This document shows, in pieces, positions 1-39,920 of a DNA stretch of 39,920 nucleotides. The translations under genes and the position numbers were made by a program. Origin of the DNA: a virus (Duplodnaviria > Caudoviricetes). The notes beneath the pieces are model-generated. The model was not told where the DNA came from, made no database searches, and was given only the letters and a program-made list of their open reading frames with translations. The stretch is from the IMG/VR virus record IMGVR_UViG_3300038797_000052, positions 1 through 39,920 of that record; one strand, 5' to 3'. Position 1 is the stretch's first letter, and each line of letters opens with the position of its first letter.

Positions 1-409
1 CGTCGCCCAACACCGCTGCGATCAGGTTATCGCGGCGTTCATCCAGCAGCGCCTCGTCACTGACCGTCCCCGGCGTGATGATCCGTACGACCTGGCGCTC
101 CACCGGGCCTTTGCTGGTGGCCGGGTCGCCGACCTGCTCACATATCACCACCGACTCGCCGAGCTTGACCAGTTTTGCCAGGTACCCTTCCGCCGCGTGG
201 TAAGGAATCCCACACATCGGAATCGCCTGACCCGCCGACTGCCCGCGCGCAGTCAGGGTGATGTCCAGCAACTTGGCGGCTTTCTTCGCATCTTCGTAGA
301 AGATTTCGTAGAAATCGCCCATGCGATAGAACATCAGCTGGTCCGGGTGCTGATTCTTCAGGCGCCAGTATTGCTGCATCATCGGAGTGTGGCTGGAAAG
401 GTCGGACAT
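1..409 (-). CDS. mutS: DNA mismatch repair protein MutS, N-terminal part (runs off the window edge)
   Basis: Manual translation from ATG at 409 gives [92 protein letters not shown]..., with the MutS GDFYE mismatch-recognition motif. Host-like high-GC codons. Confidence 0.98.
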
Positions 410-433
410 TCAAGGCCTTACAACGTGGTTGTC

Positions 434-460
434 TATTAGACGAGTCAGGATTGTCTAATA
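434..460. other. Putative attL / integrase-binding inverted repeat TATTAGAC-N11-GTCTAATA
   Basis: Perfect 8-bp inverted repeat (434-441 and 453-460) at the host/phage junction, on the 3' side of the integrase. The attR copy is not in the window. Confidence 0.5.
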
Positions 461-637
461 TTCTTGCTCGCGGCGCCACCTGCGGTGGCTACGGCCATGC
501 CATGCCGATACATGAAACTTTTACTCGCGAAGTGACATCAGTGGTAAATGCGGACTATATTTCGCATATTTACCCATTCTCCAAAGGGCAACGTACCCGG
601 GGTGGTGGGGGCACAGTTTTTAGGACGGAGCTTCAAT

Positions 638-1384
638 ATGAGTTTGCCCGATATCAAGGAATGGCACGTAGAAACGTTAAGGCTGACCGTATTTAGCATT
701 GAGCCGATCACTGGAGTGGGTCGTGATTGGTGGAAACAGGCCACGAAATTTGATCCTGAGACTTCGGTCAATCGGCCCAGTGCAGGCGAGTATTTCGAGT
801 CTGGTGAGTTTCTTGGTGGTCAATTTGAACTGAAGACTACTTTTAATCGAGTGGATTGGAGTCTTTCGTTTCCTTTTACTGATTTGCCCGGTGCGCCTAA
901 GCCCGAAGATATACACGCTTTAACATTCAAGTGGCTAATGGCTTTCAAAGCGTGGCTTACAAATTTGGATTTTAATTTGGCAAGGATTGCCGCTGGAGCT
1001 ATTTTCATAAAAAAAGTTCCAGATGTTTCGGCAGGCAATCATCTTATAAGTGACTATTTGCATTTCGTGAATGTCAATGATGGTTGCGAGTTAGCTGATT
1101 TGATGATTCAGGTTAATAGTCCTGCGGTATTTAAGGCCGTAGAGGGGATGCGTCATAACCGGATCGTCAAGTTGGGCGTGTTAGAGCGGCAAATGATTAC
1201 GATCGGGCCGGCAGGCTTTCCAAGTGCGATATCTGATACCGTGCTGCGCTGTGAATTTGATATGAGTTCGCCTCTCAGTTATCAGCGTGCGATATGTGGG
1301 AATGAATCTTACGAATTATTTAGTGAGATGGTTGACTCGTACCTTTCAATACTCAAGGATGGGATAATTGATGAACAGACTTAG
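638..1384 (+). CDS. Uncharacterised cargo protein A (248 aa; alpha/beta pattern loosely resembling TIGR04255-type proteins)
   Basis: AT-rich ORF. GGAG at 627-630 precedes ATG 638 (ORF track starts at 548). Family resemblance is tentative. Confidence 0.8.
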   Translation: MSLPDIKEWHVETLRLTVFSIEPITGVGRDWWKQATKFDPETSVNRPSAGEYFESGEFLGGQFELKTTFNRVDWSLSFPFTDLPGAPKPEDIHALTFKWLMAFKAWLTNLDFNLARIAAGAIFIKKVPDVSAGNHLISDYLHFVNVNDGCELADLMIQVNSPAVFKAVEGMRHNRIVKLGVLERQMITIGPAGFPSAISDTVLRCEFDMSSPLSYQRAICGNESYELFSEMVDSYLSILKDGIIDEQT

Positions 1385-1931
1385 TGATTTTTCTGAAGTA
1401 TATTTTACTTCTACTGAGGCAAGTACCGGTGAGTGGTTCTCTGCTGTTTCGAGTGCTGTGTGTACAAAGTTCGAGGTGTTGTTTGAGGCGCCAGTATGTA
1501 ATGACTATCTTTCAAATTTAAGTGTTTTAACCCATGCGTTCGCAGATGCTGGAAAGCGTAGTGTTAGGTTGAGCAATAACAATACGATTTTTTCTGATTG
1601 GGATCGCTTAGAGGACTCCCTCGCAGATTATAGCTCTGCTCGGGATCTACTCTATCATTGGGAAAAGCATGCTAAGGGGCGTTTCGCTTCAGTGTTTATC
1701 GTGTATTTCGTGGAAAAAAATTTCTCGAGGATGAACTTGGATGTGATTAACTCCCTCCTTCTTACTGCGTCTCCGCACCGCCTCACTGAATGGTCTATGG
1801 TAGCGCTGCTTAGAGCGTCATACTCGGCGAAACATTTGCTGCCTGGATGGGTGGTGTTTTTTGAAGGCGTTAAAAAAGAACTCAAGGATAACGAGCGGGC
1901 TCCCAAGTTGCTTGCGGGACTTGATTTGTAG
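1371..1931 (+). CDS. Uncharacterised cargo protein B (186 aa, helical C-terminal domain)
   Basis: Overlaps the end of gene A by 14 nt; purine-rich RBS before ATG 1371; AT-rich. Confidence 0.78.
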   Translation: MNRLSDFSEVYFTSTEASTGEWFSAVSSAVCTKFEVLFEAPVCNDYLSNLSVLTHAFADAGKRSVRLSNNNTIFSDWDRLEDSLADYSSARDLLYHWEKHAKGRFASVFIVYFVEKNFSRMNLDVINSLLLTASPHRLTEWSMVALLRASYSAKHLLPGWVVFFEGVKKELKDNERAPKLLAGLDL

Positions 1932-1959
1932 TTCGTCGAAGTTGTTGGCAGGGAATCGC

Positions 1960-2625
1960 ATGAAGATAGAGTTGAAAAGGTATGATGTTGAGTTGCCGGA
2001 TAACGTGAATCTTGCGCTAGTGATCACGGGTGATACTAGCGAAGGCGGACAGCGGCACACTGGGTTTGTAGTGAAGGATTTTTTTGGTGATGTCTGGCTT
2101 TTTCACCTCGCTTCAAACAATTTATATATTAAAAGCATGTTCACCTCGCGCTACCACTATCTTCTCGTTCCCTCGCTTGAACCTGAGACTGAGCTAGTTA
2201 TAATTTCATTTCTCGCTGTTCTGTATGGCGTTACCGAGGGTAAAGTACCTTACTCGATTGGCTGGGATGAGAAGCAATACTTCGACTCCGAGGGAGGATT
2301 GGTCTTAGGTGATCCGGGAGATGGATTTACATGCGCAACTTTTGTTCTAGAGTCTTTCAAGCGATACGGAATGGATATGGTGGCGCGCGAAACCTGGCCG
2401 TTATCTGCAGAGGATTCTGTTTGGCAGGATAAAATTATAAGACTGGTAGATTTGAGCCCCGAGCAATTCTTAGCACAGGTTGAAAAAGTGGGTAAGTACC
2501 CTCGTTTTCATCCGGAACAAGCCTTGGGGGCGGCCCACCATTTCACCAATTTTCGCCTTCCATACTCCATTGTTCGTCCGGCCGGAGAGGAGGTTGTTGC
2601 AGAAATGGCCAGATTGAGGGCTTAG
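1960..2625 (+). CDS. Cargo protein C: putative permuted papain-like (NlpC/P60, YiiX/LRAT-type) enzyme, 221 aa
   Basis: Motif order QRHTG ... FHLA ... VPYS ... GFTCATFV places His before Cys. AGGGA RBS before ATG 1960. Confidence 0.7.
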   Translation: MKIELKRYDVELPDNVNLALVITGDTSEGGQRHTGFVVKDFFGDVWLFHLASNNLYIKSMFTSRYHYLLVPSLEPETELVIISFLAVLYGVTEGKVPYSIGWDEKQYFDSEGGLVLGDPGDGFTCATFVLESFKRYGMDMVARETWPLSAEDSVWQDKIIRLVDLSPEQFLAQVEKVGKYPRFHPEQALGAAHHFTNFRLPYSIVRPAGEEVVAEMARLRA

Positions 2626-3620
2626 TTTTCGAAGTTCTTCAGATGTGTTAAGTCTGGGGGCACGCCGATGCGCATCTTACGTAATCTAAGGTAGCGTTGG
2701 GTCATCTTCGCGTCCGTGTGCCCCCCAAGTTTCTGAGCGTCGTTCCCCTGATCGTCGGTGTCAGAAAGAGACTTCGCTCTCAGATCGTGAAGGCTAGCGT
2801 CTTCTACGCCGGCCTTCCTGCAGCTGATCGCGAAGGCATCTTTCACCGAGCTGTAGTGAACTGGCTTACCGCCGCGCGGAGAGCAGAACAACGTGAGCCC
2901 TCGAATCTTCCGAGGCAACGCCTTCACCCGGGTGATCAGCTCCTCCAGATCGGGCGTCATTTGCACCAGCAGCCTGGCGTTCGTCTTCTCTTGCTTGAAG
3001 GCGATACCCTCGGCGCTGATATCCGCCAAGCGTATGGCCAAGACGTCACCAATGCGCTGACCGGTCAGGTAGCACATTTCGTATATCACTCGCATGTTGT
3101 CGCTGGAGTTGGCGCAGATTGCTTGGAATTCACCGTGGGTGATATAGCGATCGCGCTTGTGTTCTAGGTGGCGCCGGACGCCGATGCATGGATTAGAGTC
3201 GACGATCTGCTGCTCTAGCGCGAAGGTGAAGACCGCGCGCAACACCGAGATAACTCTATTCGACATGTTTGGCGTATCCGCCATGTGCATCTTGAGCGCG
3301 ACGACGTGCCGTTGCAGGACCTCACGGGGTTCGAAGTCAGCGAAGGTTTCCTTCAGACGGTCGCATGCGGCCTCGTACTGCTTGAGGGTGTTGGGCTTGA
3401 GGGGCGGCTTCGTTCTTGTGCGCATATGCTCGAGAGCATCGTCGATCAGCTTGGGCATCCCGCCTTGGCTGCCCTTGTCCAACAGCTTTGCGTACTCGGC
3501 CAGCGATGCCTGAAAGTCGGTGCCCAGACGCAACCACTTCCCCTTGCGTACCAGGTAATAAGCACCATGCTTTTGGTACATACACGCCGGCAGGTGCCGG
3601 TCCTTCTTGCGCGGACGCAT
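2622..3620 (-). CDS. int: Phage tyrosine integrase
   Basis: Catalytic motifs TGQRIGD (R), KQEKT (K), LHDLRAK (HxxR), LGGHT (H), TQRY (Y). Confidence 0.97.
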   Translation of the reverse strand: MRPRKKDRHLPACMYQKHGAYYLVRKGKWLRLGTDFQASLAEYAKLLDKGSQGGMPKLIDDALEHMRTRTKPPLKPNTLKQYEAACDRLKETFADFEPREVLQRHVVALKMHMADTPNMSNRVISVLRAVFTFALEQQIVDSNPCIGVRRHLEHKRDRYITHGEFQAICANSSDNMRVIYEMCYLTGQRIGDVLAIRLADISAEGIAFKQEKTNARLLVQMTPDLEELITRVKALPRKIRGLTLFCSPRGGKPVHYSSVKDAFAISCRKAGVEDASLHDLRAKSLSDTDDQGNDAQKLGGHTDAKMTQRYLRLRKMRIGVPPDLTHLKNFEN

Positions 3621-3631
3621 TGATTTTCACC

Positions 3632-3826
3632 TCAACCCAGCCGAAGCTCCGGCCCCTTCCTTGATTGAATACCACCCAGCCGCCCAATGACAACTTGGCG
3701 CAGTACTTTCGGGTGACCGTCACCTCCTACCGCGAATCCGTATCGTTCGGCGGTCAGCCACTTTATTTGTGCCCCTGGCTTTTTGTAGCCAGTCAGGTCG
3801 GCAACTTCCTCTGCTGTCAGAAACAT
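3632..3826 (-). CDS. DUF4224-family putative excisionase
   Basis: 64 aa MFLTAEEVADLTGYKKPGAQIKWL...; directly upstream of int; AGGAGGT RBS. Confidence 0.85.
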   Translation of the reverse strand: MFLTAEEVADLTGYKKPGAQIKWLTAERYGFAVGGDGHPKVLRQVVIGRLGGIQSRKGPELRLG

Positions 3827-3862
3827 ACCTACCTCCTTTTTAATTGTGACGCAGGGTCACGT

Positions 3863-4639
3863 TTAAATTCCGTGTCGCGACACGTTTTCGTTATTCGCTG
3901 TTGGTGTCGCAGCCTCTTCCCAATCCCAGCTCAACTTCGGATCTGTTGGCGGGATAGTCTCGAGCGTGTGCAGATTCAGCAGCGTGAAGTGCCCATCCAT
4001 CCAACCGCCGGTGTCAATGTGGTAAACATTGCCGAGGACTGCCGGACGCCGAACCGGCGTGTGACCTACCACGACGGCGCGCACGTTCTTGACCCCTTGG
4101 CGGTTCTCGTTGGTGATCCGCTGGCGCGACCACTGACACATGGCTTCTACTTGCTGGCGACCATGGAGGCCTCGCTCAAGCTGGCTGCGCAGCGCGTCCC
4201 AATCGTCGAATGGTATGTCCGCGTGGACGACGCCTATCAGTCCAGCGGAGGTTTCCACCTCGATCACCAGCGGCAAGTCGGCCAGCAGTTCCGCATAGCA
4301 TCCGCGCTCGACGAAGGAACGGCCGTACAGCCACGCGCCTCCATTGATCAGGTGCATATCTCTCATCCGCCCGCCCGGATCTGCCCGGTATGCATCGACC
4401 ACCATCTGTTCATGGTTGCCGCGCACGGCGTGAAACCATGGCTTGGCGAGCCAAGTGTCGACCTCGGCAGACTCTGGCCCGCGGTCAACGAGATCGCCAA
4501 CGCTGAACAGGCGATCGATCTCAGGATTGAAGCCAGCAGCATCCAGCGCCTGTTGTAAGCGCGTGAAGTGGCCATGCACGTCGCCGACGGCGAAGTCCCT
4601 GCCGGTGGTGTTGATTCCAAAATTCTGCAATCCGCTCAT
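3863..4639 (-). CDS. Ser/Thr protein phosphatase (lambda NinI / PrpA-like metallophosphoesterase)
   Basis: Motifs GDVHG, GDLVDRG, RGNHE, VHA, GHT and IDTG. Confidence 0.93.
   Translation of the reverse strand: MSGLQNFGINTTGRDFAVGDVHGHFTRLQQALDAAGFNPEIDRLFSVGDLVDRGPESAEVDTWLAKPWFHAVRGNHEQMVVDAYRADPGGRMRDMHLINGGAWLYGRSFVERGCYAELLADLPLVIEVETSAGLIGVVHADIPFDDWDALRSQLERGLHGRQQVEAMCQWSRQRITNENRQGVKNVRAVVVGHTPVRRPAVLGNVYHIDTGGWMDGHFTLLNLHTLETIPPTDPKLSWDWEEAATPTANNENVSRHGI
3877..3910. repeat. Dyad element GCGACAC-N20-GTGTCGC, copy 1
   Basis: Same arms and spacing as 17213-17246; the two copies share the 14-mer GTCGCGACACGTTT. Confidence 0.75.
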
Positions 4640-5373
4640 GTGCGGACTCCTGCAATTGCTGCCAGCTCTGCCACCAGCGCATCGGTGCGCCCGTAGAACT
4701 TGCCGGCGTCTTCATTCACGAATCGCTCGATCACGCTGGCCACCGCCGCCGAGTTGGATAGCCCGCGCAGATCTGTGTATGCCTTTGGCGCATCTGTCGA
4801 TGGGGCGTGCACCAAGGCGCCGGCCTTGATTTGCAGCGTGCGCACCGGCCGAACGGCCTTTTCTTTGCTCGTCCAGTTTGTGTCCGGTGTGCACCAGGGC
4901 AGCATGTGGAGACACCAGGCACTGCCGGCGGATGACTTCTGCGTGCTCGACCAATATTCGCGTAGCGCGAAAGCCTGGGCTGGCCCGCCCGCACCATCTG
5001 CAGGCCAGTGCTTGCCCCACGGCTCGAGCTGTAGCAAGTTGGCTCGCATTACCTGCAGCTCCTCAATTGCCGGGATGTGCCAGCCCCGGTGCCCACGGAT
5101 CGACATGGTCAGCACCTTCTGCGCGATCGCGCTTCCGGCCTCGGCCATTGCCCGGGTGTTCGCCAAACCGTCGTGGTATGACTTGCTGCCGCGAACGCTC
5201 AGTCGCGGGCCAGTCCGGTCCCACCATTGCGCGGGCATTTCGAACCCGCGACCGGCGTCGATGAGCGCGTGCTCAGCGCCACCAAAGAACATGCGGCCGG
5301 CGAAGAAGCCGCCGGCGAATGGCTGGCCGATTGCGGGCAGTGCCGCTTGGGAAATTTCCAGACGCTTGGTCAT
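4636..5373 (-). CDS. DUF1566 (Lcl C-terminal-like) domain phage protein
   Basis: Motifs IGQPFAGGFFAG, DGLANTRAM, GWHIPAIEEL, YWSSTQ and VRPVR. Confidence 0.85.
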   Translation of the reverse strand: MTKRLEISQAALPAIGQPFAGGFFAGRMFFGGAEHALIDAGRGFEMPAQWWDRTGPRLSVRGSKSYHDGLANTRAMAEAGSAIAQKVLTMSIRGHRGWHIPAIEELQVMRANLLQLEPWGKHWPADGAGGPAQAFALREYWSSTQKSSAGSAWCLHMLPWCTPDTNWTSKEKAVRPVRTLQIKAGALVHAPSTDAPKAYTDLRGLSNSAAVASVIERFVNEDAGKFYGRTDALVAELAAIAGVRT

Positions 5374-5576
5374 TTACCCTCTCCCGACTCACCTACCGCG
5401 CGCAGCTTGAGCGAGATCCCGCAGGCGCCGGCCAACTTGGCCAGCTCGCTGACTGTGGTGCTGGGCTCTTGAAGGGCCTGGCCGAAACGAACGAGGCGGG
5501 CGCCCAGGCTTGCAAACTCGTTACCCGCGGTGACGCTCTCACGGTCGCGTTCCAGGAAACTGTTCGGGCTGTTCAT
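5370..5576 (-). CDS. Hypothetical phage protein (68 aa)
   Basis: 4-nt overlaps with both neighbours in the leftward operon. Confidence 0.7.
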   Translation of the reverse strand: MNSPNSFLERDRESVTAGNEFASLGARLVRFGQALQEPSTTVSELAKLAGACGISLKLRAVGESGEGK

Positions 5577-5857
5577 AGATTGAACCTCTCATCCTGTGGG
5601 AGCGGAGTGGCTACCGAAGGCTTTTTCTCAGTCACTGAACTGGCCTGAGACGCCCTGCCTGCCTCTTGCTCGGCTATGCCGTTCCGTGGGAGCGAACTAT
5701 CCGGCAAGCAGCTGATGCCGCCTTGATTGATGCTCGAGTAAATCCAGCAGGTTGCGCCGCGTTCCGCGTCGTGAAAGACACTGACGCCGTATGGCAAGCG
5801 CTCGGCGCTGGCTTGACCAGCGATCAGCAGTAGGGAGGCAATGATCATTCCGCGCAT
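5573..5857 (-). CDS. Hypothetical exported protein (signal peptide, CW...GGISC motif)
   Basis: Hydrophobic N-terminus ending in ASA; AGGAG RBS; coupled to neighbours. Confidence 0.7.
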   Translation of the reverse strand: MRGMIIASLLLIAGQASAERLPYGVSVFHDAERGATCWIYSSINQGGISCLPDSSLPRNGIAEQEAGRASQASSVTEKKPSVATPLPQDERFNL

Positions 5858-6258
5858 GGCGCGAACTCCTGCTCACCTGGGTTCTGGCGCATCGCGAGGT
5901 CGATCTCTGCGTCGAGATCTCGCTCCGTCAGCATGTTGCCCTGTCGATCTCGCGGCAGCAGATCCTGCCGAGGAGTGTTGAGCGCGACGTCGCGCAACCA
6001 TTCATAGCGACGAGCGTTCGCCACCATTCGCACGCGCTCATCAATGTGAAGAGAGGGGTGGGCAGCATTTGCAAGAGCATCGAGCAACAGCTGCTGGCGC
6101 TTCTGACCATCTGTGTACTGTCGAACAGCCTGAACGAATACGGCATTCATGCTGCGATCACTGCCGTTGGCAATTGCCTCGATCTCAGCGCGCAGTCCGT
6201 CTGGTAGGCGCGCAACAAATTTATCGGCTGTTCTTGAATCGAATTGTTTGATGCTCAT
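5845..6258 (-). CDS. Arc-family ribbon-helix-helix DNA-binding protein
   Basis: ADKFVARLPDGLRAEIEAIA...RSMNA signature; GGAG upstream of ATG 6258. Confidence 0.85.
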   Translation of the reverse strand: MSIKQFDSRTADKFVARLPDGLRAEIEAIANGSDRSMNAVFVQAVRQYTDGQKRQQLLLDALANAAHPSLHIDERVRMVANARRYEWLRDVALNTPRQDLLPRDRQGNMLTERDLDAEIDLAMRQNPGEQEFAPCAE

Positions 6259-6368
6259 GGATGAAAGCTCCTGCGATGATTTGTTTTCCAAACGTGGGAG
6301 TGGTGAAGCTTTTTTCAGGCCGAGCGAATCCCGGCCGCGGTGTTGGCTTTCGCGAAAATCAGGTTGGG

Positions 6369-6749
6369 TTAAGCGGTGAGGGCAACCTCGATGCGGCGCA
6401 CGGCCACGCGGGTTTCAATGCGGCGCTCGCCTGGGCGGCGGATGCGCCCAAACTGTTCGGTGTTAGCTTGCTGGGCAGTCATCACCAAGCACAGCAGGAC
6501 CACGAGGGGCGCGATGATCTGGCGCTTGAATGCCTCCAGCACAAGGCCGCGCATCGTCTTGACACCAAGCTTGAAGCGGGCGCTTTCAAGACGTTTTTCA
6601 GCGGTGGCTGGACTGATACTCATTGCACGACCAATTTGCTTCACCGTCATATCGGCAGCAGCCCACAGGGTGGCTTCAAGCTCCCGAGGAGCCAGGCCCA
6701 TCTTGAGGTTGCCCTGCCAGTTGCCGGCGGTCAGAGTGCTGGTGGTCAT
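6369..6749 (-). CDS. LuxR-type HTH phage regulator
   Basis: LAPRELEATLWAAADMTVKQIGRAMSISPATAEKRLESARFKLG; first gene after the leftward operators; GGAG RBS. Confidence 0.85.
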   Translation of the reverse strand: MTTSTLTAGNWQGNLKMGLAPRELEATLWAAADMTVKQIGRAMSISPATAEKRLESARFKLGVKTMRGLVLEAFKRQIIAPLVVLLCLVMTAQQANTEQFGRIRRPGERRIETRVAVRRIEVALTA

Positions 6750-6785
6750 TTCGTGAAGCTCCATGCTGGGTGCGATGGAGTAAAA

Positions 6786-6825
6786 ATTACCAAAGGTAAT
6801 TATTTATGTAAATACCTTCGGTAAT
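6786..6825. promoter_or_regulatory. OL operators (two sites) in the pL region
   Basis: ATTACCAAAGGTAAT (6786-6800) and AATACCTTCGGTAAT (6811-6825) match the OR sites. Confidence 0.8.
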
Positions 6826-6840
6826 ATTAATTTTTACTGG

Positions 6841-6875
6841 GCAAAAAACACCGCTCAACAGCGGCGGCTTTTTGC
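6841..6875. terminator. Putative bidirectional terminator downstream of cI
   Basis: A-tract, CCGCT/AGCGG stem, T-tract. Confidence 0.55.
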
Positions 6876-6877
6876 GA

Positions 6878-7654
6878 CTAGGGTCTGGATACCCTCACAC
6901 TCCCTCCGCGCCATACCACTCTTCCTATCAAGGGGAGATCGACGGCTGCTGAACTCGGGATCACCTCGTCGGGGAATAGCTGCTTGTCCTGGTTGTCGCA
7001 TCTGAGCGTCCAGTTTCCAGAAATTTGCTGCGCTACCCGCCTGACGCTAGTCCTGCCATCAGGCATGCGGACGAGATAGACCTCACCATCCTTTAGGGCC
7101 GGCTTGTACGTGTCAATCATGACCACGTCGCCGGACAAAATATGTGGGGCCATACTGTCGTCGCCGGCGTAAACGATGTTGAGACTGCTAAACGAAACTC
7201 CCATTTCTTGGAGCCAGCCGCGCCTGAACACCATGCCCTCGGTCAACCCGCGATGTTCGTCGTTCACGTTCGGAACGAAAGAGTTATCGTCTAAATACTG
7301 CGGTATCAGGACATATTGCTCGCGTGGGGGGGCATCAATGATGCGAGCGGCTTTAGCCCAGGTTGTTCGAAATGAGTCTGCGGTGACGCGCGACGACGCA
7401 ACCATCTCGATGATCGCCGCTAGACGCGGACTGAAGTCAGAAACCGGCACATCCAAAATTTTGGCGAATGCAGCCGCGATCTCGGTGTTCAGCGGATTCA
7501 CACCGTTCAGATAGTGAGAGACAGAGCTTTGGTTGATGCCGAGTTGCTCAGCCAGTTTTTCCTGAGTCAGCTTCAGCTGTTTCTTTTTGGCTGTGAAAAT
7601 TGCCTTCAAGCGTAGGCATTCTTCTTTGCGGTCAGCAGGTAATGGTTTTTTCAT
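6878..7654 (-). CDS. cI: CI-like repressor (XRE HTH plus S24-like domain with degenerate catalytic site)
   Basis: LTQEKLAEQLGINQSSVSHYLNG HTH; DSM and IGRVVWRGG in the S24 domain; divergent from cro. True start is likely ATG 7654, not 7972. Confidence 0.93.
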   Translation of the reverse strand: MKKPLPADRKEECLRLKAIFTAKKKQLKLTQEKLAEQLGINQSSVSHYLNGVNPLNTEIAAAFAKILDVPVSDFSPRLAAIIEMVASSRVTADSFRTTWAKAARIIDAPPREQYVLIPQYLDDNSFVPNVNDEHRGLTEGMVFRRGWLQEMGVSFSSLNIVYAGDDSMAPHILSGDVVMIDTYKPALKDGEVYLVRMPDGRTSVRRVAQQISGNWTLRCDNQDKQLFPDEVIPSSAAVDLPLIGRVVWRGGSVRVSRP

Positions 7655-7665
7655 CAGTCGATAAT

Positions 7666-7729
7666 ATTCCCATCGGTAATAGTTTAACAAATGCCAAAGG
7701 TATTGCTTTGTGAAAATGCCAAAGGTACT
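7666..7729. promoter_or_regulatory. OR operators (three sites) between cI and cro
   Basis: ATTCCCATCGGTAAT (7666), AATGCCAAAGGTATT (7690), AATGCCAAAGGTACT (7715), spaced 24-25 bp apart. Confidence 0.8.
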
Positions 7730-7760
7730 ATTTTGGCAAAGTTCTGTTTGGAGATTTGCT

Positions 7761-8051
7761 GTGAAACATACCCAGCTGAAAGATTTCGCGAAGGCTCGCG
7801 GCCAGCCAGAGGCAGCGTCTCTTTTGGGAATTACCCAAGGTGCGCTGAGCAAGGCATTACGCGTGGGCCGCGACGTTTTTGTCATCGAACACGCTGACGG
7901 CAGGTTTACCGCTTTTGAAACCAAGAGCTTTCCATCGCGGCTCAGCTCAAATCCGTGTGTTGCCCCGACCATGAGCCAAAAGATACGCGCCTCATTGCCG
8001 CTTGAAGAGTCTGGTGAACCATCTGTTTATCTATCCAGTGCTGGGCAGTGA
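7761..8051 (+). CDS. cro: Cro-like repressor
   Basis: GTG start after GGAG; GQPEAASLLGITQGALSKALRVGRDVFV...KSFPS is lambda-Cro-like. Confidence 0.9.
   Translation: MKHTQLKDFAKARGQPEAASLLGITQGALSKALRVGRDVFVIEHADGRFTAFETKSFPSRLSSNPCVAPTMSQKIRASLPLEESGEPSVYLSSAGQ
8023..8038. promoter_or_regulatory. Putative LexA (SOS) box CTGTTTATCTATCCAG
   Basis: CTG-N10-CAG with an AT-rich core, matching the gammaproteobacterial SOS consensus; lies in the 3' end of cro. Confidence 0.65.
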
Positions 8052-8467
8052 GTATGAAAGTTTTCGCATGCGCTCAGGTCAATGATTCCGCGCATGCGCG
8101 GTTTCCTGAGCTATTTGTATGCCGTTACCGCCAAATCGTGTGTGGTTTCAGCCAATTGGCTCTATGCCGAAATTTTCTTTCCTTATCGGGGGTAGTTGCC
8201 AAGCACTACCTAGGTAAAGGCAAGAAATTTCGGAGGAATTACATAATGCCGCTGGCATGCGTACTCGAAAACTCGCCCCTCCTGAGGCCCTCGATTCATG
8301 GGTACCTTACGGATTTACACAATACGGGTGAAAAGGGAAGGCCCTCGCCAGGGCCTGTTGAGCGACTTCCACTGGTTGGCTTTTGCCTGCCCAATGAAAA
8401 GGAATACGGCATGAGCCAGCACGCCCCCGCCAAGTTTTTGCTGTCCGGCTGACTTTTCTCCGGGCAA

Positions 8468-8495
8468 CAAAAAGCCCGCTGTAGGAAGCGGGCTT
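8468..8495. terminator. Hairpin AAGCCCGC/GCGGGCTT (terminator-like; T-tract on the minus strand)
   Basis: 8-bp stem preceded by an A-tract. Confidence 0.55.
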
Positions 8496-8550
8496 ATCAC
8501 GCCACTCGGTAGGACGAGTGGTTATGTACTTCTTCGTTCTGGAGAACGAT

Positions 8551-8883
8551 ATGACGCACCCGAAAAATAGCACCGGACATAACCGGATGCAACAGCAGAT
8601 GCTCACCACGCATTCGAATTTCTACCACCAGAGCGTCAGCGCAGACGGCATTCACTCGCGTCCTCTTCTTGCTGTTCAGGCCGGGCAAGACTGCGAGGAG
8701 GCTTTGAATTCAGCCTCGATGCTGCTCGGGGCGGTCGATGAAATTATGACGGCGCTCACTGATGAGGGGATGGAAACGAACGCCATCTTCGGCCTTCGCA
8801 TGCTGGTTGAGATTTCGAAAGCTCTGGTGGACTCGACCACCAATGCCGTGATGCATGCGAAAAGCCAAGGCGGTGCCCAATGA
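8551..8883 (+). CDS. DUF3077/DUF6124-like Pseudomonas phage protein
   Basis: LLAVQAGQDCEEALNSASMLL...LVEISKALVDS pattern; GGAG before ATG 8551. Confidence 0.7.
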   Translation: MTHPKNSTGHNRMQQQMLTTHSNFYHQSVSADGIHSRPLLAVQAGQDCEEALNSASMLLGAVDEIMTALTDEGMETNAIFGLRMLVEISKALVDSTTNAVMHAKSQGGAQ

Positions 8884-9125
8884 GCGCGCCGGTATCGATC
8901 GACGTAATTGAAGCGCAGCGCAACCACCGGGCAGGCCTTGGTGCTTACCACCTGGCGAAACTGCTTCGCGAAAACCATGGGACGGGCGACACCGCCGAGG
9001 AACGCGCGCTTTCACCGAACGAGGAATACGGGGTGCTGCTGGCGCTTGAGTTCATCACGTACAGCCTGTATTCGACGCTTGAGCAGCAGATGCTTGACGC
9101 AGAAGCGGCGGAGGTACGGCCATGA
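8880..9125 (+). CDS. Hypothetical phage protein
   Basis: ATGA-coupled on both sides. Confidence 0.75.
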   Translation: MSAPVSIDVIEAQRNHRAGLGAYHLAKLLRENHGTGDTAEERALSPNEEYGVLLALEFITYSLYSTLEQQMLDAEAAEVRP

Positions 9126-9382
9126 CTTCGATTTCTGTTGATCGCCTCAAGATTGAGGCCGATGCAATGAGTCAGGCCGGCTACTTCGTTGATGCGCTGG
9201 CGAAGTTCATCGGCACCGTGGGCGCTCATGATCCGGAACTCTGTGACCAGGCGCTGGACGGTTACGTGGTTGGTGGCTTGGCGGCAGGCCTGCGCCTGAT
9301 CGGCAGCGAGCTGATGAACCGTGGTGATGAGTTCGCCACGCTCATTTCCAAGTCCGAGAACGCCGGGGGAGGTGTTCAATGA
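9122..9382 (+). CDS. Hypothetical phage protein
   Basis: GGAGG RBS; ATGA-coupled. Confidence 0.75.
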   Translation: MTSISVDRLKIEADAMSQAGYFVDALAKFIGTVGAHDPELCDQALDGYVVGGLAAGLRLIGSELMNRGDEFATLISKSENAGGGVQ

Positions 9383-10143
9383 ATCTGACCCCCTTGAATT
9401 TCAGCGGCGCTGAGATCCGCGTGATCACCGATGCCCAGGGTGAGCCATGGTTTGTCGCCAAGGACGTGGCCGAGCTTCTCGAATATGTAGATACCGATAA
9501 GGCAGTTCGGACGCACTGCAAGGCCGCCAAAACCTACCCCGCCGAAATGGCGGGTCAGGTCAGGAACGTCAAGGTCATCCCCGAGCGTGATCTCTATCGA
9601 CTGGTGATGCGCTCGCAAATGCCAGCGGCTGAGGCTTTCGAAGAGTGGGTGGTGGGAGAAGTGCTGCCGAGCATTCGCAAGACGGGCGGCTACCAACGGA
9701 AATTGAGCCCGGCCGAGCAACTGCTCGCCAACGCCCAACTGCTGGTGGACATGGAGCGCCGCCAAGACCAGACCGAGCAGGCCGTGGCCGGGATCGAGAC
9801 GCGCGTGGCCAACGTAGAGCAGGTTCGCTACCTCGACTCGCGCCCGGCCGGCTTCGAATCCATGACCACCATCCGCGAGCGCATCAACTTGCGCCATGGC
9901 ATCCCGCCGTGGGTGGTCAACGCCGTGATGCGCGATGTCCCCGGCGCGCCACTGCCGTTCGCCATGGTGCGCAGTGCCCACGCCGACGACGGCGCCCAGC
10001 CATACGCGATCTGGCCAACAGCCGACATCACCCGTCGCTTCGACCGGTTTGCTGCCGAGTGCACTTTCGTCACGGCCGAGCGAGCCACCCATCCCGATAT
10101 TCAGCAAGGCCGGTTCAAGCTGCGCCAGAGGACTTCCGCATGA
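9379..10143 (+). CDS. BRO-N domain antirepressor-like protein
   Basis: IRVITDAQGEPWFVAKDVA...IPERDLYRLVMRSQMPAAEAFEEWVVGEVLPSIRKTGGY. Confidence 0.9.
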   Translation: MNLTPLNFSGAEIRVITDAQGEPWFVAKDVAELLEYVDTDKAVRTHCKAAKTYPAEMAGQVRNVKVIPERDLYRLVMRSQMPAAEAFEEWVVGEVLPSIRKTGGYQRKLSPAEQLLANAQLLVDMERRQDQTEQAVAGIETRVANVEQVRYLDSRPAGFESMTTIRERINLRHGIPPWVVNAVMRDVPGAPLPFAMVRSAHADDGAQPYAIWPTADITRRFDRFAAECTFVTAERATHPDIQQGRFKLRQRTSA

Positions 10144-10733
10144 GTAAAGTTATTGATTTTCCCAAGCCCGCGCAGTCCGAAACAATCGATCAGAAGTACT
10201 TCGAGAAGTTCGCCGATGCGGCACTGCTGCTGAAATGTTTCGAAAGCGTGAAAGACGCCACCGAGTTTGTCGAGGAGGGCGGAAAGATCGAAGAGCGGGA
10301 CGATGTGTACTTGGGCCTGATCGAAGCTTACTGGGCGCTCAAGGTTCTCTTCGAGCGCAGGACAGGCGCGGATGCCAAAAAGGTTTCCGATGATCACTGG
10401 AAATCCGCGAGCAAATATCTGCTGGCTGGGAAGGAGGCTCCGCCCATGATGATCCCGACCCGAAAATCGTTGATCGAACCATTACCGCCAGAATTCTTCG
10501 CGGAGCATAGCGACCTCGCTCTGGCCTGCACTGCTTTCAATTCGAGCGACCAGATCAGGCTTGGGACAAACGCGACAATTGCAGCTTCCAACGCGGCGAT
10601 TTCAGCCACCGTAGCAGTGGAGGCCATCAACGCGACTACCGTGCTTCGCCTTCTGGTCCTGCGTCTGTCTGGCGGCTCAATGGAAACCATGGCAGCCCAT
10701 ATCGGCCGCAAGCCAGGGGAGACGCTGCAATGA
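10140..10733 (+). CDS. Hypothetical phage protein (197 aa, MSKVIDFPKP...)
   Basis: ATGA overlap with the BRO gene. The ORF-track extension to 9645 is spurious. Confidence 0.75.
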   Translation: MSKVIDFPKPAQSETIDQKYFEKFADAALLLKCFESVKDATEFVEEGGKIEERDDVYLGLIEAYWALKVLFERRTGADAKKVSDDHWKSASKYLLAGKEAPPMMIPTRKSLIEPLPPEFFAEHSDLALACTAFNSSDQIRLGTNATIAASNAAISATVAVEAINATTVLRLLVLRLSGGSMETMAAHIGRKPGETLQ

Positions 10734-10954
10734 ACCGCCTCCCGCAAACCACAACCGCCGAGAAAGGCCCCGAGTCGGTAATCGCCGGGCCGTGGCCGAG
10801 CTACAGCCAATTCAGGGGGCTGCCAGAACGCGATCGCTGGGTTCTGTATGGATCGGCCAAGGCCTACCGCCAAGCGTTGGAAGATCAGGGCGTGGTGATG
10901 GCAGAGGGGTACGACGCCTTTATCCGCCGCGTCTGCGCCGAGTTGGAGATCTGA
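10730..10954 (+). CDS. Hypothetical phage protein
   Basis: GGGGAG RBS; ATGA-coupled. Confidence 0.75.
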   Translation: MNRLPQTTTAEKGPESVIAGPWPSYSQFRGLPERDRWVLYGSAKAYRQALEDQGVVMAEGYDAFIRRVCAELEI

Positions 10955-10956
10955 CC

Positions 10957-11379
10957 ATGCGAAATTTTGGATTCGTTTACATCCTCGCCAGCGATGCAAT
11001 GCCGGGGATTTATAAGGTTGGATCAACTGAGTACTCACCTCGGGAGCGTGCTGTCGACTTATCCCGCGGCACTGGCGTGCCTGCGCCCTATCGAGTGGTT
11101 TTCTATGGAGAGGTTGAAGGTGCACTTGCTTGGGAAAAACAGGTTCACCTTGCTCTCGCTGATCGCCGAATCACTGACTCCCGCGAGTTTTTCCGTGGTC
11201 CTCTGATCGACATTATTCGAACGATCGAGGGTGACGGCGCGCTGTGCTCTGAATGGGATAGCGATGAAGCGAGAGAGGCCCGGCAACCAGGCTCCATGAA
11301 CAGCAGAAATCCACTTTGGTTCGAGGCGAACCTTTATCCACCGGGTTACATCGAGCGCCTGCGGAGGGCTTCAGCATGA
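10957..11379 (+). CDS. GIY-YIG / T5orf172-family nuclease-like protein
   Basis: GFVYIL...GIYKVGST...RER...TGVP...WEKQVH...REFF. Confidence 0.85.
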   Translation: MRNFGFVYILASDAMPGIYKVGSTEYSPRERAVDLSRGTGVPAPYRVVFYGEVEGALAWEKQVHLALADRRITDSREFFRGPLIDIIRTIEGDGALCSEWDSDEAREARQPGSMNSRNPLWFEANLYPPGYIERLRRASA

Positions 11380-12152
11380 GCATCATCCGCGCCCCTCGGC
11401 CCGAGGGGAATTTCTACCTGCTGAGCAAGCACATCAGTGAGGATCGGCGCCTGAGTTGGGGTGCTCGCGGGATGCTGGTGTTCCTGCTGGGCAAACCTGA
11501 CCACTGGAAAGTCTCCCCTGCGCACCTGCGCGGTGAGACCGCAGAGTCTGCAAAGCCGACCGGGCGAGACGGGATATACGGGCTTTTGGACGAGCTCATC
11601 AATGCCGGCTACGTGCGCCGCGACCAGCCCCGCAGTGAGGCTGGTGTGCTTGGCGAAGTGAGTTACGTGGTCTCCGAAACACCGCTTCCGGATTTACCGT
11701 ATCCGGCTGAACCGCATACGGCTCGACCGCATACGGCAAATCCGACACTAGTAAGTATTGAAGGTAAACAAGGACTGAAAAAACCAGCAACCACTGAAAA
11801 CCCTTCAGGTGTTGGAGAGGGGAAATCAAAGGCTCAGAAGTTTGATCCTCTGACAGCCAGACCCTCCAACGCTTCCGAAAAAGCGTGGGCAGACTTCTGT
11901 GAAATGCGAAAGGCGAAGCGGGCACCGTTGACTCTGAGAGCCTGTGAACTGATTGCCAAGAAGTTGGCAAACCATCCCGAGCCGGACGCCGTGCTGGATA
12001 AGTCCACCACCAGCAGTTGGTCGGACATCTATCCCGACTCGGTGCTGCCAGGTGCTGGCGCGAAGAACGGGAAGCCTTCGACCTACAACAATTTGCCGAC
12101 TCACACCCCCGATATGTACCCGGAGGCGCCCCATGGCCAAACCAATTTCTAA
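11376..12152 (+). CDS. Phage replication initiator (O-like, N-terminal HTH)
   Basis: EDRRLSWGARGMLVFLLGKPDHW HTH; internal iterons; precedes the loader and helicase. Confidence 0.85.
   Translation: MSIIRAPRPEGNFYLLSKHISEDRRLSWGARGMLVFLLGKPDHWKVSPAHLRGETAESAKPTGRDGIYGLLDELINAGYVRRDQPRSEAGVLGEVSYVVSETPLPDLPYPAEPHTARPHTANPTLVSIEGKQGLKKPATTENPSGVGEGKSKAQKFDPLTARPSNASEKAWADFCEMRKAKRAPLTLRACELIAKKLANHPEPDAVLDKSTTSSWSDIYPDSVLPGAGAKNGKPSTYNNLPTHTPDMYPEAPHGQTNF
11681..11800. repeat. Replication origin: four 15-bp-period iterons plus an A-rich tract
   Basis: ACCGCTTCCGGATTT, ACCGTATCCGGCTGA, ACCGCATACGGCTCG, ACCGCATACGGCAAA at 11681, 11696, 11711 and 11726, followed by A-rich DNA. Confidence 0.8.
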
Positions 12153-12936
12153 GTTCAGCCGCGTGCCGGATGTTCGCTTCTTCGAGGCGCAGTGCCCGGT
12201 GCATGGAACGGTCGACGGCGCCGAGGTTGAGCAGTTCGACGGCTCCTATCTGGTGCGCGCTTGCCGCCGGTGCCAGTGGGAGGCGATGAACACCGCCGAC
12301 AAACGCAGCGAGGCTCACACCGAGGCGCTGGCCCGCCGTAAAGCAACGACGCTGAACGAGCTGCTGATTGGGTCGGGCATTACGCCGCGGTTTGCCGAGT
12401 GCACGCTGGATAACTTCACCACTGGTGCGGTGCTGGAAAAGGTCCGCGCTTTGTCGACCTGCCAGTCCTACATTGATCAGTTCGAAGAGAACTACCGCGC
12501 CGGCCGCTCGCTGATCCTGTCCGGCAACGTCGGCACCGGGAAAACGCATCTGGCCAGTGGGATCGTTCAGCAGGTCATCCGGAAGTTCAGCGCCGCGGCG
12601 TTGATCGTCTCGGCCGCAGAGATCATCCGCATCGCCAAGGGCGCGATGGTGCGCGGCGCCGACTACACGGAGCGCGACGTGATCAACGAACTCGCGAGCC
12701 TAGACCTGCTGGTGATCGACGAAATCGGCGCGCAGAAAGGGAGCGAATACGAACTGGGATTGCTCCACGAAGTCATCGATCGCCGGTATCAGCTTGTTCT
12801 GCCCACTGTGGTGGTGTCCAACCTTCCGGCCACCGCTCTCGGCCATTTCATCGGCGACCGCGCGCTCGATCGCCTGCGCCAGAACGGTGGTCAGGCCGTC
12901 GGCTTCAGCTGGTCTTCGATGAGGGCAACCGCATGA
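12133..12936 (+). CDS. DnaC/IstB-like AAA+ helicase loader
   Basis: Walker A GNVGTGKT, Walker B LLVIDEIG, VVSN and DRL motifs; N-terminal CPVH...CRRC. Confidence 0.92.
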   Translation: MAKPISKFSRVPDVRFFEAQCPVHGTVDGAEVEQFDGSYLVRACRRCQWEAMNTADKRSEAHTEALARRKATTLNELLIGSGITPRFAECTLDNFTTGAVLEKVRALSTCQSYIDQFEENYRAGRSLILSGNVGTGKTHLASGIVQQVIRKFSAAALIVSAAEIIRIAKGAMVRGADYTERDVINELASLDLLVIDEIGAQKGSEYELGLLHEVIDRRYQLVLPTVVVSNLPATALGHFIGDRALDRLRQNGGQAVGFSWSSMRATA

Positions 12937-14306
12937 GTGAATATCGCGAACTGTTCAGCGATGAGGCTGAACACGCTTTGCTGGGGGCGATGCTGCTGGA
13001 TGGCGAGCTATTCGACGCCATCACCAGCCAGGTCTCGGCGGCGGACTTTCACGATCCGGAGAATGCGGCGCTGTTCCAGACGATGATCGGCTGTCATGCC
13101 GCTGGAAGCCCGGTTGACCCGGTCACGCTGCACGACTTCGCTGAATACCTGCCGAGCGGCACGCGCACGCTGGCCTACGCCGCCGAGCTGGCGCGCAACA
13201 CCCCCAGCACCGCCAACTGGAAGGCCTACGCCAAGGTGGTGACAGAGCGCGCCGTGCTGCGCCGCCTGGTGGACGCTGCCGACGCGGTGCGGGAGTTGGC
13301 AACCGAGAATCGGCCTGTCGCCGAAATCATCGCCAGCGCACAGCAGGCAATGGCGGATCTGCGAGACCTGCAGACCGGTGAGCCTGACTACAAGCGCATG
13401 GATGAGGTTGTGATGCGCAACATCGACATCATCGATTCCAAGTTCAACAAAAAGGTGCAGGGTGGTTTGTCGACGGGGCTGGCAGACCTGGACAAGTTGA
13501 TCCGTGGCTTGCGGAAAAAGACTGTCACCATCGTGGCCGGCTTGCCGGGGAGCGGTAAAACCACGCTTGGGCTCCAGATCGCCCAGCACATCGCGTGCAA
13601 CGGTGCCGGCGTCGGCATGGTGTTCTCGCTGGAAATGCCGGAGGAGGAGCTGGGGAACCGTGTGTTGGCGTCAATCGGCGGGATCGATCTCCGCAAACTC
13701 GATGACGGACAACTGCAGGACGATGACTGGCCGCGACTGACTTCGGCGGTGAGCAAGATCGTCGACGTGCCACTGTTCGTTTGCGACAAGTCCGGGCTGA
13801 CGGTGGCGCGCATTCGCAGCATCGCCCGCCAGGTGCAACGCACGCACGGCCTTGATGTGGTGGTGATCGACTACATCGGCCTGATCGGTTCGGACGGCAA
13901 GGCGTTCAACCGCACTTCGGAACTGGGGAAGATCTCGACCGGCATCGTGAACATCGCCAAGGAGTTGGAAGTGCCGGTGATCCTGCTGGCTCAACTCAAC
14001 CGCGACTCGACCAAGCGCCCGGGCAAGAAGCCGATCGCCTCGGATCTGCGCGACTCCGGACAGATCGAGGCTGACGCCCACTGCATCATCCTTGTCCACC
14101 GCGACATGGATTCGGAGGAGGGCCAGAACGGTGTCACGGAATTGATCATGCCTAAGTGCAGGCACGCGCCGGTCGGTTCGTGTCTCGCTCAGCAGCAGGG
14201 CCAGTACGCCCGATTCGTCAACTTCGCCGGTAACCGCGAGCCGAGTAACGAGGAGGTCGAAATGGGCCGCTCGTTCGCCAGTCAGTACAGGGGGAAAGCC
14301 CGATGA
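12933..14306 (+). CDS. dnaB: Phage replicative DnaB-like helicase
   Basis: AEHALLG, GLPGSGKT, FSLEM, VIDYIGL, LAQLNR and DLRDSGQIEADA motifs. Confidence 0.95.
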   Translation: MSEYRELFSDEAEHALLGAMLLDGELFDAITSQVSAADFHDPENAALFQTMIGCHAAGSPVDPVTLHDFAEYLPSGTRTLAYAAELARNTPSTANWKAYAKVVTERAVLRRLVDAADAVRELATENRPVAEIIASAQQAMADLRDLQTGEPDYKRMDEVVMRNIDIIDSKFNKKVQGGLSTGLADLDKLIRGLRKKTVTIVAGLPGSGKTTLGLQIAQHIACNGAGVGMVFSLEMPEEELGNRVLASIGGIDLRKLDDGQLQDDDWPRLTSAVSKIVDVPLFVCDKSGLTVARIRSIARQVQRTHGLDVVVIDYIGLIGSDGKAFNRTSELGKISTGIVNIAKELEVPVILLAQLNRDSTKRPGKKPIASDLRDSGQIEADAHCIILVHRDMDSEEGQNGVTELIMPKCRHAPVGSCLAQQQGQYARFVNFAGNREPSNEEVEMGRSFASQYRGKAR

Positions 14307-14602
14307 GTAACGTAGCTGCGGCATCGCCGCGCAAGAGTCTGCTCGAGCATGAGCGCAAGTTTTTGAAGATCGCCGGAGAAGGCCTGGCCCAAGAGAAAGT
14401 CGGTGGCGCCGCTGCTATGGCCTGCCTGCTGGACATGGTCGCCAGCTGGCACGCTACCCGGGTGAACATCGGGTTCGGTGACTACTGCAAACGCTGGGTC
14501 GCCGAGGGCAACGCCAAGAGCAAGACGGCTGATCGCCTGCTGCGCAACTTGCTGGGGCTGGACGATGCCCCACCACCGCGTCGAATCCGGAGGGCTGCTT
14601 AA
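14303..14602 (+). CDS. Hypothetical phage protein
   Basis: Coupled to dnaB (ATGA) and to the next gene (TAATG). Confidence 0.75.
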   Translation: MSNVAAASPRKSLLEHERKFLKIAGEGLAQEKVGGAAAMACLLDMVASWHATRVNIGFGDYCKRWVAEGNAKSKTADRLLRNLLGLDDAPPPRRIRRAA

Positions 14603-15150
14603 TGTCGGTCTATCGGAGCGCCGAACATGGCGTTATGCGAGCGATGAACGTCGACTCGATCTCTCTGCACAAGGGCGCGGGCTGGCAGAACAAATACCAG
14701 TCGGAAGGCTGGGAGGCCGAGCGGGCCGGAAACCCTTGCCCGATGGATCGGTTCGACCAACTCACGCAGGACAGCATGACCCGATCCCTCTTGCGCCGGG
14801 TGCTGGTGCCGCATCACTGGCAGGTGCTGGTGGCGCATTTCATGGTCGACCTCAATGGCTCTACTCAGCAGCAACGTGTGGCAGCTATTGCGCACCTGGC
14901 GCGCTCAGCGCCGGGGAAGGCGCACCACCTGTTCAAGACGAAGTGCGTTACAGCGTGGGCGACGCCGAGGCTACCGGAGTCGTTCATGGTGCTGCACACT
15001 TGGGACAACGCTGACACGCCAACACCGGAGAAAACGCTGTATCGGTGGCGGTCGGATATCCGGAAATGGCTGGAGGCCGAGCGCGACACCGCGATCAGTT
15101 CGGCCTGGGTTATTCTCAACGAAGCGAAGTTGATTGCAGAAAGTGCTTGA
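14602..15150 (+). CDS. Putative late-gene antiterminator (Q-like)
   Basis: Last early gene; C-terminal HTH-like PEKTLYRWR; immediately followed by a promoter-terminator unit. Function is inferred from position. Confidence 0.6.
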   Translation: MSVYRSAEHGVMRAMNVDSISLHKGAGWQNKYQSEGWEAERAGNPCPMDRFDQLTQDSMTRSLLRRVLVPHHWQVLVAHFMVDLNGSTQQQRVAAIAHLARSAPGKAHHLFKTKCVTAWATPRLPESFMVLHTWDNADTPTPEKTLYRWRSDIRKWLEAERDTAISSAWVILNEAKLIAESA

Positions 15151-15175
15151 TTCGCTGAGAAAATGAGAATTTAAT
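15147..15175 (+). promoter_or_regulatory. Putative late promoter pR' (TTGATT-N17-TTTAAT) with tandem TGAGAA repeats in the spacer
   Basis: -35 at 15147-15152 and -10 at 15170-15175; TGAGAA at 15156 and 15164. Confidence 0.55.
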
Positions 15176-15215
15176 TATCCACATTGCGGCTCTGCGTCTT
15201 GAAGATGGGAGCCCG

Positions 15216-15245
15216 AAAAGCCCGGCCACTGTGTCGGGCTTTTTT
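15216..15245 (+). terminator. Intrinsic terminator (tR'-like)
   Basis: AGCCCGGC/GTCGGGCT stem followed by a T-tract. Confidence 0.8.
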
Positions 15246-15287
15246 CACGTAGGCATTTGGCCTCAAATGGAAAGGTTGAGGCGAATC

Positions 15288-15779
15288 ATGGCTACGCTGC
15301 ATCTTGATGATGTTTTTGAGGAGATTCCGCTTCTCGATGACTCGTGCGGGATATTGCATACCATCCGGGTCGATCAATTCGAATATGGAATTTGGTACAT
15401 TCCACTGTCTGCTGGCTTTCTAGCTCAAAAAGAGCAGATTGAAAGCCAGCTGGGCCGCAGGCTTCCGGCAAACTGCTACGAAGTGAAATTTGCTTTGAAG
15501 CGCGATTTCGAGGATGGTGTACCTGGCTACACCACTCCTGGAACCCATGGTGATCTTGGGTGTCTCAATTACAGGCAGATGATGGTTTTGGGGAAGGGGA
15601 TTTTTCAGTCCTCTTGGATGTTGAGAGGTTATCGCGACGTCAGAGGTTTTGTTGCGGTAGCACTTGAAGATCGCCCACAGCTTGGCTCATACTACGGGCG
15701 ACTGCTAAAAAACTATCGAGATCAACTCGGTTACAGTATTTATCCAGTATTAGAGGGATCCGGATATGCGATCTTCTGA
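15288..15779 (+). CDS. Moron hypothetical protein (163 aa)
   Basis: AT-richer ORF; GAGG RBS before ATG 15288. Confidence 0.75.
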   Translation: MATLHLDDVFEEIPLLDDSCGILHTIRVDQFEYGIWYIPLSAGFLAQKEQIESQLGRRLPANCYEVKFALKRDFEDGVPGYTTPGTHGDLGCLNYRQMMVLGKGIFQSSWMLRGYRDVRGFVAVALEDRPQLGSYYGRLLKNYRDQLGYSIYPVLEGSGYAIF

Positions 15780-15900
15780 AATCAAAGAAAAAGCACATAG
15801 CGGCAAGGCCGAGCGCCTGAACGCTGCTTTGGCTTTGTATAAAGCTGCCAAGGATGCTGGCAAGGTTCGTCGCGTACCAATCGGCGCACAACCAGCTTAA
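15766..15900 (+). CDS. Small basic protein (44 aa) MRSSEIKEKAHSGKAERLNAALALYKAAKDAGKVRRVPIGAQPA
   Basis: Below the ORF-track cutoff; GAGGGA RBS; overlaps the upstream stop; ends just before a terminator. Confidence 0.65.
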   Translation: MRSSEIKEKAHSGKAERLNAALALYKAAKDAGKVRRVPIGAQPA

Positions 15901-15914
15901 TCTAATGCTGCGAG

Positions 15915-15945
15915 AAAAAACCCGACCAACGAGTCGGGTTTTTTT
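15915..15945. terminator. Bidirectional intrinsic terminator
   Basis: AAAAAACCCGAC-loop-GTCGGGTTTTTTT between convergent genes. Confidence 0.88.
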
Positions 15946-15958
15946 ATGCCGAAAAGTT

Positions 15959-16156
15959 TTATTTGTTTTGGTCGTTGTAGTAGGCCAAAGCATCGTAAAC
16001 AGGTTCGTTGAATTCCACCTGGATCAGATCCTCGCCACGCCGCTTAAAGCGGTAGAAGCTCAGGCCACCCTGGAATCTGATCTTGGTTTCCCTCGGAACC
16101 TCCTTCAGGGCTTCGATCAATTCACCAACTGTCATGCTGCTTCCATCTTCCTTCAT
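15959..16156 (-). CDS. Small moron protein (~65 aa, MTVGELIEALK motif)
   Basis: GGGAG RBS before ATG 16156; ends at the bidirectional terminator. Confidence 0.65.
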   Translation of the reverse strand: MKEDGSSMTVGELIEALKEVPRETKIRFQGGLSFYRFKRRGEDLIQVEFNEPVYDALAYYNDQNK

Positions 16157-16288
16157 GCTGCTCTCCCAATAGTTGAGCCGGCATTTTGCCATGATTGGAA
16201 AAGCAGCGTTTCGCATGGTTGGCGTGACTGTCACGGTCGTAATTCGTTTTCTTAGTCTCGGCACTCGCCGGGGCTTTATCGTTTTGAT

Positions 16289-16443
16289 GTCAGCGTCAAG
16301 CCATAGCCAGGGTGGGCGTTCGGGCGGACCTGGACGCGGTATCGCCGGTTTGTCACGCGTTACAGAAGATCACCGGCAGACAACGCAACCTAGTCCTCGA
16401 TTGTGCTTGCGGGGTGGCGCTGGCGGACTGATGGAAAGGCATC
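16289..16443 (+). ncRNA. Putative structured, pseudoknotted non-coding RNA
   Basis: Five hand-folded helices plus a 5-bp pseudoknot in an intergenic region (see findings). Confidence 0.5.
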
Positions 16444-16455
16444 GAACTTATCTTC

Positions 16456-16482
16456 GGGCTCGCCATATCGGCGGGCCTTTTT
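16456..16482 (+). terminator. Intrinsic terminator upstream of the holin-position genes
   Basis: GGCTCGCC/GGCGGGCC stem followed by TTTTT. Confidence 0.75.
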
Positions 16483-16499
16483 CGTTTCTGGAGTATCGG

Positions 16500-16871
16500 A
16501 TGGACCCTACTGACCTCGGCCCAGGCACAGCTACCTGGCTGGGCGGTACCGGAACCGTATTGCTGGGCGCCTTCCTTTGGTTGCGCAAGTTCCTCTCGAA
16601 GGATGCTGCAGACCGGGCGATGGACAACGCCGATATCGGCACAGTCCGCCGCCTCAACGAACTACTCGACTCAGAGCGCACCGCCCGGAAGGAAGCGGAG
16701 CCCCGTGCCGATCAGTTCGCCAAAGAGCGCAACGAGCTCGCCGCAGCGGTAGGTCGGATGGAGGGCAAGATTGAAGCCCTCACCAGTCACGTCGCACAGC
16801 TCACCGCAACGGTAACCTCGCAGAGCGAAGAAATCGCCCGTTTGCGTACCAAACTGGGAGGCCTCAACTGA
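16500..16871 (+). CDS. Putative holin-like membrane protein (one TM segment plus coiled coil)
   Basis: GGAG RBS; MDPTDLGPGTATWLGGTGTVLLGAFLWLRK; first late gene. Holin role is inferred from position. Confidence 0.65.
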   Translation: MDPTDLGPGTATWLGGTGTVLLGAFLWLRKFLSKDAADRAMDNADIGTVRRLNELLDSERTARKEAEPRADQFAKERNELAAAVGRMEGKIEALTSHVAQLTATVTSQSEEIARLRTKLGGLN

Positions 16872-17209
16872 TGGACAGATGCGCTATGGAATTCATCGCT
16901 CGCCGCTGGTGGCGCCGGGCAGAGATCTGGGTCATCGCCGCGCTGCTGCTCGCCGGCGGCCTAATCCTCGGTTACCAGGCTGGCGTGTGGTCAGCCAGCA
17001 GTGAGCAGACCAAGCAGCTCGCCGAAGTGCGCCGCGCTTACGACGCAGCGCTGGGCAAGCGTGACGTTCGGCTCAACAGCCTGGCCGAGAAGACGCAGGA
17101 CGCGGCAGTAAAGGTGCAAGAAGCATCGAACTCAGCAGTCCAAGCAGCCGACACGGCCAGCAAGGCAGCGGAGAAGGTCAACGAAGCCGTAGAGCGGCAA
17201 ACACCATAG
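16871..17209 (+). CDS. Membrane-anchored coiled-coil protein (lysis-module position)
   Basis: TM segment IWVIAALLLAGGLILGY; TGATG coupling. Confidence 0.7.
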   Translation: MDRCAMEFIARRWWRRAEIWVIAALLLAGGLILGYQAGVWSASSEQTKQLAEVRRAYDAALGKRDVRLNSLAEKTQDAAVKVQEASNSAVQAADTASKAAEKVNEAVERQTP

Positions 17210-17212
17210 GTC

Positions 17213-17246
17213 GCGACACGTTTCGCGAGAGTGCAAATTGTGTCGC
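17213..17246. repeat. Dyad element GCGACAC-N20-GTGTCGC, copy 2
   Basis: Matches 3877-3910. Confidence 0.75.
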
Positions 17247-17258
17247 GGCACTATGCGG

Positions 17259-17447
17259 CTATTGATTGTTGTACTGACGAAACAAGTCGCTCAACGCTTT
17301 CTCATATTGAACCGAAGTGAGTTTGTCCTTCAGTGCGGCCATTACTTCCTGGGCACCGCCCACAACCGTTTCAGCGTCTTTGTTAGATCGGGCTGCCCAT
17401 TCCCTTGCGGCCCGGACTATCGATTGTTCATCGATGCGATCGGTCAT
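17259..17447 (-). CDS. Small hypothetical moron protein (62 aa)
   Basis: AAGGA RBS; protein-like composition; antisense to the late operon. Confidence 0.6.
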   Translation of the reverse strand: MTDRIDEQSIVRAAREWAARSNKDAETVVGGAQEVMAALKDKLTSVQYEKALSDLFRQYNNQ

Positions 17448-17516
17448 TGTGGAGTTCCTTGTAAGTGAATGTCACCCCCGACCATACCCGAAACCCGATT
17501 CGTCAGGACTTTAATC

Positions 17517-17693
17517 ATGAGCAGCATCAGCGCCGAGTACTACCAGATCAAGGGAATGGTCAGCGATATGACCGCCGAGGAACAGGCAGAGGTTGCCCGA
17601 GTCGAGGCCCAAGTATTAGAGCTGTCCAAGTCCTCGCAAGCAGCGGCTCTCGGCGTGATCCTCGCGTCTATCAAGCTTTACCTGGAGCCGTGA
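17517..17693 (+). CDS. Hypothetical phage protein (58 aa)
   Basis: AGGA RBS before ATG 17517. Confidence 0.65.
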   Translation: MSSISAEYYQIKGMVSDMTAEEQAEVARVEAQVLELSKSSQAAALGVILASIKLYLEP

Positions 17694-17695
17694 CC

Positions 17696-17965
17696 ATGGG
17701 AGCTGTTACGGGTAAGCCGCGGTTCACACCCACCGACGAGCAGAGAAAAGCAATGCGGCTTGTCGAGGGATTGGTCAATGACGGGCACTTGGTGCTTGAG
17801 CCCGATCGCTACGTTCCGGATGGCGGGCTGAGGTTTCAGCGGCCGACACAAACGTCAGCGCCCTCTAGAGCCGGGTCGCTGGTCCCTAGCATTGGCTCAC
17901 TATTGCTGGTGCTGGTCTTCGTTGTCGGTGTAGCCGTAGGCGCCAAGATCGCCGGCGGTTGGTGA
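17696..17965 (+). CDS. Hypothetical protein with a C-terminal TM segment (89 aa)
   Basis: GGAG RBS; TGATG coupling to the HNH gene. Confidence 0.55.
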   Translation: MGAVTGKPRFTPTDEQRKAMRLVEGLVNDGHLVLEPDRYVPDGGLRFQRPTQTSAPSRAGSLVPSIGSLLLVLVFVVGVAVGAKIAGGW

Positions 17966-18279
17966 TGGCGAGCACCTCACCATGGCACCACCTGTACAAG
18001 ACCAAGCGCTGGTATCGATTGCGCTGGCATCAGTTGCAGGCAGAGCCAACCTGTCGCATGTGCCGAGCAATGGACGTTGTCGAGGCGGCCAACACCGTCG
18101 ACCACGTAAAGGCTCACAAGGGTGACGAGAATCTGTTCTTTGATGCATCGAATCTCCAGAGCCTGTGCAAGCCGTGTCACGACAGCGCCAAGCAGAGGCA
18201 GGAGAAGACCGGCATCCTGCCAGGGCACGACGTGGCAGGCATCCCAGTCGATCCGAATCATCACTGGAACCGCGATTGA
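17965..18279 (+). CDS. HNH endonuclease (HK97 gp74-like terminase accessory)
   Basis: CRMC...VDHVKAH...NLQSLCKPCHD; located just before the terminase. Confidence 0.92.
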   Translation: MASTSPWHHLYKTKRWYRLRWHQLQAEPTCRMCRAMDVVEAANTVDHVKAHKGDENLFFDASNLQSLCKPCHDSAKQRQEKTGILPGHDVAGIPVDPNHHWNRD

Positions 18280-18289
18280 GCGAATCCAT

Positions 18290-18430
18290 TACGGGATCGG
18301 TTGAAGCACGTCACTGCCCCTAGGGGGGTGGTCAAAATGTGAGGTTTCGCGCCACATAGGACCGCCCTCGACCCTCTTCTTCATCCCTAACCCGGAAAAC
18401 GCCGCCAAAACACAACGCGGCACGATTGAG
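18290..18430. other. Probable cos packaging region
   Basis: Intergenic between HNH and terS; contains CCCCTAGGGGGGTGGTCAAAA. Exact cut site not determined. Confidence 0.5.
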
Positions 18431-18437
18431 AAAACCT

Positions 18438-18914
18438 ATGACAGCCAAGCGCACCCGCTCCGATAGCGCGACATCGGCGGTTGCTGCTATGCAGGCCGCA
18501 TCCGCCGGGCCGCTGAAGCCTCCAAGTTTCGTCAACATCCGCAAAGCCGACAAGCCATTTTGGGATTCCATTGTGCGCGCGCGCACGCGAGAGAGCTGGA
18601 CCGATTCCGACCTGGTCCTAGCCGGCAACCTTGCCAGATGTCTGTCTGACATCGAGCGCCTGCAGAAAGAGATCGATATCGAAGGTGATGTTCTGACCAA
18701 TGATCGCGGTACTCAGGTGATCAATCCCAAGCACAACCTTCTGGAGACTTTGAGCCGTCGCGCTGTGGCATTGAGCCGGACACTGCAAGTTCATGCCCAA
18801 GCGACCCAAGGCGAGTCGCGCGACCAAGGCAAGAAGGCGACCAAGCAACGAGCAGCCGAGAAGGTGCTGGCGAATCAGGACGACGATGATCTGATCCCGA
18901 GAGCGATGCACTGA
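18438..18914 (+). CDS. Terminase small subunit
   Basis: IEGDVLTNDRGTQVINP motif; directly upstream of terL. Confidence 0.88.
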   Translation: MTAKRTRSDSATSAVAAMQAASAGPLKPPSFVNIRKADKPFWDSIVRARTRESWTDSDLVLAGNLARCLSDIERLQKEIDIEGDVLTNDRGTQVINPKHNLLETLSRRAVALSRTLQVHAQATQGESRDQGKKATKQRAAEKVLANQDDDDLIPRAMH

Positions 18915-20455
18915 TGGCGGCCCGGCGCAGAACGCGCGGTGAAAAAGTCATCGCGTTCATCGAGAAATATTGTCGTGTTCCGGAAGGCAAGCACGTTGGA
19001 CAGCCGCTGGTGCTGGATGACTTCCAAAAGGATTTCATCCTGGCCATCTACGACAACCCGGCCGGCACCAGCACGGCGTATTTGAGCATCGCCCGAAAGA
19101 ACGGAAAGACCGGCCTGATCGCCGGGATTCTTCTCGCCCATTTGGTTGGCCCCGAGGCAGTGCTCAATACGCAGATCGTCTCTGGCGCAATGAGCCGAGA
19201 TCAAGCTGGGGTCGTGTTCAAGCTGGCTGTGAAGATGATCCACTTGAATCCGGATCTGAAAGAAATCATTCACATCGTCCCGAGCAGCAAACAACTGATC
19301 GGGCTTCCGCTCAATGTTGAGTTCCGTGCGCTTGCGGCAGAGGGCAAGACGGCGCACGGGCTGTCGCCAGTGCTGGCGATCCTTGATGAGGTAGGCCAGG
19401 TTCGAGGTCCCCAGAGCGATTTTATCGACGCGATAACAACCGCTCAGGGTGCTCACGATTCGCCACTGCTGATCGCAATCAGTACGCAGGCCGCGCAAGA
19501 CAGTGACCTGTTCAGCATCTGGCTCGACGACGCCGAACGCTCGCAAGACCCGCACATTGTCAGTCACGTTTATCAGGCGCCGAAGGACTGCAAGCTCACC
19601 GACAGGGAGGCGTGGCGCGCGGCCAACCCGGCATTGGGGACGTTCCGCTCCCTGGAAGATTTGCAGAAACAGGCCGACAGGGCGAACCGAATGCCGGCGT
19701 CCGAGAACACTTTCCGCAACCTCTGCCTGAATCAGCGAGTGTCGACGGTTTCGGTGTTCGTTTCCAAAGGGGTGTGGGAGTCATGCGGAGGCGACCCGGA
19801 TTCGCCGGACGGCCTTGATCTCTACGGTGGCCTGGACCTGTCATTCAGGACCGACCTTACCGCACTTGTCCTGATCGGCAAGCGCGACGGGGACTGGTGT
19901 GCGTGGGCGTTTTTCTGGACGCCGGAAGTTGGTTTGGCGGATCGCGCGAAACGCGACCGGGCGGCGTACGAGGTCTGGGCTCGCGAGGGATTGCTGATCA
20001 CCACGCCGGGCGCCACCGTCGACTACGCGTTTGTTGCTGCAGACATCGCGCGAATCCTTGGCGAGCTGGGCGGCGACCTGGTGTCGCTCGCTTTCGACCG
20101 GTACCGCATCGACCTTTTCAAACGGGACGCTGAGGCGCAGGGAGTGTCGTTGCCGCTGGTCGAGTACGGCCAAGGCTTCAAGGATATGGCCCCGGCAATT
20201 GACGCGCTGGAGTCAGAGCTGCTGAACGGCCGGGTCCGGCACGGCATGCACCCAGTGCTGACGATGTGCGCGGCCAACGCGGTGATTCAGAAAGATCCGG
20301 CTGGCGGCCGCAAGTTCGCAAAGGACAAAGCTACCGGTCGCATCGACGGAATGTCAGCGCTCGCGATGGCGTTCGGCGCCACCCTGGGCGCTCCGCAAGA
20401 GAGCAAGGGCAGCATCGACGATTACCTCCAAAACGGATTTTCCGGACTTCTATAG
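18914..20455 (+). CDS. Terminase large subunit
   Basis: IARKNGKT Walker A, ILDE Walker B, GLDLS and RIDG nuclease motifs. Confidence 0.96.
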   Translation: MAARRRTRGEKVIAFIEKYCRVPEGKHVGQPLVLDDFQKDFILAIYDNPAGTSTAYLSIARKNGKTGLIAGILLAHLVGPEAVLNTQIVSGAMSRDQAGVVFKLAVKMIHLNPDLKEIIHIVPSSKQLIGLPLNVEFRALAAEGKTAHGLSPVLAILDEVGQVRGPQSDFIDAITTAQGAHDSPLLIAISTQAAQDSDLFSIWLDDAERSQDPHIVSHVYQAPKDCKLTDREAWRAANPALGTFRSLEDLQKQADRANRMPASENTFRNLCLNQRVSTVSVFVSKGVWESCGGDPDSPDGLDLYGGLDLSFRTDLTALVLIGKRDGDWCAWAFFWTPEVGLADRAKRDRAAYEVWAREGLLITTPGATVDYAFVAADIARILGELGGDLVSLAFDRYRIDLFKRDAEAQGVSLPLVEYGQGFKDMAPAIDALESELLNGRVRHGMHPVLTMCAANAVIQKDPAGGRKFAKDKATGRIDGMSALAMAFGATLGAPQESKGSIDDYLQNGFSGLL

Positions 20456-20462
20456 GTTCAAT

Positions 20463-21674
20463 ATGGCGTCTCGCTGGTACAACCCAATGAGCTGGAGTTT
20501 CTTTGGCTTCAACGATCCCAAGACGGGCGAATACGTTGAAGTGCAAACGGACATCGGCGGCCAGACACGTTCTGGAGCAGTGATCACCCCCAAGAAAGCC
20601 ATGGCAATCCCCATTGTCTGGTCCTGCATCAAGATCCTCAGTGAGACGGTTTCAGGGCTGCCGTTGAAGTTGTTCGAGGATCAGCCCGCCGGGCGAATTC
20701 TTGTGAAGGAAAACAAGCGTGCGTTACGGATTTTGGCCAAGCCAAACCCGTACATGACGATGCTGAACTTCATCAAGGCAGCCGTGGTGAACATGGCCCT
20801 GCGTGGCAACGGCTATGCGCTGATCGAGCGCGCTGACAATGGCGACTTCATCGGCCTGGTGCCGGTCGGCGCGGATGCCGTGGAAATCGATACCGAGGAC
20901 GATCTGCTCTACTGGGTGACCCTCAACGGGAAGCGCTTCCCTGTCTCGCCTCAGAACATGCTGCATTTCAAGTTGTTCAGCGCTGATGGAATCTGCGGCC
21001 TTTCACCGGTTGAATTTCACAAGGAAGCCATGGGCCTGGCCAAGGCGGCACAGGACTGGTCAGCCCGCTTTATGCGAAAGGGCGGCTTCACCGGCGGTTA
21101 CGTCATTTACGAGAACTTCCTCACCTCTGAGCAGCGCGACCAGGTGCTGAACAAGTTTCCGAAGATCCGCGACGGAGACGTCGAGGACATCGGGAAAATG
21201 GGGTTGCTCGAAGGCGGCCCGACCATCGTGCCTGCTGGTATGACCCAGAAGGACAGCCAGTTCATCGAGTCCCAGCAGTTCCAGGAAGAAGCGCTCGCCG
21301 GCATCTGGGGCGTTCCGCTTTACCTGGCCAACCGCGCAGGCAAGACCTCAATCATGGGATCGAACCTGGAGCAACAAACCAGCGGCTTCATCACGTTCGG
21401 CTTGAGCCCCTACATCAAGGCTATCGAAGACGAGATCAACGACAAGCTGTTCGCAGGAACTGCCTTATTCGTCGAGTTCGTTGTCGAGGGGCTGCTGCGC
21501 GCAGATAGCGCGGGCCGGGCCACTTACTACAAGGGTGCCCTCGGCGGCTCCGGCGGCTCTGGCTGGATGACCATCAACGAGGTCCGCCGCAAAGAAAACC
21601 TTCCTCCGCTGGCTGGCGAAGAATACGACCGGGTCACCCGGTGGGAGATGCAGACCAATGTTCAGCAAGATTGA
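20463..21674 (+). CDS. HK97-family portal protein
   Basis: ETVSGLPL, PNPYMT, LRGNGY, GLSPV and WMTINEVR motifs. Confidence 0.95.
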   Translation: MASRWYNPMSWSFFGFNDPKTGEYVEVQTDIGGQTRSGAVITPKKAMAIPIVWSCIKILSETVSGLPLKLFEDQPAGRILVKENKRALRILAKPNPYMTMLNFIKAAVVNMALRGNGYALIERADNGDFIGLVPVGADAVEIDTEDDLLYWVTLNGKRFPVSPQNMLHFKLFSADGICGLSPVEFHKEAMGLAKAAQDWSARFMRKGGFTGGYVIYENFLTSEQRDQVLNKFPKIRDGDVEDIGKMGLLEGGPTIVPAGMTQKDSQFIESQQFQEEALAGIWGVPLYLANRAGKTSIMGSNLEQQTSGFITFGLSPYIKAIEDEINDKLFAGTALFVEFVVEGLLRADSAGRATYYKGALGGSGGSGWMTINEVRRKENLPPLAGEEYDRVTRWEMQTNVQQD

Positions 21675-22296
21675 AGTGCCCTTTGAAGTCAAGGCCAGTG
21701 ATGACGCCGGTAACTTCGAGGGATATGCAGCGGTGTTCAACAATGTTGACTTGGGTGACGACGTAATTCTCCCGGGCGCATTCACCAAGGTAAAGACCAC
21801 TCGCGGCGGCCGTCTGAAGCTGGCGCTGTTTCACGACCTCACTCGACTGGTGGGTTCCGCAGACTTTACCCAAGACAGCCACGGGCTTTACATCAAAGGC
21901 AAAGTCAACTTGGCAGTGAGCTATGCCCGCGATGCTTACGAGCTGATGAAAGAGGGCACGCTCGACAGTATGTCGATCGGCTTCAACACGATCCTGGCGG
22001 CATACGAAGAGCGGGAAGGCCGGACCATCCGCATCATCAAGCAGGCAGAACTCTGGGAAGCATCTTTGGTGCCGTTCGGGATGAACCCAGAGGCGCAAGT
22101 CACCGACGTTAAGTCGGACATCAGAATTTTTGAGAAGGCCCTGCGCGATCGCATGGGCCTTTCTCAGAAGGAGGCGGCAGCAGTCGCCTCGCTCGGCTAC
22201 TCCGCAGTGCACCGTGATGGTGGAACTGAGGCCACGGCGATCGTGGAAGGGCTGAAATCACTCTCCACCACTTTTGACAATTTTTTTAAGGTGTAG
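21658..22296 (+). CDS. HK97-family prohead protease
   Basis: FEGYAAVF...FH...MSIGF...EASLVPFGMNPEA. Confidence 0.95.
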   Translation: MFSKIEVPFEVKASDDAGNFEGYAAVFNNVDLGDDVILPGAFTKVKTTRGGRLKLALFHDLTRLVGSADFTQDSHGLYIKGKVNLAVSYARDAYELMKEGTLDSMSIGFNTILAAYEEREGRTIRIIKQAELWEASLVPFGMNPEAQVTDVKSDIRIFEKALRDRMGLSQKEAAAVASLGYSAVHRDGGTEATAIVEGLKSLSTTFDNFFKV

Positions 22297-22298
22297 CC

Positions 22299-23504
22299 AT
22301 GACCGATCCAATCCAAGAAGTAAAAGCCACGCTCGAAACTCAGTTGAAGGACGGCTTCACTGGTTTGCAGAAAAAGTACGACGCTGTTGCCGATGAACTG
22401 CAAAAGGGCAACACCGTCACCAGCGCGATGAAGGCTCAGATCGAAACCCAGAAGGGCGAAATCGAACGTGTCATCGAGCAGGTCCAGAAGCTGGAAGAAA
22501 AGGGCATCAAGCTGCGCAGTCAGCCCGGCGAGGCCAAGAGCTTCATCGACCTGGTCAAAAACGACGATGCTTATAAATCGTTGCAGGCGAAGAGCGTTTC
22601 CCTGGCCGATATCGAAGTGACCAAATCCGACATGGCCAGCATGAAGGAAATGAAGGTCACCAGCGCCGGTATCGTTGCGCCGAACTATGACCCGGTCATT
22701 CAGCCTGGCATCCGCCAGGAGCTGCGCATCCGCGATCTGTTGACCACCGTTCCGGTGTCCGGCCAGAACTACACCTACTTCAAAGAAAACCTGCACACCC
22801 GCGGCGCCGCACCAGTGGCGGAAGGTGGCTTGAAGCCAACCAGCAATGTGACCTTCACGACCCAGACCGACCGGGTCAAAAAGATCGCCGTCTGGATGCC
22901 CGTGACCGACGAGGCGCTGGACGATGTTCCTCAGCTGATGGCCTACCTGCAGGAGCTTCTGCGCTACGACCTCAAGCTCGAGGAAGAGCGTCAGATCCTG
23001 AAGGGCGACGGCACCGGTGAGAACCTGAACGGCCTGATGACCCAGGCCACCGTGTACAACGCGGAACTGACCAAAGCTGGCGATACCGCCATCGATCTGG
23101 TACGCCGCGCGATCTACCAGGTTCGCAAGCAATCGATGCTGTCCGCAGACGGCATTGTGATGACCGAGCTCGATTGGATGAACATTGAGCTGCAGAAGGA
23201 TGGCGAGAACCGCTACCTGTTCGCAAACCTGCAGGGTCTGGTCACACCGGTTCTCTGGGGCCGTCCAGTGGTGACTTCCGATAGTGTCGACGAGGGTGAT
23301 GCCGACACCGGTGGCGAGTTCCTGGTGGCGAACTTCGCTCGCTCGTCGGTGCTGTTCGATCGCATGTCGTTCCTGTTCAAGATGGGCCTGATCAACGATC
23401 AGTTCATCAAGAACGAACGCGCGCTGCTGGTTGAAGAGCGCCTCGGCCTGGGCGTGCGCCGTCGTGAAGGTTTGGTCAAAGGCCGCTTCACCGTCGCGGC
23501 CTAA
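22299..23504 (+). CDS. Major capsid protein (HK97 fold with N-terminal delta domain)
   Basis: Coiled-coil N-terminus; VAEGGLKP; ILKGDGTGENLNGL; LWGRPVV. Confidence 0.95.
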   Translation: MTDPIQEVKATLETQLKDGFTGLQKKYDAVADELQKGNTVTSAMKAQIETQKGEIERVIEQVQKLEEKGIKLRSQPGEAKSFIDLVKNDDAYKSLQAKSVSLADIEVTKSDMASMKEMKVTSAGIVAPNYDPVIQPGIRQELRIRDLLTTVPVSGQNYTYFKENLHTRGAAPVAEGGLKPTSNVTFTTQTDRVKKIAVWMPVTDEALDDVPQLMAYLQELLRYDLKLEEERQILKGDGTGENLNGLMTQATVYNAELTKAGDTAIDLVRRAIYQVRKQSMLSADGIVMTELDWMNIELQKDGENRYLFANLQGLVTPVLWGRPVVTSDSVDEGDADTGGEFLVANFARSSVLFDRMSFLFKMGLINDQFIKNERALLVEERLGLGVRRREGLVKGRFTVAA

Positions 23505-23521
23505 ACCCCGCAGCGTTCGAT

Positions 23522-23545
23522 GGCCGGCCTTTGTGCCGGCCTTTT
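23522..23545 (+). terminator. Terminator after the capsid gene
   Basis: GGCCGGC/GCCGGCC stem followed by TTTT. Confidence 0.7.
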
Positions 23546-23561
23546 CGTTTCAGGAGGCAAC

Positions 23562-23780
23562 ATGAAAATCAAAGCATTGTGGGGATTCGCCGGTAACGCG
23601 ACGTTGCTGGGTGCCGACTCGAGTTCGGTGAGGGCTGGCCAAGTGTTCGACGAAGTCGATGACGAATACGCCCATACCCTGATTGGCAAGGGGCTGGCGG
23701 AGGAAGTCGACGGCGAAGGTCAGACGAAGGCTTCCGCGCCTAAACAATCGAAAGCGGCGGCCCCGAAAGAGAACAAGTAA
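23562..23780 (+). CDS. Small head-associated hypothetical protein
   Basis: AGGAGG RBS; position after the capsid gene. Confidence 0.75.
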   Translation: MKIKALWGFAGNATLLGADSSSVRAGQVFDEVDDEYAHTLIGKGLAEEVDGEGQTKASAPKQSKAAAPKENK

Positions 23781-24080
23781 ATGATCGATCTGGCACGCGT
23801 GAAGCTCCACCTGCGAGTAGACGGCGACGACGAGGATTCGCTCATCACCGGTTACCTTGAGGCCGCAAAGGCGCACGTGGCCATGCACTGTGATCGCGAG
23901 CTCGTCGAATCGCTGCCGACCGGGCCTGAGCAAATGGCGTTCACCCCGGACGTCGAGCAGGCGGTAATGCTGCTCGTTGGCCACTGGTACGCCAACCGCG
24001 AGGCCGTGGTGATCGGCACTATCTCATCGGCTGTTCCGCTGGCCGTTGACCGACTTCTCTGGCCAAGGAAGCGTTTCTGA
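23781..24080 (+). CDS. Head-tail connector (HK97 gp6-like)
   Basis: VKLHLRVDGDDEDSLI...LLVGHWYANRE. Confidence 0.92.
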   Translation: MIDLARVKLHLRVDGDDEDSLITGYLEAAKAHVAMHCDRELVESLPTGPEQMAFTPDVEQAVMLLVGHWYANREAVVIGTISSAVPLAVDRLLWPRKRF

Positions 24081-24412
24081 TGAGAGCAGGCCCGATGCGT
24101 CACCGGTGCGCCATCCATAAAGAGGTGCGCACGCCGAACGGTTCCGGCGGCTTCAAAGTTGTCTGGACTGAAGTTGGACAACTGTGGGCTGAGATAACCA
24201 TCCCGACCGGGCGAATTGCGCCGGTGGCCGAGCAGCTGAAGGCTTTGGTCACCGCCGAGATCCGCGTCCGGCCAAGGGCCGATGCCGTCGCAGGAAATCG
24301 CATCGTGCACACGGCGAAAGGAATCACCACCACCTACCTGATCGGCGCCGCGTTGATCGACAACGAGCACAGCATGCTCCGGCTGCTCTGCTCAAACGTT
24401 CCCAACCCTTGA
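24080..24412 (+). CDS. Head closure / head-tail joining protein
   Basis: MRAGPMRHR...GG...W...WAEI pattern; gene position. Confidence 0.88.
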   Translation: MRAGPMRHRCAIHKEVRTPNGSGGFKVVWTEVGQLWAEITIPTGRIAPVAEQLKALVTAEIRVRPRADAVAGNRIVHTAKGITTTYLIGAALIDNEHSMLRLLCSNVPNP

Positions 24413-24422
24413 GGGTGAATTT

Positions 24423-24590
24423 ATGAAAGTTATTGCACTGGGCGCCTTGTCGGGCGCCACTGGCGATCGGGAAAAAGGCGAAGAGTTCGTGGTCGACGCT
24501 AAGCTCGGCGCCGACCTCATTCAGCGCGGTCTGGTGAAGCCAGCGGCCGAGGCTGCACCAGCAGATAAACCGGCCAAGGCCAAGGAGTAA
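24423..24590 (+). CDS. Small hypothetical protein (55 aa, MKVIALGALSGATGDREKGEEF...)
   Basis: Not in the ORF track; GAGGG RBS; fills the gap between genes. Confidence 0.7.
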   Translation: MKVIALGALSGATGDREKGEEFVVDAKLGADLIQRGLVKPAAEAAPADKPAKAKE

Positions 24591-24594
24591 ACCC

Positions 24595-25173
24595 ATGGCT
24601 GCTCGCCGGTCGCGCATGTCTGGCGACTTCAAGTTGCGCAAAACGCTGCGCAACATTCACGCCACGATGGATAACGAACTGGTCGGTGTGATGCGGGAAG
24701 GCGCCGACCAGATCCTGGCAACGATGAGGCAACTCATTCCGAAAGACACTGGCGCCGCTGCCGCTGCGTTGAAAGTGTTCGTTTCAAAAAGCGGCCTGAA
24801 CGCCGAGATTGGCATCCGGGGCAAGCGCGACACGCAGCGCTTCTTCTACCTCCGCTTCTTGGAGTACGGGACGAAGGGGTACAGCGGCACGCTATACCGT
24901 CGAGCAGACAGTAACGCCGTGGGCGGTGAGCACACCAACAACCGCGACAAGTCCAAGCTGTCCGGCCGACGCAACGCGTTGCGCGCCCGTGACACGAAGA
25001 ACAAGTCTGACGGCTCCACGTTCTATGGCAAGTACCCGGACATTCCAGCCCGGCCGGCTCATCCATGGTTGCGACCAGCCAAGGACGTGAACCGCGAATT
25101 CGTGCTGGCCAACATCCGCGCCGCGGTATCCAGGACGCTGCGCAAAGCCAGCATGGGAGCGGGCAATGAGTGA
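24595..25173 (+). CDS. HK97 gp10-family tail completion/neck protein
   Basis: PKDTG, FLEYGT and PAHPWLRPA motifs. Confidence 0.9.
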   Translation: MAARRSRMSGDFKLRKTLRNIHATMDNELVGVMREGADQILATMRQLIPKDTGAAAAALKVFVSKSGLNAEIGIRGKRDTQRFFYLRFLEYGTKGYSGTLYRRADSNAVGGEHTNNRDKSKLSGRRNALRARDTKNKSDGSTFYGKYPDIPARPAHPWLRPAKDVNREFVLANIRAAVSRTLRKASMGAGNE

Positions 25174-25552
25174 TCCGTCTGTTGCTCTGCAGGAAGCGGT
25201 GTTTGCCAGGCTCGAAGCTGAGGTTTCATGCCCGGTCTACGACGGTGCGCCGATGGACACTGATATGCCGTATGTCTCGATCGACCGCGAGATCTCGACC
25301 AACACTTCTCCGATCGCCGGCCGAAAGCGCGAGCAAAGACTGATCTACCTTTCGGTCTGGTCAGACGCTCATGGCCAGGCCGAGGTGAAGCGCATCATTG
25401 GCGAGGTTGTAGCAGCCCTTGATGAGCGCCGCCTGCCGTTGACCGTCGGCCGCGCTGTATCGGTCCGGATCGAACAAGCTGATGCCCAGCGAGATGCTGA
25501 CGGCGTCACGTACCAGGGATCGATCACGGTCCGCGTCATCACCACCCATTAA
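25166..25552 (+). CDS. Tail terminator (DUF3168-like)
   Basis: LQEAVFARL...VYD...PYV...VWS pattern; position before the tail tube gene. Confidence 0.85.
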   Translation: MSDPSVALQEAVFARLEAEVSCPVYDGAPMDTDMPYVSIDREISTNTSPIAGRKREQRLIYLSVWSDAHGQAEVKRIIGEVVAALDERRLPLTVGRAVSVRIEQADAQRDADGVTYQGSITVRVITTH

Positions 25553-25606
25553 ACCCAACACCGGCCGCACCGCGGCTTTATCCAATGTGCCTTTGGAGGA
25601 TTACCC

Positions 25607-26107
25607 ATGGCCGATGACAACCTCAACACAGCCGCCGGCTGCCGATTCTCGCTGGGCACCAAGTCCGGCGCCACAACCGAAACGGACTACAAAGCTGACA
25701 CCTACGTCGAAGTGGGCGAGATCGAAGACCTCGGCGAGTTCGGCGACACCTTCAGCTCGGTGACCTTCACCTCGCTGCGCGACGGTCGGGTGCGCAAGTA
25801 CAAGGGCACCGCGGACGCCGGCGACATGACGCTGACCGTCGGCCTCGACAATGGCGACGCCGGCCAGGCCGCGCTGAAGGTCGCGCACAAGGACCGCAGC
25901 AAGGGCGATTACAACATCAAGATCACCCTGAACGACGGTGACCCTGACGCAACACCAGCGGTGCTGCCGACCACCTTCTACATGCGCGGCAAGGTCATGA
26001 ACAACACCGTCGCCGCTGGCGCCGCTGACAACGTGGTTCGCCGCAACGTCACGATCGGCATCAACTCCGACATCCTCGAAATCCTCCCGGCCGCCGTTGC
26101 GCCGTAA
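25607..26107 (+). CDS. Major tail (tube) protein
   Basis: VGEIEDLGEFG...RVRKYKGTADAG; strong codon bias; GGAGG RBS. Confidence 0.88.
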   Translation: MADDNLNTAAGCRFSLGTKSGATTETDYKADTYVEVGEIEDLGEFGDTFSSVTFTSLRDGRVRKYKGTADAGDMTLTVGLDNGDAGQAALKVAHKDRSKGDYNIKITLNDGDPDATPAVLPTTFYMRGKVMNNTVAAGAADNVVRRNVTIGINSDILEILPAAVAP

Positions 26108-26146
26108 TCTGAGGGGCTTCGGCCCCGCTTCCCAAGGATCTGACGC

Positions 26147-26476
26147 ATGAGCAAAACCCTCTACGGTACCGTCGACGTTGTGCTGGATGGTGAGACCTAC
26201 ACACTGAAACCCACGCTCGAGGCCGTTCGCGCGATCGAGGCGCACTTCGGCGGCCTGCGCGGCGCGTCCCAGGCAATCAACGCGCTGAGTGTCGACGGCT
26301 GTGCGGTGATCATCGCCGGCGGCGCTGGCTTGAAAGGCAAGGATGCCGAGGCTGTCGCCGAACAGGTCTGGCAGGCCGGCGTTCTGGAAGTATCTGTGCA
26401 ACTCAACGCTTACCTGGTGGCGCTGTACAACCCGCGCGGTACTGCTCCGGGAAAGGAGAAGCCGGCGGCGGCGTAA
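26147..26476 (+). CDS. Tail assembly chaperone G
   Basis: Between the tube and tape measure genes; slippery site near its end. Confidence 0.85.
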   Translation: MSKTLYGTVDVVLDGETYTLKPTLEAVRAIEAHFGGLRGASQAINALSVDGCAVIIAGGAGLKGKDAEAVAEQVWQAGVLEVSVQLNAYLVALYNPRGTAPGKEKPAAA

Positions 26477-26724
26477 GTGCTGTCGAGGATGGCAGCTACG
26501 TCGACCGGCTGTATGCAGTAGCCACTGGCTGGCTTGGCTGGTCGCCGGATCTGGCCTGGTGCACGCCCATGCCGGAGCTGTTCCTGGCCATGGACGCGAA
26601 GCTCGAATGGACGCAAATGACCAACCCCTTCGGCGGCAAGCCTGGCGGGAAGAAGGAGAAGCCGAAGCCATCGACCGTGGCGGCGAAGTTGCGACAGGCG
26701 CTGACGGGGCGGCAGGCTGCATAG
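26449..26724 (+). CDS. Tail chaperone GT extension reached by -1 frameshift at G GGA AAG
   Basis: GGGAAAG at 26449-26455 is in the correct phase; the -1 frame is open to TAG at 26724 (..DRLYAVATGWLGWSPDLAWCTPMPEL..). Confidence 0.85.
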   Translation, partial: GKGEAGGGVSAVEDGSYVDRLYAVATGWLGWSPDLAWCTPMPELFLAMDAKLEWTQMTNPFGGKPGGKKEKPKPSTVAAKLRQALTGRQAA

Positions 26725-26766
26725 CATTTTGATAATCTCCACCAATTACGGGCGAGGGATTGACGA

Positions 26767-27102
26767 ATGAAAAAACTGATAGCGATGGTTCCGATATTGC
26801 TTACGTTGGCTGCTTGTGGGCAGTCAGAGGCGGAAAAAGCCAGGCATAAAGCGGAGATGACCGAAATACGATATCAGCGAGTGGCAAGGGAGTTTGTGTC
26901 AGGGGTTTTGAAGGATCCTGACAGCGCGCAGTTTCGTAATCAGCGTGGCTTTTGCGGTGAAGTGAATTCGAAGAATTCGTTCGGAGGTTATGCAGGTTTC
27001 AGAAGATTTATCGCCGCAACCAAAGAAATGGTTGTTTTCGAGAACGACAACCGCATGAGTTCAAGTGAATTTGAGGCGGCTTGGTCGAAGCTTTGTCATT
27101 AG
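26767..27102 (+). CDS. Moron lipoprotein
   Basis: Lipobox LAAC; LKDPDSAQFRN...CGEVNSKNSFGGYAGF; AT-richer; own terminator. Confidence 0.85.
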   Translation: MKKLIAMVPILLTLAACGQSEAEKARHKAEMTEIRYQRVAREFVSGVLKDPDSAQFRNQRGFCGEVNSKNSFGGYAGFRRFIAATKEMVVFENDNRMSSSEFEAAWSKLCH

Positions 27103-27118
27103 TGTTATCAACTTTACC

Positions 27119-27140
27119 ACCCGCTCCGGCGGGTTTTTTT
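27119..27140 (+). terminator. Terminator after the lipoprotein moron
   Basis: ACCCGC/GCGGGT stem followed by a T-tract. Confidence 0.8.
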
Positions 27141-27156
27141 ATGTCTGGAGAAAAGC

Positions 27157-30100
27157 ATGGCCGATAGCGACGTTCATGGGATGCTCGTCCGCATCGAGGC
27201 GACCACTGCCCAGTTGCGTCAGGAAATGGCGCGCGCGGATTCCAGCGTTGCTCAGGCGTCGGGCAAGATCGATAAAAGTCTGGGCCGCATTGATGAGGCT
27301 TTCGATCGGGCTGGCGAGCGGGCCCAACATGCTTCCGGAATGATAAAGACCGCGCTGGCGACAGCTATCGGGGCTGCGGGTATTGGGAAGATAATCGAGG
27401 CAGCCGATTCATACGGTCAGATGTCTGACCGTATCGGCATGGCTACCAGTAGCGTGGCCGAGTATGAGCTCGTCCAGCAGCGGCTGATGGAAACTGCCAA
27501 GCGCACATATCGTCCGCTGGCTGAAGCTCAAGAGCTTTACATCCGAACTTCAGACAGCCTGAAGTCGATGGGTTACAGCACCAGCCAAGCGCTGGACGTG
27601 ATGGACAGCTTTAGTTTCCTTTTGGTGACCAACTCAGCTTCGGCTGATAAAGCCAGTTCAGCCATCGATGCTTATTCAAAAGCGCTACAGACGGGCAAGG
27701 TGGAGGCTGACGGCTGGCAGTCTATCTTGGCAGCTATGCCCACTGTGGTCGACACGATCGGGAAGTCCACTGGCAAAACATCGGAGGAAATCCGTAGTCT
27801 TGGAGCGCAGGGGAAACTCAGTCTAGACATTCTCACGACAGGCCTTCAAAAGTCTGCAGAGGCCAACGGCATCCTTGCCGATGGAATGAGCGTCGCGGTG
27901 CGCGATGCAGTGCAGAATCTGCAAAATGCGTTCACTTCCTACGTTGGAAAATTAAACGAGACAACAGACGCAACTGGCATTCTGGCCAGTGGTATAGGGG
28001 TAATTGGAGAAAACTTCGAAACCCTCGCGGAGGTCGCGATCCTTGCTGCCATCGGTGCGCTGGCGGGATATGGCAGGGCTGCAGTTGGTAACGCAGCGGT
28101 GGCTGTCAAATCAGCGATCCAGGATGCCGCCGCGCGAAGAGCGCAGGCGGCGTCTGTATTGTTGGTCGCTCAAGCTGAGCAGCAGAAAGCGCAGACGACC
28201 GTATTTTTGGCGGAGAAAGAAGCGCTCGCCGCTCGCGGTACTGCTGTTCAAACTCAGATGTCACTGCAACTGGCTGAGGCTCGTGCCGTCGAAGCCCGCG
28301 CAACTAACGCGGTCGCTATCGCCCAAGCTGGAGTTCGAAGCGCATCGACGACACTGCTCGGCGTGCTCGGCGGTCCGGCTGGCGTAGCGATGCTGGCAAT
28401 TGGCGCAGCTACTGCGTTCCTGACTCTGCGTGACAACACAGGTTTCCTTGAGAAAAAGCTTGGCGATCTCTCGGCACCACTTGACGTTCTGATCAAGAAG
28501 TTTAACGAGCTCGGGCGAGCGACCCAGGCGGTTACGCTGCGCGAGCTTCGGTCTGAAATCGAAGAGACCCAGCGCAAGGTCGAAGAGTCTGCCGGTGCGA
28601 TCGCAGACAAGTTTGAAAATAGTTTGCGGGGAGCTGGTGCCGCTGGACCAGACGCGGGACTTGCCGCCGGGTTCGTCGACCTGCCAAAAGATGCACAGGC
28701 TGCACTTGATATCGTCAAGAAGGCGTCCAAAGACTCCGCGGCAGGCATCGCTGTTGACTGGTCCGAAGTAGCGAACAAGGTTCGTGCGTTCCCGAATGTC
28801 GTTTCCGAATCAATGGCGCAGGGGATCGAGGAAAGCGCTGGCAACGTAGAGGAACTGACGGCGGCGCTTTCCTCAAGCCAGGCTGCACTCTCTGCGTTCT
28901 CGGCGGAGAACAACAAGTCAGCCGATGGGCTTGGCCGCAACGCAGCAGCCGCGGCTGAGGCCACTGCTGCCGGCGAAAAGTATCTTGAACAGCTCGACAA
29001 ACAGCTGGCTACGCTGCAAGACAAGACGGCGGCTCAGGCGGCTGAGCGGGTCATTCTCAAAGATAATATTGACACTCAGAGCGCCCTAGCTGCCTCCATC
29101 CGTGCGCGCGCGAAAGCTGTTGATGATCAAAAGGCCGCAGACGATGCCGCTGCCAAAGCATCGCGCAAGAACGCAGGAGCGTCCGAGTCTGCCGCGAAGC
29201 AGCAGCTCAAGGACTTTCAATCCGCCGAGGAAGGCTACAAGCGTCAGATCGAGCTGATCAACACCACCGGTGACAAGCAGAAGGACGCCACCGAGGTTCA
29301 GAAACTTTCGTTCGAACTCCAGGAAGGAAAGCTGGGCAAGCTCAGCGAAGCGCAAAAGAAGCGGCTGATGGGGATGGCCGCCGAGCTCGACGCGCTGAAC
29401 AAGCTGAAGAAGGCCAACGAAGATGACCTGAAGCTGACGGCGTTCAAGAACGCGCAGGCGCTGACCACCCAAACAACGAAGGACGGTTTCGACCAGGAAC
29501 TGGCCGGCGTTGGTATGGGCGAAAAGGCGCGCGATCGGATGCGCGCAGACCTGGCCATGCGTCAGAAGTACGCCGCCGACGTGGCTGCGCTGAACGAGCA
29601 ACGCAACACCGGGCAGCTTGCGCCGGATCTGTATGCCAAGCAAACGCAGGTTCTGCAGGATGAGCTGAACAAAAGGCTGCTTGCTCAGGAAGCCTTCTAC
29701 GCGTCCACCGATGAGCAGCAAGCGAACTGGATGAATGGCGTCAACGAGGCCTGGGCGAACTACGCGGACGCGGCCAGGAACTACTCGCAGATCGCTGCCG
29801 ATGTGACCTCGACCGCGCTGAACACTGGCACCAGTGAGCTGGGCACCTTCTTCGCCGATGTGGCGAGCGGTGCTGAGGATGCCGGCGATGCGCTGGGGGA
29901 TATGGTCGGCAACTTCGCGAAGTCGATGCTGAAGGCGCTGGGTGACATGGCGGCGCAGTGGCTGATTTACCAGGGCGTGCAAATGCTTGTCGGTAAAACC
30001 ACGCAGGCGAGTGCCGCAGGCACGCTCGGCGCGAACGCCGCGGCTATGTCGTTGCAGGCGGGGTTGAATGCTTACGCCGCGACAGCCGCAATCCCGATCA

Positions 30101-30564
30101 TCGGCCCGGCCGCTGCGCCGGCGGCGATGGCTACGGCTCTGACAGTAACGGGTCCGCTTGCTTCCGCCGTTGGCATGACCGCAATGGCTGGCGCTGGCTT
30201 CATGGAGGGCGGCTACACCGGTGACGGTCGTCGAGATGAGATCGCCGGCCCGGTTCACCGTGGCGAATACGTGTTCAACGCAGACGCGACAGCGCGTATT
30301 GGAGTGGGCACCCTGGAAGCGTTGAGCAACGGGAAGGCCGCTTTGGTCGGGCAATCCGGATCGAGCGCCGGTAGTGGTTCGCCAGCGTCGGCGCCGGCGC
30401 CCATCATTTTCAACGCGCCAGTGACCGTTCAGGCTCAGCCAGGCATGAGCAATCAGGAAGCACAGGCGCAGGGCGATTCGATTGGTGCTGCGCTTGAGGC
30501 TCGGATGGGACAGTTTCTTGATCGGGAGATGCGCCAAGGCGGGCGACTCTGGAGGCGAGGCTGA
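27157..30564 (+). CDS. Tape measure protein
   Basis: 1135 aa, Ala-rich; C-terminal GGYTGDG...AGPVHRGEYV. Confidence 0.95.
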   Translation: MADSDVHGMLVRIEATTAQLRQEMARADSSVAQASGKIDKSLGRIDEAFDRAGERAQHASGMIKTALATAIGAAGIGKIIEAADSYGQMSDRIGMATSSVAEYELVQQRLMETAKRTYRPLAEAQELYIRTSDSLKSMGYSTSQALDVMDSFSFLLVTNSASADKASSAIDAYSKALQTGKVEADGWQSILAAMPTVVDTIGKSTGKTSEEIRSLGAQGKLSLDILTTGLQKSAEANGILADGMSVAVRDAVQNLQNAFTSYVGKLNETTDATGILASGIGVIGENFETLAEVAILAAIGALAGYGRAAVGNAAVAVKSAIQDAAARRAQAASVLLVAQAEQQKAQTTVFLAEKEALAARGTAVQTQMSLQLAEARAVEARATNAVAIAQAGVRSASTTLLGVLGGPAGVAMLAIGAATAFLTLRDNTGFLEKKLGDLSAPLDVLIKKFNELGRATQAVTLRELRSEIEETQRKVEESAGAIADKFENSLRGAGAAGPDAGLAAGFVDLPKDAQAALDIVKKASKDSAAGIAVDWSEVANKVRAFPNVVSESMAQGIEESAGNVEELTAALSSSQAALSAFSAENNKSADGLGRNAAAAAEATAAGEKYLEQLDKQLATLQDKTAAQAAERVILKDNIDTQSALAASIRARAKAVDDQKAADDAAAKASRKNAGASESAAKQQLKDFQSAEEGYKRQIELINTTGDKQKDATEVQKLSFELQEGKLGKLSEAQKKRLMGMAAELDALNKLKKANEDDLKLTAFKNAQALTTQTTKDGFDQELAGVGMGEKARDRMRADLAMRQKYAADVAALNEQRNTGQLAPDLYAKQTQVLQDELNKRLLAQEAFYASTDEQQANWMNGVNEAWANYADAARNYSQIAADVTSTALNTGTSELGTFFADVASGAEDAGDALGDMVGNFAKSMLKALGDMAAQWLIYQGVQMLVGKTTQASAAGTLGANAAAMSLQAGLNAYAATAAIPIIGPAAAPAAMATALTVTGPLASAVGMTAMAGAGFMEGGYTGDGRRDEIAGPVHRGEYVFNADATARIGVGTLEALSNGKAALVGQSGSSAGSGSPASAPAPIIFNAPVTVQAQPGMSNQEAQAQGDSIGAALEARMGQFLDREMRQGGRLWRRG

Positions 30565-30908
30565 TGGCGGAGGAATTTATCTACGATGTTGAAGTGGGCG
30601 CCGACGGTGACGTCTCCCAGCGGACTTGGGAAAACGAGTTTGGCGACGGTTACGTGCAGGCTGGCGGCATCGGCATCAACACGAAAAGCCAGGTCTGGAA
30701 TCTCACGCACACCGGCTCGATGGAGCAGGGGGAGGAGCTGCCGCTGATCTGGGCGTTCCTCGATCGGCATGAAGGCTACAAGTCTTTCCTCTGGACGCCA
30801 CCAGGTGGCGTGCGTGGGCGGTACCGATGCAACGGATACAAACCCCGCTCTGTTGGCCCCGGATTATTCACTCTCACTTTCGCCTTCAAGCAGGTCTACA
30901 CCCCCTGA
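30564..30908 (+). CDS. Minor tail protein M-like (distal tail)
   Basis: FGDGYVQ...GIN...FLDRHEGYKSFLWTPP. Confidence 0.9.
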   Translation: MAEEFIYDVEVGADGDVSQRTWENEFGDGYVQAGGIGINTKSQVWNLTHTGSMEQGEELPLIWAFLDRHEGYKSFLWTPPGGVRGRYRCNGYKPRSVGPGLFTLTFAFKQVYTP

Positions 30909-30962
30909 CTGAAAGCAATGACTGACCCCGCCCCGTGCGGGGTTTGTTGTTTCTGGAGTCCC

Positions 30963-31664
30963 ATGAATTACAACGCCGATATTCAAAAGCTCGAGCCGGG
31001 CAACCAGATCCGGCTGTTCGAGCTCGACGCTACACGCCTGGGCGCCAACCTCTGGCGGTTCCACGGTCATGCACAGGAAGGCGACATTGTCTGGCAGGGG
31101 CAGCTCTACTCGCCGCTGCAGATTACGGCCAAAGGTTTCGATATTCGTGGGGACGGGCGGCCCGCGGCGCCGACGTTACAAATCGCCAACGAGCTCGGCG
31201 GAGTACGCGGCGCAATCACTGCGCTGTGCTTGCAATTCCGCGACCTGGCCGGCGCGAAGTTCACGGTCATCGAAACCTTCCGCCATTACCTGGACGCCGC
31301 CAACTTTCCCGACGGCAACCCCACGGCAAGCAATCAGAGCCGGAAAAACATCTGGTACATCGAGCAGAAGACGGAGGAGACGCTCGACTCTCTGACGTTC
31401 TCGATGTCCAGTCCTACCGACATGGAAGGGCAGATGTTGCCATCCCAACAGATCACCAAGCTTTGCCGGTGGGCGTGCCGTGGTGGTTACCGCGGCGAGG
31501 CCTGCGCCTACACCGGTGCCGCGATGTTCACCAAGAAAAACGAACCCACCGACAACCCCGCGCTCGACCAGTGCGGCGGTTGGTGGAGCAGCTGCAAGCT
31601 GCGTGGCAACACGCGCCGTTTCGGCGGCTCCATGGGTGCAAGCCTTATCGCAAGTTCGAGGTAA
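30963..31664 (+). CDS. Minor tail protein L
   Basis: GGAG before ATG 30963; C-terminal Cys cluster CRW...CAY...DQC...SC. Confidence 0.9.
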   Translation: MNYNADIQKLEPGNQIRLFELDATRLGANLWRFHGHAQEGDIVWQGQLYSPLQITAKGFDIRGDGRPAAPTLQIANELGGVRGAITALCLQFRDLAGAKFTVIETFRHYLDAANFPDGNPTASNQSRKNIWYIEQKTEETLDSLTFSMSSPTDMEGQMLPSQQITKLCRWACRGGYRGEACAYTGAAMFTKKNEPTDNPALDQCGGWWSSCKLRGNTRRFGGSMGASLIASSR

Positions 31665-31667
31665 CCA

Positions 31668-32450
31668 ATGCGCATCAATCAAAAGCTGCAGGACGAAATC
31701 CGCGCCCATGCGGAGCGCGCTTACCCGGGCGAGGCCTGCGGGCTGCTGGTGAAAATCTCGACCGGTCGCCAGTACGTGCCGTGCACGAATCGCGCGAAGT
31801 CGGATCGGGAGAATTTCCAGATCGACGAGCGCGACCAGGCTGCCGCCGAGGACTTGGGCGAGGTGCTGGCCATCATCCATAGCCACCCAGACAAGGCGCC
31901 CATGCCGAGCATGGCGGACCGGGTCAGCTGTGAGCTGCACGAACTGCCGTGGGGCATCGTCGGCTGGCCGGGCGGGGAGTTCGAATGGTTCAAGCCGTCG
32001 GGCTTCGAAGCGCCGTTGCTGGGCCGCGATTTCTCCCACGGCCTTCTGGACTGTTGGGGCGCCTGCCGCGATTGGTATGCGCGCGAGGGCGGATTGCAGC
32101 TTCCGAATTTCGAACGCCACGACCTTTGGTGGGAAGACGAGAACGGGCCGAGCCTGTACGAGGACAACTTCAAGGCCGCAGGCTTTTACGAAGTTGAAGA
32201 GGCGCGGCGCGGCGACATGCTGGTGCTGCAGATGCCGACGATCGGGCGACCGTGTTTCCACCCTAACCATGCTGCCATCTATCTTGGTGACAACCCGCAC
32301 TTTGCCAGCGAGCAAGCGCCGGCGCTCGGCGGATCAGGGCCATTTATTTATCACCACATGCCTGGCCGGCTCTCCAGCCGAGAGGTTTACGGGTGGTCCA
32401 TGGCCAACCGCGTAAAACTGATCCTGAGGCACAGGGACTACCGACCATGA
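31668..32450 (+). CDS. Tail assembly protein K (JAB plus NlpC/P60)
   Basis: EACG, HSHP...SMAD, DCW and NHAAIY motifs. Confidence 0.92.
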   Translation: MRINQKLQDEIRAHAERAYPGEACGLLVKISTGRQYVPCTNRAKSDRENFQIDERDQAAAEDLGEVLAIIHSHPDKAPMPSMADRVSCELHELPWGIVGWPGGEFEWFKPSGFEAPLLGRDFSHGLLDCWGACRDWYAREGGLQLPNFERHDLWWEDENGPSLYEDNFKAAGFYEVEEARRGDMLVLQMPTIGRPCFHPNHAAIYLGDNPHFASEQAPALGGSGPFIYHHMPGRLSSREVYGWSMANRVKLILRHRDYRP

Positions 32451-33034
32451 CCATGACGACCATCAAACTCGGCGGCGTTCTGGGCAAGCGTTTCGGCCGC
32501 GAGTACCGGCTGGATCTCTTCGGGTTCCGGGACGCGATGAGCGCGCTCTGCCAAATGAAGCCGGGGTTCGAGAAGTTTCTGCGCACCGCCGAGGAGCGAG
32601 GGCTGGTGTTTGCCGTGTTCCTCGACGAACGAAACATTGGCGAAGAGGAGCTCGACTTGCGCGGTGCTGGCGCCAAAGTGATCCGCATCATGCCGATCAT
32701 TCAGGGCAGCAAGTCGGCCGGAGTGTTCCAGACGATCTTGGGTGTGGCGCTGATCGTGGCCGGCCTGTTCACCGGCGGCACCACTTCGGCACTTGGCATG
32801 GGGCTGCTCGCCACCGGTGCTGCGGTTGGCCTGGGTGGCGTGGTGCAGATGCTGTCGCCGACGACCAAAGCCAACACCGCCGACAAGAACGAAGACGGCA
32901 ACAATCCAAGCTATGGCTTCGGCTCGGCGGTGACCACGATCGCCCAGGGGAATCCTTATCCGCTGCTCTACGGCGAGCGTGAGATCGGCGGCGCCGTTGA
33001 GTCCGGGGGCATTTACACCCAGGACATTCTTTGA
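32447..33034 (+). CDS. Tail assembly protein I
   Basis: IKLGGVLGKRFGR...QGNPYPLLYGEREIGG. Confidence 0.92.
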   Translation: MTMTTIKLGGVLGKRFGREYRLDLFGFRDAMSALCQMKPGFEKFLRTAEERGLVFAVFLDERNIGEEELDLRGAGAKVIRIMPIIQGSKSAGVFQTILGVALIVAGLFTGGTTSALGMGLLATGAAVGLGGVVQMLSPTTKANTADKNEDGNNPSYGFGSAVTTIAQGNPYPLLYGEREIGGAVESGGIYTQDIL

Positions 33035-33052
33035 ACTGTCATTCAGTTTTGT

Positions 33053-33436
33053 TCAGGGCGGTGTTGGCTTGGAAGATTGTGTCGAAGTCGAATTAGCCAT
33101 CGCATCAGCCGGGCTTTCGGGTGTCTGTGCGGGTTTTGGAATTGGCGTAGTGGATTTGACTACCCCTTTCCAGGGCTTTACGACTTTCTCGGCAAGGGAT
33201 GATCTCGTTGTTACGGTCTCATTATTCTTGGAGTAAACAACCTCTTTTTCTCTTTCCTTGCGCAAACCTTCCTTTACAGAATGTGCCTGTTTTATTCCGG
33301 CCAACATTACTTTTGCTGTTTCTGGATTTGTGCAAATGCAGTGTACGTAGTCCAGTTCTTGCACCACCCAAACATCACTGCCGGCCAGTGGCTCCCCGTC
33401 TTTATCAGTGGGGTGGATAAAAAATTCTACCGTCAT
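33053..33436 (-). CDS. Antisense moron protein (~127 aa, Pro/Ser/Thr-rich tail)
   Basis: AT-richer insert between I and J; AGGAG upstream. Start position uncertain. Confidence 0.6.
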   Translation of the reverse strand: MTVEFFIHPTDKDGEPLAGSDVWVVQELDYVHCICTNPETAKVMLAGIKQAHSVKEGLRKEREKEVVYSKNNETVTTRSSLAEKVVKPWKGVVKSTTPIPKPAQTPESPADAMANSTSTQSSKPTPP

Positions 33437-33536
33437 GGTGGCCACGCTCCTGTTCTTGGTCTGCCTGTATATCAAAGGGGCTGCTGAATCAAAAGCTGAT
33501 TCGGACTTCACTTAATTCAAGCATCAAGTACCACTC

Positions 33537-33557
33537 AACCCGCTTCGGCGGGTTTTT
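33537..33557. terminator. Hairpin terminator before J
   Basis: AACCCGC-TTCG-GCGGGTT followed by Ts. Confidence 0.75.
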
Positions 33558-33573
33558 GCATTATGGAGGGCGC

Positions 33574-36500
33574 ATGAGCGCAGCAGCAAAGAAGTCTTCG
33601 CGCACGGCGCCGAGAAAGCGACGCTCTGTCACTGGCAGCAAAGGCGGGCAGTCCAAGCCAAAGCAGCCAAGCATTGCGTCCAACAGCGTTCCGTCGCTGG
33701 CCACCGCCCGGCTGGTGTACATCTGGAGCTGGGGCCCGATTGTTGGGCCGGTCGACGGCCTGCGCTCTGTGCGGCTGGACGGCACGCCCATTCAGGCACA
33801 AGACGGCACGATCAATTATCCCGTTGTGAAATGGCAGTTCCGCTCCGGCGAGCTTCACCAGGAGCGCCTGTCCGGTGTCACCGAGTCCAGCAATGAAATA
33901 GCCATCGGCCAAGAGCTGCGCACGTCGACGCCCTGGCTGTACAGCATCAACAATTCCGTGATTGACGCCGCGCGCGTCCGGCTGAGCTGGCCGACGCTTC
34001 AATCTCAGGACGCCAGCGGCAACATCAACGGCGTGCGGATCGACTACGCAATCGATGTTTCTACCGACAACGGTCCCTACGTGACGGTGCTGACCTCGTT
34101 CGTCGATCGCAAGAACGTCACCAAATACGAGCGCTCCCACCGGATCGAACTGCCGGACGGCAACCGCTGGACACTTCGCGCCCGCCGCCTGACGCCAGAG
34201 GCCAATAGTTCGCTGGTGCAGGACAGCATGTTCATCGAGGCTGTCGCCGAGCTGGTCGACAGCGATCAGGAATACCCGCTCACGTCGGTTGGTTGCATTG
34301 AGTACGACGCCCAGCAATTCGGCGGCGATATCGCACAAATCGCCGTGCTGATGCGCGGCCGCATCGTTCGCGTGCCTGCGAACTATGACCCGGTGACGCG
34401 AACGTATGCCACTGCCGGCGCCGGGACCAGCGGCGGAATCTGGGACGGGACCTTCAAAGAGGCCTACACCAACAACCCAGCTTGGGTTTTCTACGACCTG
34501 GTGCTGCATCCATATTACGGCCTCGGCGAGCGCATCGACGCGACGATGGTTGATCGGTGGTCGCTGTACCGGATTGCGCAGTACTGCGACCAGATGGTGC
34601 CGGACGGGAAGGGCGGGCAAGAGCCGCGTTTCACCTGCAACCTGTATTTTCAAAAGCAGGCCGAAGCCTACGCAGTGCTGCAAGATTTGGCTTCGATCTT
34701 CCACGGCATGGCGTACTGGGACGGCAGTCAGATCGTCGTCAATGCGGATATGCCGGGCGACCCCGTTTTCAGCTACAGCCCGTCGCAGATCCTCAACAAC
34801 GGTGCCATCAAATACGACGGCACCCGCTGGCGCGATCGCCACACCACCGCGATGGTGTCATGGGACAACCCGGCGCAGGGCTTCGAAACCGACAAGGAGC
34901 CAGTGTTCGATAATGAAGCGATGAGCGAGCTTGGCTCGGTTCGCGAACTCAGCGTGGACGCGTTCGGGTGCACGTCTCTTGGCCAGGCGCAACGCGCGGG
35001 CCAGTGGGCGCTGGTAACCGAGCAGTTGCAGACAAGGGGCGCGACGTTCCGCGTGGGTCTTGATGGCGGCATCCCCAAACCCGGCCAAATCATTTCCGTT
35101 GGCGATCCGATGCTGGCGGGGCGGGCAAATGGTGGGCGGGTATCTTCTGCGGCCGGACGCGTTATCACCCTCGATCGCGATCTGACGATCCCGACGGGCG
35201 CGAGGCTCTACGTCAACCTGCCCAGCGGGAAGTCCGAAGCGCGGGTAATCAGTTCGGTCAACGGCCGGGCAGTCACCGTGGCCGCGAATTACAGCGAAGT
35301 GCCAGAGCCGGAGTGCGGCTGGGTGATCGACTTCGACGACCTGAAGGTCATGCAGTTTTACGTCCGCAACGTTACGCGTCCCGAGTGGCATCTGTACCAG
35401 CTTGAGGTCATCCAGCATGAGCCGAGCAAGTTCGCGTTCATCGACAACGGCGCCGTCGTCGACACCCGACCAATCAGTGGTATTCCGATCGGTACGCAGG
35501 AAGCACCGGCGCGCGTACTGATCAGCCAGAACGTGGTGGTGGAGCAGGGCATCGCCGTCACCAGCATGAGCATCGCATGGGACGCCGCACCAGGCGCGGT
35601 GGGTTATGACGTCGAATGGCGGTGGGGTGCTCGGGAGTGGATCAAGATCCCGCGCACTGGCGAGCTGATGGTCGATGTCCGCGGGATATATTCCGGGCAG
35701 TATCTGGCACGGGTCCGCGCAGTCAGCGCCATGAACGTCTCATCCGTGCCGACCAACTCGGTGCTGACCGACCTGTTAGGTAAAACCGGCTTGCCGCCGG
35801 CGGTTACACACCTCACTGCCACATCTTTGTTGTTTGGGATTGAACTCAAGTGGGGTTTCCCGGCTGGCGCCGAGGATACCCAACGGACGGAAATCTGGTA
35901 CGGGCCGTCGACTAGCTTGGAGAACGCGACCAAGCTTTCAGATTTGGCCTACCCACAGAAAGAGTATGCAATGCAGGGCCTCCGCGCCGGCGTGACGTTC
36001 TTCTTCTGGGCGCGCTTGGTCGATCGCACTGGAAACGTCGGTCCTTTCTACCCGGCAGGGTTAGGAGTCATGGGTCAGTCGAGTTCGGACGCCTCCGCGA
36101 TTCTGGAGATGATTGCAGGCCAGATCGGAGAGACAGAGCTCGGCCAAGACCTTCTGGATGAGATCAACAAGATCCCAGGGTTGCAGGAGCAGATCGCTGC
36201 GCTCGACGGCCTGAAAGGCTACGACCCGGAAGCTACCTACGAAGAGTACGACCTGGTGGTGCAGGGCAAGCGTATCTACCAAGCCACCGGCCCGGTACCG
36301 CTCAACATGCCTCCGCCGAACCCGCTCTACTGGCTCGACGTTGGGCAGACCGTCGAGACTGCGAACGGACTTGCCCAGCAGGTCGCGACCAACACCGCCG
36401 AGATTATCGAACTTGATGGAGAGGTTACTGCTCAAGCGACAGCGTTTCAGGCCTTGCGCGCATCCTTCCGCGATGACGACGGTGAGGGCGAACTTGCCGA

Positions 36501-37200
36501 CGCACTCAAAGGCTGGAGCAGCACCGCGGCGATAGCAACGGAGGAGAAGGTGCGCGCGTCGGAGAATCTGGCAAGCGCGCAGAAGATCACCACCCTTGAT
36601 GCCAAGGTTGGCGAGAACGAGGCGAATGTCACTGATCTGCGTCAGACGGTTGCAACTGACAAAGAAGCAACTGCGCAGGCGCTCACGCAGGTAAACGTGA
36701 AGGTCGGCGAGAACACCGCCGCTATTCAGGAGACGTCAACGGCGTTTGCGAATACGGACGGAAAACTGTCGACGATGTGGTCAGTGAAAATGCAAGTAAC
36801 GGCGAATGGGCAGTATGTCGCGGCGGGCATCGGCCTTGGGATCGAGAACACTGGGGCCGGTCTGCAAAGTCAGTTCCTAGTCAGCGCTGATCGTTTCGCC
36901 ATCGTCAACACCATTGCCGGCGGCGCGATCTCCGTACCCTTCGCAGTGGAGGGCGGGCAGGTCTTCTTGAATACCCTGTTTGTTAAAGACGCCTCGATTG
37001 GAAACGCCAAGATTGGTTTCTTCATCCAATCGGACAACTACATCGCGGGTGTTCAGGGTTGGCGCATCGACAAGGCAGGCAACTTCGAGTTGAACAGCCC
37101 GCTGGGCGGAGGGGCTCGTCAGGTCATAAACAACAACGGCGGCAAGGTATTCGATGAGAACGGCGTGAAGCGCTATCAGTGGGGGAATTTGAACGCATGA
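33574..37200 (+). CDS. Tail tip / host-specificity protein J
   Basis: WDGTFK...NNPAW...EPRFTCN; FN3-like region; coiled coil; C-terminal SQFLVSADRFAI; GGAGG RBS before ATG 33574. Confidence 0.95.
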   Translation: MSAAAKKSSRTAPRKRRSVTGSKGGQSKPKQPSIASNSVPSLATARLVYIWSWGPIVGPVDGLRSVRLDGTPIQAQDGTINYPVVKWQFRSGELHQERLSGVTESSNEIAIGQELRTSTPWLYSINNSVIDAARVRLSWPTLQSQDASGNINGVRIDYAIDVSTDNGPYVTVLTSFVDRKNVTKYERSHRIELPDGNRWTLRARRLTPEANSSLVQDSMFIEAVAELVDSDQEYPLTSVGCIEYDAQQFGGDIAQIAVLMRGRIVRVPANYDPVTRTYATAGAGTSGGIWDGTFKEAYTNNPAWVFYDLVLHPYYGLGERIDATMVDRWSLYRIAQYCDQMVPDGKGGQEPRFTCNLYFQKQAEAYAVLQDLASIFHGMAYWDGSQIVVNADMPGDPVFSYSPSQILNNGAIKYDGTRWRDRHTTAMVSWDNPAQGFETDKEPVFDNEAMSELGSVRELSVDAFGCTSLGQAQRAGQWALVTEQLQTRGATFRVGLDGGIPKPGQIISVGDPMLAGRANGGRVSSAAGRVITLDRDLTIPTGARLYVNLPSGKSEARVISSVNGRAVTVAANYSEVPEPECGWVIDFDDLKVMQFYVRNVTRPEWHLYQLEVIQHEPSKFAFIDNGAVVDTRPISGIPIGTQEAPARVLISQNVVVEQGIAVTSMSIAWDAAPGAVGYDVEWRWGAREWIKIPRTGELMVDVRGIYSGQYLARVRAVSAMNVSSVPTNSVLTDLLGKTGLPPAVTHLTATSLLFGIELKWGFPAGAEDTQRTEIWYGPSTSLENATKLSDLAYPQKEYAMQGLRAGVTFFFWARLVDRTGNVGPFYPAGLGVMGQSSSDASAILEMIAGQIGETELGQDLLDEINKIPGLQEQIAALDGLKGYDPEATYEEYDLVVQGKRIYQATGPVPLNMPPPNPLYWLDVGQTVETANGLAQQVATNTAEIIELDGEVTAQATAFQALRASFRDDDGEGELADALKGWSSTAAIATEEKVRASENLASAQKITTLDAKVGENEANVTDLRQTVATDKEATAQALTQVNVKVGENTAAIQETSTAFANTDGKLSTMWSVKMQVTANGQYVAAGIGLGIENTGAGLQSQFLVSADRFAIVNTIAGGAISVPFAVEGGQVFLNTLFVKDASIGNAKIGFFIQSDNYIAGVQGWRIDKAGNFELNSPLGGGARQVINNNGGKVFDENGVKRYQWGNLNA

Positions 37201-37520
37201 GTTACGGCATAAGGATATGGGGCGCCGATGGGGCGCTCCAGCTGGATGAGAACTCATTCACCATTCGTGTCGTGCTCTCGGTGCAAGTGACCTTCGCGCT
37301 TGGATCCAGCAAAGGAACGCAGGACTTCTCTGTTCCCGGAGTCGGACCGGGTAACGGAACAGCAATCGTGGTTCCGATTGGTGCCTATCCGGATTCTCAA
37401 ATGCAGTTCGAAACGGAGATGCTCGATGGAATTGTCCGGGTTTACAACTACACGCGGACGTACGCGGCGAGCACTACTTCGTCCGGAACCATGCGCTTAA
37501 TAGTCATGAGGTGGAGCTGA
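37197..37520 (+). CDS. Tail-tip accessory protein
   Basis: MSYGIRIWGADG; ATGA-coupled to J. Confidence 0.75.
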   Translation: MSYGIRIWGADGALQLDENSFTIRVVLSVQVTFALGSSKGTQDFSVPGVGPGNGTAIVVPIGAYPDSQMQFETEMLDGIVRVYNYTRTYAASTTSSGTMRLIVMRWS

Positions 37521-38200
37521 TGAGCTATGGCGTCCAGTTCACAAACAACAATAACGTGGTGACTTTAGATTCAGAGTTCTCGCGACTGATGGTCATCTCT
37601 TCAGGGCGGTATGCCCCGACACAGGAAGGGGGGCTTGGGTCTGTTACTACGTTTGCACGGCCAGTTACTTCTCAGGAGCCACCACTTGTATTTGTTAGGC
37701 CCGACACGTTCAACGGAATAGCAGGGCTTTGCCGTATGAGGCTCCTTGGCTCCGCAGGTAATTGGACTGGCTTTTATGTCAGAGCGTACGACGTCAACGC
37801 TGCCGGGCTGAACGGGCGGTACTTTGTAGCAGCATTTGATGCCCAGCCAGTGGCGCAATACGGAATGCGATTGTGGGATGGCGCAGGGAAGCTGCTGTTT
37901 GACTCCGGTACGCCGAACGCGACATTTACCCGAGCGTTCCAGAACTGGACCTATGTTCGCTACGACACCAGTCAGCAGGGGCTGACGCGCATCTTCTACA
38001 GCGTCCCGTTCAACTTTCCTGAGAACGAATTCATGTTGCTGAATACGTTCGGCATGCCCATGACTTCGGGGAGTGGCATTCCGCGCGAGCTTTATTGCTG
38101 GTGGGATTTCCCAAACAACACGCTCTATGCCATCACCGTTGCTGCATCGAACCCCTTCGCTTTTTTCCTGCCGGCAGTGTTCGCAAAACAAGCCGCATGA
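37520..38200 (+). CDS. Tail-tip accessory protein
   Basis: MSYGVQF...YGMRLWDGAGKLLFDS; TGATG coupling. Confidence 0.75.
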   Translation: MSYGVQFTNNNNVVTLDSEFSRLMVISSGRYAPTQEGGLGSVTTFARPVTSQEPPLVFVRPDTFNGIAGLCRMRLLGSAGNWTGFYVRAYDVNAAGLNGRYFVAAFDAQPVAQYGMRLWDGAGKLLFDSGTPNATFTRAFQNWTYVRYDTSQQGLTRIFYSVPFNFPENEFMLLNTFGMPMTSGSGIPRELYCWWDFPNNTLYAITVAASNPFAFFLPAVFAKQAA

Positions 38201-38221
38201 CCCATTTATAGGATGTACTTT

Positions 38222-39583
38222 ATGCCCTGGTACAAATCAGGAACGGTCTCTGTCACCCAGAATTCCAATGCGATTATCGGTATCGGTACCGCGTTCATCG
38301 CCAATGCTCGCGTTGGTGACGCGTTTCGTGGTCCGGACGGTGGTTGGTACGAAGTGACCAACATCCCCAGCGACACTGGAATGTCGATCGCGCCGAACTA
38401 TCAGGGTGCGACCAATGCATCGGGGACCTATGCGCTGGCACCGATGCAGGGCTATGTCAAAGATTCCGCTGATGCATTGCGCGCACTGGTGAACCAATTC
38501 GGTGGGGTTCTGGCGGTACTTGGCAATGACCCAACGCTATCGGGTATACGCCAGGCGCTGAATCTTTCAACTACTGACGGTCTACCGGAAGGTGTCACCA
38601 ACAAGTACCTGACCAACTCTCGCGTTCTCGGCGTGCCATTGACCGGTGTCGACTTGGTAACTCCAGGTGCGATTGTTGCAACGGACACCATCATCAAAGC
38701 TCTCGGCAAGCTTCAGGCGAGCAAAGCCGATCTGGCCGGCACGAACAAGGCGGTCGCGATCGATCAGGGAGGAACAGGCGCCAAAACGGCTAAGGATGCC
38801 CGGGCGGCGCTTGGCGCGACTGGTCCTAAGAACCTGTTATTGAACCCGCGATTCCGGGTCAATCAGCGTGGATACGTCTCCGGTGCGGCTGCTACGGCTG
38901 GGCAGTACACGCTGGATCGCTGGAAAGTGCCTGTGGCGGGCCAGTCTCTGACGTTTGCCGCATCTGGCGCAGGTATGCGCGCAACCTTTCCGGCTGGCGG
39001 TTGCGATCAGGTGATCCTTGGCGAAAACGTTCGGGGTGGGATTTATACGCTTTCGTGGGTGGGTACCGCCGTGGCGAAAGTGAACGGCGTCACCATTGCC
39101 AACGGCGGTCAGACCGCAACCCTTCCGGCCGGTAGTAATATCACGATCAACCTGTCCGGAGGATGGGCTGAAGATGTCATGTTCCAGCTGGGCAGCGTTG
39201 CGACATCGCCAGATGATCAGGGCTATGCGGCCGAGCTTTTCGACTGCCAGTACTACGGCTGGTCTTTATCGCCTAGTGTTGCTGGGCAGCCGGTCTGCTC
39301 GGTCACTTTTACGTACAGCAACTACCTGGCTATTGGTGCGTTAAGGTTTCCAAGAGCAATGAGGGTTAACCCTACTGTCAGTTTCTTAGCCGGCTCTCCT
39401 CCTTCTTTCACCGTAACGGGCGGCGGTGGCGGCGGAATTCCATTGGACAATTTGCAGGTTGCTGCAATCGGTAAAGAGTCTTGCTCCCTTGGTGCCGCGA
39501 TATCCACCTCGTTTGCCATAGGCTATGGCACTTTGCTGTGCTTCGGCTCATCCCCCAACCTATTCTTCTCGGCCGAGGTTTGA
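38222..39583 (+). CDS. Tail fibre protein
   Basis: N-terminal MPWYKSGTVSVT...APMQGYVK; IDQGGTGAKTA; NLLLNPRFRVNQRG...DRW. Confidence 0.88.
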   Translation: MPWYKSGTVSVTQNSNAIIGIGTAFIANARVGDAFRGPDGGWYEVTNIPSDTGMSIAPNYQGATNASGTYALAPMQGYVKDSADALRALVNQFGGVLAVLGNDPTLSGIRQALNLSTTDGLPEGVTNKYLTNSRVLGVPLTGVDLVTPGAIVATDTIIKALGKLQASKADLAGTNKAVAIDQGGTGAKTAKDARAALGATGPKNLLLNPRFRVNQRGYVSGAAATAGQYTLDRWKVPVAGQSLTFAASGAGMRATFPAGGCDQVILGENVRGGIYTLSWVGTAVAKVNGVTIANGGQTATLPAGSNITINLSGGWAEDVMFQLGSVATSPDDQGYAAELFDCQYYGWSLSPSVAGQPVCSVTFTYSNYLAIGALRFPRAMRVNPTVSFLAGSPPSFTVTGGGGGGIPLDNLQVAAIGKESCSLGAAISTSFAIGYGTLLCFGSSPNLFFSAEV

Positions 39584-39584
39584 A

Positions 39585-39920
39585 ATGTACAAGTATTCAG
39601 ACGACGTGATCCTTCGCTTGTCCGATGGCGCTTACATCCCGAAAGATCCAGAAAATCGAGACTATAAGGAGTATCTGGCCTGGGTTGGGTCCGGAGGGGT
39701 AACGCTTCCGGAGTTCTCCGAGGAAGATCTGGCCCGACAGAAGGCTCAGCTGGATGCTTCTGTCGAGAGCTCGTGGCGCGCTAGCGAGCTTCAGGTCATA
39801 GCCCGACAGATCGACGCGTTAGAAGAGGCGGATGCTGATGTGTCTCCGCCGGATCTGCTACCCGGCACGAAGCAGCAGTGGCTGAGGTTTCGAGGTCAGG
39901 TCAACAACTGGAAAGAAGGA
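39585..39920 (+). CDS. Tail fibre assembly chaperone (partial, runs off the window)
   Basis: MYKYSDDVILRLSDGAYIPKDPENRDYKEYLAW...WRASEL...QWLRFRGQV; follows the fibre gene. Confidence 0.75.
   Translation, partial: MYKYSDDVILRLSDGAYIPKDPENRDYKEYLAWVGSGGVTLPEFSEEDLARQKAQLDASVESSWRASELQVIARQIDALEEADADVSPPDLLPGTKQQWLRFRGQVNNWKEG

Follow-up and report, generated by a model that had tools for sequence, protein, structure and literature searches.

TAC defence systems, as set out in the available part of their description (10.1101/2024.02.24.581848; PMC11618068), include CmdTAC (PD-T4-9), HigBAC and MqsRAC; their genes come in the order toxin, antitoxin and SecB-like chaperone, the antitoxin carries a C-terminal ChAD tail, and a papain-like toxin is not mentioned for them in that part of the text. 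Another three-gene system, DS-42 (PRO1), is an E. coli trio of DefensePredictor, encoding proteins of 238 aa and 190 aa and a 363-aa MBL hydrolase. In the portion of the report available to us (PMC13092281), DS-42 is marked as defensive and replicated, with weak protection in one assay row (a -log EOP of 1.1 and smaller plaques on Bas1), and TIGR04255 proteins figure in at least two rows as predicted novel defence genes.

Here we describe a cassette of three genes, A, B and C, in a viral sequence (Caudoviricetes; IMG/VR record IMGVR_UViG_3300038797_000052). The whole stretch analysed, 39,920 nucleotides long, is called the window below. The cassette resembles TAC systems in that three prophage genes are coupled and the middle one has a variable, probably unstructured extension. 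Trios led by a TIGR04255 gene, to which we return below, share with TAC systems a common component that serves different toxin-antitoxin pairs. There are also clear differences. In the cassette the common gene comes first and encodes about 250 aa, and SecB is not among the listed matches of its product; the variable part of B is N-terminal, in place of a C-terminal ChAD. The logic that we propose for the cassette copies that of CmdTAC and HigBAC, but since it uses other parts in the reverse order, the cassette is not a TAC by definition.

To the extent that the available text on DS-42 permits a comparison, which was made by eye, that system and the cassette both consist of three co-oriented genes, of which the second has a Ser/Thr-rich start and is followed by an enzyme. 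Unlike the cassette, in which C is a permuted papain-like NlpC/P60 enzyme (PPNE), DS-42 has an effector of MBL fold, and its gene 2 looks different.

The first-pass annotation did not recognise the trio as any named system. A search of PADLOC-DB 2.0 (2023) agrees, in that A, B and C gave no match beyond a weak ZorD row for B (E 0.015), and nothing was found for 149 homologues of C or for 34 homologues of A and B. The existence of a validated system of the same layout, DS-42 (PMC13092281), takes something away from that claim. Searches of open-access full text in PMC and bioRxiv turned up no account of TIGR04255 or of a permuted papain-like enzyme in anti-phage defence, and none of a papain-like trio; the main text of PMC13069673 contains neither papain nor NlpC. 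Within the same open-access literature there is no report of cytoplasmic permuted papain-like toxins as a class in toxin-antitoxin or anti-phage systems. The papain-like cassette is real, conserved and apparently undescribed, and it is best filed as a variant of three-part toxin-antitoxin-like defence modules in which the third gene is exchanged from case to case.

We considered other trios as well. The gop-beta-cII genes of P4 are ruled out by their layout, with cII on the opposite strand and with differing sizes. As for the three-hypothetical-protein (3HP) system of P2/P4 hotspots, "3HP" does not occur in the preprint text, and it is the negative PADLOC scans that bear on such a match.

A three-gene cassette in an exchangeable slot

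The features of the locus are as follows.

461..2621, no strand: cargo of the mutS-integrase slot, its limits drawn from similarity to empty-slot relatives, which have about 70 bp here
532..561, plus strand: candidate sigma-70-like promoter upstream of A, with 10 of 12 consensus matches
638-1384, plus strand: gene A, open reading frame of 248 aa
1371-1931, plus strand: gene B, open reading frame of 186 aa, counted from the ATG at 1371
1960-2625, plus strand: gene C, open reading frame of 221 aa
2622-3620, minus strand: prophage tyrosine integrase (context, outside the cassette), PF00589 above cut-off

The open reading frames bear out the initial description of three tightly spaced, co-oriented, AT-rich genes. 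A and B overlap by 14 nt and a gap of 28 nt separates B from C; the GC contents of A, B and C are 44.4, 44.6 and 47.0%, respectively, compared with 58.1% for the whole window, and GC3 is 44-48% for the trio versus 74% for int. Also as described, the trio runs opposite to int: the integrase is on the minus strand, convergent with C, whose stop it overlaps by 4 nt. None of the three proteins of the trio itself has a Pfam or NCBIfam match, and a search of the ESM Atlas returned unnamed clusters only.

Seven sites fit the promoter consensus, where shuffled sequences gave 3.3 +/- 2.0; this is a match to the consensus and no more. A single soil RNA-seq study, strandless and without DNA control, has one contig that spans 561-3031 at a depth of 28. 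It begins at the predicted -10 element (561), a contig end that says nothing on the start site, and neither strand nor a single transcript can be read from such contigs. The same run has no cover over 4006-8000, lack of cover being no proof of silence, and a second run of that study yielded small pieces within the cassette.

The gene on the minus strand with its 5' end at 409 is, we assume from its sequence, mutS-like. An att-like site had been proposed next to the trio. What can be placed is a cargo border at about 460, estimated from the point where similarity to empty-slot relatives ends; an att core repeat was not found within the window. Relatives of the integrase occur on 69 viral contigs, and in 48 of these the 5' end of a mutS-like gene lies within the locus. 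The spacing between int and mutS is only 39-78 bp in 31 of the 48, and cargo is present in the other 17. Occupants include an unknown family of about 290 aa (5 loci), zeta-toxin-like proteins (3 loci, 2 of them scanned), an SDH-type protease (2 loci, 1 scanned), a DUF4325 operon (1 locus) and a second, divergent A-B-C trio in L059; this trio is also found in L062, where mutS would lie beyond the contig end. The slot between mutS and int is an exchangeable cargo site. Its other occupants gave no convincing PADLOC system, so that the slot alone is no proof of defence.

We collected 39 loci with C. Phage, plasmid and viral-contig records supplied 22 of them and genomes 13; L006, two loci of the slot survey and the window itself make up the rest (L009 repeats L006, and L016 repeats L018). 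A homologue of B is directly upstream of C in 35 of the 39 and an A gene is present in 34, of window type in 21 and of TIGR04255 type in 13, as judged with profiles that were partly built from these same locus proteins. Twelve B proteins outside the alignment also match: the duplicate L009 at E 2e-54, and the other 11 with E values between 1e-11 and 1e-36. As for the exceptions, two loci are cut by contig ends (L012 and L013), two have a solo C (L023 and L050), and in L022 B is present behind a first gene unrelated to A. No match to B occurs in any locus without C. The co-occurrence on which the initial proposal of a three-gene system depended is therefore found, and the A-B-C order is fixed across prophages, plasmids and islands. 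The trio is a conserved mobile unit.

It is also an uncommon one. Searches detected C in 8 of 401 Pseudomonas genomes and, with the seed genome in both tallies, in 7 of 401 from Pseudomonadota; the same set of 401 Pseudomonas genomes includes 4 with window-type A, each of which also carries C. A contig scan of genomes with narrow patterns gave 1 locus. Named hosts are plasmids of Acinetobacter, Psychrobacter and Rhizobium and phages of Burkholderia and Acinetobacter. In a tree built from 34 C proteins (L009, L013, L016, L023 and L045 were left out) the type of A is clustered, and the window type changes at least twice under well-supported branches.

Neighbours of the trio, together with slot proteins, were sampled by eye (43 proteins, without a control) and compared with PADLOC and Pfam. 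Type I RM adjoins the trio in L044. L042 has AbiEi, DUF4238 and PDC-S06, L047 has two PD-T7-4-like genes, and L002 has a multi-ubiquitin/E1-E2 cluster. For some copies of the trio this by-eye, uncontrolled sample is suggestive of a defence-type neighbourhood.

The three proteins and their relatives

C contains the motifs RHTG (H33), FHLA (H49), PYS (Y98) and GFTCATFV (C125), in that order and with His before Cys, just as first annotated. They were followed through an alignment of 149 sequences, namely C of the window, four close homologues and 144 taken from the 150 best matches listed. H33, C125, R182 and P185 are invariant (149/149). Position 49 is His in 136 and D, N or E in 13; position 98 is Tyr in 142 and Phe in 7. 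In the profile search the family comprises 1693 clusters at 50% identity.

The AlphaFold2 model of C has a pLDDT of 95.3. Its best fold match is YiiX (2if6; Z 9.2, rmsd 3.8, 148 aligned), followed by BcPPNE (3kw0; Z 7.9), TseH (6.4) and RID (5.7) and, lower down, by Aichivirus 2A (5.4), a deSUMOylase-type peptidase (5.0) and PLAAT4 (4.8). We take these seven proteins to belong to a common family. Foldseek alone gave no row for C at E <= 0.001; a Pfam scan found no match to Peptidase_C92 (YiiX/YebB) or LRAT for C or the 149 homologues at E <= 0.1; and a comparison of C sequences with PDB sequences gave nothing significant. C does match phrog_11836, which is unannotated (E 1e-11).

Permuted enzymes of this kind have four catalytic positions, which in YiiX are H49, E64, Y115 and C128, as well as hydrophobic S1 pockets, according to the available part of PMC3142127. 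H33, H49, Y98 and C125 of C agree with this set of His, polar residue, Tyr and Cys, their roles being assigned by spacing relative to YiiX. Predicted fold and conserved catalytic set together place C among the circularly permuted papain-like NlpC/P60 enzymes, the class first suggested for it.

C shares fold, His-before-Cys order and catalytic set with YiiX, BcPPNE and the T6SS toxins TseH and Tox-Act1. It is unlike YaeF/YiiX-like enzymes in that it matches no Pfam family, has its own family of clusters and sits behind A and B. Tox-Act1, as far as the available text of PMC12994826 goes, is a permuted NlpC/P60 member that serves as a phospholipase toxin against bacteria, is paired with an immunity protein and acts from the periplasm. 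In C, by contrast, there is no sign of export. The hydropathy scan saw no hydrophobic N-terminus, and the maximum over 19 residues (1.54, at residues 79-97) falls on a helix inside the model, in keeping with the earlier statement that C lacks a signal peptide.

B is a protein of two parts. Its C-terminal 100 residues or so are conserved (L147, R148, W160 and G183), while the N-terminal leader, approximately residues 1-85, is variable; across homologues the leader is 56-138 residues long and contains 16-36% Ser+Thr. Median identity in the B alignment is 11% for the leader and 22% for the C-terminal part. From this composition and divergence we infer that the leader is disordered. B had been described as helical; in view of the variable, Ser/Thr-rich N-terminal part this cannot be true throughout. 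B sequences compared with PDB sequences gave nothing significant.

The model of A (pLDDT 88.6) combines helices with a large, curved beta-sheet of antiparallel strands. All fold matches have Z < 8: AdoMetDC at 7.2-7.3, arginine kinase and McsB at 6-7, and TBP at 5.5-5.9; Foldseek found only low-TM curved-sheet matches, and SecB is absent among the structural matches listed. Neither A nor TIGR04255-type A gave anything significant against PDB sequences.

The relationship of A to TIGR04255 deserves comment, because A had been called loosely TIGR04255-like. The TIGR04255 model (NCBIfam) does not match A of the window, which is below the curated cut-off and in this respect unlike the family; of 16 directly scanned proteins in the A position, 4 match it, far above the cut-off. 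When the window-type and TIGR04255-type sets are compared by hhalign, the score is 22.5 (P 0.014; probability 3.2%), which is a weak match, but it exceeds all of 20 block-shuffled controls (maximum 17.3) and 8 unrelated comparisons (9.7-14.1). The alignment is colinear, with common E, R and D-x-D positions. A shallower pair of alignments gave P 0.31. Moreover, 13 of the 34 A positions in C loci are of TIGR04255 type. A weak colinear profile match, taken with the same position in front of B and C families, makes remote homology likely, and A is probably a remote TIGR04255 relative.

TIGR04255 itself was located at 29 loci, spread over 26 of 251 Pseudomonadota genomes, and is absent from 14 control genomes. 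Of the 29 loci, 24 could be parsed as tight trios (L130, L139, L141, L142 and L146 were left unparsed). The parsed trios contain 10 gene-2 families and 9 gene-3 families; every gene-2 family is tied to a single gene-3 family, and one gene-3 family has two gene-2 partners. B and C are gene 2 and gene 3 in two of the TIGR04255 loci. By eye, the second genes mostly begin with a variable low-complexity stretch.

One of the third genes is PemK/MazF (E 1e-18). In the largest pair, which accounts for 9 loci, R, S and H are invariant in the third gene, which we assume from this motif to be ADP-ribosyltransferase-like; further third genes we take from their motifs to be MazF-like and HEPN-like. PDB and profile searches gave no confirmation of the ART-like, MazF-like and HEPN-like labels, the larger MazF-like group gave no alignment to the PemK member, and alignments of two sister third genes found nothing significant among PDB sequences.

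The largest pair also matches weakly the PADLOC candidate PDC-M32A/B (E 6e-8 to 0.004), and the sister gene 2 covers only the last 100 or so of the 375 positions of the PDC-M32A model. While this commonest sister pair has such a match, A, B and C themselves have none. In the open-access literature PDC-M32 receives a bare mention.

With gene 1 common and gene 2 strictly matched to gene 3, these trios fit B as an antitoxin, C as a toxin and A as a shared component. By our analysis, a common first gene in front of matched pairs is the pattern of toxin-antitoxin pairs that need a third component. The first-pass annotation had assigned sensing or regulation to both A and B and the effector role to C. 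The pairing of B with C is consistent with the latter part, read as antitoxin and toxin; A and B, on the other hand, do not look like equivalent sensors.

How the cassette might work

Several suggestions can be made regarding the function of the cassette. We consider it somewhat more probable than its negation that C is a toxin, B its inhibitor, and A a protein that holds the leader of B and senses phage, which would make the cassette a chaperone-addicted, toxin-antitoxin-like defence switch. C would be blocked by bound B, and the inhibitory part of B would be its conserved C-terminal domain, since this domain occurs only beside C. The Ser/Thr-rich leader would make B unstable unless A binds it, in the manner of the chaperone-addiction tail of TAC antitoxins, albeit at the opposite end of the protein. 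If a phage protein were to compete for A, B would be degraded, C would be freed and the infected cell would be stopped. The least certain step is the target of C. Judging by its family, C most probably acts on an ester or amide bond of a fatty-acyl group, reached from the cytoplasm, so that it might be a phospholipase, an acyltransferase or an amidase; a protein target is also possible. Some observations speak against such a switch. The solo C genes (L050 and L023) are among them, since an unguarded lethal toxin would hardly permit them. A TAC-like reading also has against it that the gene order is the opposite of that in known TACs, that the leader is N-terminal and that A bears no recognisable likeness to SecB.

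A broader proposal may be built on this switch, though tentatively, and we would sooner expect it to fail than to hold. Besides SecB, and independent of it, TIGR04255-like proteins may form another class of chaperone-sensors, one that heads a large family of reversed TACs, holding the unstable N-terminal leaders of many unrelated antitoxins and releasing the toxin that follows; in the branch with C, infection would turn a cytoplasmic enzyme on lipids or acylated proteins of the host cell itself. If true, TIGR04255 genes, for which the open-access full-text literature describes no function, would be a common sensing or stabilising module for many toxin-antitoxin pairs, and a mechanism would be suggested for DS-42. 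The C family, with its 1693 clusters, would bring a new effector chemistry to phage defence. As the system is small (2 kb) and the catalytic residues are clear, it is directly testable.

Alternatively, the three proteins might form an obligatory complex, in which C would be non-toxic alone and act on a phage component, for instance by deacylation or by cleavage of a phage protein, with A and B as sensor and adaptor. The strict linkage of the three genes would suit such a complex, as would the two solo C genes and the deSUMOylase-type peptidase among the fold neighbours of C (Z 5.0). We nevertheless regard it as unlikely, for there are sister trios with a PemK/MazF toxin, and matched pairs of gene 2 and gene 3 are the pattern expected of a toxin and its antidote.

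Another potential role for A could be enzymatic. With a stripped-down guanido-kinase-like fold, A might modify the leader of B, for instance by phosphorylation, and thereby set the stability of B, while B and C would remain antitoxin and toxin. The longest structural alignments of A, which span about 160-170 residues at Z 6-7 with an rmsd near 4, are indeed to catalytic domains of arginine kinase and McsB, A keeps the conserved residues R15, R71, D73, R116, N160, N174 and D208, and B leaders are rich in Ser and Thr. However, Z values below 8 may reflect a mere common curved sheet, given that AdoMetDC and TBP score alike; A shows no sequence signal when compared with one guanido kinase (hhalign P 0.79 and 0.48), and the TIGR04255 set has few such residues (E18, R129, D210 and D212). 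We give this suggestion little credence.

The cassette might also be an addiction module that maintains prophages, islands and small plasmids and has no anti-phage role. It is a main cargo of two plasmids of 6.6-6.9 kb, and integrases or resolvase-like genes adjoin it in several loci. Yet 31 of 48 same-slot relatives persist with an empty slot, some copies adjoin type I RM, AbiEi, DUF4238 or E1-E2/multi-ubiquitin genes, and phage protection is on record for a trio with this layout in the available text of PMC13092281. Pure maintenance seems improbable to us in the light of these observations, and we return to the chaperone-addicted switch as the preferred reading.

The weakest suggestion, which we can scarcely entertain, is an accessory operon outside any conflict that remodels lipids or lipoproteins: many permuted NlpC/P60 enzymes do work on such substrates, as the available parts of PMC3142127 and PMC12994826 state, but the trio is sporadic (8 of 401 Pseudomonas genomes), low in GC and found in mobile contexts, and C is swapped for unrelated third genes.

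The integrase end and cassette transcription

The C-terminal tail of the integrase, encoded at 2622-2688 of the window, is unlike the tail in relatives whose slot is empty, and it overlaps the stop codon of C. Since the contig from the RNA library extends past C to 3031, inside int, transcription of the cassette may read into int in the antisense direction.

Related trios and altered copies

Among the trios headed by a TIGR04255 gene (loci L121-L149), the third genes differ from trio to trio and fall into at least nine families, the majority of them without any Pfam match. Each of these trios is a candidate toxin-antitoxin pair.

At one locus (L022:4585-5235), the B-C pair is found with an unrelated gene of about 155-216 aa in first position; its product has the appearance of a tandem small alpha/beta domain, and it is a possible replacement for A. 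At another (L050:2001-2738), a C gene without A or B lies immediately after a YhgA-like transposase gene, and is possibly a solo or remnant copy.

One trio (L041:7801-9886) is flanked by mutS and by repressor and tail-like genes, with the integrase absent, a setting that we take to resemble the mutS-linked tailocin region of Pseudomonas. On a Rhizobium plasmid (L002:594-2891), a cluster of multi-ubiquitin, DUF6791-ThiF and DUF6527 genes stands immediately upstream of the trio.

Other cargo between mutS and the integrase

The commonest filler, in 5 of the 17 filled slots, is an AT-rich family of proteins that match nothing convincingly in Pfam or PADLOC.

Fillers of the mutS-integrase slot, by locus
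L052:5994-6851, L054, L060, L064, L079; minus strand; AT-rich family, ~280-298 aa
L055:6179-6973, L071, L102; zeta-toxin-like gene, each alone in the slot
L068, L074:6008-6919; SDH/ClpP-like protease with a small ORF upstream
L088:5991-8106; DUF4325 (STAS-like) operon of three genes
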